Below are positions 1-64,000 of a stretch of DNA of 64,000 nucleotides, piece by piece. How positions within the stretch are numbered: the stretch's first letter is position 1; the number at the start of each line of letters is the position of its first letter. The position numbers and the translations under genes are program-made. The DNA is from Patellaria atrata CBS 101060 (lineage: Eukaryota), in assembly GCA_010093705.1 (NCBI GenBank), contig MU006090.1:1976022-2040021 (forward strand). Direction: 5' to 3'. Under the pieces are notes generated by a model. The model did not search any database and was not told the DNA's origin. It saw only the letters and a program-made list of their open reading frames with translations.

Positions 1-95
1 TTAAGGTATTATTAAGGTATTTATCGATATCGATCCGATACAATACTAATCCGTATTCGATAGTATCTAATACTAAAGTATTATTGGCCACACTG
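1..95. mobile_element. Probable terminus (terminal inverted repeat plus sub-terminal repeats) of a hAT-like DNA transposon or MITE extending beyond the left edge
   Basis: AT-rich stretch full of GTATT/AATAC repeats. It ends in TATTGGCCACACTG (reverse complement CAGTGTGGCCAATA), resembling the CAGTG... termini of fungal hAT elements. Base composition changes abruptly after position 95. The partner terminus is not in the window. Confidence 0.45.
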
Positions 96-263
96 GCGAT
101 TCGGAACCTTTTGCGCACGGGCCATGCGAGTTTTGGTGTTCCAGGCGGTGTGAACGTCTACCGCCTTCTTCCACCATCATTCTTCTGTTTCTATTTGCTG
201 AGCGTACTGCCATTCGCGAAGAATCCCATTTACTAATTCCCTTTCTCTCTCTCTCCTCTTAAA

Positions 264-2862
264 ATGGGCCGCAAACCCAACCAATTTATTCTCGAGTATT
301 TTGAGCGTGGCCCAAAGCTCGAGGATAACAGCAATCGCTACCAGCACACCTGCAAAAATTGTGCGGAAAAGGTATGTTGGAGTCATGCAACACCAGACGA
401 ATACCTGCCCCTCTGCATGAGCTTTACTGAACCCTTACTAATATCTCTAATCAGTTTCCCAAAGGCCGAATAGACAGTCTGATCAATCATTTGGTCAAGA
501 ATTGCCCCGCCTTACCTGTGCGAGATCGTCAGCGCGCGATTCTCCAATTCCATCATCTCCCCGACCTTCCTGCAGACCCAACCACTCCTCCAAACATGAC
601 AGCTGTCACTCAAGCGAATTTCCAAAATATGCCAAACAGTCACAATCTACCGTTCACACCTAAGCAAGGCATGTCCGCGTTGGAGACTCTGGCAGAAGTT
701 TCCCGTCAACAGCTTGACCTTTCGGGGAAGCGCACACGAAAGTCGGGTAAACGACAGGCTTCTCAAGACACTTCGACCCAGAATAATGCAATTCTAGAGG
801 AATTTCTCGTTCAAGATGATAGACCATTTGAGGATGGTGTTCGACCAGATTGGGCTGGTAGGAGAATGATTCTGTTCCCCTCAATGGTCTCTACTCACTG
901 ATATGAACAGCATCCAGCTCGACTGAGGCGCTACCAGCTTTTCCAAACTCCCAGTATCAGGCAAACTCGCCACATTCTTCGCCACAGATATCCAATCTGC
1001 CTCTATCCTCGAGTTCCGCACCTACCGCACAGATGCTACATACACCTCTCATGATGGCAGCGACAGCCGCGAATGAACTTCAGCAGTCGATGATGCCGAA
1101 CAGTTCAATTACGATGGAGCATGATGGACTGCCGCCTAACAATATGTCGGATAAATATTTTCATGCAGCGGGAAAGATGGCGTCATGGGGGAATATGCAA
1201 ATCGATCCGATGTTGCAGGGGCCAAATCAAGATCAAGAACAGCGAGGATCGGATCATCAGGAACAGCATAATTCAACGCATACGGACTCTCTTGAAAATA
1301 GAGCAGCGTCTTTTCCACGACCGATCGCAATCAACCCTAATTCCCCTCAGACTCAGTTTATCAATGACTTTAGCTTAAACCAGAAACCGAAAGCTAAGGT
1401 AAGAGGACGCTTTACGGACACCCGACGAAAAGAAGTGCAAGAGGTAAGGAAACGGGGCGCATGCATTAGGTGTCGAATGCTCAAGAAACCTTGCTCTGGG
1501 GACAATCCCTGCCATACATGTCAAAGTGTGGAAAGTGCAAGGCTGTGGAAGCAACCATGCATTCGGACCCGAATAGCTGAGGAATTCAACATGTACTCTT
1601 CTGGACTGCATTCAGTCTTAGCGTTCCACGCCACTACTCATGCAAAGAGTCAAGCACAGTTTCAACCGTCACATGGTCGAATGGAGGCCACACAGTTCCC
1701 TAAGAGTTGTATTTATGCGACTTTTATGTATCTTAAAGGACAAAGAGAATCTACGGATCTTATCGATCCTTCATTGAGCGAGACCGGAGACAGCTCTTTT
1801 AGCCTTGGGATGTTGGATACGGATAAAGATGATGTTGGTGGAAAACTAGAAAACTATATAAAGAGATTAGCTTTTCCCGCATATTTCGAGAGCGAACCTT
1901 CAACACTAATGAAACCTACGCTCATGCAAGCTTATCAAATGAGTTTACTCTACCCTAGTAATGTGAGTTTGCGAGAACTTGGCAACACTGGTCAAAGAGA
2001 ACTTGTGCTAATTATATACGGATAGGAAACACTAGTAGGACGAGTACTCGATCTATGGATAACGACTCAAATCCTCACCGACTCCTCCATCCCCTGGGAT
2101 TTCTTTTATAATTCCTCTGATATCACCACAAGTACCACACCTACCTCGTTACCACCCTTAGAAGAACTCCTCCGCAGCCCAGAACGCACTGTAATCACTC
2201 CCTCTTCCCACCCAGCAACATACAACCTCATCCTCGCCCAACTCCTCGCCGCAACCGAAAAGCGCGCAGCCAGTCTCAGCAAATACGTCATGAACGAGCT
2301 TGAGCGCCGTCTCCTCCAGCGCCAACAGTCCAACCGCTTCGAGATCTTCATCATCGCCATCATCCTGCTTGCCTGTATGGAGCGTATGGCCTGGCTCTAC
2401 CAGAGCTGGGAGCCCTCCGTCTCCGTCTCATCCGACCTCGAGACGGCCTTAACGCAAGACTCGAACCCTGAAGCGGAAGCCTGGCGCGAGGCCCTGGGCG
2501 GTGCAACGGGAATATCTCCTCCGCCGACCGCGCAGCAGCAACAGCAGAATCCGTCTCAGCGCCGTACTTGGCCGCTCGATAAGCGCCCCGCCGAGTACGC
2601 GAATCTGGGCGAGCGCTTCGCGGATATTTTGAACATGCTGCTCAAGATGCGAAACGTACCGCCCAAGATGGCCGAGAGCCATGACGACAGCGGGGTATTG
2701 GTTCTCACCGTCCTAGACGAGACGGACTCGGCGGCCAAAGCGTGGTTTGAAAGCGTGCGCTTGACGAAAGAGGAGGTGAAAGCGAGGTCCGAGAGGAGTT
2801 TTGAGGAGGGTGATTGTCGGTGTCTTGAGGGCCGGTTTGTCGGGAGGGTGTTGGGGGTGTGA
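264..2862 (+). CDS. Zn(II)2Cys6 transcription factor with an N-terminal BED-like zinc finger
   Basis: Exons 264-371, 455-857, 911-1962 and 2026-2862, joined by GT..AG introns with CTRAY-like branch points. N-terminal CKNC...NHLVKNC motif. Central KRGACIRCRMLKKPCSGDNPCHTC Zn2Cys6 cluster. Confidence 0.88.
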
Positions 2863-3626
2863 GTTGCTTTTTTTGGGAGTTGGGGTATCGACTAAAATGG
2901 CGTTTTAGGGGGGGTGGGACCGAGGAACCGAAGATGTTTAGGGCGAAGGAGTGGAAGAATCCGGGTTAGGGTGGGTGGTGGTGGAAATACTTCTGTGCGT
3001 ATATACCCTGTGTTGATTTTTGGAGCGTTGGATGATAGGAGGGGGAGCTTGGGCCGTATTGTATATAATAAAGGATTGGGTTGTTGGTATGTATGGACGG
3101 GAGATATACTGTACTGTACCCCTTCAAGCATGTGAAGTGTCTGTGCGGATGGACCTGCTGTACAGTGCAGACCCTTTACATGGAAAGAGTCTTATATGCT
3201 CGAATAAAGTAATTAGGACCTATCCGACCGGAAAGTAGAAAATCTATTTCCAGAAGCTACTTATGCTTCGGCCCAGTATTAATCCGCAGTCCCAAATGAA
3301 CCCACTGAATAAAGCCGAGTAGGTTGCATTGAGGTTACGAAACTCGATCGTGGTTTTTACCAAGGTACGTGTTTACATAAGAAAGTCTATGGTATCCGCA
3401 TCAGGTCGAGGACTGAGATGCGCGAGTATGGGGGGATGCAGCTTAGTAGAGGAGCAAGAGAAAGGGGATTCTGGAACGTGGCACCTATGGACTTCTCCAT
3501 ATGTAATAAGGGTATCAGTTAAACATCCTTTGGTAGAGGCGGGATACTGACACTACGGAATTGTTCGAGTAGGTTCAAGTATTATTACCCTTTTGCGAAA
3601 TTATAGTACACCGAGATTTCCAGCAG

Positions 3627-4286
3627 NNNNNNNNNNNNNNNNNNNNNNNNNNNNNNNNNNNNNNNNNNNNNNNNNNNNNNNNNNNNNNNNNNNNNNNNNN
3701 NNNNNNNNNNNNNNNNNNNNNNNNNNNNNNNNNNNNNNNNNNNNNNNNNNNNNNNNNNNNNNNNNNNNNNNNNNNNNNNNNNNNNNNNNNNNNNNNNNNN
3801 NNNNNNNNNNNNNNNNNNNNNNNNNNNNNNNNNNNNNNNNNNNNNNNNNNNNNNNNNNNNNNNNNNNNNNNNNNNNNNNNNNNNNNNNNNNNNNNNNNNN
3901 NNNNNNNNNNNNNNNNNNNNNNNNNNNNNNNNNNNNNNNNNNNNNNNNNNNNNNNNNNNNNNNNNNNNNNNNNNNNNNNNNNNNNNNNNNNNNNNNNNNN
4001 NNNNNNNNNNNNNNNNNNNNNNNNNNNNNNNNNNNNNNNNNNNNNNNNNNNNNNNNNNNNNNNNNNNNNNNNNNNNNNNNNNNNNNNNNNNNNNNNNNNN
4101 NNNNNNNNNNNNNNNNNNNNNNNNNNNNNNNNNNNNNNNNNNNNNNNNNNNNNNNNNNNNNNNNNNNNNNNNNNNNNNNNNNNNNNNNNNNNNNNNNNNN
4201 NNNNNNNNNNNNNNNNNNNNNNNNNNNNNNNNNNNNNNNNNNNNNNNNNNNNNNNNNNNNNNNNNNNNNNNNNNNNNNNNNNNNNN
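3627..4286. other. Assembly gap (660 N)
   Basis: Run of N; it truncates the CFEM gene. Confidence 1.
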
Positions 4287-4480
4287 ATCTGAGAACTCGC
4301 AGCCGTCGGCGCTGAGGGTGGTGAGGAAGCAGTTGATCTATGGGATAGTTTTGTTAATATGAGTTGGGTGGAGGATGTTTCTTGGGAATATGGTGGACGT
4401 ACGGCGCATCTTGGCAAGTTGGAGATATCCTGTGCGTAGACGGCAGCGGCGAGAAGGGCAACGGCAGCGAAGGTCTTCAT
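4287..4480 (-). CDS. Secreted/cell-surface CFEM-domain protein, 5' part only (remainder in gap)
   Basis: Exon 1 4480-4403, intron 4402-4338 (GTACGT..TAG), exon 2 from 4337. Spliced product MKTFAAVALLAAAVYAQDISNLPRCAINCFLTTLSADGCEFSD: a signal peptide followed by the PxCAxxC-x-C-xxx-D CFEM pattern. Confidence 0.85.
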
Positions 4481-7400
4481 TTTGATGGAAGTTTTTGTTT
4501 TGAGCAGGTAGAATGGTCGGATCTGTGTGTTTATATAGTTTTGATAGGAAACGACTGGCGTAGTGTTTTGCTGTAAAAGATTTCGAGAAGGAGTTGACAG
4601 GTTTTCAACGAGATAGTTCCTTTAAGAGGTAAACAGGAACTAGGGCTGCGTTTTATGTATCCTGCCGTACCTGAGCATGTGGAGGCAATGAGCTGGGTGG
4701 CTTGGGCCTACTGGAGGCTTCGGCTTCACATGCGTGATTATGGTGATATCCTGTAAGTATTCTTCTGGACTTCGTGTTAGCGGAGGCAAATGTCCGATTC
4801 CACTCGAGCAGTCTCATCCAAACAACGATCAGGCATGTTCTCGACTAAAATCTCCAAAGTTTGAAATTAGAGGCACGCGATCGCAAAAGGGGTTTCCTCA
4901 TCGTGAAATGATGGGATCAAAGCAAAAGCTATAGTTCTGCAGAAAGACGTGAGGAAGCGGCATAACACCTGCAGATTGATTGAAAGCGCAAGGAACCGGT
5001 TGGTTCATGGTGACTTCGCGAAGAGAGAACCCGTTGAATGATTGGTGGACATGGCCGGCTTTGGTACGTTATGGGGAATAAGGTGTCGAAGAGAGTTTGT
5101 CGACTGTCGAGTTGATGTTACGTTCATCTAAAGCGGCGTTTCCTAAAAGATCGGGGATGACCGTTGTCACTTTTGTCATGTCGTCCGGTAAGATCGCCGA
5201 GAATTCTAAATAAGATTCTTTCCCCGGACATTGAAAGATTGTTTATGGTATATGATTGGTTGAATAGCGGTTAACCTTTCCAAGAGCTGGGGTGAGGAAG
5301 TGAGAAGGAAGTGAGAAAGCCTAGTGACCTACTCTATTCGTTTCCTAGCGTGAACAATTCGGTATGCTTGGATTCATTGCTGGATCCCCCGGATTCTTGG
5401 AATAAATGCCTATATAATCAGCTAACCTCTATCTGCAGTACTGCTCCGGTTCTAGAGAGTCGTAAAATTAGGCCAACATTATAGTTAGAAAGATTTGAAA
5501 ACGTTGGACACTACCCTTACTGGTTGTCTTTTTCGAGCGTACTTTCTCAGGTGTACTGCGATGTTTTGAGCAGTCAATAACGAATGGTGTCTCGTGGGAC
5601 TGTAAGCTGTGTAGAGGTTCTACAAAACCTGGCCTAAGGTACTACATCCGTGGCTAGTCTTGGCTGCGGTAATGTGCTTCCGCCACCATTATTCGCTGCA
5701 GTAGTCGCGGGCTCTTGCGGTAGAGAAGATGACAACCGCATACCTATCTCCGCAGTTTTATGATTCCCTATAATCAGGTAACCTCGTTGATCCATATATT
5801 GCTGTCTCTGTACCTGTGTCAACTTTGGTTCGGGAGGTACCGTAAGTATAGTGTAATCCATGCTTTGAGCTTACGGGCCAGTAAAATATTTTCAGAGCCG
5901 TAAATCCAAGTTCAGCCAGGTAAGTAAAGCACTTGTAGATGTGTAGCGCTCTCAATTGATAGGTTTGCATCATCTTTGCTCTCTCCCTCGTTGCTCTGAA
6001 TCTTGAATGGCTGGATGCCGCGAGTAATGTCGGTATACACCTTTAGTCGCTATGGTAGCTTTAGCGACTGGTTCATACCCTCGGCTTCATGTGCAGCGAT
6101 GGTGGCTTCTTAGTTGTTCCCGGAGCTGAATAATGAAATGGTGGTAGCTTTGAATAACCTGACCTCACAATACATTGAATAGTGAAATTTCAAGGGAAAA
6201 AAAGGAGAGCACAAATGGAGGGATGAAATGGTCTCCAAACTGAGAGTAGGAAAACATCGACAAGGGCACAACGTGACAATGGAAAGTCGGTTTGAATACA
6301 AGGTCAGTTTAAGAGCAACCAAGTAGTATAACACTCCGCTGATGCGTAGTATTACGACATATCGTAAGATTTTATTAGCCAATACAGAAATGTCGTATCA
6401 GGAGGGAGGTAATAGCCACAGTTGCTCGAATGGCATTCTCTCTTCTAAGATGTAATCTGTGACCGAACTCGTTTAAAATGCGCTACTATAAGATCGGAAA
6501 TAAGTTCTATTACGCCCGAAATCATGGCCCTGATATATTCGTGAGATGTTGCAAAGTATCATAGACTGTTGCAACTATAGTAACTCTGGGTTAAAATCCT
6601 AAAACATGGTGTATCATGGTCTTATATCTTCTCAAAGACTCGATCTAAAAGTAAAACAATATAAATTCTTTGTGCGATGTTGGCATATTGAAATGCATCT
6701 TTTTGGTGGTGCCAATTTTCGAAGTTGGAAAACTCTAGCAAACACCCAGTGCCAACACTATCCAATTTTCGTCTCAACGAACAAAATCAACAATACCTGA
6801 CAGCGTAACTATCTCTATATTAGATTCAACTAGAATCTGAAACTAGTATATCCATGAACCCACTCGGTACTTCCAAGCCATCAATTGATGCGGTGGTTGG
6901 ATCTACACGCCCAAATTCATAGATTCTGGTCTCTGGCTTCAACCTTCCCAAGACGTTCAACAATTTTATGCGGTTGGCCTAATTGGATTAGTTTGCTGTT
7001 TGCTTTCTTTGCGGTGGGGTAGCGAACAGCGGTGATGGGAGGAAAGGGGAGGAGTTGTAGGGCGGGGCCTAAGTGGTTCTGCCCGGCCGCGGTCAGAATT
7101 CCGTGAAAGGAAACAGCAATAAGCATGGAGGTAATAAGCAATCAAACCGAGAGTAGCTATCAGAATCTGGCGACGGATGGCGTAGTGGGAGCAATTCTCC
7201 CTCGGTACCGGCCTACCAATACGGGCACCGACCCAGATTCGACTCTGCAAAGGACCAGATTACCACATCTTCGGATGTGGGAACTGTTTTTGATATTTAA
7301 GAAAATTTATTTTTTGACTCTTTAGACGGCGTTTTTATTTGACCAGGAGTTTGCGTTGATTTTTTGGTAGTAGTGAGATTATCGGGAGAGGGGGAGCGGG

Positions 7401-8203
7401 AGTGGGAGGGACGAGGAGCAATGAAATAGCGACGTAATTGGTTGTACTGGTTGTACTGCTTCCCCCGAAAAACGGGTACTCTTAAAGTCTAGGGTTAAAC
7501 GATTGCTTCGTCCGTTCAACCAAGCCATATAAACTCTTATAAATAAGTATAAAGACAGTCCTTTATCGTCCTTAATCTATTGCAGAATGTCATTAGACAT
7601 TATAGACGGATTGATTAAGACCAAGCTGGTTCCCGTCGTTCATATCGGCCGAGGTTAGAATCCCCGGGCCCACCGTATTCTGGACGTTTACCTTGGTAAT
7701 TTTACATCAGAAAGAGGCTACGTGACCTAAAGGGATTTAAAGAGCGTCCTGAGCGTGGCGAAGATGAAACTCTTAGACGGTAGAGATGATATATGGTCCA
7801 AGGAGACGCTGGTTCGCTCAAAAGAAGAATATTCTTTTCGGAGGTTTCACTCAGAGTTAAATGAGAGGACTTAAAGAAAATTCTAGAACAGGTCATTGAA
7901 GTAAAGTAATTATCATTGATAACTGAATACCGAAACAGAAGAATACCCATATTAAGCTAAGAGGCTCGAACGACGGTCAGGAAAACACTCTCAGATTCAA
8001 CTAAGGTGATCGGTTTTGAGCATGAATTTCAATACCAGGTCATGCTTTAGCGCGACTGGTAGCAAACGAGGTAGAGAACTACATGAAATCACGCTGAAGG
8101 GTTAGTAGTGGTTATAGTCATGGCGCGAGAAGGTAAAAGTGAAGTTGAGACGGAATTGCGGTTGAGATTAAATTTTGCCAAGTAGATTTACCACAAAATC
8201 GTA

Positions 8204-8211
8204 TCACGTGA
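8204..8211. promoter_or_regulatory. Palindromic TCACGTGA E-box (Cbf1/bHLH-type site) upstream of PRP46
   Basis: Exact TCACGTGA about 125 nt before the ATG at 8334. Confidence 0.35.
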
Positions 8212-8333
8212 CTCTCATCGACGGTAGAATTTCGGCTTTTATTCAATAGCTCTAACTGTAGCTCTGAGATTTAAAAATTCGTATTTCCGTGGTACCATAT
8301 CGAGAGCCATCCTGTTCGATCAACTTCCCTAAT

Positions 8334-9848
8334 ATGACAGATACTATTCAATCAATCGCGCCTGTTTCACCACCGTCTCCAACCTCGCTTGTTCGCAGCT
8401 CCGCTAAGCGCACGCGTGAAGTATTCGCCGCAGACTTCGCGTCTCCATCTAGTCTGAATAATAGCAGAGTGGATGGTTACTCCTTCGCCCCTACCATAGT
8501 ATCGCCCCGCGATCTCGCAGACCGTATCAGTTTGTCAACTCGCATAAGATCAGAATATGAACATGTCCGGGAGCTTCCTCCGGCTTTAGCAGCTAAACAA
8601 GCCAACGCCGCTGCGTCGGCGGCCGCACGACGGAAGAAAACAAAAGCACAGGATGAACAGCCGTCAGACGCAAGGTCGGCGAAGATGATAGAGGGGATAG
8701 CGACGCGATCAGAAGCTAGGAGTTTATCTGCTGTTGGAACTTCGACAGCACTGACGGTGAGAGGGAAAGGGGGAGCAGGAGTACCACCGAACGCCAATGG
8801 ACCTACTTTACAGCGTGACAATCCTTCTTCGAGCTTGATTAGAAGAGATGTATTGAGGCAACCGAGGCCGGAATGGCACGCGCCCTGGAAGTTAATGAGA
8901 GTCATATCTGGACACTTGGGGTGGGTAAGAAGTCTAGCTGTTGAGCCAGGAAACCAGTGGTTTGCATCTGGAGCTGGTGATCGGACTATTAAAATTTGGG
9001 ATCTTGCATCGGGAAACCTCCGGTTGACGTTGACGGGTCATATATCGACCGTGCGAGGACTGGCTGTATCACCGCGACACCCATACCTATTCTCCTGCGG
9101 AGAGGACAAGATGGTGAAGTGTTGGGATCTAGAGACGAACAAAGTTATAAGACATTATCACGGCCATCTCAGCGGAGTCTACACGCTAGATTTGCACCCC
9201 ACATTAGACATTTTGGTCACAGGTGGGAGAGATGGTGTAGCAAGAGTGTGGGATATGCGGACGCGGAGCAACATCCACGTGTTGAGCGGCCATAACCAGA
9301 CTGTGACCGCACTCAAATGTCAGGAGGCAGACCCTCAAGTTATCACCACGTCTCTGGATACGACCGTACGAATGTGGGATCTCGCAGCTGGCAAAACTAT
9401 GGGTGTCCTTACACATCATAAAAAAGGAGTTCGCGCGCTATGTACGCATCCAACCGAGTTTACCTTCGCCACTGGAAGTACTGGCTCCATAAAGCAGTGG
9501 AAGTGTCCAGAGGGAGCTTTCATGCAGAATTTCGAAGGTCACAACTCGATCATCAACGCATTGGCCGTAAACGAAGATAACGTGCTCTTTTCTGGAGGTG
9601 ATAACGGTACAATTAGCTTTTGGGACTGGAAGACAGGTCATCGTTTCCAGACACAAGATAGTATTGCGCAACCAGGTTCATTAGATGCGGAAGCTGGACT
9701 TATGAGCAGTACTTTCGATAAAACGGGTTTGAGGTTGATTTGTGGGGAGGCTGATAAGACCATTAAGGTCTGGAAAATGGACGACGAGGCCACACCCGAG
9801 ACGCATCCACTGGATTGGAAACCGACTCTCGGTAGGCAAAGGTTTTGA
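8334..9848 (+). CDS. PRP46: Pre-mRNA splicing factor Prp46/PLRG1 (WD40 repeats), intronless
   Basis: [22 protein letters not shown] motif, repeated GH...WD units and C-terminal [20 protein letters not shown]. The first true ATG is at 8334. Confidence 0.96.
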
Positions 9849-10444
9849 TACAGCGTCGTACAGCTATGATGCCGCATAACAGGTAGTTCCAAGTCAAAGC
9901 GCTTCCTATTCCTAGCGTCATGCAGAATTGAAGATTTTTGGAAACATTGAATTCAGGCTCTACGATCTCTGTTGCTTTCTAATATATTATCCGGCGCGGA
10001 AGTGCAAGCCAGTGTCGTTACAAGTGGGTCGCAATGATAAATATACGAACCAGTCGAGAGGATCGCGAACCATGTGTTTTTGTGCGCGTTTTGCGGGACG
10101 CGGTTCTGCGGCGTGAAGCACTGCCTCAATATATATGCAATATCAGAGTCTGTTATAGAGGTGCAGATCCCTTCTATGCTCGATCATAACCTCCAGCCTT
10201 ACAGGAATAGTGCTCGCATTCGCTTTCGAAAACTATCCACAGTTCCACAAGCCAGGCTTTTTTAACTTAGAACATCGAAGGACAAGAGTCTTTAATATTT
10301 GGCCCCCAAAGCCTCATGCAGACGAGTGCACCAATCGCATCGACAGCGGTAGATCCAGCGATCACCAACATCTGCGGCTCGCAGCCAAAATTTATCGTTA
10401 GTGAGTTGTTACTGTAGTGTAATTGTAAGTTCGATATCAACGTT

Positions 10445-12837
10445 TCAAGCAGCGAATCCTAATCCCCTCACTTCTTCATCGTCCCGCAGCGCCAACCTGA
10501 CTTCCTCATCACCGACCCCTAGTCGCACCCTTCCAACCCGTTCACCCCTTCTCGCTTCCATTCCAATTATTCCTGCCTCCATCAATTCCATTGCAGCAAC
10601 TCCCATTGCTTGTACTCGTGCAGCCTTTCCCTCCGCCTTCCCCGCAGCTCTAGCGCCTCTTTTCAAGGCCCCAGAAACACCCTTGACGGTGTCCACGCCG
10701 TCGGTGCTTGCCTGAATCTGGTTGTCCTGGCCGAGGAGATAGTCATGTATGGGAGTTAGTTGGCTCATGAGCCCTAATTGTTTACCTTCGTCGAGTACGT
10801 CGCCCAACAATGCTTCACCTAACCCAGTCCGCCGGATGCGCGCTAGCAAGGCTGCAAGAAAGAGTTTTGATGCCAGAGGCAATGCTCTTAGGTACTGTTG
10901 GAGAGGGCTACTGGTTGCCTCGTTAATGGCCTGTCGGATCGTCGCGATGGTTACAATGCCTTGTTTATCACGTGCGAGATCGCCCTTGGACTTAAGGCCC
11001 GTTTTACTTCCTCTTCCGGTCTTGCTTGGCGTATCAGGTGCCTCCGTGTCACGCTCCTTCGCGAGCGCTTCGGCTTCGGCAATTTCAACGGCTCGCCGAC
11101 AGATATCGAGTGCTCGCCGAGCATCACCAGAGACTGCAGCAACTTTCCTAGATGCGAATTGAATTGCATCGGGGTGTACAATATTACCGGGCACATTTTG
11201 TAGACGTGACTTAATAATCGAGATCAGCTGATCATGTGTATAACCCGGGAAAGTAATACGTGTAAGACCCAGTCGACTGCTAATCTTGTTGCTGAGAGTC
11301 CTTTCTGGTAGATCCATTGTATTAGCAACAGCAAGAACGATCAGTCTACTGTGTCGAAGTCCTGGCCAATTGAAGAAGTTGTACATAACGCTTTGGTTTT
11401 TGGTGACCAATTGGTCCAGTTCGTCCATTAAGACGACGCAAGGTACTCGTCTTGGACTTGGTGTTGAAAATTCTCTTTCGAGTAGCTCTAATGCGTGAGA
11501 AGGACTGACGCGATCCCCTCTTAGCGCTTCCCATAGCAGTGAATAGGATTGATGAGGATCTGTGATTTTCATCCCATTGATCTCGACGAATATAAAATCA
11601 TCCAGCTCTTCGGCTTGAACAGAAGCATTTAACTGCGCAACTACTTCTCTCACCGTAGCTGTCTTGCCTGTTCCCGGGGTACCAGAGATGTAAATGCAAG
11701 AGCCGGATCCCTCTGTGATTGCTGCTTCTAAATGAGAATATACTGTTGCAAATTCCTCCTCTCTGCATGGTAAAGATGCCGGGACGGACGATACATGAAG
11801 TTGACTGCGAGCAACTTGGAACGGGGATGAGAGCGCATTCGGGGAAAGTGTTCTGGTGCCTAGCGGTGTAAACTCCAGAGCTTTCTTTACAACGATCCGT
11901 TTATGGGTTGGAGTAAGGAATTTGTGTGGAGTTGTCACCCCTTTTCTTGACTTTGGCGTCACTGCTTCGCTGGCTTTCCTCCTTTTTTTGGGAGTAGATG
12001 GAATGCCTTCCTGGTCCTCATTTTCTGCTTCAAGAAAATCATCTAGTTCAGCTTTATCGGCTTTTGATCGTTTCCGTGTTGCTTTTGTTTGACCTTGAAC
12101 AAGTTCGATCAGGCTTGGAATATCTTGTTCGCCCTTGTATATGTTTTCCCATACGAATTCATCCGTATAGGTTGCTGTTCGCGTATTACAACCGCGTTTA
12201 CAAATAAATACCTTACCGTGATCTCTAGAATTCCGGGGGATTTTACCGTTTGGGTACCTTGCAGCAAAAGCAGCAGGTGAGAGAACTGTGGCTTTGCCGT
12301 TGATAGTAGTCAGCGGATTGTCGTCCCATGATGGGCTGATGTATAGTTCATTCTTCCTATCATCAGCGGTGAATCTATTGTTACTCAAACATATATTCAA
12401 GGGCTTACCTCTAAGTAGTCAGTCCGTTTTTTCAGCTTATTGCGGACTTCCTTGTGAGTAGAGAACCACATGAATTTTGCAGCTTTCTCATCTTCTTCCT
12501 CATCGTCGAAAAGATCACAGATAATCCCAACCCAAGCTTCTTGGCCTTCAGCTTTCAGCAGCACGGTATCGCCGACCTTACACTCAAAGCTGCCCATACG
12601 GGCTCCGATGATATTTTTTGAGCCAGTAGCTTCTGAAAATCTTCGTTTCCGAGGTGTGACATCCCTGGTTGTAAGTTCTTTCACCGTGCCGTGTGGACTG
12701 CTCTTGTCATCGTTGGTGTAGATCCATTGCCATGGATGATCCACGATGCCTAATTCATCATCAGAGTCTTCACGGAAGACACCTCCAGTTTTCAGGTATC
12801 GTTTAGCCCGCTCTACCTTATCCTTCGATGGTGCCAT
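10445..12837 (-). CDS. ORC1: Origin recognition complex subunit 1 (BAH plus AAA+ domains)
   Basis: Exons 12837-12409 and 12352-10445; intron GTAAGC..AAG, with the AAG acceptor required by frame. Contains a BAH-like region, LPCREEEF, Walker A GTPGTGKT, Walker B LMDELD, ANTMDLPER and SGDARRALDICRRA. Confidence 0.96.
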
Positions 12838-12890
12838 TACCGTTTGCCTATCTTATTGTGAGTGGAAGTTGCAAGTACAGAGCGGTCAAG

Positions 12891-12908
12891 CGCGTTATAT
12901 TTGACGCG
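12891..12908. promoter_or_regulatory. Paired MCB-like (ACGCG) cell-cycle elements in the ORC1 promoter
   Basis: CGCGT at 12891-12895 and ACGCG at 12904-12908, 54-71 nt upstream of the ORC1 ATG. MBF/MCB sites are typical of fungal replication genes. Confidence 0.5.
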
Positions 12909-13812
12909 ACTGGGATCACGAACCGGGGTTCGCCAAGAGGATTCAACGTCACCTCTTCATTACCGCAGCCGCTGCAGCTCGTTCAGCCTCCAGTTAAGTG
13001 GAGGAGGCAGATAATCAATTTGTATCACCCAAATACATTAACTCCAACAGGTTGGTTTCACCGGTCGAGTAACTAATCATTGCCTTGTGAGTTCACTAGA
13101 ACTAAACAAAGAACTCCGACAGAACTAAACGCATTGACGTTTTCCAACAGATTCACCGACCGCTACGCACTTCGGACCCATACATGTCCGCTCTGTCGGG
13201 GTTGATGATGACGCCGCAGGTTATGTCCCTCTCATTGTGATGTATTGTTTGTACTTCATGAAAGTACGGTATGTTTGTGGCCCATGCAGCCCTGCCCTAC
13301 CTATATATAAGGGCGGAGAAAGGACACCCCTGAATTTCAGAATTCATGTTGCGGTATTTTGGGCACTGTCGCTGGAATCACTAGATCACACACGTTCACA
13401 TTATTCGCATCAGTGACGGAACGTTGATGTAAAAGGATTCCATTCAATATGTCGGCTACTGCCAACATGCCAGCTGGAAGGTCCATGCCTCCTGCAACAG
13501 CTCCAATTGATACTGTGCCATACGGTTCTCCAACTACCTAATACCTTACGCGTATGCGTATCCATGCTATCCCTGCTTCCTCAACGAATGACAACAATGG
13601 TAAACTCCTTTCCCTTTCCAAGACGGAGATTAGACGAAGTCCTACATGAATGACCGGAGACCTTTAAACGCCAACAGCCTTTACCGTGCTGTATGCTCGC
13701 TATACGCTCCAAACTACCAGAATACGACAATATTTTACAGTATTTGGGTTGTGGTGAAAGACAACCCCAGGTTTTACACCCTCCGCTATGCTGGCGAAGT
13801 TAAAAACTTTGG

Positions 13813-14788
13813 TTAAAGTAGGTGTAGCGGAGGGGTGCCAGGCATCGAAACAGGGGTGGTGGGATAGTTTGCGGATTCTGGCGGCGAGCCTGCCGTTGAG
13901 TGCTCAAATGAATCCGAAAGTGGCGGTGTCTAGGAACACTTATTAGCGACGTTTCTTTACACATATACTCAGTACAGATACGACCATTAAGGATCACCGC
14001 GGAACTCCGCGGCTAAAAAAGGAAGATTCTTACATGAGGGTTTGAGTCTTGATAAGCATTTGCCGCAGGGATGTCGATTCCGGCCATCGAAGCATAGCTC
14101 ATACTGAAGGGACTAACTTCCTCTTCGCCATAGTACTCATGTTTTATAGGAGCCATGCTCGGAAGACTTCCATGATATGGTGATGAAAGAGGAGGGAGAT
14201 AGGAAGTCATGACCGGGACCTCCGGCGTGCTTGCATAATAACTGGCATGTTGTTGGTATGGCGCATACGCAGGCGTCTCTGTTGATGGATATGTCGAGTA
14301 CGAAAATGGTGGCGGTGATGTGGATAGTTGCCTCGTATATTGGTGAGAGAACATTCCTCTTTCATCATGACCTGAGATGTAGTGAGAATGGTGTCCTTCA
14401 GGTGTCCGACGGCTTTGGTCCGCATGCTCCACGATAGAATGTGCTGCGTCTGGCGAACCGTGTGGAGAGTGATCCAACTCCGCAGGTCTCTGTTCCGGAG
14501 ATGCGGAATTGGAGGCTGCCCGGCGCTCGAGGTCTTCAAGCCTTTTCTTTAGCTTCTTACCTACTTCGAATTAGCATTCACTATACAGTCCCGCGTTCAG
14601 TATTACCACATACGGTAATTTCTTTGAGCGATTCGATTTTGTATTCTTCTCCTCTCCGCAAGATCTGAAATCTTGGTCCAGTCTTCATTCGGGTTTGCAC
14701 TAGCACTGAAAGCACTACTTGTACCCGAGTACCTGTGTGTGCTTTGGGCCGTGGCTTGAGGATACGAGTAACTTGCGTGTCTATTCAT
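13813..14788 (-). CDS. bZIP transcription factor
   Basis: Exons 14788-14614, 14560-14034 and 13929-13813. The spliced basic region and zipper read EDWTKISDLAERRRIQNRIAQRNYR|KKLKKRLEDLERRA, followed by a Ser/Pro/Tyr-rich C-terminus ending ...MPGTPPLHLL. Confidence 0.88.
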
Positions 14789-17700
14789 AGCTGCGGTAGT
14801 GAATAGTATGAAGAGTATGAGAATGTCGACCACCTAACAACAGCAACGGAAAGAGGGATATATACGAAGGGGGGAAAATCTGAATCTCTGGGTCTTGAAG
14901 CAATTTGACTCCTTCGGGGCCGCGTCCTGATATTTATCAGCTCCAGAAGAAGTCTCTCCGCACACATTTGAGCTCGAACCCCCTGCTAGCTCAGGTGAAA
15001 TGCAGCCTATGGTTCTGAGGTGGAAGCAGTTGCATACTGGAAAGCCCTTGTGCCTTGAGCTATGAGCCATGACCCCCCTGGTATGCCCAAGAGAGCTCAC
15101 GGCCCCATAGTAAGGGAACATTTTGCCCTGTAAAACCACCTACTGCTGTACTCGGAGTTTACAAAGAATAGCTCGGCCGTTGAAAGAACAGCCCTGCATG
15201 GGTTGTATAGCACCGAAATTGGCGCATTTCCCCCAGCTGTTGGCTTGACGGGCACGACGGGTTACCCAACTACCCATGTATGCATCACGGAGACCACGCT
15301 CACCCCATCATCCCATGCGCCTTTCTCCCTGCATCTACCGCAAATTAGCGCTTAGCAAGAATTCTTTCGAATTTGAGGTAGCGAGTCTGCTGTAAATTTG
15401 GCAGCACCTAAACCAAGAGCAACAGGGCTGCAGGGAACATCTTAAAGGAATGTCGTGGGAAGTTTGTGCGCGAGCCTTTTTTCCAGGCTGAAGCTACACT
15501 AGGACCACTTGGGACTTCAACAACATCTTTCCCTAGCGCCCCTCTTCCGTGCCCTCCAACCCCCTCCCCACCCAATTTTGTACCGCACAGTACGTCTCCC
15601 GCATCGGCATCGTGGATGATGGGATGACTTCACTTCTTCTTCTCGCATAACGCTCTGTCGGGTCCTTCCCCTCTACCTGGGGTGATTGAACCATACGAAC
15701 ACACGGCCAACTACTATCAGGGGTCGTTTTGATGCCGCTAAGATACTTTAGGGAGCATTTGCTTCCCTCGTCGTACTCTTCTTCCCAAAATGTCTTTGCT
15801 CGGAAGGGCGGTAAGCCAGGTTGTTGTACAGCAGGACTACAGTCACCAGTCACCAGTCACCATCGCCTCCCCACTTTCTCTTCCATACTTCTCCCAAGGC
15901 AACTGACGAATGCCTTTGTGGCTTTGACCGCCAAAATGCCCTAGTAAAGACAGATGGTGCTGCGGTAAGGCCTGTATACTGGCGGTCTACGGCCACAACG
16001 ATACGCAAAATTACCTTCCAAACGTACAGGTGCGAAAAATACGGCCTCCAACTCGAAACACCGCGTACGACCCCAGACCTCCATGTTGTTTGTGAGCATA
16101 TGCCACCTGATCATCACCAGCTTCGAACAACGATGTTTGTGGACTTTGATTGCTTCAAGTCAAGTCATACTTATACTACTTTTTGTTTTAGTTCATCAAG
16201 TCGGATATTCCGAACGACAGTTGCCCTTTCAAAGTTGAATCACTCGAGTTTCTCTCTTCGTAGGGCTTTATTAATTTGAAAGGATCGAGATTTCGCTTTT
16301 GTTGCAGCTATGTCTTTCGGCCCCCAGTGTTCGTTCTTGGACGCATCGCAGATATTCTACGCCGGTAATAGAACTTGCCCAGTCATTCAGATGGAGAGTT
16401 TGCAACAAGCAGTTTGAGTGCCGGAAAATGGTATTTGGATAAGGAAACTAACATGCTATCTCATGACCTGGCATGCAAACATATCTTTCTGGTACGGTGA
16501 TTGGCCGTGTACATTCACACAGGGCTGTTTCATAGAGAAATGGCTCGATCTACAAATAACGTTGCCCTAAAATTGAATATGTTCACAAATTCCTTCCCTT
16601 CCATACATATTTCCAATCGTAGAATCGCAGTACACCGCTTGGATCTGGGCTCACATGCTTGACAATATCGACAGCGCAAAGGACCTAAATTGAGGGCGCG
16701 GCGAACTCCCTCCATTCCAGGCTCTTGTAACGATCAATTGCATTCTTTCAACCATCTTTTTGGGCCATGTCCCTGTGCCCTTGTCTGGGACGAGTATCAT
16801 GCTGCGAAGTATGTTGCGATCAAGGGACAAAGACGTGCCAGGCTGCTCCCACCGGCTCAACTCCCTGCGAGCAATTTCCTATGCTGGTCTAGCCTGCAGT
16901 GACCGTCAATTTATCACTACTGGTCGCCCAACCTGAGGTGACGAAATCACAACTGGAAGCACCGACTGTAGGTGTTACGCGTAACCACAGGCCTAATACA
17001 TCTGTACGTCGTGTATATCCATTATTTTGTCATTCCGGGTTCATGAAGGCATCTCCGTTCAAGCATTTACTAGTGTAGAGATAGAATTCGAGCCTTCAGG
17101 CGCCACAGTGTGGAAGCCGACGGAACATGGCTGAGTTTTAGTACGATTGGTAAGAATCACTAAAATTACCCTTTTCGAAACAAACGACTACACCGTTCCA
17201 TCCCAGATGTTCCGATTATTCCAGATGGCCGTTATTTCTAAGTTCTTACCTCGCGAACCATCGCTCGATCGAGGGGCTGCCGCACCATAGGGACATCCAA
17301 GACGCTACGTGCTACTTTGGAGCACCAAACCCATTTAAGCGTCTGACACCGTACACCCTCCCGCCAGCCCTACGCACGAACCTGAGGATACACATATCCA
17401 GCGCTTCCCGATATCAGCACTCTGATTTCTGCCTGTCAGCACCTTGGATTGGTGAACGGTCTCCTTGCGCTTCCTCCCGTATCGTTCTAGATTGCCCCGA
17501 GTCTGGTAAGCAACCTACTACAGTACTACCCCATTCCTGAAACTCCATATGGCTAGTTAGACATTTTGACGTAATCTTTATACCTCCTCGTTGAGGCTCA
17601 GCCCGGATGCTACTTTCCACGAGATTATAGGGATTGAGCCACACTCCTCCTCTACCGATAGATTACTACATCAGCCTACTTGATATGGTCGTAGCTTCGT

Positions 17701-20700
17701 GTCATATCCACTACCAATATCGCCTTTAATATACAAATCAAAATTATGGGAAGGTTCGATAATCATATTAGAAGCGTAGAATGCATCAACATACAGTGAT
17801 ATCCACCTCCAGTCATCCTACTGGCTCTGGACCAATGCAAGACAAAATTAATATGTTCAACTATTGAGAATATAGAAACAGATATATCTCGGAGGAGTCG
17901 GTATATGTTACATAAGCTGCAAACTGTTCCCTATTACAAGTAAGCAGGGACATTTTTGGTCGTTGCTGTGCTAATCCATGCAACACATTTTCTTTCCTTG
18001 AGTCTAGCGGTCAGTAAAATTATCTTTACCTATTTTCAGTCTTTCCCCTGAATAGCAGCGCCGACCTCTCTCCATTAGTCTGTATAATGAAAACTGAATT
18101 TCATCCGTCTCTACGGATTGACTTTCTCGGGTCTAGGCCTTCCCGACCGCAGAACATTATTGGGATATTATGGGTCGGTAGGCTTTGAGGTATCTCATTT
18201 ACTCAGGAGCGCCCGGAGATCTATGGATCTTTTTTCCTCAAGGGGAATTCAACATGATGATCTCTCTCTTGTGCATACTGCGTCTAGGAACCTGAATGGT
18301 CATGTCTTTGGTCCCTAAACCATACCATATCCATCAGTTTATTCCGGTTAGTTGACTGCCATGTTAGGAGCATAAGCTGGGAAATATGGAAAGGTGTTAG
18401 GTGTTAGATGTTAAATTCTAATAGACTTAACATACTCTCTAATAAAGCAGAAAGGTAGTCACATCTACTATAAGTGGGCTATTACTAACTCTTGAAGAAC
18501 AAGAGATGGAATCTGAGCAGGATTGTATCAATGCTTACTAGAGGGGATCCCGAAACCTAACGGCAGCTAAGGCAACCGAAGCACTGGGAACCGAACGATC
18601 TGTTATTTATCGAACCTGTCATACTAAGCCATGGGATGTACCTTAAAGGCTCACCCGTGGTGAATTTGACAAGTATCACTCCCGTAGACAGGTAACTAGG
18701 TAGGTTACTTATGTAGGGCCGTACGGTCACTGGGCGATCCAGAATTCATTTCGAAACACGACGAGACTGAGAAGCAGATGCACGGATACACTGTGCAATA
18801 AAAGGTACAGTAAATTTTATGTTCTGTATGTCAAGTAGTTACTTCACGTCACCATAGCTGCTCTTTGCACTCCGTCCCAAGCATTAGATGTAACAAGCGA
18901 AGTTTTATTGTGCAAGAACACCCTCAAGCCCCAACATTCTGAGTTCCTCGAGCGAAGTCAAAGAAATGGCACTTGATTCAAGCGAACTATAGGTCAGAGA
19001 TATCAAGAACGCCTCGTATATGCCTTAGAAGCGGCTATAACGGATGGTATTATTGGTATAGCACTGTTAAGGCACCTTGGCATATGCTGCATTCATTGAT
19101 TAAAGTTCGCTTACATTCTGCTTTTTATTGGATACTAGTGATCACTATCCGGAATTCTAACTTTCTATTTTCCTTCTAGAACCAGCGTCCGTGACCTACA
19201 ACAAAGGGTCGGAATGAAGTATTAGCTCCATTTAACGGACAATCTTACGGTCTTAGGTTTTATACTAGTCTTTCTAAGCTACAAAGAAACGGGGGAATTG
19301 TGGACTTTCGATCATACCGTCATCGAAACCCGGAAAAGGTTGACGATGTGATGAGGTTCGGCGTTTCGCAACCTCTCAGAGTATATTTGGACGCTCTTCC
19401 TTATTTACGAAACACAGTCGACACGGTCATACTATCTAAGTCCTGATGGACATATTATCTAATTAAAATATGATCCTTCAAAAATTGTACAACCAATCTG
19501 AAGATACTGAGTACCACGCGAATTGGCTCAAGGGCGTATACCGTTTCCGTACTGTAGTAACAGATATTACAAAATCGTTTCCTTCCGTTATTCAGTTATT
19601 CAGTCCATCGGGTCCAGTCAGCTTGGAAGAAAGGACCATAAATGTTGGATCCTTCTGGTCTATATCCATAACGTCGTCCTCCACCTCCCAATATATCAAT
19701 CGCAAGGGATATAATAAAGCTGGAATTCTCAACCCGGTTTCAGCTCCAACGAATTACGCTGGGCGTCAACAGTTCAGCACGCCGCAGAGATAACTTTTCT
19801 CATATGGTGTAGCAGCAAACCAGATCTATCCGAGGGAAATTTTAGCCAGCCAGTGGACAAATATCCTGCTTCAAGAAGAAATGTATTTCGGTCTTGCCGA
19901 CACGGTTTCGTAGTTAGTGGATTCACTCGAGTTATCAGTGTCTCCCTACCCAAGATATTGACACAATGGAGTAAGTGCGCTCTTGATGTGTGAATGTAGC
20001 CGATGGACTGTATCGAACTTGATGAAGGTTAAAAGATACACTCGTCGTGGAACAGAAACATGTTGTTGTTGGGAGCGGAGTTCAATTTAGGCCAAATTCT
20101 AAAATTAGAACTAGACCTCCCATGCTTCTTTACCTTGCCTCGTACTGTCCTACTCAAAAAGTACTTGTACCAACAGTCACATGCAAGCATAAACCCTCCA
20201 CCCTCGTCGTGCACGCAGTATCATCATTTACAGGAAAGGCAATTGCAGCAGGATCACCGTATCCTTCTGAAATATTTCTCATGTTAAAATGTCTTGTTCC
20301 GAAATGCCCTTATTCGCATGGCTATTCTGGCAATTTTGCACACTTAAAGGATTTAGCGCCACAGCGCGCAGAACTCGAAACACGGTCAGTGCACCAGGTG
20401 CACGTTACTAAAGTTGAGTTGCGAAGTACAGAAGTTAGGATATGGGTTGTACGGAAGTTTCCAATAATGATAGCACAGATTGGAACGACCGTACAGTAGT
20501 TCTACGGCAAGGCTGTCTTGAACGCAAAGTCCCGTCTGAAGTTAAGCACGCACCCAGAGGACGAACTGGAGAAGTGAAGAAGTCCCAAGAACGCCGCAAA
20601 ATAATGGTCTTTACCCACGATTATCCCACCTGCCCCATATGGCATACGTTCAAGGTCCACGAAAAGATCCCGATGCTCGGGTCGGGTCCGCTGAGGGGTG

Positions 20701-23700
20701 ACGCCCGCTCACGAAGTCCCAGCAGAGTGGCCAAGGTACGCATTTCCCCCAGACGGCGCCTTCTGTGAATCTCTGGGGGCTTCTTCCCTCGTGGCTCCCA
20801 GCCCTATCTTCCCGGCCTTTGCGTCTCTTCCTTTCTCCCATCACCATGCGAGGTCGGCACTCTAGGCCTCTGGTTCGTTGATTCCAGAAATCATACCTTA
20901 CTGATTTATCGGTCTGGTGACCCGTAATTCCGTCTTGTGGCTTCAAACAATGACTACACGACTTTGATATGTGTTGGTGGCAGAGAGGGGCGCACTCGGG
21001 TCTTTACACGCCCTAAACGTCTGGACATGATATCAACCGCACCCGGTAAAACCCATTTACATTGACCACCTGTGACCATCTGCACATTCATCACCAAATC
21101 GGGGCAACATTATTGCTCGAGCAAGCATGAAGTATTTGACAAGGAGCTAAATGATACAGATACTGGAAATAACCGGCCTGTCTTAGGCCAAGCTCGAATG
21201 TATACGATATTGTTACGCGCGTACTGTCGTAGAGAAGGAGGGGAAATGAACGATGGGATATCGCGGCAGTGCCGCAGCGGAATCACAAATCGGGTGGTCC
21301 AAAGGGAATATTTTCCCGAGAGCGAGTGAGCGACTGTAACTCAATTCCTGAAACGAGCACGGTACACTACCTACTTTGGACCCCAGTAGTAATGGAAAAT
21401 AGGTTCGGTTTCCAGGGCTTTTACTTTTGCAAGTTGTAACATCGTTACTTTTCACCCATTCCGAGAATTGCCATGCCAGTCCTGATCCAGTGGAACAAGT
21501 ATGGTCATGTTACAGGCCAGGCACGGACATAAACTGATCCTTACCCGCTTCATTTTGTTGGTTTTGCTCGAGTTGTCTGATGGTACGAGTTAGCACATTT
21601 ACGAGTCGAAGAACATAATGTGGGTGTCACGCATAGGGCGTCTTCTCCCTCATCTGACCCCATATTTCTATCCTTCGTCAAATCTTCTCGAATAAAAAGC
21701 TTACTCATTCTATCGGTTCCCACGTTTTGACCGGCTTTTAGAGGCGGGAAAGATCAAGAAAAACGACATCGTGCAGACTTGGCTGCTGACAGTGAGACGC
21801 TTGCTTCGGAGGCTTATACCACCATGAACTCTATTACTATCACTGTAGGACTGGCTAGAGTTCTTGCAGTCAGGCCTTCCGGTCTATCCCGCTTGTACAG
21901 GGCGGAAAGCGGAGGTGATTTGCGTCTTGCGTGTATTGGACGAGAATGACCTGTCGTGCAGGATTTCCCTACGTTTGTAAGTTCTGAATAATAAGCGCTT
22001 ATACCTGTAAATCTCTCACAATAAGGTTTTCTCTATAAGTCTACTGTAAAGCATTGAGCTTTTGAATTGATCGTTTTCTGGCCCTATAGGAAACTGGAAC
22101 CGGCTCAGGTGTATCCCCTATCCAATATCGTTGTCACAGCCTCAATCGATCTCCTGATCCTCCATTTTCCTAAAACTAGTTCGTCCGAGGGCATAATAGT
22201 TCTTCAACTCCTTTACCGCCTTTCTTTATATCTCCATTTTCATCCATACATGCAGGAACGTCAAATGCATGCAGTCGTCCTATTGCTAAGCGGTCTTTTC
22301 ACAGTATATCCTACTAAGCTTGGGCCCAGTATATACCCGTTTACCTTTACACCCCCGGCATTCTGCTCAGTGACTGAGAGCATCATGAACTATAGTACAG
22401 AAGGACGGTAGGACCTAACGACTATCCAACATTCACCCGGGCCGGAATTAACATTCTCCCGAGAACGGCACGTTTCCCGAATTTTCAGGCCCCGGAGGAC
22501 TCTTATCCCCGACTCTAAGGCCTTCACAGGCCTATGTAGCCTCCACACGTTGTCGTGTTGTTCTTTATTAACCTCCTGATTCAGACCGGATATGCGACAA
22601 TTGAGGCGCAGTCGCATCGTGGTCCTAAAATGTAGCCTAGCTCGCTATCACAATCCCCTTATCAAACTCGTTGCAGTTTTACTAGAGAGCAACGAATACG
22701 TACTGTAGACCAAAGCTACTGTACGATATGTGACAGTTCCTTGTAAAATGGGGCGATTAGAACGTCCTTGGACACTCATTTTCACTCGGTCAAATGCCCG
22801 TTATGTCATCTTTTGATTCTCCGGCAACAGTAGAGCTCTACCTGTCCGGTATCGTTATGTTTCCCGTCTTTCTTCGATTGTACAGTACGGGGAAAGTTCT
22901 AGCTTTGATGGCAACCGTTGCTCTGCCTCCTCGCACAGGATTACCTTATACGATACGACCACTACCATGTGCTCAGTCTCTCATAGTATGGCACTCTTAC
23001 TTTCGCAACCTAGATCATATCCACCATCAGTTGAAATCAGAAAGTTGCTATTGGGTGAGCTTCATTATGCATGCGGCTGTTTGGAGCTGTAGTATTGGAA
23101 GCTTGACACCCCGGCACACACGCCTTACAGCTTCCCCCACTTTCAGGACGATCAACAATGTAGAAAGATCGTAAATCTATCTTCTCGCGTCTATAAATCT
23201 ACCAGGATTCAGATAGAGAGGATAAAGGGTACAATATACCTTTACTGACCGCCTCATTCTGTTTACCTTATTCCCGAACCTCTGCATGTGTCTGTCCATT
23301 GGAGCTACGGATATGTGATCTATCTCGACGGAAAGCATAGTAATGGTTGATAATCAAGTCTTTTGTGTTTAATAGTTAATTTTGAGAGATTTGACATGAA
23401 ATCAATCCATGTCTTTGAACCGAAAAATATTCATACTCATTTCAAATACCTCAAGACTAATACGGTGATTTAGCCCACTCTCGGTTCTCTATCATTGGAT
23501 CTACTTAGAATTCCACGCACTTCGGTATCGCGTAACGCTTTTGGAATCTATTGTGGCAAATGGAGAGGGTATGTCAAAGATATGGTCGGGCAGCAACGCA
23601 CACTAGGACAGTACTATCATGGTCAATGATAATTTCATTCGCAACCGCGGAGGTAGATTCTCATTCCCATATCAGTCTTGCTTTCTTCTGCTCAAGGACT

Positions 23701-24782
23701 GTCACAGTTCTCCTTGCAAGTCCCATCCGAATCCGAGCTATCTGAGAAATTTCCCTTATCAATATAGAGGATATTTCCAGCCTCTGCGAGCTGTGTTATC
23801 TGTTCTCCGGGTATGAGCTTTGCATGCTCAGAGCTTGCGTTTTCCGACTGTACGCTTTCACTACTTTGTATCCCAGGGGACTTCTGAGTTATTGTAAGGT
23901 TAGCTAGTGGACGTCTACTCCGAGTGTAGGAAGCATCTCAGAATTCAATGAATATGCGTATAGATGTACGTCTATGTGCTGCAGAAGGGTTACTGTCAGT
24001 GGCAAGACGAAAACAGTACTTATGCATATTCAACGGAAAAGTTGTAACCTCCCACAATGCGTTCTCCTTTCTAGTCAATGGAAATTGAACTGGTTCGGTA
24101 GAAAATGACACCCAGTTCATGATTCGCCGTTGAATGTAAGTAGAGATCACTTTCCTACTCCACGTCCTAGCTCGAAGACATGTGTCCCTTTTTACAGAAC
24201 CATGTAAAATTGTATACAATAATACTTCAACTCACTACCTCTATCTCTGCCATTCGCTGTAGCGATTGTACGGAACTCTTCAGGGGCATAGTACTCCATA
24301 TGTACTGCTTTAGGGCAAGTAGATGGGTTCGAAGCTGCCGGCTAAGTTGTTAATCTCCAATTCCAAGAGACTCTCCATTGTCTGAAGAATCAAGTCAGTT
24401 CTACTGCTGGTGATTGCCTGTACCGTTTTGACGTTTCTGTACAGTAGTGTCGAAGACCCCTTTAATGGTGAACGTACAACAGGCGAGAGATGCCCCTTGA
24501 CAGGAAGAAGGGATAAAGATTCACTGTACGAAATAACTGAACAATAGTACAAAGGGATACATCTCATGACGGAAAATGTGCTCTATTGAGCCATGGAATC
24601 ATAAATTTTGTATGCTGCAGTCAAACTATACTATCTATGTCTCGCAGTCCCAAGTACTTTTTCTTGCGCTACCCCATGTGGGAATTTTAAACTCATTTCT
24701 CCTAGATTCCAGAGCTATCAGATGCCTCTAACCCAAAGCCCTTACAAAATCGATGTATTAAAACCGAGGGAGCAGAAGAAAA

Positions 24783-26132
24783 TTAAGCTCCATCGCCTAC
24801 CATATCAACCTCCCGAGACTGTGGTTCCTCCCTCTCCGCGGACCCATCTAATTGTTCCTCGGGAGGTTCCACGCCAATATCCACTGGTTCCCGTTTCGGA
24901 CGTCTCGTAAACTCCTTCCTCCACCACGGTTCCTCCTTCAAGCCATCAAACTCCAGACTCTTCATCACCTTCGTGTCCTCTGCTAAGCCCTGCTTTACCT
25001 TTTCGCTCTCTTGGCCCAAACGATCAATATAACCTTTCCGCTCCATGCGCACGGCTTCCAACTCGAGCATGTTCTCCAGCACCAGCTCTTTAGCCTCCCA
25101 TTCCTCCCTACGCCTGCCCTCCAGCGCTATCAATTCCGCTTTCAAGTCCTCAGACTCGGTTTGCGCCCAATGCAACTCCCGCCGTAGTAACCTAAATAGC
25201 TCATCTGGCGCCAAAGCCCTCTCATCCTCCGTAAGTACCGGAATACCCGTACGGCCGTGCAGATAGTGCGCCATGAATGTGCTCCCGATAACCGGGACGC
25301 CGGGCTCGAAGTCTGAGTCGGTATGACTATTAGTAACAGCGGATAGAGGGTGTGCGTGCGATGGAGAAACGGGTGTGGACTTGTCTGAGCGGAGTTCACC
25401 CGCTTTGTTGAATACAAGTTTTAGCCGTTGCAGCTTGTTTGAGGGGTTTGAGGAGTGGTGTTTTGGGACGGGGTCGGAAGGGCGCAATGCTTCGGTTTCG
25501 TGAACGGTGCGCATATGTTTGGCGAGGGCGTCAGAGCGGGTAAAGGAGCGATCGCATTCTGTGGGGACTAGTTAACATTTTATGTCTTTTGTAGAGGCAG
25601 ATTTGGAGTTGGACGAACCTGGAAGAGTACAGTAAAATGGCTTCTCCCGCGTATGACTGCGCATATGAGCTCGTAATGCGTAACCACTAGCATGCGGTAT
25701 CCCTTTCCTCGAGCAATCGAGCCATTCACAGCTATATTTTTTCTGTTTCGAGCCAATGTGGTCCTCATGGAGATGATCGACAAGTTTATCCATATTCCCC
25801 ATATCCCCCATTTCGCAGCCGTCCCAGCGACATATCGTTATCTGCTCGTATGCCCCATCGTCTTCGCCAGGGTGTGAAGGAGAGCCCGGGAGCGAGCCAG
25901 AGGTATCGGACGAGACGTCTGAGAAGGTATCGGCCGCTGGCGGCGCCACTTCGATGATGGAGTCGCGGTGTTGGTATGATGACGCGCCTGTACGTTGCCG
26001 TTTGGAGGGTCGCGGGTTATCGACGTCCTGGTAGGGATCTGCGCTTGCGGAGCGGTCTTCGTGCTTAACCTCTGCTTCCTCGATGAAGTCTTCAGAGGAG
26101 AGGTCTGAGAGGGGTGAATCCGCGTCGTCCAT
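24783..26132 (-). CDS. C2H2 zinc-finger protein, INO80 complex subunit Iec1-like
   Basis: Exons 26132-25619 and 25558-24783. Three GLI-type fingers (CRWDGC..HLHEDH, CEWLDC..HMRSH, CTLPECDRSFTRSDALAKHMRTVH) and a C-terminal coiled coil (LFRLLRRELHWA...KELVLE). Confidence 0.85.
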
Positions 26133-26508
26133 GATGGCGATGTAAGATGTAAGCTAGTAGGTTGGAACGTAAAGCGGACGGGTTCAAGGAAAGTAATATC
26201 TGGAGCTCTGGTGTTGGCACGATAGGTTTCTTTAGTCTACCGTACTCATGCTCGTATTCGTCTTGAAAACTCCGAACGTCAACCAAGCAACAATTGTCAT
26301 TCCTGATCTTAGGATCCTGTACTATTGCATATATACTTGTAGAACGAAGGTTATACTGCTGGTATGGAATGACCGAATTGTAGCGCAGGTTCGTTCTACT
26401 GCGCTGGTACTGAAGCTATTATGACGGAATCAATCAATCGGACAGAATGCACAGGCGATTACAATCCCTCCCTCATTATGGTATGCCTTCATTGTTCTTT
26501 CAAATCTC

Positions 26509-26606
26509 ACGCGATGATGATCAAAAAAGAGAATTCTGCAATACGGATGGTCTCACTTTGTTGAAACCATATGTCGATCTCGCAAAACTACACTTGATCT
26601 GAGACT
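26509..26606 (+). ncRNA. Box C/D snoRNA with two guides (predicted 5.8S rRNA Gm75, U96-like, and U2 snRNA Am30)
   Basis: Box C ATGATGA 26514-26520. Guide GAATTCTGCAAT 26531-26542 before D' CGGA 26544-26547. Internal hairpin ATGGTCTCA/TGAAACCAT. C'-like ATGTCGA 26571-26577. Guide ACTACACTTGAT 26587-26598 before box D CTGA 26599-26602. Located within a GTATGC..ACTGAC..TTAG intron at 26481-26666. Confidence 0.85.
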
Positions 26607-27646
26607 TAATCTGAGCTACCTACTCTCTCTAGCATTTGATGTGTTCTTAACTGACGTGCGTGTTAGAATAGTTATGTAGATATACCCCATACGCGGACTA
26701 AAATCATCCACCTCAACAGGAATCCGAATACTGCCGTTATGCCATAGATTGCAGTATATCCCTTTAAGTCTTACTACCCATCATGTACATTGGCTCAACG
26801 CTTCAAGGTTGAAAAACTGGACTTGACAACAGTATATCATACAGACCTTGAGAATGAGGTATTGTCAAATGCGGCCGCGGTCCTTGAACAACATTAAGGA
26901 TAACATGGCACTTTGGCGTTTTAAGAGAACGTAACATCGAGTGTATAAGGGTAAAATTTCTTCCCAATTAGAGCACACTTGACTAGGGGAGAGAGGAATC
27001 TAACCAAAGATATAGCGAACTGGGCCACGAACTCTAGAAGAGCGCCAGGCGGAAATATCGTCTGCTTCTCAGCTCCCAGAACTTGTTCATTATGATGGCC
27101 AGTTTAGACTGGCTCTGCACTTGTTTCGAACGAAGGTGAAGAAACAAAGTTTAATCTCGTGGTTAGTCTAAGCTATCACTATATTGTTGTATTGATAAAT
27201 GTCAAGAAATAAACACTCAGGAAGTGAAAAGAGGCCAAAACTTATCTATCACGTGTGCTCCCCTGAACTCTTTGTAATAGTCTACGCCCCATGGTCACAC
27301 ATCGCTGAGGTGATTCAGTCTTCTTTATTCCAACAATTAGTTGTTGTGAATGTCTTAGAATTGACAAAGTACACGTGTAACTGAGAACAGACTACGAAGT
27401 AGATTGCAGACGTGGGTTGTACCTAAGTTTGACATTCACACTTCACGCTATCCACGGACGTTCCTTTAGCTTTAACGACACGCGGAAGATATTGTTGTTT
27501 CATAACAAACTCTCTCCACAAATATCGCATCGCTTCGAAGATCTCTTCTCTTCAATCTCAAAACAATCTTTAAATCTTCCGAGTCAAGATTCACGTAATA
27601 ATATATTCATCAGGCCCCATAACTTTGCCATAATCTCAAAATAGCT

Positions 27647-30105
27647 ATGGCGAGTTACGACACGGACCTAGAGTTCGCGATGAAACTCCAGGCCGAAGAG
27701 AATGCTGGAATTAGGCAGGATTCTGCTGAGAGTTCTTGCGCTTACGGTTCTTCCTCCAGTCAGAGAAATCTTTCCGCGGATGAAGAGCTCGCTCGCCAAC
27801 TCCAAGAGGAGTTCGACCGCATGGAGATTGATGAACCCCAAGATACAATCATGAAGTCTGATAAGAAACCTTCCGTCGCCCATGATAATGACGATGAAAT
27901 ATTTGCGATGGAGCTCCAGCAAGAGTTTGACACCCCCCTTTCTTCAAATTCCAAGGGCAAGCAGGTTGCACATCCTCACTATCTCTCAAATAAGGAGGTC
28001 GGCTCTGAACTCAGTTCCCGGGCTCTACACCATGCGTTATCCAAATATATACGTACTGGCTGTTGGCGCTGTGGCCACAAGATTCTCGCTACAATGGATG
28101 CTGTTTCACGGCTGTTTGAGACGTGGATGAGATATAATGGTAAGCCATCGTAGTCTTCTATCCGTCTCCCTTTTTCTAATCTGTCGCAGGCATAGCCAGT
28201 TCTTCAATCCTATGTAGCGGATGTGCCGGCAACACTTGTTGGGGATGCGGCCAGCAAATTGATCAGAACCTTAGTCTTCTCGACCTCGGCGCCACTAAGC
28301 TGGGGTGGTGTTGCGACGATGGCCGTCTGTTCGTAATCTGGGTATTACTATCTGGATATGATCACAAACGATCGTGTGATAGGCACCGCGACGCCCTTGC
28401 TGCTTCTGCCTCTCAGCACCCAGCTAGGATGCCGCAAGGTGCTGGGCAAGGAACTAGACCCAGTGGCACCAGCTATAGTGGTGGCGGGTCTCCCTTCCTC
28501 TTCAACCCGGGGCATCCCTATTTCGCCGCAGGTCCTCCCTCGTTTTCCACTGGTCTTTCCCCTTTCCCCGCTACTTATACTTCCTATGCTTATCCTCCTC
28601 TCCATGGTTCCCCTTTCGCCCCTATTCAAACAGGTACTGGGTACGGAGTCCGCACCTCTCAGGTTGATGCCTTCCATAACGAAAATGCTGATCGCGCTGC
28701 TAAGTCCGGTGCTGAGGAGGATAAAATCGTCTCCCAGATCCTTATTCTCCTCGCAGTCCTCTTACCAAATATCGAAAATCAAGCGCATTTCGATCAAATC
28801 CCGCCGGAAGTCCTTGTACCCATGTTAAGAAAATCATCGTTCTTGGACAGAGTTGCAGAGCTCCTCGTGAATGATGCTCTGGAGGATATAACGAGTCGCT
28901 CTAGATTGTATCGGAACGTTTTAAGTTTCGTCCAGGTCCTTGGAAACCATTACGCTACCTTGGAACCAACCATCTTCCGCGAGAGGGACGACAAGGAAAT
29001 AGGAGAGAACCTATTGAACTTCTCTTTTGCGAAAACAATTCCACCTGAGAAAAGGAGGGAGCAATCGAAGGCCATCGCTACATGCTTAAAAAATCTATGC
29101 GTCCAGAGCTCCTTATACTTGCGAACTGTTCAACAGGTCACCGGTGACGTCGATACACAGAACACCTTATCTATTTGCAAAGAGATTATTGGGCTCGCCA
29201 CACACCTACTTGTCAACTCAGAGAAAGCTCTTGGAAAGAGCAACGACACTCTCTCCTGGTCAGACTGGCAAAAGGATAATGGCTTTACCGACGCTCCCGA
29301 CAGGGCCATTCTTGAACAGCACCATTACGCCCGTGACGCCAAAAAGCTCCAGGGGGCGCATAAAAACCGTATGAGACAATTGACTCTCGAATTAACGCGT
29401 CTCAAGACAGGTCTCCCTCCGGGAATCTTCGTGCGGCATGGCGTGTCGCGTATTGACGTGATGAAAGTTCTCATAATCGGACCCAAAGACACGCCCTACG
29501 AAGGCGGTCTTTTTGAATTCGATCTCTTCTGCGATGATAAATATCCCTTTGAGCCGCCTAAAATGAACTTCAAGACCACAGGCGGCGGTCTGTTATCCTT
29601 CAACCCGAATCTTTACCCCAGCGGTAAAGTTTGTCTCTCACTCCTCGGAACATGGGCCGGGGAGCAGTGGCGTCCTGGTCAATCGACCATTCTGCAGGTC
29701 CTCGTATCTCTTCAAGCGATGGTGTTTTGCGATGAGCCGTACTGCAATGAACCCGGTAGGGATCACCTCCAGGGAACGGAAGCATCTAAGGCAGCAAACA
29801 AGAAGTACCAGGCTATGACTATCAAGCATGCTATGATCGACTGGCTTCGTGAAGGCTATGATCCTTTATGGGGTGATATTGTTCGAGAGCACTTCCTGCG
29901 CAATGGTGATCAGATTGCGCAGACGATAGGAATATGGGCGAGTGATAGGACCACCTATCCCGGAGGACAGCGGTTTACTACACATGGCACGCGTCGGGAG
30001 CGTCCTGTGAGTTCCAGTTCTCTGCTTAAATTGAAAGGTGTGTTTCAAACGGAGTTGGCTGCGTTCAAGAACAAGTTGAAGCACCTCGGCCGGGAGACCA
30101 TATGA
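27647..30105 (+). CDS. Large ubiquitin-conjugating (E2) enzyme with a BIRC6/UBE2Z-type UBC domain and N-terminal ubiquitin-binding-like motifs
   Basis: Exons 27647-28139 and 28190-30105. UBC domain IGPKDTPYEGGLFEFD...FNPNLYPSGKVCLSLLGTW with the catalytic Cys present. Three DxxxAxxLQxE helices and a Cys cluster in the N-terminal part. Confidence 0.88.
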
Positions 30106-32461
30106 GTATCCATCTTCCCCAACCTGCGTTCTCAGCAGGCCACATCTGCTCTCCAATATCTGTATGTTTATCTTGCTGTGACTCGAAATGTCAGAAAGCG
30201 CTATTCCGTGATATCTTCGATGAAGACGTCTGGTGCGCAAGACAAAATTCCTTGGACGATAAGTGCTGGCTGGGTATATGAGATAGCAATGATCACATTC
30301 TCTATTAGCGTTTGCACCCAACGATGCTTTGGACGTAGAGACCTTGCATCAGTCCACCTTGATGGACAAAACTATTGTGACTATCATGCAAGCTTCAGAA
30401 ACACCAACGACCTATCGAACACTTTCCACCCACACGTATCATAGAAACAAGCAATCGTAAACGGGATTCGACGCCTACGTCGTAGTATTTCAAGGTAATC
30501 CCATGCTTGCTGCATTGTAGTCTTACCTTACTTCCCCAAACCTCATCTCTCAACCCCAAAATTCTTGCTAAGAAAGGAATTATTTACACAATACAGAGAT
30601 CAGACTAGCCATAGAACAAGGAGTAATAGGGCATCCCGTCTGTTCTGCCACGAAGGGTCCTGTACACACCGCAGCAAATTGATCAAAGTTATGATTCTGC
30701 GTTCTCTTTTAAGCTTCTATAACCTTATACGCCACGTGCGAGCACAGAATAGTCCCAGTAATCGTAAAACTCATAACAGTCAACAAATAGCGGGAGGTAC
30801 TTAGTCTCCCATTCCGACCCAATTTTTGAAGTCCATCGGGCCTTGCAGTACTCCCAATAACCCGGATACCATCCAGATCGATGCCAGTCTATGACTGGGA
30901 TGATCTAAGGGTTCAGACCACGGGATATGAGAATATTGCTCGGATGTAAGTCAGCATGCATGAATACGATTGGAACCCCGTCCGGTAAAAAGGAGCGGTA
31001 TGGATGGGGTGATCGTTCCCCTTTATAATAGGCATAGGGGCCATAAGCAGTGGAAAACTAGTCGTGGAATTCGGACGTGCTTTTGAAGGGACATCCCGTT
31101 GGAGAACAACTGTTCGTGAAGATGGCATCTAATAGCGGCTGCCGACCCACATGCCCTACGTATTGCATTAGAGAGCAAGATATTAAGAGTTATTATACCT
31201 GACTAAGCACTCAGTCGGATATATATGCCTGTCCTCGTCCAGTCTCTTCTAGAGCAGACACTGCAATTCTACATCTCACTTTCCGTGCCCTTACCACCTA
31301 ACAAGAGTATATGGGATTATGGGTGATTCATAATGGGATTCGTCCGATATAAAAGAGAAATGGCTGACGAATGGACCTAAGTAACCGTGTTCTTACTAAT
31401 AAAAGGTTGTGAGAAATGCTGTTTGAGCGAGCGCCATGCGCTAATTATTTGACGTAGTTGTCCGTACGACGTCTTTCTCTCTTCCTCAGCCCAGGTTCTC
31501 CCAACCTGTCTCGAGTGTAATTCCTTCCATGAGTTCCATATATATAAATGTTTGTTTACCGTCTTTGCACCATCCATAAACCTCAGGAACAGGTACCCGC
31601 CCAGAGAATTGTCTATGGACAAGATAGAGACATTGACCCTCAGCTAGAGTGATTCCGGTTCCTTATTTTACTAATAGACCCAATGGCTTGAAAATCACTG
31701 GTGGCGGCCGTGTGATGAGCTGAGAACACGGCGAAGTTGACTGGCTTACCACCTGTCTCACCTCTGCTGGAGATAGCAACTCGAGCGGCGCACTGGGTCG
31801 TTTGAAAAAAGATGACTCGCAAAAGGTGACATTTTCATTACAGGGGAATGGGTGTTCAAGGTTCCCGGCCATAGGTATAGGTCCTATGCGAAAGTCATAT
31901 TAAGGTAAACGGGGGAACTGGATTAAGTGCAGGCGGCGGGATAGTGCGAGCTCATGTGACAAACTCTACCTTAGGTAACGTTTGTAACCGTGTTGAGCTA
32001 CGTATACTCTTTTGCTGCGGCTTTCTCTTTTATGGAAGGATGGTTAGCTGATGGTTTGACGCCGAGGTGTACCCGTAACAACCAGTAGTCTACAGAATCA
32101 GCTTATACGAGAGCGATCAAATGAATGTTTATGTCGGGTGGAGTTAAGTGACGGACGAGAGTAGACGAAAGGTGGTAGAGGGACAGAGGAGGAGTTCAGG
32201 TAGCCTGGAAACCGTCTACGAGTAATATAACTGCTGAAGGAATAAGACCAAACAATCGAACTAGGTGGGTAAGATACTGTGAAGCTAGAAAAGCACCGGA
32301 GAAAGTCAAGTTTAGAAATATCACATTGAGTTTTCTACCTTACTACCAAAGGATGAGCGCCAAGGTTCCCATGGATAGGAACTCTCAAACGCCAAAATAG
32401 CCAGACCACCGACAGCAGATGAGCCACCATGTCTAATCAATCGTGAAAGCTAAATCACAAC

Positions 32462-35221
32462 CTATGCCATCCTAACCTGATCCCCGAACGGTACACCCTC
32501 CACCATACCCTCGTCCATCTCGTCATCATCTTCTAACTCCTCGTCCTCCTCTTCGAATCCTGTCTCCACACCCGCCTCTCTAATTCTCTCCTTCATCTCT
32601 TCTCTCTTCTCGGCCTGCCATCTAGTTAATGCTGCAGCTGCGTGTACCCTGAACCCAAAAACCCTAGGCTCATACCGCCGCTGGCTCTTAGTAGGTATGA
32701 GATTGGGATAGACCTGGAATAAGACATTGTGGAACGAAGAGCCAAAGTACGCGCCGTCAATCGCGGCATGCCGTGAGGACTTCGGGTTATAAAGGTCCTC
32801 GCAGCGAGCGCAGTAGAGTTTTACGGGCGACATGTTGGGGATATCGTGTTGGCCCATGGGGAGGAGAGGTTGTTGGTCGCACATTACGCGGGGGCATTTG
32901 CCAAAGTCTGCCTTTTTATATTTTTCGAGCTGTAAGATGGTCAATATACGCGTCTAGGGTAAAGGACATGGTTTTGTGATATACCATTTTTGCGAGTCCT
33001 CGGGTGGTCACGATGTAGCGAGCGTGTACAAGACCATAGAGATGTCGTGCGGACTTCTCGATTTGCTCTCGCATCTCATCATCGCATTCGAGGTCGAACA
33101 CATCTGTAACAAGATCTAGAGAGTACTGGTAGTAGTTCACTTCGGTTTGTAGCCCCGTCAGGTTGAAGCGGTCGGTTAGGTATTCTTCGTCGATCTCGCA
33201 GAAATATTCGTTGCCGCGTGACGATATAAACTATACATTGAAATCAGCATGCGTATTGGACGTGCAAAACTGGAACATAAAAATCAAATGAGAAATGTCA
33301 GGTTGAAGGTGCTTTTCCAACAGTTTAATAAATGAGAAGCTTCATCAAAAAGCCGAGAAGTGATTTGGGATAAGCAGATTTCCGCCGTATAGTTGGGATC
33401 CGGACAAACCAGCAGAGAATAGGTTTCGCAAGTGATCGTCGTTATCTTTGAGAATAGTCCCATAGGGGGTATATCAAAATCAAGCTCCAGATTTTCGAAT
33501 CCAATCACACCATGTCCGCGGTGCTTGGGGATTATTTGGAGTGTCCGTATCGGGATTTCCCTAACGATTACAAGGCCGACTGAACAAGGATAAGGACCTA
33601 CTGGAAACATGGACGGAACATCCGCAGACTCATTCTCATCCCAATCCGAAGAATCATCAAGATCATCAGTCCCACCAGAGGTGCTCGAGTCCGGCGCCCC
33701 GCGACACTGCGTAATTCCGTCGAGGTTCGGGATCTCGCCTTTTATCCGTGGAATTCGAGACACATCCGTATGGTCGCTTCCGTAGGAGTAGTAGTTTTCG
33801 GACAAATTCCAGTCCTCAATGTCGGCGTCTTCAGAGATAGCTAAAGACGACTCAGTATCGCTGTCGCTCGGGCTATCGCTCGGGCTATCACTCGGACTAG
33901 AGGCGCTTGGCGGAGGGTTGATTGTATTAAAAGACTGTTCAGAAGACTCATCGTGCTCGGGATTCTGGGAATACTCAGGACTCTTAGAATACTCAGGGCT
34001 CTTGAAATATTCAGGACGCTTGGATAGTTCAGGATTCCCAGATTGATTAACACTCTTAGATCGTTTAAGACCCTCGGGTTGACTAGGACTCTTGGATTGT
34101 TCAACTCTCCTGCGTTTTTGAGTGGTCTCTGATTGCTGAGAGATTTCCTCTTGCTCTGGAGTCTGAAACCGCTCTGCAGTCTCGGGTTTTTGGGGAGTCT
34201 CTAGGACCTGACCTGGAGTCAATGGTTGTCCTGGGCTCGAATAGCGCGCTATATTGTCGTATTGCAAAGGGATCACCGCCCCTCCCGGAGTATCTTCAAA
34301 TTGCCCTGGAGTCGGCGGATAGTCTGGAGTCCTAAGCCCATGTCGGTACCTCTCGTGTTGCTCTGGAGTCACAGGTCGCTGAGACTGCTGCGTTTGTGCC
34401 TCATCTCCGATCTGGTCAATGTCCATTTCAACCCCCTCTTTGTGGTTTGTAGGAACGAGAATATGCATAGATGAATGGAAAATGATATTAGGTCTTCCGA
34501 CATCCACAAGAAATATCTCCCTCCACGTTTGCTCACGATAGGGACCAGTCTGAGCTTGACGGTTGACCGGCTGAAGAACGCCGCTGTTCCTCGCCTGCAT
34601 ATCGCGGTTGTCTGATAGGTCTTTGACTCGCAGATTCAAGGTTGACACTCGCGTGCTAAGTACTCTTACTGTGCCGGTCAAACCTGGTCGTCCTAGGGAA
34701 TGAACGGGAGAAGAGTTGGGCGTGCCAAATCGACGACGTAGGGATTTGAAGAAGTTATATGGACCCCCTGCAGCAGCAGTAGGTGGAGAAGGCGGCCTAC
34801 TCCCAAGGTCATCGCCATTACTTACCTCTTCCAAGTCTATTTCGGCTGATCCAGCTCTCGCGACAAGTGACGAATCCGTTAAAAGGGCCCCAGACATAAT
34901 ATTCGATTCACCAGGGCCCACATTTTCTTGCCCTTCCATCGAAACAAGAATACGTGGCCAGAAAATGTTAAGAAGCCGTCCGAATGCAAGTCAAAGAATG
35001 TGAGTTTGGGAGGCAGTTAAACATGAAGAACTAAATCTCTGGTTCGTAGACGAAGGCACCTTCTGCCTCAGGTGTCCCTTTGGAATACAAACATAGCGAA
35101 TGTACAGAATAGGAAAGAGCTAACTCGAACAGAACGAATAAGAAGTATATTGAAATGCGCCTACCCAGTCTCGCCAGTAACTTGTATAATCACTGTCCGT
35201 CTCACTGTTGAAATCGTCCAT
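32462..35221 (-). CDS. CKB2: Casein kinase II regulatory (beta) subunit
   Basis: Exons 35221-35165 (MDDFNSETDSDYTSYWRDW), 33230-32985 (FISSRGNEYFCEIDEEY...LYGLVHARYIVTTRGLAKM) and 32929-32462 (FGKCPRVMC...KLYCARC...IDGAYFG). Intron 1 is 1934 nt (GTAGGC..GCTGAT..TAG). The CK2 beta family is certain; the paralogue name CKB2 rather than CKB1 is less so. Confidence 0.93.
33284..34939 (-). CDS. Orphan 551-aa ORF nested in intron 1 of the CK2 beta gene, same strand
   Basis: ATG-initiated, stop-free 1656-nt frame lying wholly inside intron 35164-33231. Ser/Pro/acidic low-complexity centre with frame-preserving repeats, and a more hydrophobic C-terminal ~110 aa. No family recognised. Confidence 0.6.
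   Translation of the reverse strand: MEGQENVGPGESNIMSGALLTDSSLVARAGSAEIDLEEVSNGDDLGSRPPSPPTAAAGGPYNFFKSLRRRFGTPNSSPVHSLGRPGLTGTVRVLSTRVSTLNLRVKDLSDNRDMQARNSGVLQPVNRQAQTGPYREQTWREIFLVDVGRPNIIFHSSMHILVPTNHKEGVEMDIDQIGDEAQTQQSQRPVTPEQHERYRHGLRTPDYPPTPGQFEDTPGGAVIPLQYDNIARYSSPGQPLTPGQVLETPQKPETAERFQTPEQEEISQQSETTQKRRRVEQSKSPSQPEGLKRSKSVNQSGNPELSKRPEYFKSPEYSKSPEYSQNPEHDESSEQSFNTINPPPSASSPSDSPSDSPSDSDTESSLAISEDADIEDWNLSENYYSYGSDHTDVSRIPRIKGEIPNLDGITQCRGAPDSSTSGGTDDLDDSSDWDENESADVPSMFPVGPYPCSVGLVIVREIPIRTLQIIPKHRGHGVIGFENLELDFDIPPMGLFSKITTITCETYSLLVCPDPNYTAEICLSQITSRLFDEASHLLNCWKSTFNLTFLI
33867..34040. repeat. Short tandem repeats within the nested ORF (12-nt and 18-nt units)
   Basis: CTCGGGCTATCG-like 12-mers encode SPSD x3; ...AATACTCAGG... 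18-mers encode PELSKR/PEYFKS/PEYSKS/PEYSQN. Confidence 0.8.
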
Positions 35222-35712
35222 AATCTCGATAGTCGCCAGCTTGAAGATTGGAAAAGAAGGGAACTTGTTAGAAGTTTGTAAGACTCGTGTTAAATGAAAG
35301 ACAGGGTACTGATCGCTGTATATTGTGTAAGCCTTGGCGCAGTTGATGGTGGGCATGAACTTGGAGTGGGAGGTGTGAAGTTGGATGAGTTCTTGGACTC
35401 CGGTGACCCGCTCGGCAGTTTGCGCACTTTTATAGATAGAACTATCGCCACTGCATACATGTTTAGAAGGAGATATTATCCCCTATTTTATCATGGGTTC
35501 GTAATCTTCCCGTTCATGTTCACTTTTCGTACACATAATACGGACTATAATTTGACTATTGAAAGATTCTCATAGTCTGGACGATATAATCTTAAGTACA
35601 GTACCGTTGGGGACAATGGGTACGTACCCGGTGTTACTATATGGCCGAGTGGGGAAACCCCTTTTAGATGAGTGTACAGTAGTCGTAGAATATCTTGTAA
35701 GTCATAGAACAA

Positions 35713-38092
35713 TCATTGACCCTCAGTCAATATCCTCGTCCAGTCAAACTTCCGCCATCGCTTTTTAAACCCCTCTACCCTTCTATCGCCACCCCTTTCC
35801 CATCGACCCTGCCGCTTGATGACTTCTGGACCGACATCCAGAATACCTCCAATGATATCTCGTGCGAATAGATCACCCTTAGGCCATCGATTGCTGTCTT
35901 CCACTATATGTCCCAGACCGCCGTCAAGCTCAAACCAAACCTGAAGTGTAATCAGTTGCGGCAGATTGAAATGATACAGAGAAAAGCTTACGTGAAAATA
36001 AGGCATCTCCTTCGCGATGGTCCTACGGAAAGCTAGTTTTCCGAGACCCTCGCGCGACTTCTTCAGCGTATCAATAAGCTTCTTATGCTGTGTCCACTCT
36101 TCATCGGCTGCTAGAATAGCCTCCTTGAAGAAGGCAGGGATCGTCTCTCCCACCCTATAAGGTAAAGGGACAACCATCATTGCCGCATGTCGTTTCCGGT
36201 GTGGTGTAGCTGCATTTTCATAGAAGATGACGTCCCTGCCTTGGTCGTGATACATGCGGGTTAAGGACTTCATGAAGTTCTGTCTCGTAGTCAGCAAACA
36301 TATTTCACTACATTATTGAAGATACCTACCCTGATTTCCTCCCACTCATCATCGTCACACTCCAGAAGATTTGTCCGATGCTGTATGGGGATTATGCATG
36401 CGCCACCCTCACTAACCTCAGGATGCGTGGGCAGTGTAAGGTATGTTCGTGTAGCAAGTGAAATAACTGGTGCAACAGGAGGTTTGTCGGTATCCTCGTG
36501 AAAGCAAAGGGGACACGAATCGAGGATTCGGGTCATCTTTTGGACTTCACTTATCGCCGTGTTCCGTAGATTGATCTCAGACTTCTGTATGCGCTTCGCC
36601 AACTTATTGGCATTTTCATCCATATAGTCCAAGTCGTTCTGCCGAATTTGGTTAGAATAGAATAACGCGAAGAATCAATGGGTAGCCTTACGTCGAACTT
36701 TGCGTCCTTCGCAATCCTCTCAGCGAAGGCTCTTCCATCGCCACCAGGTACACCCCTAGTACGCTTTTCTTGCCTAACCATATCTTCAATGCTCATATCT
36801 TCATTCTCCTCAACAAGACCCCTTTCACGTCCGCGTTTATTATCGATAGTTTTCACTTCGGCTTTCCTGTCAGTGAGCATGCGGCTGTCCATTGCACCCA
36901 GGAAAACCATTTCTGGATCTTTGCGGTTAATAAAACTTGCCATAGCTGCGTTATACTCTGCTTCGAGCTCGGCGGCTTTAGGGTCCTTCTTCATTTTCGC
37001 CTTCAACACTTGAGCCGCCATCTTATTCATTGTGTTTTGATCGAGAAGAACGGTTCGTGCAGCAGGGGACTTTTCTCGCATAATCTCTCCCTGAGGAAGA
37101 GGCTCATCTTGTCGTTCGTCTTCGCTCCGCCTCCTTGGTCTCCTCTTCTCCTCCTCGGCCAACCTTTCCTGGTATAATTCCCCGCTGGGCCTTATCTTAC
37201 CCACATAATCCTTCCCGTACATTTGCCGTCGATCGAGCTCAACCTCTTCTTCTCTTGCATCGTCAAACAAGCGGAGATCCCCGTACTGCTTCTCAGCAAT
37301 TTCTTCAACAGGTCTATCATTCGCTTTCGCCATCCTATAGACGTTTTTGAGTTTTGTCATACGCCATTGTGATCCAGGATCTCCAAATTCATAGTTGACA
37401 ATATGTTCTTTCTCTACATTACAGTTATTCTTGTCATCTCCCTCTTCCTTCAGGTCCCGAAGGTGATGGTTGATCTCATTCTTGTGAATTTTCCTTTCAA
37501 AAGCATCCTGTGCATCGCCAAGACCGCGAGATTCTGATTTCTTTTCACGCTGTACGTAATCGACATCAAGAGCGGAGGGTGCTTCCATCCATAGGTCGCG
37601 CTTGAGATCTGCTTCCTGCGCATCCTGTATACGCTTGTCCAGGATCTCTTCTCCCGGCGGTGCAATCTCCGTCCCTTTTTCTATATATGCATCCTCTTCA
37701 GGATCGGGTGATCTTGTTTTACTTCTATCCTTCTTGTGTTTCCTCTTGCGCTCGGGGTTATCGTCGTCTACCTCGCGTCTCGAACGCTTGTGCCGATGAC
37801 GGGATTCCCGAGCTTCGTCATTGTGCTTAGAACTATGATGTCTTGATGAATGACCGGACCTATGGTGATGCCTGTGCTTATCCTCGTCCTGGAGTTGAAT
37901 GCATTAGCCGGATCCTGCAAAATGCAGATTGCTTAATAGAATAGACGGTAGGAAAAGCTGCAAACTTACCTTTGAACGATGATGTCGATATCTATCTCTG
38001 CTATGACTGCGATCACGCTTTGTATGGGACTCCCGATGCGACTCTTTCCCTTTATTCTCCGCCAATTCTTTCTCAAAGTCTTCCAAAGTCAT
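35713..38092 (-). CDS. cwf19: Cwf19/CWF19L2 spliceosome-associated protein (CwfJ C-terminal domains)
   Basis: Exons 38092-37970, 37888-36692, 36638-36330, 36279-35992 and 35940-35713. Motifs GDPGSQWRMTKL, EDMSIEDMVRQEK, LDSCPLC, HRTNLLECDDDEWEEIRNF, MPYFHVWFELDGGLGH and C-terminal WRKFDWT. Confidence 0.92.
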
Positions 38093-38321
38093 AATCGGTA
38101 AAAGATGAGATGTAGTTGAGTTAAGGTCAGGTCTGATCGAGGCCAACGGTTGATCTCCAACCGAGGCCGACAATTATTGACGTCGGCGGTCCCTGTAGGG
38201 CCAGTGGCTAGCTTCCCGGCGGTGGGCTTGGGGACTGACCTCACAAACTTATTTGAACCTCACGCATGAAAAACTACAAAGAGACACACAGCACACGACA
38301 ATACAAGATAGATTATCAACT

Positions 38322-39587
38322 ATGGCAGAATCTCGTAAACCACCCGTAGCTATCGTCTGTGTCGGTATGGCCGGCAGCGGCAAGACAACCTTTATGCAGC
38401 GCATCAACTCTTACCTCTACTCTACCAAAGAGGCACCTTATGTCATTAACTTAGATCCAGCAGTACGCACAGTGCCATTCGACAGTAATATCGACATCCG
38501 CGACTCTGTCAACTACAAAGAGGTCATGAAGCAATACAATCTCGGGCCAAACGGCGGCATCCTCACCTCACTAAACCTGTTCGCGACGAAAATCGATCAG
38601 ATACTAGAACTACTGGAAAAGCGCACAGGAGTCACAGGCTACGGGTCGAAGCAAGAAGCACCAGCGGAACCAACACCCGAACAAAGGCGCATCCAACACA
38701 TCCTAGTAGATACACCAGGCCAGATCGAAGTCTTCGTGTGGTCTGCAAGCGGAGACATACTTCTCTCATCCCTAGCATCCACGTTTCCTACCGTGATTGC
38801 GTACATCATAGACACACCGCGCACAGCATCCACATCCACGTTCATGAGCAACATGCTTTATGCCTGCAGTATACTCTACAAAACGCGGTTACCCATGATT
38901 CTCGTATTCAATAAAACGGACGTCAGAGACGCAGAATTCGCGAAGGAATGGATGACAGACTTCGAGGCATTCCAGGCCGCGCTGAAGGAAGAGCAAGAGC
39001 AAGGGACTTTTGGTAGCACTGAAGGTAGTGAAGCTGGAGGGTACGCGCAGGGGAGCAGTGGGTACATGGGTAGTCTTCTTAACAGCATGAGCTTGGTGTT
39101 CGAAGAGTTCTACAGACATCTTAGCGTTGTAGGCGTAAGTTCCATGACCGGACAAGGCGTCGAAGACTTTTTCGAAGCTGTTGCCCAGAAAGCGGAGGAG
39201 TTTGAGCGAGACTATAAGCCCGAATTGCAGAATCAACATGCACTACGGGAAAAGGCGAAGCAGGATCGCCGTGACAGGGAACTGGGAAGGATGATGAGCG
39301 ACATGAACATGGAGGGGTCAGGAACCACGAGTAAAAAGTCTAGAACAGGGCGAAAGGAAGATGCTGAAACCATCAGCGACCTAGAAGACGAAGAGGAGAA
39401 TGCGGAGCAAATGGGTGAACCCGCGGAACGAATAGGAGATCCGGACGACTACGATTCAGAGGACATGGACGAAGGTAATGACGACGAGGGGCTCAGTACG
39501 CGGTACAAGCGGGCATTAGAAGACCACAATCCTACTCAAGAAGACCTCAGCTTTGCAAGATATGTACAGAGAGCGAGCATGGGATGA
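38322..39587 (+). CDS. NPA3: GPN-loop GTPase 1 (RNA polymerase II biogenesis), intronless
   Basis: [10 protein letters not shown]-loop, [32 protein letters not shown] and an acidic C-terminal tail. First true ATG at 38322. Confidence 0.96.
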
Positions 39588-41968
39588 CGAAAATATTTTT
39601 TTTGTGATAGATCGCGATTGACTCTCTGCGTTCGGGAGGACATACTCTGTGCGCCGCGCGGGATGATGCGCGGGCTGTATAAATGTCGTTCCGGTAGACG
39701 CATACATCTTAAGCGCCTTGGGAGATCTGTTTCTGTCGAATTGAAGAGGATCTAAGCCACAGGATTGAATTGCATGCGTCGGGACGGGCCAGGCCATTCC
39801 TGACTCGCCTTTGAGGCACTTTTGGATACATGTTCCCTAGCATATATTGCAATAAAAGGAAGGACATCCCAGGAAAGAAGGGTTCGAGGTCCCAATTGAG
39901 CGATATAGTCCACAAATTGAACGTTGCAAGTTACAACACGTTGGGTTGATGCATGTTCTCATCGTTCCTTTAAGTGTAGAGCGTGCTGCTGTGTAACATC
40001 CGCCTTACAAGTGCTTTTCGAGGAGAACGGAATCAATTGCCGCACGACATTGAATGTTGTGAATGTTCAACTCGGTGCCTCTGATATGTTCACGAGAGGA
40101 TGCTTTTCCAACGACCTACCTTGGAGACCCTTGAATCAAGAGCTAGGGCAGTGGAAGTCTGGAGGTGGCTGACGTTTTGTGGAGACCCTTTAATCGTTCA
40201 CCCGAATCGGTCGCAGATCCCTTTATGAAGATCCCTTACTCATCAATCTCGTCTAACCTTAATCAAGCTCACTGAAATAGCAGAATACGAAAAAGAAACG
40301 AGGCATTGAGAACTTCGCGAAAAGTCTCACCTAATTAAGCAGAGAGTGTTCTAGACACGGACTTCAGCCACACGCATGCAATCCCATCCTACGAAAATTT
40401 CGACCTGCGTCCGCCATGGATTCGGAAAACGGCATCTAATGTCTTTCAACATACGTCGGTCCGTTTGAAATATCACTCAGGAACCTAGAAAAATGTGATA
40501 AGATATTTCTGATGTCTCTGAGAGTGAAGTTCGAGTTGTACAGCATCAGCAAAAGGCACGGCATGCCCAAAGCAACCCCTTCCGCATGCCCAGTACCCGG
40601 CTCAGGGAAGGGCTGTGTAAGCGTTGGTGTATCTTGTACGTCTCTGCTAATGGTGGTGTGATACATTGGGCGAGGTCAAGTCTTCCCCAGCTTTTTCTCG
40701 TGTTCGTTCGTCTAGATGTCGTGATGATGCGTTGTGCGATCTTACGGACTTTTGGAGACAGAGGATATTTGGGCGTCGCGCCACGCTGATGCGCCCGAGT
40801 TGGATTGGATGTGATTTTCCAGTATCTACGGAAGTATAGTAGATTGATTACTATCTGGTAACCAGCTCATTCTCGACCAAAGGATGTAGGTCCATGAAGC
40901 AGTCACAGTGAGACAATTCTTCAAGCTCTAGTCTTCCGAAACGTTGAACCATGGAAAATTTTCGTGATGTATGACATCGTGACATAGGCTCATCGGCACC
41001 ATGCATCCATCGTATTCACATGAAAAGCTCCTCTCACATTACTGTAGCTGGCCTACCCCTTCGTGCCCTAAAGTTATACAAATCCACCAAAAACACACCA
41101 ATCGCCTCCATCCCAACGATAGCCCCCGATCCCATCTCGCTGAATCGGGGTCTTGCATGTGTCGTGAAGCGGTGCACGACGCCTCTAATCAACCAGAAAT
41201 CCTTCCCTTAGGGTTAGCAATTTGGGCTAACTCGGCTCATCCGTAAAACAGACCGGAAGGAAATCTCTCATCCCGCGCTCCTCCACACTCACCGGGGCGT
41301 GGGGGAAGAGCCGGGGGGGGAGGGCGGGGGAAGAAGGGAGTTTGGGGAGAGTCAGCTTGCGGATTCGTCGAATGAATCGTTCGAGACTTTCGTCGAACCC
41401 CCGTTCCCGTACCTGCAAACAAAACCACCCAACGCATAATAACCTTTTATGTACCCTCACGCCCGTACAGCTTGCGTCTAACCAGACTACGAAATCCCAT
41501 CGCCGAACTAAGACGCTAAGAGCCTACGCAAGGCGCGGGGTAGAACTGGAAGGTAGATGGTCCATGCGAGAGGGGTGGTCCGGGAAGGACTGTAAGTGGA
41601 ACCTGTAACTACCATTGTGTGCAGACTTTATGTGGCTCCATTTGGTGGACTGATGATTGCGAATTTGGGCGTTGGAGAACTATTGGCTTGGTCTTTTGTG
41701 GTGGAGACTTTTGGTTGAGGGCGTGCAGAGGGAAAGCTGGGAAAGGGTCTAAAAACGGGTTGAATTGGTCAAGGGGGAAAATGTGTGCGTGTAACGACTT
41801 TTACCGTACGAGAGAGTGTAACAAGGAATATTAAAAACTTGTGATGTATTCGGATGGACTACAGATGAGCTTGTAAGACGATATTTTCAGTAGTCATTTT
41901 TACTGAGCGCATTGAGTAGATGTTACGGTATGTCTTTATAATATACAATGGTACTATTTACACATCCA

Positions 41969-41984
41969 GGGGGGGGGGGGGGGG
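41969..41984. repeat. Poly-G homopolymer (G16)
   Basis: Direct read. Confidence 0.9.
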
Positions 41985-42511
41985 TATCATAACCTGACAC
42001 GGAACGAAAGTCTACCAGACTGATTCCGAAGATGTCCAGGTCTTTTGGTGCATTCCTGACTACCGAACCAATATCTTGCGCTTCGTGAAGACCCAAGCGA
42101 GACGTTAGGAACTTGCTGGGAACCGAATTGCTTGTGCGATGGAGCCTAAAATCTCGAAAAAAGGCTTTTCAGCCATTTGACCATTACCAAATGCAAAAAG
42201 CGTCGAAAATCTTGACGCTCGGAATGATTTTCCTTAAACCTTGGTGCCGCCTTCCCGAAAATCCATTTGTAGCCTTGATGGCGATGCGTCTATTACATAG
42301 AAAAGTCGTAATAACGAAGTCATGAAAGCGAAACTAAATGTGAAGGTGGTGAAAAATATTGCCCTAATATAGGTATGGGATATCATGGATGAATAGCGGA
42401 AGTGCCTCCAGTGCTTATTGGATTATTGATAGCCGTACAGACGCCACCTTTTAGGGCTTCTGTCGACGTGAAGGAAATGATTGATAATAATGTTGAGGGC
42501 GGGGTTCAACT

Positions 42512-43519
42512 TCAGTTTTCAAACTTGCGCTTTTCGCTACTAGCTGCGATAGCTAGAGTTTCTAGCGCATTTGAGAACTGGGGTGACATCATATCGTAGC
42601 GTGCTCCTCCCATGATGGTTGGTGCTTGAGCGATGTACTCGGGATCAGGATATTGTGTGGAAGTCAAAAACTCGGACTGGAAAGGTTGAGACTCGTCCTG
42701 AAGATATCCGGGTCCAAAATTAGAGGCAGGGCTAGTTGGAAAGTATGTCTCGTCGACTGGTACTATTAACTGGCCAACCTCAGGTGCTGCTACCTTCGAC
42801 TTCTTCGATGCCGTCTTAGACTTTTTCGAAGATTCACCGTTGGTCTTGGATGCATTTCTTCCGGTCTGATGAGTTCGTCGGTGTTGCTCCATGTTGTCCT
42901 TTCGGGTGAAGGCCTTGTTACATTCCGGGCAGAACGCGTCTTTCTTTCCCGTATGCTTTTTGGCATGCCGGGCGGCATGTCCAGATGTAGTGAAGTGATC
43001 CGAGCAGTTGTATTGTTTTGCAAGAGGACACGGGTAGTGATTTTTCTTCGTCTGAGGCCGCGATTGCGATGATGTCTGCGGTTGCGGTGCTTCCGTGCTC
43101 ACCGACGCGGAGGTAGTTGAGGGAGAGGGTTGATAATATGGATTCTGGGATAAACCACCACCTTGTGGATATGCTACTGAAGTTGTAACATGCGGTAATG
43201 GTGGATACGCTGATTGCATGTCCTTGGTTGACGCGCCGTATAAGGCTGGGTCAGTTGGGAAGATAGCAGGATGGCCATGAGAGGGGAATAGATCATCGCC
43301 GTTGAAGTTGGGAGTAACGGGCGACGGAGTTTCCATCATGCGAGAATCTGAAGAATTGCTGCGAACTAGATGCGGTGTTGGGGGTGAGTGGCACGGAGAA
43401 GAAGAGTAGCTAGATGTTCGTGAGGTAAACGATGGTGCTAAAGACGGTAGTCGAATGACCGCGGGGGTTTCCTCGTTCAAAAGTGAAATCCGGCGGCCGA
43501 AAGAATTTCTGCCGTCCAT
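42512..43519 (-). CDS. C2H2 zinc-finger repressor of the Nrg1 / Neurospora CSP-1 family, intronless
   Basis: Two fingers, YPCPLAKQYNCSDHFTTSGHAARHAKKHTGKKDAFCPECNKAFTRKDNMEQHRRTH (FTTSGH is the Nrg1 signature). N-terminal RRISLLN and C-terminal ALETLAIAA short motifs. Confidence 0.88.
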   Translation of the reverse strand: MDGRNSFGRRISLLNEETPAVIRLPSLAPSFTSRTSSYSSSPCHSPPTPHLVRSNSSDSRMMETPSPVTPNFNGDDLFPSHGHPAIFPTDPALYGASTKDMQSAYPPLPHVTTSVAYPQGGGLSQNPYYQPSPSTTSASVSTEAPQPQTSSQSRPQTKKNHYPCPLAKQYNCSDHFTTSGHAARHAKKHTGKKDAFCPECNKAFTRKDNMEQHRRTHQTGRNASKTNGESSKKSKTASKKSKVAAPEVGQLIVPVDETYFPTSPASNFGPGYLQDESQPFQSEFLTSTQYPDPEYIAQAPTIMGGARYDMMSPQFSNALETLAIAASSEKRKFEN

Positions 43520-43767
43520 TGTTCAAGAAGAGGTAGTACAATGATACGGAGGGGCGTCAACTAGGGACGAGTTTACGGGTAGGGTACACAATTCGAGGAC
43601 TGAATGCTGGCGCAGAAGGTTGGGATATTGGTATATGCTCCGTTCAGACAACTCCCGTCTTTACACCCTGACGAAGAACATAAATGGTTCTAATTGTAGG
43701 CGAAGGTGAGGAATTGAAAGAATAACTTAGGTAAGAGGTCAAGGTGTATGGTATTGCGCCTGACAGC

Positions 43768-43812
43768 ATGTGAGATGTGAGATGCGTGATGCGTGGTGCG
43801 GGATGCGTGATG
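43768..43812. repeat. Degenerate 7-nt tandem repeat (GATGCGT / GATGTGA) upstream of the Nrg1-like gene
   Basis: tgtgagatgtgagatgcgtgatgcgtggtgcgggatgcgtgatg. Confidence 0.7.
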
Positions 43813-46800
43813 AGAGCCGTGGTAGTGAGCAATACTGTAAGATGTTTCTTTGGAGGGGACTTTGGGAATCGTGGGGAAATGTTCTTGAGGTGCCTTTTTG
43901 AGGAAATTCAGAGTCTCCCAAGGGGTGGAAGGATAGCATCCGGCCTTATAATTACAACGCTGGGAACTGCACGGGAACAGAAGCACGATCATTTTTAACG
44001 CCGTCTACGGACAGATTCTGTGGAAAACGGGGAGAGCATGGGGTGTTGAACTGGGCCAGCAGCAATGCCAGGGCCCAAGAGCCTAAGCCTGCCCAACAGG
44101 GGTTAAGGGTAAGGAAAAGGTCCAAAGGGGGTGATGGGCATCATGGATGGGGATCATGGATTTGGGGAAACAAGTTTGCGGGATCCTGTGAATTTCCCTA
44201 AGTTAGAGCGTGCTGGACGACTGACCATAAGAAAACGGGGCAAGCACAGGGGTAGAATGGAAAGCAGTTTTGCCCAGAGCCCCGGGGGGGTTTAGAGGGG
44301 GCTGCTGTGGACTGTGGACACTTACTGCGACACCACTCTTACGCACTTACGGCAACAACATGGCATTCTTGTTTCTTGCATGCATCTAGCGTTCATCTCG
44401 CATCTTTCTGCAATCCTTGGAGGGAAAATTCAGCATCAGTAGTGCCACAGACTCACAGAGCTAGTTGTTTTTTGGGGCGTTAACAATTCAACGATAATAA
44501 GGGTGATGAGGAGTCCAAGGCCCCCTTGACCCATATTATGATACTCGCCTTCGAAACATTATTGGAATCATTTGTTAACGGGAACTTTCCGCTAACACCT
44601 CCGCGATATTGTACAATTCGCAGCATCCGTCTTAGTAACATCGCGTGAGCCCCTAGGTACCTAGAACCACTTGATATCACAAACCTTACTTTTGATACAG
44701 GTTACAAGTTACAATAAGATGGTACCACTACCTTAGAACTACCAAGGTAGGAAGTTCAGCATATCATTTTCCTTACCGACCGCCCCGTTTCCGATGCGAT
44801 GTTTCCATCATCGTTGCCCGAAATTCTCTTGTGCACTTTAAGGTCCGGTGCCTAACCAAAAGCTTGGTCTCAATAATTATGGTCTGTGACTGCTAGACTA
44901 CTGCGTGTCTCCGTTCGTTATACAAGTTATAACAGGACGTGATGCACTACTTACTGATTAATGCTGGTAGCGAACGGTCTTACCGCATGATTCTCCGGCC
45001 CGTCGATGTCATATCTTACTCTCAACTCTCTGCCACCATGTACATCACCCGTCCCGTTACGCAGCCTCAGTTGCCGCATGCCGCGGAGCTTGTCAGTACT
45101 GCGGAGACCAATTCTAGATCGACTCTGGAATCATATTCCGCGAAGAAATTGTACGCGTGCTGAATTCACATTTACATTATTGAGGCGCATACGGAGCAGC
45201 GTTGAAGGTCATTCCTCTTGACGACGATCCTTTTTCTCCGACACTTATGGGACATGGCTGCCCTACTTGGATTAGCATGACCCTGACTGAAGACCCTGAA
45301 GAATCATGAAAGAGTTTATCGAGATAGCAAAATAAACCAAGATACAAAAGCATCTGCTGGACTGGAAAGATAGCAAGCAATCTAACCAATCGTACACGCG
45401 TGCTAACCCGGCATAGCCGCTAGATTCATGTCGGCGGGTTCAAACTTCACCACATATGGTGCATCGAGAGATCGAAAATTCAAACCTGATCTGTAGAGAA
45501 CCGGATTTTGAACATAGCTTTCTGTAGTACGTATCCCACGCGAGAAGAAAGGTACCCCTGCAGTCCTACTTTTGCTGGAGGTTCCACCACCGCACTCTAC
45601 AGTTATGTACATCGATATTGCTTCTCTCTGCCATCCATGCTTGGCTATCTTACTTCGATATTATCGGGCCCAGTAGTTGATGCAGGTCTTCAAGGAGTTG
45701 GATAAAAACTGTCAAAAAATAGTCAAGCGAGGAGCGGCATAGCGACCGAGAAAAGAAAAGATCTTCCATAGACGAAGGTGCTCCTCCTACAAGGCCGTCC
45801 ACTGATACTATCTCTCCGCATTCCTCCAAGACCAGAATGAAGTACTACTGTACAGTACAAGAATACTATATCTGGTACTACCTGTACGTACTCCTGATCT
45901 CGATGTTGCGCGTAAAGGATCAGTATAGCAAGGGCACAGCAGACATTTCACATACGGACTTGCGCTCGTAGCGGGGATCAGGGTTGGAAGATTACATCAC
46001 CAGGCTTGTCGATCTCGATGAAAGGGCTTTAACGACTCCTTTGCGAGGAGGCCGTAGAGGGACTTAAGGTAGAAGCTCAAGGGTCTCCAGCGGTCTCAGT
46101 TCTCCTCGGCACCCAACGAGCGTTAGCGCGCACCCGGTCAACATGGATAGCAGGGCACGTCCCTGCGTTGGTTCGAAGATGTTTATCCACTGGGACAGGT
46201 GGCTTGTTGCTCGCTTCCCTTTCATCATCGATGAACCAGCGAAATCACGATTTCTCTCAACAGTCAAAACGATGGACCCTAGCCTTCACCACCCGCCCTT
46301 TTGCTTCGTCATGCAGACCTTGGCCTATCAAATATGATCGGTGAGCCACTTTCTCAGCCGTATTGTGTGCCCTGCCACGCTTGCTGAAGAACTGCCACGC
46401 CGCCCGCAAATTATTCCACAGTTTCCACCACCTTACAGGACGTGGGATGGAGAAGTCCGACTCAGAAACGCCAAGGGTGTCCGCTTGTCGTTCTCATTTT
46501 CTGGAATCTCGGGATCGCAATCTTCGATCATCCCGCTGTCAGAAATCCTACACAGGATGCCAAAGTGTTCACATCCGTAAACCAGAATTACAGCAAAGGC
46601 GTAGAATTCCGTGAGATGGTCATACACAGTACTTTCGTCTTGATACTTTCGCAGGTATGTTCACTTCAGCGCCTCAAACTGGACCCTTTTATAATTATAA
46701 CCCAAACACTGGTCTTCAAACATAGCCAAGCAAAGGCGTCAAAATAACCTTAAAGGGAGGCAAGACTAAAGAACTGTGAAAATTTTCCAAATGAGGTAGC

Positions 46801-49800
46801 TGAGGTAGGAACCAGCTCGACCGACATTTAGGCGACTACTTTTCATAGAAAGTGCATTACCGAGGAGATAAAAGGATCAGGTCTACACAGCACAACCTAT
46901 GTAAGACTTGGTATTTTACAATATTAACGGGCTGTGATAGGCTCGTTACCTGCCTAGGAAAACTTGGTGCATTTTGGAAATTCGAAAAGGTTTCCTGACC
47001 GTTCTCCGTTTCATCCGAAAGTGCTCCGTCCACCCGCACCTCGCCAGCCTCAGCGTCATTGCTGTATGTTGTTATATAGATACTATACGGAGTAGCCATG
47101 ACATGCGACGATCATGAGCAACATGCTGTATGAAATGACACTTTTGGAGAAATTTCCGGTCCGCGGAAAAATACAGTACCAAGACATCATTCAATTATTA
47201 CTTTCCCCTCTATGAGACACAGGGACACCATTTATATGAGTAGATTGCCGAGGTTTGATCGACTTTTCTTTTAGATATAAGATCAAATATACTGTTCAGT
47301 ATCGAGGTTTGAAATACGATACTGAAAGGATAGTACTTTAAGAATGGGCAGTACAGTACTGTGGCATGAAAGTAAACGAAGGAGCCACGTGTGACGTGTG
47401 TGGGAAGGGGTTCATCAAGAATGAGACGGCCAGTAAAATCCGCTGCAGCCGAAGCCCTGGTACTTATGACGATACGGGGGGCCTTAAACAGTAGTAGTAA
47501 GGAGTGAGTAAGGCACTTTTTGGATGTACAATGCCCCCATGAACGGATTGTAGCGTATTGCCTGTGCACGTCTGTGATGACGATGATTCTATAGATTTTC
47601 TATCCACGAAATCTTTCTAATAGATGACGAATTTCGAAATTTCAAAGTCTTACATAATATTTCTTACCCTCGAGAATACTATTCTCCCTTTTTATTTTTG
47701 AAATTCTGAAGAGTGGGTGGGTTTTGCATGGGGATAGTGTTTAGTGCGTGATTAACAGCGCTACAATCCGGTTCATTGGGGGGAGGGGGGGTTGTTGGGT
47801 TGGGTTGTACTTCTACATCATCATCATGTTATCATCCTCATTCTCTTCACGTTCAACCCGCGCTCAAGGGTCACAGGCCCTTAGGCTCCCCCCTCTTACA
47901 GTACTTGTCTGACACCGAAAACATCCTTCTGGCATCCCAAACTCCCACGTACTTACCTGTGGTTACCCCACACTACTCCTGTAAGGTTAAGGTAAGACGA
48001 GATTCGGTAGTCGGTACCTAGCCTCACCTTAAAAACTTCCTCAACACCAAAATTTAACCCTCCTCGAACATCGTGCTGTGCAAAATCAGCTCAATTTCAG
48101 GGTCTCCCGCCGAATTCGGTATTCTCGAAAAATTAGATGGCGATCTTCGGGCTTGAGGGAGTCCGGTCATCGTTTGGGTTGTATCCAAAATAATCCCCAT
48201 TCTCAACGTTTCTCATCATCGAACGATTCACTGCAGTTCAAATAATTCCCTCTGATGGGCCGGTGTTGGCTTTGACCAAAGGGGTACACTACGATCGAGC
48301 GATCAGCAAGAGATTTCTCGATCCCGCTGTCTGATCAAGGGGGTGGGGACATTGTAAACCCGGCAGCCGACGCATGCTCACCTCACTCGACCTCATCGAG
48401 CTCCGACCAGCTCACGAAGCACTCACGGACCCTTTCTTGACCTGTCGATCAGACCCTCTTGGCCCCCGCAGCTTTTGCTGCCCTATCGAACTCGGACTCA
48501 CTTCACAGCACGTCAAGCCACTCCTATTATTCTGGACACGCCAGGATACTTACGGACATTTTCACCTATTAGAACTTACACATCTAGAGGAAATAGCATT
48601 TCTTGTGTGCCTGAGTTCGATCTAGATGTAATTTCTGACGATTAGGCACCCAACGGCCTTGGAAAAAGTCCGTTGTGCACATCTCCCCACACGTGTTGAC
48701 AAGGATTAATAAGATATTAAGCCTCCCATACTTCTAAGGTCCGTGCGTCTTCCCGTTTCTGTTCCTGCCTCACTCCTCAGTACACTTGTACCTTACCTTT
48801 ATTCCTCCAAAATCCTTCCGCGAAGTTTCTGACACGGCCGAGGAAAGCGTCATCTAGTCATCTGGGGTAGGACGGTGTTTCGATATTCTCAACCTTTCGT
48901 TTCAATAATCACCATCTCGCTTCCTCGTTTTATTCTCTTCTTCGGCCTGTTTCGTTCAGCTTCAGATATCAATAAAGCTCCGACTCTCCTCTTTTTCCAT
49001 GATTGTCATTCAATAATCCTCTTCTTCAACGACTTGTATTCAGTATGACTTGGTTTTATTGCCAAAACTTCTCAGTGCAAACTAGTTTGGTGTTACTCTA
49101 CTGTAGCACAATCACCCTTGAACCATCATCTTGATATACATGGCCCAGCTCCTTCTCCGGCCCCCAGATTTTAGGTTTTGCAAATCTTTTAGAGCATGGC
49201 AACAACCCACCGACTTCGAGAGTATGTTCGCTCGCATTTTTGCATGTCACTCGGATAGCCATCTCATGCTCGTTGAACGATCTTTTTGTGTAGCAAGACT
49301 ATTGTCCGTTGTCACAGACTTCCGGACTTGTAATCCATAAGTGATATGGTTTCTTGTTTATTAGATGTCAGCATAATTACCACGCAACTCTCCCAGTAAC
49401 ATTCAAACCTATCTTTTCACCTTATAGTCAGAGCGTATTTCTATATTACATTTATCCTGTCTTTTAGGATCAAGATGTACTTCAAGCGCTCGCTCCTAGC
49501 CGTAGTGGCCACTTCAAATACAGCACGACCTGAACTTCAGCATCAATTATAGCGAGCCAGTACAGTCTGAATCAGAATTTTCGAACTTTATAATTTCATA
49601 TGGAGTTGATGAATGCCACCAGTTTGAAAGGATTGGGATAACCCCGCCCATAGATCATACCTTTCTGAGTTCTAAACTTCCATTCTCCGGTCGAAAGTCG
49701 CCTTATATCTACTTCACAGTTTCTTTGGACTAACACTCGGCATACGTCAACAGTAGATTAACGTTTGTCTTGTATTCTGAATTTTCTCTTTGTAAAATCT

Positions 49801-51452
49801 GACTTAGAGGTTTAAAAAGATTTGATTTTTTTATGGACTTGCTGTTGCTAGGTTTTGACACTAACCTAAGGGCAACCAGAGTGGTGGTCTCGTGTAAACC
49901 TGATAGAGTTCTTTCCATTCCATAAATAGGAATCACGTTCATTGAAGAAGGTCTCTCTAGATTATATCATTTAAACAAGGAAGTTATAAGAGCAATGGAG
50001 ACCCTGTTGTGATACATGTTAGGGAGAACACCATTCTTGTAAAAATTACTTGTGATTACCAATTCTCCACCATCATATTATCATAACGTTCTACATCACT
50101 TATCACTATCGCATTCGCCATTGACCGTTTCCATCTTTTTACTATCATTGTTTGCGAATGGACCAAACGGAAATCATACAGACCTTTGATGATGTGCATC
50201 TTCCAGAGTTTCTAGTATAATTCCATCTCAATCCTCCTTCAACAGCATATCTTATCGTCAATCAAATCATTTCCCTTCCTCGTCATAATTCTGCATCCTA
50301 GCTCACAGTACGGACACTTTAAGGACTATATATCCACTACAAAGAATGGAGTGTTGAGAGCCTCTAGCGTTTCTAAAGATACCGTACTTTACAATAAGGG
50401 AATCTCAGGACGTCCGAAGATCTGTACCATTTGGGCAGCGTTGGGTACTTGGGTGATTTCTTATGCATTTAGTTTTTTGCACAGTTGTTTCTTCTCGTAC
50501 GAATCGACCCTCTTGTACCGTTCAGACCTCTTAAACATTTCACTGGGGTTGCACAGCCGGCGTGGTTTGTACAGTACATTGTGTCCATCTCCACGGTGGA
50601 GTCGTTTCGTATGGTCTCGCAAAAACAAATTCAAAGCGTAGCACGGTTGAGCAACTATAATACGCAGATGCAGATACTACATCCTATACTGAGAAATTTC
50701 CCGCTCATTGCTCCTCGGAAAATCCACGTCTCGGTTTCTACTTTCTCCAGTGCAGTTTGTATCTCGTCTTCAAAGTCATGTTACTATACCTCCAAGATAG
50801 TGTAGCAAGAGAAAAAGCCAATGAGGAGGTACCCTCGCTCAGGACGAAGGCTATTTACCAATGGAGACACCTTCGAGGTGGATCATCACCTTGTTATGAT
50901 GGTTGGATCATTCTGTAAGATACGAAGATGCTCGATGAACATCCTTCAAGGCCTTGAACTATCTCGACTTCATATTCCCTGGATAAGGGGTGTAGGGGGT
51001 CTATTTAGGTACCTGGCGGCTGATGTTGGCCACGATGTCTATGCAGGAGCTTTCGTGATACTGCCGGATATACGACGAATGATATGATTACCCCTTCACG
51101 CGGATCCGCATCGGGCCCCTTTCCTGCCAGAGACTCCGGAGATGAGACCCAAGTGAGAAAGGGATAGAGCTGGTGAACTCGGTTGAGTATCCCTTTGTCA
51201 AACAGACGCCTCTTTTCTCCAATAACGGAATCACGGAATACCAGCATCTCACTTCTACTCTCAAAACTGCTCCGATCAACTATAAATAATCCCTCATACT
51301 ATAATAATCTTGGTGCGGAAACGTCACTATCAAGCTTCCCCCCAAGCCCGAATTCCCCTGAAACATTCGCCAAGGCCATTTCAGGAACCGAGATACTCTT
51401 CAATTGATCTCATAGACCCACAGCAAGAACCCAAACTGAATTAGGGAAGGGA

Positions 51453-51473
<21 letters not shown>

Positions 51474-51487
<14 letters not shown>

Positions 51488-51539
51488 AGAAGAAGAAGAA
51501 GAAGAAGAAGAAGAAGAAGAAGAAGAAGAAGAAGAAGAA
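51474..51539. repeat. (GAA)22 microsatellite preceded by GAGGAA/GAG units
   Basis: Direct read of a perfect 66-nt GAA run inside a pure-purine tract at about 51443-51547. Confidence 0.97.
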
Positions 51540-52397
51540 GGGAAAGCAGGATGAAACAAGCAGCAGCAAATAGTTCCAAGATATCCTTTAACATGTCTAG
51601 GAACCGTGTAGCCAGCTATCGGCCGCGATACAGTTGTAATAGTAATACCAAAGCCGGAAGCAACCAAGGGGTCCGTATCTCCCGTACGTGAGTCTCCGTT
51701 CGCATCACTATCTCACCTACCTTTCTCCGTCCTGTCCCTGTTTCGCAGCCTACACCCCGCGGATTGATCTCTTCGTCTAGACCCAACTAAACGCCCTTTT
51801 TATGGGAACTCCAACGATCCAAGCGTCACATATTGCAGTTAAACCCCAAACCCTATCAATCTCTCACAACATCCACCTTTCCATCTCCTTGATTCTCGGT
51901 TCGATAATACAAACACCTCCCTCCTCAACAACTCTCCTCCATGGAATACTCACCGTCTAACATTCCCCACCTTGATTCACGCATCATCATGCCCAGTTGA
52001 TAAAAAGCCATCGATATCCCAACCCCCTTTCGAAACGCACGGCTTATCCCATCTCGGCTCCTCGGATGACATCGCTTGGGAAAGTTTCATAATGAAAATA
52101 GAACGGGATGGTCGATATCACATCTCACATCTCCCCTCAGCCATATCCCACGTCCCATACACCTTTATCACTTCCCCAGTTCCCGCGAGTGTTTCCCACT
52201 CCTTTCCTCTCATTCCCTCCAGCCCCACCTTCATACCCAACCCCACCAAACCCACCGGTCCAGATATCCCTCTACCTCGACGGCTCCACCTCTATCTCTA
52301 CGGCTCTACCTCTACCTCCACCGAAAACGCACACAACCCCCTTCCCCGTCCAAGTATGTATAAACCAAACCACAACCATCCACCACCAGCGCCAAAG

Positions 52398-52443
52398 CAC
52401 CAAAAACCAAAAGCAAAAAACCAAAAGCCAAAAACCAAAAACC
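52398..52443. repeat. Degenerate 7-nt tandem repeat (CCAAAAA/CCAAAAG)
   Basis: caccaaaaaccaaaagcaaaaaaccaaaagccaaaaaccaaaaacc. Confidence 0.75.
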
Positions 52444-53038
52444 GATCAAGACCTTTACGATGCAGAACAATATACAATGCCCAACTTCGACAGAAATGGG
52501 ATATCATGAGCCCTTTGTCCCTCATGTGGCTCCTTCATCTGTCGCTCACGGCCTGTTATAGAATACAGTACTGAACGGCTACTTCCAGAAACGTGGCTGA
52601 TCGCGTGAGTGCTTGAGAGGGCTACGAGGTTGGATGGAGGGATGAAATGTACTATAGATATCCTTCGCGGGGATGGATATCTTCCATTTCCACTAGACGG
52701 CCATGATGGTAGTTAGATACATGACGCGCAAGAACGGTGGTGTAGGTCTCACAGGCTCACAATACTTCCAGACTTTTTGTCTGCAATTTATTAAGTGGAT
52801 GTTTTCCTGTAAGATAAATTATTTGACGTAATGCTTATCATTGGAGGCTGTTTTATATGTCGAAAACACGGCTCTTGCTCATACTATGCAAAAAATGGGC
52901 GCAGGAAATATGCAGCACAGGTTATTTCATCAATGTTATTCATTCATTGCTATCATGAATTTGCTACTGTTACAGATTTTTATCGATTCATCGATTCATT
53001 GCTGATTCTTAGGTATAAGAGCCATCCTCCATAATCGC

Positions 53039-54096
53039 TTACTCCATCACACCCCTCTTTCCATCATGATCCGTATCCTTCAACGGGTTCAATCTGTCCA
53101 ACATGCTAGGCTTCTTCGTCGTGCCGGTGGCGTCAGTGGTACCAGTAGTACCGGTTTTGCCATGACGCTTGCTCTTCCTGACTCCGGTACCATCATCAGA
53201 CGAGCTGCTAGAGCTCGAGGATCCGGATCTGTTCCTGGACTTCACGGCCCCAGCACCGGCGGCACCGGTACCTACAGCACCGATAGCAGCACTTGGACCG
53301 TTATGGTGATGACCATGGGTGCCGGTCGCGCTGGGTGCTCCGGATAACGCTTTTCCGATACCGCGTGGCTCTCCCTCGAATCCGTCATAGCGCTCCTCAC
53401 GGCCGTCGAGGACACCACCTGACTTCTTGTAGTCGGTCATGCTCACGGCTGGAAGGGCAGAGGTGGTGTGATGCTGAGCAGTGTTGACGTGAGTCTCGTG
53501 GATAGGGACGGTTGTGTGGACAACCTCGGGTTGAACGACCTCTGTGGGATATCATGTTAGCAGGAGAGGAAGGTGACGGTAAAATCTAGTGATGCTTACC
53601 CTTCTGGACAACAGGCTGGATAGTCTCATGGACATGATGATGAATGTGCTCGCCAGTAACAGTGGGAGCTGCACTCCTGCTCTCATGGGTATCACCGACA
53701 TGACGCTCGCTTCTGAACTGAGCAGCCTCCTGTTCCAACTTGGCGGCGATGTCTTTCTCGTTACCATGGCGGAACTCACGGTGCTCAACTGGAGCTAAAT
53801 TGTGGTGATGCTTTTCAGGAAGGACCTCACGGTCATGGACGGGCTGAACGGAAGTGTGATAGTGGTCTTGGTGGATTTCCTTGTCGACTGCAGTTTGGAT
53901 CTCCTCGTGTCTTGTAGGAGTGACGGTTTCCTTGACTACAGCTGGAGCCACCTTCTCGTGGACAGTTGTGTCATGTTTGCCAGACTTGGACCTGATTGCT
54001 TCGTTAGATGAGTGCATGTGAAAAGGGAATAGAGGAGAAACGGGAATGATGGAAGTCATACATGAAGTCGTGAACGGCTGCCTTGGCTTTCTCCAT
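53039..54096 (-). CDS. His/Val/Thr-rich hydrophilic fungal protein (family often annotated as 'allergen')
   Basis: Exons 54096-54062, 53991-53600 and 53541-53039 with canonical splice sites. Product MEKAKAAVHDFMSKSGKHDTTVHEKVAPAVVKETV...HHHVHETIQPVVQKEVVQP...KPSMLDRLNPLKDTDHDGKRGVME. Codon usage is strongly C-ending. Confidence 0.85.
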
Positions 54097-55781
54097 TGTT
54101 TATTGTTGATTATGCGTTTTGAGTTAAGGTATGTAAGAGTGTTTTATGAAATTGAATTGAGAAAGTTTTTGGTATGATTGATGAGTTGTTTGAAGTTTGA
54201 TGTAAGGTATTTTGCGAAAGGCAGAATAAGGGGAAAGGAACTAACTTCTATATAGTTTTTCGGGACTGTCACCGGTGCAAAGACTGGACGTAGCATGAAC
54301 GACGTAATGGCTTTGGACTGTTTGAAGTACCAGGTAGCAGGAAAGATGTATGGAAATAATAATGAACCCCAGTTATGAGAAGGAACTCTCCAGATCTGAC
54401 GATCATTTCTGGAACTAGCAAACAGATGGGGCCACAGTGGAGTGGACCAGACGCATCAGTAGCTTCCTTGATACTGACGGTACTAGCCACACTGTCCGTT
54501 GGTGGGAACCACAAAACTGATCGGATAGCAGCATCTGATTTGCCCAAACATGAAATGTCTCAAGTGCAATGGCGTCAGTGGTACTCTCAAATCTCACCAC
54601 CTCATCCCCCCCACAACAGCGTCAGATGCCGAAGTGGGAAGTGATGGTTGTAGCCGCGTGCATACCTTTCTTAGCATATCAATAAGGTAGGTAGTGATGA
54701 AATCGAATCACTAGCCTTACAACTATTAAGTAGCTTGATCCATATAGGTACAGTTGTGATTCCAGATGACAATGGAAGCAGGTTGCTGTCCGACATAGTG
54801 GAAAGTGCAATATATTCCATTCCATCTGTTGTTGACTTGGGGAGCAGAAAAGGGGCTAGAGCGGCGTTGATGTCTGAATGATCGACAACAAGTCTGCTTG
54901 TGCCCAGCGAATTTCTGCCCATGACCCAAGGGCCCCATGTGTAGATCGCCGTATGATTTTTTCGTCAACTTCTTTAACCGTGCCTTCATATTCCTTTTTC
55001 ACTACAAAATAAGTTTTATGTACTACTACTATGAGCGGATATTCTAATGATAAAAAACGACGAAGTAGCTGCCTGTTGGTTTTAATCGTGGGCAAAATGA
55101 GGGGTTTCATAGAATAGAACTCGTCATACTGTCCAAAGGTGGAACCACACGGAAGTTGTGAAAACTAAAAGTTAAAGCCAGTGGCGGTGTTAGAATCCTG
55201 TAATAGCTATTATTATTGTTTCCAATTCGGAAATGCCGTTCTGAATTGAGACAAACAAGGTGTGAAATCAAGGCATTTCAACGATTGTCCGGCGCCCACA
55301 CTAACAAGCTTCAGAAGAGGGAAGGGGGCAGGCGTAAACAACAATTGCCTACTACGTCGTGTACTTTTGAAATCCGCTAAGATAATTCTTTAGAATGGGA
55401 CAAAAGAAGTCGTAGATCTCCCAAGACAGAGGGAGAGATTCGCTAATCGTCTTGGGCATCCCCTCGTTTTCCAGATCTGACGAAACCGGGTCCAGAACGA
55501 TTAACGTCAACCGCTGCTAGCGAGGTTAGAACCAGAACCAGAAACTGGGCCATGACGAAAGTGTGGCTTTCCCCCTCTACAGATGTGGCACCATAGCTTC
55601 CGTGAGCTACGACGGGAGACATCTCCGTTTTGTGCTCCTTTACACTCTTACTAACCACACACATGATTACCTATACTCTAAAGTGAACGTTGAATTGTAG
55701 ACCTTTGAATTGCCTATTCGCCAAGTTCTTTGTGTTAGTCGTCATACTGAACTTGAAATCCTCACTCATATACCATCCGTT

Positions 55782-57404
55782 ATGCACGATAATAAGCTCA
55801 AACGAATCTTCACTCGCAAACATCGAAAGGGACACGGCGCAGATGGAGACTTTGCGGAACCATCAAGCCCCTCGTCTCCTGTTCCTTCATTCCCATACGA
55901 GAGTACGTCTCCTGGAAGGACGCCTCAGAAAGGTGAGTTACCTATACATGAGAGGAACTCACATAACAGACAACCGACTTCGTCTCAAGAAACAACGGCC
56001 CTCAACACCCTCCCAAATGCACCACCCATCCCAGATGGAGATGCTCATCCGGGTGGTCTTGCGTCTGCAGACCACGCTGTACGCTCATCTCCACTCCACG
56101 TCCCTACGGCAGAGCTCGAGCATCTCACGCTCGGTGGAGACGATCGCTTGATACCAGAGTCCAGCAGAGGGACTCACAGCGAGGATGTAGCGGACCGGAA
56201 TATCGGAGGTCAGGAACTAGTCCAATCGTCTCCAGCGAGAGGAGAGACAGAAGTTTCTGATGATACATTGAGTGCAAACACAAAACAACCGAACTATAGC
56301 CATTATATAGAACCCCGTATCGAGCCTACAGCGTTGAAAAAGAGGAATAATTCAGTGTCTAGGAAACCACTCCTGAGTGACTTTCCTGCTCCACCAGGCG
56401 GAGCGCACCAGCAGTCGCACAAGACGTCTATCATTACCCCAGATGTCGAGAAAACTAATACTATCGATACTGCAAATGTCTCGACTTTAGCGGGGAAGGA
56501 TATGCTGACCACTGAGGGTGAATCAGCCCGGGAGATTTCGCCAGAGCATACGTGGGACTCGCAAAAGCAATCTATACGATTGGTTGAGGAAAGTAAGGAC
56601 GACGGGGATGAAGTCATCCCAAGAACAAGCCTTACTCCTCCTGAGGCGGAAGGTCGTTCTCTGAAGAATGATACGTGGTTGCATCCATCAACTTCGGACG
56701 TCGTCGATCTCAGCAATACCAAAGACACAACCATTGTAGAAAAGATAGTACCAGGTAAGCTCTCCTCCTTTACTGCAAATGTCTAAAATGACTCTAATCA
56801 ACACCTTCTAGCCGTAACCCACGAGACTGTCCATCCACATATCCACCATATCCGTGAGGAATCCATCACTCGCGAAATCCACAACCATGACGTGTACCAC
56901 CGCATCCTCCCAGTCGTCGATGTGGAGGTTCTTCCCACCAAACACTATATCCGTTCTCCTGAGAACCCTACCGAGCTGATTCAGATCTCTGAGTCCCAGA
57001 TTCCGGGATACGATGAAAGGCACCCGTATAAGCAGAATTGGGTCATCGCGGAAACTCTTTCAAAGCCCGACGGCGCGCGCTCTGAACTGTATAACTATGG
57101 GACAGGTCGGGGCTTGCTCCCTAGAATGAACACGTTCAAGGCGGATGAAAAAAGGTATGTTGGTGAGGATGGTGTTAAAAGGACAAAGACGACGTGGATA
57201 CATCCACCGACTCTGGAAGATAATTCGAGGTATAAGGGCCCGCTGATGCATGTCCATTTCGATGAAGGTATTGTGACGTCGCAGATGGTATATGGGGGTA
57301 CGTCAAGTGTTGATGAGGAAGTCTCGGAAAAGAGCGGCACGAGAGATGAAGAGAGTATACCCCCTGACGAGCAAAGAAGGATACCGGGTACCTTTGTGCC
57401 ATAA
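55782..57404 (+). CDS. Hypothetical protein with a disordered N-terminus and a C-terminal His-rich domain related to the neighbouring gene
   Basis: Exons 55782-56754 and 56812-57404 (GTAAGC..CTAAT..TAG). The splice junction gives DTTIVEKIVP|AVTHETVHPHIHHIREESITREIHNHDVYHRILPVVDVEVLPTKH; WIHPPTLE occurs near the C-terminus. Confidence 0.82.
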
Positions 57405-59337
57405 TGGAAGTGGTCCCTTTCCTAAGCGTATATTTTATCTTCTCAGGTGAACATCTGTCTATTAGCAAGGCGCTCCGGGGTTCTCGATTCTTTATTAGTA
57501 ACAGCTATCCTGTGAGAACGGATCAATCTATTTTCTCAGTAATCATCAATATGGGGAACAGATTTACAATTGACGTTGAGAAAGCATTTACGCTACCAGT
57601 AACCTTAACCTTAATCTTAATCTTATGTTTGGATGAATCAGAATATGGCATCTCCAAGGTAAGGTCGCCTTTGCACAGTGCTCGTCCGCCTACTACCCTT
57701 TTGCTCCCTTCGTTCTTTACGAACGAGTGTTTTTCGGAGCTGCAATACCACCACAGTCCCGAAAACCCACTTGTCCCGAAAACCCACTTGGCAACCCAGA
57801 TATCCAGTCTCGGTCGGCCGAGTCAGCTTTTCTACAACACGCCTCGAGTTACTCGTTACCGCAAAAGTTCTTGTCGGTCCAAGGTCTGGGTTAAGCGGTC
57901 CGTCCATAAGGTATTGTCAAAGTAAATTTGGATGATGCCCAGGCGAAATTGAGAGCTTCAAGTAAATTGCCAGAAGAGATTTTACCTGCGTCTACTTATG
58001 TATAAGCAGCATCACCATGCTTCCTCGCTACATTTCTCCTCCGGTCTATTTCCTCGGTCTATATCCACGGGCCTCCTGAAGTAACCTTGACGTGCGCCAC
58101 TCGTCCTTTTGCTCCAACTATACGCTTTGCATGTCATCGGTTTTGTTGTTCGGTATTGAAATCAATCTTTCACCGCACCCCTCAGTCGCGCCCATAAGTT
58201 TTTTCTTTGTTTTTTTTTTTTGATACTCCTGTGACTCCGCCCCTTTCTGTCCCCATAAGCAAATCCTCAACCTTAGACTTTTGAACTTGGCGTTGACTTT
58301 GCATGTCTCCGATTTCCACGCCGCTTCCTGATTGTTATATCCTCTCCTTTAGGTATTGACTCAGAGCCGCATTCCTCTGACTCTTTCTTTTTTCTCGTCC
58401 GCATCGAAAACGGAGTCTGGGCGCTTCGCTCCTGATTGTGTAACAATTTCCGCTTGGCGGAGAACGTTGAAGAAGGCGGAACGGGTAGATTCCGCCAAGC
58501 TCACCAATCCTCTTTTTCCCGCCCTTGCCAACTTTTCCCTTCCGGGCCCGGACAAGGGGGTCATCGCATTCCTAACACAATCTCACAAATCCTTAAGCGC
58601 CCTAGGAATTAATGACAAAGCTACATCCATGTCCTCCAAACTTCCCTTTACGGCGGTGCGGCACTCGACAGCCGCCGTCATGGAGTCGCCTTATCCTTAT
58701 TCCCAGCGACCCCCTCCCTGTCATTTCCACTTGTCAAGGTTAGTCCTTGTTTCCAAGCCTCCGACGACTAACCGAAAATGCTGTGCGACCGATCCTCTCC
58801 GCAGTTTACGGATCTTCCAGGGTTACATACTGGTATCCACAGTGGTAGCCTAGAAGTAAGGTGTAAGCTAGCAGGGGGCTTACTGACTCAGGTTCGTCAG
58901 CCGATAGTAAGAACCTTGAGGTAACCTTAATGTGACTTTACCCTAACTTCCCATTCTTGTTTTGGCTGATCGATAAGATGATAAGGGATATTTGTGAGAT
59001 GATGTTAAAAGGTGCTTTTCATGTTGTGCATCTGGGTTCTAAGCATTCTGGTTAAAAATGCTGTATAGTGATTGCTTATAGGAACATACGGTCTGTTTGA
59101 TCCGTAATATTGAACTTTGCAGTCGCCGCCGGACTGAATCAAAGCACCAAACCGCATAACATACGAAGATACAAGATACACGTAGATTTTGTAGAAATAA
59201 CCATCTGTACATTCTATATTATATCGAAATTTACATTTCAATCCCATTACCCCTCTATTACCCCTACCCCAACCCTACCCATCCCTCAAAAGAAGAAGCA
59301 CCAAACACCGCCCATCCTTACAATAGAAAACTCTAAT

Positions 59338-62243
59338 CTAGATGTCTAACTCTTGACTGAGGTGAAGCTTCCTTGATGAAGCACCAACATACACCGTCTT
59401 CGGGTAATCAGTAATAACCCAGTTCTGCACGCTCGGATCCCAGTTGCTCAAATCCCGCCTCGTAACCTCAGCTGTGAAGGTCTTGCTCTCACCCGGCGCA
59501 ATGTTGTTCAACCTATCGAAGTTCCTGAGGACGACCTTGGGGTCAGTGGGACCGCCATGGTTGACATAGAGCTGGACGACCTCGTCAGCGGCAACGGAAC
59601 CGGTGTTGGTAATGGTCGCGGAGACAGTGAACATGACATCGTAGAGTTGCGGGTGGCCACCAGGTGCACCACCGGCTGGGTGGACAGGTTGAGGGGAGCC
59701 GTCGGTCGCGCCTTCGGGGATGAAGCTGTTGTCACCATAGTCGTCGTGGTCGTATGCCTCAGCCAAATCAGTGCTGTTGAGATATGGGTAGATGTACAGC
59801 GGAACCCTGTTAATATCGGACGGGAACTGGTAGTCAGCGGTATCTCTCGAGTAGTTTCCGCTAAGGACGGGGGCCTCGTTGGTCATTCCTGTGGTCGGGA
59901 CGTAGGGCTCGACTTCATGCTTCTCGACGCTGATGTCGGAGTACTCGAAGGTGGTGTAGGTCTTGCCGAAGCCGAATTCCCAGATGGGCTCGATGTCGGC
60001 GGCGTCGAAGTGGCGATAGTCGATGAATAGACCCTCCTCGAAGTCTTGTTGGGGAGCATCGAGGCCATTGTTATACTCGTAGATTACATCGGCGGAGTAG
60101 TCCTCGCGCCTGGCACCCCAGGTAAAAGGGAGCTTGCCACCGGGAACCACGCGGCCGTAGAGGATATCAGCGATGGAGCTACCTGATTCTTGACCCGGAA
60201 GGCCGGCCCAGACGATGGCGGTGACGTTGGGATTATCATACCACCTGGTAACATCGACGGCACCAACGGTGTGCATGACGACGATTGTATTATTGGAGAC
60301 AGAGGCAACGGTCTCAATAAGATCATCACCACCGTGCCAAAGGGTCAGGTTGTTTCGATCACCACGGTTGTCGTCAACAACGAGGTAGCCTTCACCACTG
60401 TCAGCATTAACGAAGACGATAGACTGGTCAGCTTGGGATGCCTGAAGAATGATCTCCGGATAAGCGTAGTTGTCTGTGACGGATGAGAGACAGCCATTAA
60501 CCTCAGCGATCTCCATCTGGATGGCGCTCATAGGTGAGATGAGGTAGGCAAAATCGGCAAATCCGGATCCCCAGCCGAGGGCAAGGGTACCCTCATTACA
60601 TCCGCCATCGTAGCAACCGTTGACACTATAAGGGGGGTCGATAGCATCCTTCCCAAATACGGAGGTGAAGCCAGCTTTGCTAAGGGGAAGACCTCCCTCA
60701 TTCTTGAGAAGGACGGCAGCTTTGTTGGCGGACTCGCGAATGTGCGTGCTGTGATCTCCGCGAACGTCAACGTGATGGTTGATTTGCTTATAACCGTGTC
60801 CTACAGCGGAGTGGAGGTAGCCATAAGTAGCCTTGTTGTACGAGTTCATGTTGGTCAAAGGCGGGTTTTGATCGCGACCGCCGAGGAAGTAAGCAGAGAG
60901 AAGACGGGTAGCCATGTCGTCGATACGCCATTCGGGAATGGTACCATTAAGAACAGCAATGGTCATGTTGGCACCCTTTTACTAGTCAATATACTGTGAA
61001 GTCCGGGACGATAAGATCATATCACTTACGTAGTAGGCTCGGCCAGCAAGGAAGCTAGTATCACCAGCCATGCTAACGTCCAGACCGGCTAGAGCGCTGC
61101 TAACACCGGAGTACTGGGCTTCCCACTCACTCAAGGCAAAGCCCTGGAAACCAAGTTCACCCTTAAGGAGATAGTTCAAGTTGTAGCTGTTCTGGCAAGT
61201 CTGACTGTTGTTAACGGCGTTATGGGAGCACATAACACCACCAACACCAGCGCGGACAGCGTCGGCGAAGGGCCAGAGGTAGACTTCGTGCATGCTGACA
61301 TCGTCAATGTTAGCACTGAGGGAGCCGGTGATGTTGCCCTCGAAGTAGGTGACATCCTCACGGACGGAACGGAAGTGCTCTTGCTCGTTTCCAAGGAAAT
61401 GCTTGGCTACAGGTACTACACCGGTTGTTCGGATTCCACGGATGTTTTGTGCAGCCTGAATACCCGAGAGCACGGGATCGGGACTTATACCTAACATCTA
61501 TTAGTAGGAGACTTTGATGTGAGTTTGAGATTGAAATACAAACCTTCCCAGGTACGACCACTAGCGGGTGCTCTTCCGAGAGGTGAAATAACTGGTCCAA
61601 GGAGGAAATCGACACCTTTTCCGTAATGCTCCTCACCGACCGCCACTCCACGTTCAAACCAGAGCTGTTTGTCCCAAGTTGCTGCCATTGTATTTGAACC
61701 CGGGAACGCCGAGGAGCGGTCACCTATGCGTTGTCAGTTCCCGCATGCTGTACAGTCAAATACGGCGCTACGTACCGCTTCGAACACCAGTCACAGCAAT
61801 CTGGAAGCACAAGTTGCGGATACCAAATCTTTCGATAGTTCCGGTGTTTCCGATGCAGTTATCACCCTGCCAGCTACTTCAATTAGTTTTCGAATTCGCA
61901 CATTCAATCAAATTGCTCACCCAACACCGGTAGTGATATTAACCTTCTCCAACAAGGTTAACTGGCTAACAATTTCCTGAGCTTTTGCGTATGCTTCAGC
62001 CCATTCTCCAGTACCCTGTGCCCAGGGAGCGGGATACTTGGGTGGTGAAGTTGAGCCCCAAAGAGGACTCTATTCAACGTATTAGTGATTTGCCCCTTTC
62101 TTGACGTATGAACCTGAGATGTGGTGGATATGGAAGCTCGTTAAGCTGGGAACCCCCTTAAGGGAGCAATAACTTACATGTTCATCCTGAGCGTAGGCTA
62201 AGCCCGCTGCGAGGAGCAACGCTGCAGAAACTTCGAGCTTCAT
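59338..62243 (-). CDS. Secreted glycoside hydrolase family 3 beta-glucosidase-like protein (BglA/Cel3 type) with atypical active site
   Basis: Exons 62243-62178, 62068-61921, 61873-61776, 61723-61544, 61490-61030 and 60975-59338. Signal peptide, [48 protein letters not shown] and an FnIII-like C-terminus. Confidence 0.93.
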
Positions 62244-64000
62244 GGCGATAAGAGAAAGAGAAGGACCGGAACCGTGAGACCGAAGACGAAGGCGAAGACG
62301 AAGATGAAGAATGAAAGACCCAGAACTCTATGAGATACTGAAACTCAGGACTAATTGAATGAGGGGACAATGATGAAAAAAGAATAGAACCTGTGAAGCA
62401 TTTAAAGAAGTCAATATATACCTAGAAGGCTGAGATGCCATGGACGGAACGTGAGTTCGTACAACCCACGGGCGGCCCAACGCATCCTTCGGGACTGCAG
62501 TTGTATCCGGAACAGTGGTGCTGAATCTCTTAGTGCTCGAATTGCGCGGTGTTGATTCTCGGTGTTGTACTGCTCAGAATAGACCCTCGCGGGGAAAGAA
62601 AGAATACTCGAGACAATTGGTAACCGTGCCTAGTCGCTAGTCCATGGGACGAGAGCCCTGGGCGTGCTCAGTATCATCCGTAAGAAAGGGAGTTTGCCGT
62701 CTATTCTTCTTTCGTTTAACATGCTCATATGCAGCCAAGATGATTATGAGGCACTGTTCCTGCCATTTGTTTAATCTCTTGAATGTAATTGATATCAAAA
62801 CTCGTAAAGCATGGACATTCTCACATGGCATTACTAGTGAGTGACTGGTAAGTGAAACAAAGATTTGCTGCATTAGCCTCTGTTGAGCAAGTTGAACAGA
62901 GGGATACTGGCTGGTACCTTACTGCTTGCTCAGCTAGGTGCCTTGGTAATGGTTGGTGGTTCTGCAATGAGAGCGTTTCTTCCATTCTTTTCCCCTGGCC
63001 AGCAGCCACGTGGAACCCGGTCGGTCTGTGGGGCCGTTATAGAATAAGTACGGACTAAAAAACCCGTTGATTTGGGAAGTGGTAGTAAAGTCGGCGCTTA
63101 TTAGTACCCTTTTCAGAGTAGTTTACGCTTAGTTTCTGCCTCCATTGTTAATTATACAGTACGATTGCCAACTTTAGGCACAGCGGGATATCATTACCAA
63201 AGTATATTACAATCTTCAAGTGTAAACTTAGCCATGTGTATGCATTGTTAAGGGATGGGCGACGGCATGAAGGAGGAAATATCAATAGGTACAGAGTCAC
63301 ATTTGTGTTTTAAACATACTTTAGAAGCTATTAATTGGTCGATTGTTGATGAAATGAATTGGCGCGGAGAGTTGGCTTTGAGAGAGGCGTTTAGAGGAGA
63401 GGGGGTTAACTGAGAGAGGCGGTTCTGCCTAGAAGCGGGATCGTATTTTGAGGCGGCGGAATGTCTCCCGGCGGGATGCTTGGTGCCAAGTTATCAAAAG
63501 GATTTGCCCTAAGGTCCCCCTTAGGTTAAAACTTTACCGCTTATGCAAGGCTGACTCGGCTGAAACGGATTTTTCGAACCGTCAAGAGCTGCACTGTCAT
63601 AAATTCTAGGCGCGGTGAACGCGCGAATATATATGGTAAAGCCCGCTTTCTATTACATTTGGTTGGCGTGGGAGGATGGAGTATTGTACCTTAGTCTTCA
63701 TGTACGAAAAGACGCTTGAACAATTATAGTAACCTGTAAGTTATACCGCCCATTAGCCATTATTGACTGTTCCTTCGAACGATCCTTACCGTAGTGACGA
63801 ATATTACACCTGTTGAAAATCCAGAGCAACGGGTCTCTCAAGTCTACAGGGCTGATTCTTTTCATCAGATACATTTCGCAATTGAAGCGCGAATTATTTC
63901 CTACAATTACCATATGCTCTACGTTTACACTTTACGACATGCTACAGCTACCTGCTACAGCTACTGAGCAATTGAGAGCACAACCTGCTCAACACCTCAC

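Follow-up and report, generated by a model that had tools for sequence, protein, structure and literature searches.

Introduction

Does the DNA shown here encode a box C/D snoRNA that guides 2'-O-methylation of both 5.8S rRNA and U2 snRNA, and is such an RNA already known? The original prediction placed a dual guide of this kind at 26509-26606 of the window (the whole 64-kb stretch of DNA analysed here). It assigned the two guides to the equivalents of human 5.8S G75 and U2 A30, and could not say whether this combination had been catalogued in fungi. It has: the pairing of a 5.8S guide with a U2 guide is on record as Rfam family RF01499 and as accession AM921920 (snoStrip family CD_35). We consider it very likely that the plus strand at 26509-26604 encodes a box C/D snoRNA orthologous to Afu-191 of Aspergillus fumigatus, and that it is a dual guide housed in an intron.

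The snoRNA and its boxes

The C / D' / C' / D architecture first described for 26509-26606 can be read directly from the window (Table 1). Both general hallmarks of a box C/D RNA are present, an RUGAUGA C box near the 5' end and a CUGA D box near the 3' end; internal D' and C' boxes are present as well, both degenerate and with a covarying hairpin between them. The guide ACTACACTTGAT directly adjoins box D, and its predicted complement in U2 lies close to the branch-point recognition sequence, on its upstream side. The other guide, GAATTCTGCAAT, had been placed immediately before D'. One base (A 26543) in fact lies between them, but the target assignment holds when D' is set at CGGA. The fifth base upstream is then C 26539 for D' and T 26594 for D.

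That two 12-mers should each land on a known site had been called very unlikely by chance, and the counts also speak against chance. With both strands scanned, exact GAATTCTGCAAT and exact ACTACACTTGAT each occur once in the 64 kb, where the chance expectation for an exact 12-mer is about 0.008 (2 x 64000 / 4^12). In shuffled sequence, allowing up to one mismatch, 0.33 and 0.31 matches are expected for the two 12-mers. The whole RNA folds no more stably than shuffled sequence (z +0.79), which is expected because it is a guide RNA. The hairpin between D' and C' is nevertheless the centroid structure of the single-sequence fold.

Table 1. Features of the snoRNA and its surroundings, in window coordinates
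Feature	Position	Strand	Basis or remark
Box C/D snoRNA, ~92-96 nt, very likely Afu-191 / CD_35 orthologue	26509..26604	+	Rfam RF01499; own model R1
C box, ATGATGA	26514..26520	+	Sequence; alignment of 21
D' guide, 12-mer GAATTCTGCAAT, complementary to 5.8S	26531..26542	+	Identical to Afu_191 consensus
Spacer base A between D' guide and D' box	26543	+	Sequence
D' box, CGGA (degenerate, C-N-G-A)	26544..26547	+	Sequence; family alignment A1
Internal D'-C' hairpin, arms 26548-26554 and 26563-26569	26548..26569	+	Covariation; centroid fold
C' box, ATGTCGA (degenerate)	26571..26577	+	Sequence; aligned with AUGUUGA of Afu_191 consensus
D guide, 12-mer ACTACACTTGAT, complementary to U2	26587..26598	+	Identical to Afu_191 consensus
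D box, CTGA	26599..26602	+	Sequence
Putative intron holding the snoRNA, 186 nt	26481..26666	+	Conserved splice signals
Putative 5' splice site, GTATGC	26481-26486	+	33 nt before box C
Putative branch site, ACTGAC	26650-26655	+	52 nt after box D
3' AG of putative intron	26665-26666	+	13 nt past branch site
Divergent C2H2 zinc-finger gene	24783..26132	-	ORFs; Pfam zf-C2H2_15; start at 26132
UQ_con (ubiquitin-conjugating) gene	27647-30105	+	ORFs and domain; ATG at 27647

Assignment to the Afu_191 family

At Rfam gathering thresholds, the whole window gives zero matches. In E-value mode there is a single credible one, RF01499 (Afu_191), which covers 26509-26604 and the full length of the model (1-93 of 93) with an E-value of 1.8e-5 when 401 bases are searched and 3e-4 when 6.5 kb are searched. 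The original prediction had named fungal C/D families and SNORD96 as the Rfam families to look for. The former thus yielded a full-length match, at 42.1 bits against a gathering cut-off of 60, and the latter yielded none at E up to 10. Three further models (MIR4208, snoZ278 and DUF805b) appeared near the site at E 2.4-7.7, far under their cut-offs, and were set aside as chance matches. No second snoRNA was found in the spacer or as part of a cluster, either by Rfam (E<=1, 24000-30500) or by a scan of the window for the same layout.

How much weight should the missed cut-off carry? The order of the boxes and both guides are identical to the Afu_191 consensus, in the same register, and the 60-bit cut-off is the curated threshold of one model, not a biological feature. 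We scanned metagenome contigs for both guides 30-60 bases apart, which gave 27 loci with 20 distinct sequences; these 20 homologues and the window make up alignment A1 (21 sequences). All 20 match Afu_191 and no other family (E<=0.01). Their scores form a gapless continuum from 89.4 to 41.3 bits, in which 7 of the 20 reach 60 bits and 13 fall below, and the window's 42.1 bits lies towards the low end of this continuum. Since these 13 homologues and the window fall below its cut-off, the Afu_191 model is too narrow, and annotation at the gathering threshold consequently misses the family outside Aspergillus-like fungi.

A covariance model of our own (R1), built from the 20 homologues with the window left out, scores 75.3 bits (E 6.6e-14) at 26509-26604 and has no other match in the 64 kb. 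Part of this score arises by construction, because the search pattern demanded both guides (27 positions); for the same reason, the conservation of the guides among the homologues proves nothing. Independent evidence that the guides are conserved comes instead from the window's identity to the Rfam consensus, which is derived from Aspergillus.

Several features beyond the search pattern are conserved among the 21 sequences. The GATG core of box C is invariant in all of them, the distance from box C to the guide is fixed, and the terminal GA of box C' is nearly invariant. Box D' reads CGGA in 12 sequences, CTGA in six, CAGA in two and CCGA in one, so that its C, G and A are invariant. In the hairpin between D' and C', 89.1% of alignment cells are paired, compared to 30-50% when the partner is slid along, and four of the seven pairs show changes on both sides. 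The base just 5' of GAATTCTGCAAT (A 26530) also lies outside the search pattern, and is an A in 21/21 sequences; it might lengthen the pairing with this lineage's 5.8S, or have some other role.

Patellaria atrata belongs to the Dothideomycetes and thereby to the Pezizomycotina, the reported range of CD_35. The case for membership in RF01499/CD_35 consists of one failed numerical cut-off alongside guides, register, genomic position and taxonomic range that all fit.

Predicted targets in 5.8S and U2

The two targets proposed for this RNA, 5.8S G75 via D' and U2 A30 via D, are also the published putative targets of Afu-191, given there as "Gm75 in 5.8S and Am32 in U2 snRNA" (PMC2377427). As stated in the original prediction, both sites are real 2'-O-methylations with separate guides in vertebrates. 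Human 5.8S Gm75, measured as 92% methylated (PMC4605285), is assigned to SNORD96A/B (PMC11550049). Human U2 Am30, the substrate for m6Am30, is assigned to scaRNA9 (PMC7960923).

On the U2 side, the D guide has the same 10 nt at the same distance from box D as the Rfam snoU2-30 consensus, and the equivalent adenosine of Neurospora crassa, U2-Am31, was mapped as methylated by primer extension for the snoRNA CD29 (PMC2780460). We regard as supported the prediction that this guide would direct methylation at the U2 A equivalent to human A30. On the 5.8S side, C 26539 faces the G of the human fragment 71-AAUUGmCAG-78 (PMC4605285) when D' is set at CGGA, and it is because of this register that the assignment holds. 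The prediction that the D' guide would direct methylation at the 5.8S G equivalent to human G75 is likewise supported.

These two predictions are not equally strong, and the same snoRNA could be read as having only one catalytic guide, that for U2. The pairing with 5.8S might then serve as, for example, a transient chaperone contact with pre-rRNA, or be idle in this lineage. Box D' (CGGA) and box C' (ATGTCGA) are indeed both non-canonical, although working double guides usually have degenerate D' and C' boxes. The literature on fungal 5.8S also leans towards this reading. The relevant passage of PMC4605285 gives Schizosaccharomyces pombe 5.8S one pseudouridine only and no 2'-O-methyl group. 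In the part of the N. crassa survey that bears on 5.8S, Am42 is the only site predicted, with no guide for the G75-equivalent, and the cognates of CD29 are described as U2-only (PMC2780460). Among the literature matches listed, none reports an experimental mapping of the 5.8S G75-equivalent in Pezizomycotina. Because S. pombe 5.8S lacks 2'-O-methylation, only Am42 was predicted for N. crassa and no mapping was found among those matches, the 5.8S arm is the weaker half of the prediction. Gm at the G75-equivalent of 5.8S is not universal in fungi.

Against an RNA that acts on U2 alone stands the D' guide itself, in which the window does not differ from the Aspergillus-derived consensus, so that the guide is the same across fungal classes. 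The C, G and A of box D' also keep a fixed distance from this guide in 21/21 sequences, the covarying hairpin brings C' and D' together, and the target G is nearly fully methylated in humans (PMC4605285). Weighing these points, we think it unlikely that the U2 guide is the only one at work, and favour an RNA with two active guides.

Genomic neighbourhood

The snoRNA sits in a 1.5-kb spacer between two protein-coding genes (Table 1). It had been described as intergenic, which is correct with respect to protein-coding genes but overlooks the splice signals that flank the RNA (see below). The upstream neighbour is a divergent C2H2 zinc-finger gene, whose first exon, over the 92% that aligns, is a 100% match to a protein deposited at NCBI for Patellaria atrata CBS 101060; one source names this gene 'INO80 complex subunit 1'.

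In 16 of the 27 homologous loci, this same C2H2 gene again precedes the snoRNA and is encoded on the other strand. These include L008, L027 and L018, along with L026 (a partial match), in which Afu_191 scores 80-89 bits. In eight of the 11 loci without it, less than 900 nt is available upstream of the snoRNA. L001, L004 and L005 lack the gene despite 2000 nt of upstream sequence, which makes it absent from 3 of the 18 loci where 900 nt or more can be inspected. Judged via the metagenomic loci that score 80-89 bits, the genomic position of the snoRNA appears to be orthologous across the family. By blastn, the snoRNA is the only part of the 1.5-kb spacer that can be aligned to any of the loci.

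One pair of loci differs next to the C2H2 gene: L005 and L010 share 99.8% identity up to a point about 800 nt upstream of the snoRNA, beyond which they have nothing in common. A rearrangement, or a break in the assembly, might account for this.

Downstream, the picture is different. ORFs of at least 45 aa past the snoRNA in the 27 loci match nothing in the window. The UQ_con gene shares the strand of the snoRNA and follows it at a distance of 1 kb; it neighbours the snoRNA in 0/27 loci. Its protein has the domain near the C-terminal part and a long N-terminal extension, and the gene contains at least one intron, at about 28154-28179. In four Aspergillus-like loci (L008, L018, L026 and L027), a stretch about 70-130 nt downstream of box D is conserved. 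Inspected by eye on the opposite strand, it resembles the last codons of a convergent gene together with its stop. If that gene is real, the second exon of the snoRNA host would overlap its 3' end in these loci; the arrangement is absent from the window.

The spacer also contains one match from an unexpected source. Positions 27130-27467 are matched with zero differences by a 338-nt contig (depth 3.5) from sequencing run X3, whose label names another organism. X3 covers no other part of the 3-kb stretch, and 27130-27467 has no second copy elsewhere in the window or among the 27 loci. The match may mean that the same fungus was sequenced thinly in a mixed sample, or that the element is shared.

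A probable intronic setting

Is the snoRNA an independent gene in the spacer, or part of a longer transcript? In the alignment, 21/21 distinct sequences have splice signals flanking the snoRNA; among 33173 anchors drawn at random from the same DNA, the figure is 5.8%. Box C is preceded by a 5' splice site at a distance of 31-61 nt; past box D, a CTRAY branch site comes at 52-74 nt, and an AG another 7-16 nt on. With both strands of the window scanned, the full layout of 5' splice site, box C, box D, branch site and AG occurs at a single place, 26481-26666. Because these signals flank the snoRNA in every sequence of the alignment, it is probably intronic rather than simply intergenic. The sequencing runs with matches here number three and take the form of DNA-like contigs with no joints; two of them span the whole stretch and may be the window's own source. 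They are uninformative on expression and splicing.

The ends of the RNA are consistent with such a setting. Within 3 nt of boxes C and D, the longest contiguous pairing in the window is 1 bp, and only 4 of the 21 family members have a terminal stem of at least 4 bp. Intron-encoded snoRNAs often have no terminal stem, and its absence here fits processing from a spliced intron.

No ORF of at least 70 aa lies within 26415-27381, and since no ORF suggests a coding host, we infer that the host would be a short, probably non-coding transcript, starting in the ~350 nt that it has in common with the C2H2 gene. The idea of a coding host was also considered on other grounds, as the first exon appears by eye to end in ATG in several homologues; this was not general, and the idea was dropped.

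The lack of a coding host would also suit an independent snoRNA gene with its own promoter, in which the splice-like motifs are incidental. Afu-191 is indeed listed as intergenic in A. fumigatus (PMC2377427), and a search for spliced reads or RNA runs of this species found none. Against this reading, the motifs recur at similar distances in 21/21 sequences, compared with 5.8% of random anchors, and the missing terminal stem may point to splicing-dependent processing. CD29 and most other C/D snoRNAs of N. crassa are also intron-encoded (PMC2780460). An independent gene thus seems rather improbable to us, and we prefer the intronic reading.

Finally, a chance resemblance or a decayed, non-functional copy might account for the low Rfam score, the missing terminal stem and a fold no stabler than shuffled sequence. 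Weak folding is what one would expect of a guide RNA, however, and with the four boxes, both guides and the hairpin intact in the family register, at a locus syntenic with the family where the snoRNA is the spacer's only conserved island, we regard this as extremely improbable.

Proposed mode of action

Box C/D RNPs have core proteins at both C/D and C'/D', and fibrillarin methylates the 2'-OH opposite the fifth guide position. Applied to this locus, the snoRNA would be released from the putative 186-nt intron of an unannotated, probably non-coding host transcript, which would start in the ~350-nt region shared with the divergent C2H2 gene. The excised RNA would be trimmed to ends set by box C and box D, and would join the core proteins, among them the methyltransferase fibrillarin/Nop1. 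The 12-nt guide of D' would then pair with 5.8S, placing the G75-equivalent opposite the fifth guide base, while the 12 nt upstream of D would pair with U2 and place the A30-equivalent in the same position. Both target riboses would thereby be 2'-O-methylated.

A more far-reaching possibility is that the 5.8S and U2 jobs are coupled, with one intron-derived RNP as the sole guide for both sites in Pezizomycotina. We are doubtful of this, and would not expect it to hold. If it did, U2 would have to meet a nucleolar RNP, and the loss of one RNA would affect the 60S subunit as well as splicing. Because the host promoter region is shared with the C2H2 gene, a neighbour conserved across fungal classes, the supply of the snoRNA would further be tied to that gene. 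In animals, the 2'-O-methyl group at U2 A30 is a prerequisite for m6Am (PMC7960923).

The dual guide itself is not new, since Afu-191 was cloned and its targets predicted in 2008, and it has since become an Rfam family and been covered by a 2018 survey. What is gained here is first a matter of annotation: a snoRNA gene that was unannotated in this genome, and a probable one-intron host transcript, likewise unannotated. The description of the family also gains in three respects, namely that the splice signals are found everywhere, that the second position of D' is free, and that the C2H2 neighbour is kept across classes. The narrowness of the Afu_191 model is a further addition, and like the features of the family it is a minor one.

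Comparison with known systems

Among the vertebrate guides, SNORD96A/B (U96) shares the 5.8S Gm75 target with the window's RNA and has no U2 guide; as the SNORD96 model does not match the window, the likeness is functional only. For the U2 guide, the closest Rfam model is snoU2-30 (RF00493), which reaches 14.3 bits (E 8.8) where 60 would be the cut-off, with the guide and box D alone aligning. SCARNA9 (mgU2-19/30) is a Cajal-body RNA. It resembles the window's RNA in guiding 2'-O-methylation of U2 A30, and differs in that it also guides Gm19 and is described, in the relevant passage of PMC7960923, without a guide for 5.8S. At U2 A30, the window's RNA would by its sequence work like snoU2-30 and SCARNA9, but it is not a member of either.

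A closer parallel is CD29 (CD_29) of N. crassa, which is intron-encoded, about 100 nt long, has its U2 guide upstream of box D and is a dual guide for 5.8S and U2 (PMC2780460). The two RNAs are set apart by their D' guides: the published target of that of CD29 is 5.8S Am42 (PMC2780460), and the predicted target of that of the window's RNA is the G75-equivalent. In the 2018 survey, CD_29 is a family in its own right, reported from Glomerellales and Neurospora (PMC5824354). Liu et al. regard the fungal U2 guide as a homologue of SCARNA9 and, in their account of the CD29 cognates of other filamentous fungi, ascribe to them a U2 guide only (PMC2780460). Afu-191, published one year before Liu et al., has the U2 guide along with a different 5.8S guide. 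With the same U2 guide and a different 5.8S site, CD_29 and CD_35 look as if a D' guide had been swapped.

The RNA most similar to that of the window is Afu-191 itself, described in A. fumigatus in 2008 from 11 cDNA clones; its cDNA measures 92 nt, and on northern blots it gives a 90-nt band (PMC2377427). The two agree in length class, in the order C-D'-C'-D, in having identical guides in the same register, and in their predicted targets. They also agree in the divergent C2H2 neighbour, judging by those loci whose Afu_191 scores are 80-89 bits. They differ in box D' (CGGA in the window, CUGA in the Afu_191 consensus), in the hairpin between D' and C', which is shorter in the window, and in the downstream neighbour. 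Afu-191 is moreover listed as intergenic, with the location given as Afu1g10270/Afu1g10280 (PMC2377427), whereas the window's RNA and all its homologues are flanked by splice signals. In the 2018 survey 'The fungal snoRNAome', AM921920 (CD_35) is a conserved double guide of the Pezizomycotina, and belongs to a small number of box C/D families in which both target regions are conserved (PMC5824354).

Follow-up and report, generated by a model that had tools for sequence, protein, structure and literature searches.

In animals, protein-coding genes nested in the large introns of other genes are known, for example, from Drosophila and human hosts, in which the host introns span many kilobases and most of the nested genes lie on the opposite strand, with transcripts of their own that have been demonstrated. 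INK4a/ARF is a two-promoter locus in which alternative first exons lead to unrelated proteins, both products reading a shared exon in different frames. Open reading frames (ORFs) are also carried by group I and group II introns, which are self-splicing introns of organelles or rDNA, and these ORFs encode homing endonucleases or maturases with LAGLIDADG, GIY-YIG, or reverse-transcriptase (RT) domains. The introns of filamentous fungi are usually 50–100 nt long and, to our knowledge, coding genes nested in spliceosomal introns are rare in these fungi. Because annotation pipelines as a rule retain a single model per locus and strand, genes nested on the strand of their host go unseen. Nested intronic genes have been reviewed (Kumar, 2009, cited in PMC4363200), and the papers returned by our literature search, in the parts that were available, did not describe any ORF within an intron of CK2 beta or any nested gene on its host's strand in Pezizomycotina.

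The locus analyzed here, part of a 64-kb window (the whole stretch of 64,000 nucleotides under study), resembles the animal nested genes in that a complete ORF lies wholly within a host intron and is removed by host splicing. It differs from them in its compact fungal host, in the same-strand orientation, and in the extent of the ORF, which takes up 86% of the intron and reaches the splicing signals; moreover, the arrangement is known here from sequence alone. The likeness to group I and group II introns is a sense-strand ORF within an intron, whereas the intron here is a nuclear spliceosomal one (GT...AG with a CTRAY branch motif) and its ORF has no domain of the kind found in those introns. 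The features of the locus, in the order in which they are read, are as follows.

35165..35221, minus strand: CK2 beta exon 1, 19 codons, MDDFNSETDSDYTSYWRDW, followed directly by the donor GTAGGC; N-terminus as in the public protein P0004
33231..35164, minus strand: CK2 beta intron 1, 1934 nt, GTAGGC...CTGAT...TATAG; position conserved in relatives
34940..35164, minus strand: 5' non-coding segment of intron 1, 225 nt, GC 42%, T-rich, with two short ATG-started frames; may serve the nested ORF as promoter or leader
33284..34939, minus strand: nested ORF, on the same strand as the host, ATG to stop, 551 codons plus TGA
33860..34411, minus strand: repeat-rich middle of the ORF (about codons 177–360), with 12-nt units (SDSP, three copies), 18-nt units (SPEY-type, three copies), and dispersed TPEQ/TPGQ, all frame-preserving
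33596..33601, minus strand: phase-0 donor GTAGGT of consensus type, following codon 446; an in-frame join to exon 2 across 371 nt is possible
33287..33601, minus strand: hydrophobic C-terminal tail, codons 447–551, with no in-frame stop, weak codon bias, and intron-like base composition
33243..33247, minus strand: branch-like motif CTGAT, 13 nt ahead of the acceptor
32985..33230, minus strand: CK2 beta exon 2, FISSRGNEYF...GLAKM; Pfam match and P0004
32930..32984, minus strand: CK2 beta intron 2, 55 nt; P0004
32462..32929, minus strand: CK2 beta exon 3, to the stop; Pfam match

The host is a housekeeping gene on the minus strand that encodes the regulatory subunit of protein kinase CK2 (CK2 beta, Ckb2-type). 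The Pfam family CK_II_beta (PF01214) matches exons 2 and 3, with 127 bits for the exon 3 piece and 89 bits for the exon 2 piece against a curated cut-off of 27 bits, which places the gene within the family. The public protein P0004, a casein kinase II subunit beta, is 100% identical to the window gene and agrees with it in the N-terminus and in the join of exon 1 to exon 2. The original prediction had placed exon 1 at 35221-35165 and the start of exon 2 at 33230, with an intron of 1934 nt between them, and all of these coordinates held. Gene callers are misled by this long intron, and several public CK2 beta models have no exon 1. The original prediction gave about 50–110 nt for every other intron of a protein-coding gene here; in a loose check, intron 2 has 55 nt, and a heuristic scan of the window for introns gave nine short candidates of 50–86 nt, its long candidates being unfiltered noise.

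The layout of the nested ORF also proved to be as first described. It runs from an ATG at 34939 to a stop at 33284, entirely inside one host intron, and makes up 85.6% of intron 1. The ATG lies 225 nt past the donor (intron nt 226), and the stop is 53 nt ahead of the acceptor (...TGTATAG|TTT at 33231/33230) and about 37 nt ahead of the branch-like motif, close to the 35 nt given earlier. The first ATG has T at -3; codon 15 is another ATG, and its context, with A at -3, is better. The ORF contains no intron of its own. The coding score of the preceding 225-nt segment is negative in every frame. An in-frame cassette exon of CK2 beta had been considered improbable for want of a phase-0 acceptor near the ORF start, and indeed codons 1–115 contain no such acceptor (YAG) accompanied by a pyrimidine tract and branch motif, and the stretch from the in-frame stop at 34991 to the ATG is free of AG, so that on its 5' side the ORF cannot be such an exon. 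The tandem periods of 12 and 18 nt were recovered as well; repeats make up only about a third of the ORF. On the other hand, the statement that there is no convincing donor near the ORF end did not survive, as a consensus GTAGGT (33601-33596) begins at codon 447 in phase 0. Contigs from two DNA runs span the stretch with zero differences and show no joints, although they are probably the source data and hence not independent support.

The nested ORF is more than a chance open frame and is native-looking in codon usage. Its open run of 568 codons compares with a mean of 120 and a maximum of 292 in 2000 dinucleotide shuffles (analytic probability ~6e-13), and the other five frames of the same stretch have 19–44 stops each. 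Scored over all 64 codons, codon usage in the ORF frame reaches 0.175 bits per codon and that in the other two frames is below zero; on this scale, 13 confident coding stretches of the window have 0.08–0.27, and every frame of four non-coding controls scores below zero. With sense codons only, the score is 0.100 against -0.027 +/- 0.028 for 500 shuffles (maximum 0.054), and the GC contents at codon positions 1, 2, and 3 (0.56, 0.47, and 0.46) are like those of neighboring genes. The last 105 codons behave differently, having codon bias at shuffle level (0.017, p = 0.44) and an intron-like GC of 44%. Their frame has 0 stops, a result with a chance probability of ~0.006, whereas the two alternative frames have 7 and 5, and the cumulative coding likelihood peaks at codon 494, not at codon 446; an abrupt switch from coding to non-coding at codon 446 was dropped for this reason. 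From these observations we conclude with good confidence that the ORF is, or recently was, coding. A public protein collection contains 3 of 10 ORFs of the window, placed on a contig of 2.32 Mb, and lacks the nested one, an absence that we take as an annotation gap.

The predicted product is largely disordered, has a high content of Ser, Pro, Glu, and Asp, and ends in a hydrophobic stretch of roughly 100 residues. When AlphaFold2 was run without an alignment, pLDDT was 34 for the full-length protein and 37 for residues 430–551. The protein has 17 S/T-P sites compared with 9.9 expected from shuffles. A cluster of CK2 target sites was considered and dropped, since the protein's 9 S/T-x-x-D/E sites are fewer than the 14.9 that shuffles predict, and so was a 12-nt exact repeat, CTTCAACCTGAC, common to the ORF end and exon 2, for which chance alone predicts ~0.14 occurrences in 2.2 kb. 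No Pfam family was matched at E<=1, hence no transposase, endonuclease, or reverse-transcriptase domain, as the original prediction had it. No match was found by phmmer among 1.84 billion representative proteins, bacterial, viral, or other, or by a word-index search among proteins of 303–965 aa. The ESM Atlas gave best scores of 0.83–0.86 for the whole protein and residues 440–551, which are leads only, and the best E-value against PDB sequences was 0.34. JGI metagenome contigs yielded 83 pattern matches to the ORF, 0 of them confirmed. For the region 32000–36000, Rfam reported only mir-196 below threshold (24.8 bits with a cut-off of 55.4), which was taken as chance. The ORF occurs in one copy within the 64-kb window, without meaningful terminal repeats.

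Comparison with related loci shows that the position of intron 1 is conserved, that many relatives also have a long intron 1, and that sense ORFs occur in its 3' part. Exon 1 and its GT donor could be located in 60 of 80 related loci, with the intron at the same codon in all 60, and in seven of seven cDNA-like contigs of relatives exon 1 is joined directly to exon 2, fully spliced. The intron measures 68–802 nt, and 36 of the 49 distinct introns are at least 270 nt (270–802). A long first intron is not special to this genome; the window intron is 2.4 times the longest among the relatives. The longest ORF of each long intron was compared with 400 dinucleotide shuffles on both strands (p<=0.05). 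An ORF longer than in shuffles was found on the sense strand of 13/36 introns and on the antisense strand of 2/36, while 23/36 had no significant ORF. Among introns of at least 420 nt, the signal resides in the last 400 nt (sense 13/29, antisense 1/29) and is absent from the first 400 nt (2/29 on each strand), as it is from the 400 nt upstream of exon 1 (sense 0/23, antisense 1/23). The first ATG lies at intron nt 214–294 in 9 of the 13 ORF-bearing introns, a range that includes the 226 of the window ORF, and the stop lies 14–40 nt ahead of the acceptor in 10 of the 13 and within the CTRAC branch motif in 5. No close relative of the window genome is present among the 80 loci, the best having ~70–78% nucleotide identity in the CK2 beta coding sequence. 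The loci nearest by DNA have shorter introns (371 nt in L032 and L042, 501 nt in L039) and an ORF signal that is weak or lacking (L032, p = 0.05; L039, p = 0.35). Taxonomic labels assigned to the metagenome loci via CK2 beta identity are too coarse because the protein is too conserved.

Some of the relatives' intronic ORFs are under purifying selection. Three pairs, from three other lineages, have dN/dS values of 0.42, 0.39, and 0.35, compared with column-shuffle nulls of 0.76–0.93, and the fractions of nulls at or below the observed value are 0.024, 0.016, and 0.004, respectively. Indels within the shared ORF parts of these relatives are 3, 9, and 15 nt, and those in the 5' parts of the introns are 1, 7, 19, 4, 2, and 16 nt. 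In the close pair L012/L014, a 1-nt indel breaks the frame of the intronic ORF, and the shared part has no Met; the related pairs L029/L057 and L039/L058 show no conservation of the ORF frame. The intronic ORFs of one lineage constitute a small protein family. A profile from two relatives' intronic ORFs retrieved 9 more metagenome proteins with 37–97% identity and a conserved core, and the core of family A2 (L051/L062 type) is ..DAQDAVEQALCDADLRISRTRFY... The window ORF stands outside this family, with an hhalign probability of 0.1% and no sense-strand match of the A2 HMM to the window intron at E<=10, and tblastn and blastn detected no similarity of the nested ORF to relatives' introns or intronic ORFs. 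A W..SDVPF-like motif ahead of candidate donors in the window ORF and A2 was rejected, as hhalign gives it no support. One A2 member has Ile instead of the GT-bearing Val codon.

The term orphan, used in the original prediction, thus applies to the window ORF by sequence, no homologue having been found, and fails by position, since sense ORFs, some under purifying selection, occupy the 3' part of the same intron in relatives. In the intron comparison proposed at that time, long sense ORFs are present in 13/36 introns, with dN/dS of 0.35–0.42 in three pairs, and none resembles the window ORF in sequence. On balance, the nested ORF probably belongs to a positional class of intronic ORFs; from layout alone, we infer common descent with the ORFs of relatives. 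The conservation of the locus across diverged fungi, together with purifying selection on the ORFs there, speaks for a feature that is old and evolves fast rather than for an isolated gene birth.

Our preferred reading, which is held tentatively, is that the ORF is a genuine native sense-strand gene nested in CK2 beta intron 1, fast-evolving, repeat-expanded, and probably provided with an internal transcription start. It would most likely be the local version of a fast-evolving positional class, greatly lengthened by internal repeats, whose members in many Pezizomycotina may start about 215–295 nt past the donor and run to the branch-point region. Transcription would begin within the first ~225 nt of intron 1, and the resulting RNA, having an acceptor and no donor, could not splice intron 1 and may be translated from the intronic ATG. 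RNAs started upstream of exon 1 would have the whole ORF spliced out and give CK2 beta, such that two starts may yield two unrelated proteins from one locus. The internal start, considered by itself, is possible and somewhat doubtful, and translation of the ORF is presumed. In an intron-started transcript, the 3' UTR would be made up of CK2 beta exons 2-3 with a spliced intron, an awkward design that counts against this reading.

The original prediction had instead put forward intron retention as a splice switch, with an internal promoter as the alternative; under retention, translation of the ORF would use CK2 beta mRNAs with intron 1 left in, exon 1 acting as a 33-codon upstream ORF and ribosomes reinitiating at 34939. 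Exon 1 read through unspliced does end at the predicted stop at 35120, a common strand and transcription unit would be the simplest route of the ORF into RNA, and the ORF ends just ahead of the splicing signals, as it does in relatives. However, the exon 1 ATG has a strong context (A at -3, G at +4), and two more ATG-started short frames before the ORF leave three upstream ORFs for ribosomes to pass; the two extra ATGs argue against efficient scanning from exon 1, and leader ATGs are not depleted (2 observed, ~3 expected from base composition). Together with the full splicing of the relatives' cDNA-like contigs, this makes retention unlikely. The GTAGGT at 33601 suggests another role for the frame, namely as an alternative first exon in which codons 1–446 are spliced to the acceptor at 33231. 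The product would be a CK2 beta isoform of ~683 residues, which might consist of a disordered N-terminal extension on CK2 beta minus its first 19 residues and might be made alone or beside the free-standing ORF. The donor is of consensus type and in phase 0 with exon 2, the same hexamer serves as intron 1 donor in 14 of the 60 related loci with exon 1, the remaining 371 nt fall within the length range of relatives' intron 1, and the sequence past the donor has the shuffle-level codon bias and base composition noted above. Nevertheless, fusion to CK2 beta is a minority alternative because the 105 codons past GTAGGT stay open, and the coding likelihood does not peak at the donor. The two phase-0 GTRNGT sites present compare with about one that 1656 nt would contain by chance, a phase-0 donor with G at +5 is not conserved among the six relatives' ORFs that were looked at, and the isoform would be without the conserved SYWRDW segment. 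We therefore regard such a fusion as improbable.

The ORF may also not be a working gene at all, and instead be a recent repeat-driven or dying open frame that is transcribed only as intron, with no effective translation. The blank homologue searches, the absence of the ORF from public annotation, the low complexity and low pLDDT of the product, the weak start context, and the frameshift in one related pair are what such a frame would leave. Yet an open run of this length would be expected to decay quickly without selection, native-like codon usage extends over ~450–490 codons, repeats account for only about a third of the ORF, and ORFs at the same place are under purifying selection in three other lineages, so this explanation, too, is judged unlikely. 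Insertion of foreign or mobile DNA (a transposon, a retrogene, or a gene gained by horizontal transfer) into an originally shorter intron would fit the intronless state of the ORF and the length of the intron relative to those of relatives. It is highly improbable in view of the native codon usage, the single copy in the window, the lack of mobile-element domains and of foreign relatives in the searches described above, and the fact that the locus shows neither terminal inverted repeats nor target duplications nor a poly(A) remnant.

If the reading of a native nested gene is extended to the whole class, the Ckb2-type intron 1 may be an old conserved cradle for a second coding gene across Pezizomycotina, with an ORF that begins ~220–290 nt past the donor and runs into the branch point, lineages that are dissimilar through fast evolution, and expression only where intron 1 is not spliced, by an internal start or retention. 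This broader proposal is speculative and somewhat unlikely. If true, one locus would make either a kinase regulator or an intronic protein, and the ORF of the window (551 aa), enlarged by repeat expansion, would be the largest version known. More generally, if the intronic ORFs are expressed, an essential, highly conserved signaling gene and a fast-evolving second gene share a transcription unit, and the frame of the second gene overlaps splicing signals, which would offer a tractable case for the trade-off between splicing and alternative use of an intron. Their expression would further illustrate the way in which new or fast-evolving proteins are maintained within introns.

With respect to the remaining known systems, the preferred reading of a nested gene with its own transcription start would liken the locus to INK4a/ARF, as one locus with two transcription starts, shared downstream exons, and two proteins. 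The difference is that the nested ORF stops before the shared exons, which would serve it as 3' UTR only, and that the second promoter is a putative one. The nested ORF also has several features in common with the orphan and de novo genes of fungi, including the lack of a detectable homologue, a disordered, repeat-rich product, and fast turnover at the same place in relatives. It departs from them in that the locus is positionally conserved in diverged fungi, where ORFs at this place are under purifying selection.

The first intron of the CK2 beta gene spans 1934 nt, and 85.6% of it is taken up by an ATG-to-TGA frame of 551 codons on the same strand (34939–33284, − strand), as the original prediction had stated.

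Features of the window around the nested ORF
35221–32462, − strand: CK2 regulatory (beta) subunit gene, with Pfam CK_II_beta on exons 2 and 3
35221–35165, − strand: CK2 beta exon 1, MDDFNSETDSDYTSYWRDW, followed by the donor GTAGGC
33230, − strand: start of CK2 beta exon 2, preceded by ...CTGATTTCAATGTATAG
35713–37903, − strand: CwfJ-family gene, directly upstream of CK2 beta on the same strand
38199–39584, + strand: neighboring GPN-loop GTPase (ATP_bind_1) gene
28180–30102, + strand: neighboring ubiquitin-conjugating enzyme gene

Patellaria atrata belongs to the Dothideomycetes (order Patellariales). The public protein P0004 ([quoted passage not shown]) is 100% identical to the window gene and has the same join of exons 1 and 2. 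Marked as partial, it ends in ...DDDEMDE, and the window frame stays open for 15 further codons (GMVEGVPFGDQVRMA, 32462–32506) up to a stop at 32462. Intron 2 is 55 nt long, and an intergenic spacer of just 491 nt separates the CwfJ gene from exon 1 of CK2 beta. The window contains 660 N, which suggests an assembly gap at about 3551–4360, placed there because the open frames listed at 3551–4621 are very low in G+C.

The stop-free run around the nested ORF extends over 568 codons (analytic probability ~6e-13), compared with a mean of 120 and a maximum of 292 in dinucleotide shuffles of the intron (n = 2000), and the other five frames contain 19–44 stops. A codon model was trained on the window's confident coding stretches (n = 13), which themselves score 0.08–0.27; four non-coding stretches score below zero in all frames. 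By this model, the nested ORF reaches 0.175 bits per codon in its own frame and takes negative values out of frame. When stop codons are excluded from the model, the ORF scores 0.100 versus −0.027 ± 0.028 for shuffles (maximum 0.054, n = 500). This signal is uneven, with codons 1–446 scoring 0.119 and the last 105 codons, which are hydrophobic and intron-like in composition (GC 44%), scoring 0.017, no better than shuffles (p = 0.44). The same 105 codons have no stop in frame versus 7 and 5 in the two other frames, and the cumulative likelihood peaks at codon 494 without a sharp boundary. The nested protein is rich in Ser/Pro/Glu/Asp and hydrophilic to about residue 450, and hydrophobic beyond; AlphaFold2 without an alignment gave a pLDDT of 34–37, which is uninformative in either direction. 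Tandem periods of 12 and 18 nt, predicted as frame-preserving repeats, were found at codons 177–360. Contigs of two DNA runs span the region with zero differences, which shows assembly self-consistency only, as these runs are probably the source data themselves.

Searches of the nested ORF against Pfam, a word-index protein search, the ESM Atlas, PDB sequences, and JGI metagenome contigs returned no homologue, and phmmer against 1.84 billion representatives found no match, not even to itself, which bears out its proposed orphan status at the level of sequence. The ORF is also missing from a public protein collection that holds three of ten other ORFs of the window (2.32-Mb contig, same genome); this absence and the lack of a self-match indicate that the deposited annotation does not include it. 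The blank Pfam search agrees with the expected lack of a transposase, homing-endonuclease, or reverse-transcriptase motif. There is one copy within the 64-kb window, and no terminal repeats were found around it.

Using the exon 2 peptide as a query against metagenome contigs, we recovered 80 fungal CK2 beta loci, the nearest of which has ~70–78% nucleotide identity to the window in coding sequence, so that none is close kin. Exon 1 followed by GT was recovered at 60 of them, and the intron (68–802 nt) lies at the identical codon in all 60. Among the other 20, seven are cDNA-like contigs joining exons 1, 2, and 3, which supports the gene model, and upstream sequence is too short in the last 13. 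Since 36 of 49 distinct introns are at least 270 nt, many Pezizomycotina share a long first intron as a feature of their CK2 beta gene; the window intron is 2.4 times the longest among these relatives. Neither the window ORF nor its intron matches any of the 80 loci. Four genomic loci (L033, L039, L057, and L058) have the long intron 1 and no intron 2, indicating loss of intron 2 in some lineages. The conserved exon 1 is missing from several CK2 beta models deposited for other fungi (among P0014, P0020, P0032, P0045, and P0066). Such models begin with residues encoded at the 3′ end of the intron (e.g., MLTNVLQ+FISS and MGEQ+FISS), whereas P0066 retains residues encoded by it. Faulty annotation prompted by the long intron is the probable cause, although alternative first exons are possible.

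The longest open frame per strand was compared with 400 dinucleotide shuffles in the 36 long introns, and it was significant (p ≤ 0.05) in the sense strand of 13 introns and the antisense strand of 2, an unexpected regularity; 23 introns have no significant ORF. The same criterion was applied by position to 29 introns of at least 420 nt.

Introns with a significant open frame (p ≤ 0.05), by region
Last 400 nt of the intron: sense 13/29, antisense 1/29
First 400 nt of the intron: sense 2/29, antisense 2/29
400 nt upstream of exon 1: sense 0/23, antisense 1/23

The count includes close kin (L069/L071, L012/L014, L009/L023, L019/L061, and L051/L062), and the signal therefore represents ~11 independent lineages. 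The first ATG lies 214–294 nt past the donor in nine of these 13 ORF-bearing introns (226 in the window), and the stop lies 14–40 nt ahead of the acceptor in 10; in five, the stop is a TAA or TGA within the CTRAC branch motif.

Three pairs are diverged enough for dN/dS, which is 0.42 (L051/L062), 0.39 (L009/L023), and 0.35 (L019/L061). Column-shuffle nulls gave 0.76–0.93 (fractions at or below the observed value of 0.024, 0.016, and 0.004), and shifted frames gave 0.71–2.6. Differences summed by codon position are 74, 91, and 118. Indels within the common ORF parts are only 3, 9, and 15 nt, and those in the 5′ portions of these introns are 1, 1, 7, 19, 1 nt; 1, 3, 1, 1, 4, 1, 2, 1 nt; and 1, 16, 1 nt. 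Over the ORF, L051 and L062 have no blastn match and a protein match of 42% over 104 aa, while the first 136 nt of their introns are 80% identical. From protein sequences alone, a profile of these two ORFs retrieved nine metagenome “hypothetical proteins” (37–97% identity) with a conserved core and no Pfam family. Other pairs count against coding: L012/L014 (96% identical) has a 1-nt indel within the ORF and no Met in the common part, and the frame is not conserved in L029/L057 and L039/L058. L069/L071 is too similar for the coding test. The 23 long introns that lack a significant ORF count against coding as well. The window ORF shows no detectable relationship to the intronic ORFs of the relatives, and those of separate lineages show none to one another.

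A conserved DNA element (ATGCGCCGC..GTGCCTGTTC) lies ~25–50 nt past the intron 1 donor in relatives and may serve in regulation or as a promoter. Nothing similar was found in the window intron.

Positions of the conserved intron 1 element
L051: 4669–4805
L062: 5372–5505
L019, L061, and L035: first ~60 nt of intron 1

No AG occurs from the in-frame stop at 34991 to the ORF ATG, and codons 1–115 lack any phase-0 acceptor that has both a branch motif and a pyrimidine tract, in agreement with the original prediction; in-frame joining of exon 1 to the ORF start is therefore impossible. The expected lack of a convincing donor near the ORF end did not hold, as a consensus-type GTAGGT lies in phase 0 after codon 446 (33601) and could link the ORF with CK2 beta exon 2. 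Such a fusion is a minority explanation, because the tail past the hexamer stays stop-free, chance alone would supply about one hexamer of this kind, the likelihood peaks elsewhere (codon 494), and relatives' ORFs have no conserved phase-0 donors. Translation from an intron-retaining transcript would require ribosomes to get past the strong ATG of exon 1 plus two more short frames, and so we infer, as more economical, that transcription would start internally, in the 225-nt T-rich 5′ segment of the intron. An exact 12-nt direct repeat (33297–33308 and 33157–33168) encodes FNLT in both the ORF end (STFNLTFLI) and exon 2 (RFNLTG); this is probably a coincidence, as chance would give ~0.14 repeats of this kind in the stretch.

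The best-supported reading of the sequence is that the window ORF is a predicted genuine, native, fast-evolving coding ORF, sense-nested in the conserved long intron 1 of CK2 beta. Internal repeats have probably lengthened it, and it is probably one member of a positional class of intronic ORFs that occurs in many Pezizomycotina. Nested intronic genes are an already known kind, termed rare in a passage of PMC4363200 on fungal gene prediction, and a literature search of limited depth returned no description of a same-strand ORF nested in such an intron. What is new here, compared with known nested intronic genes, is an ORF that lies on the same strand as its host, fills the intron, and recurs in position within a compact fungal gene.
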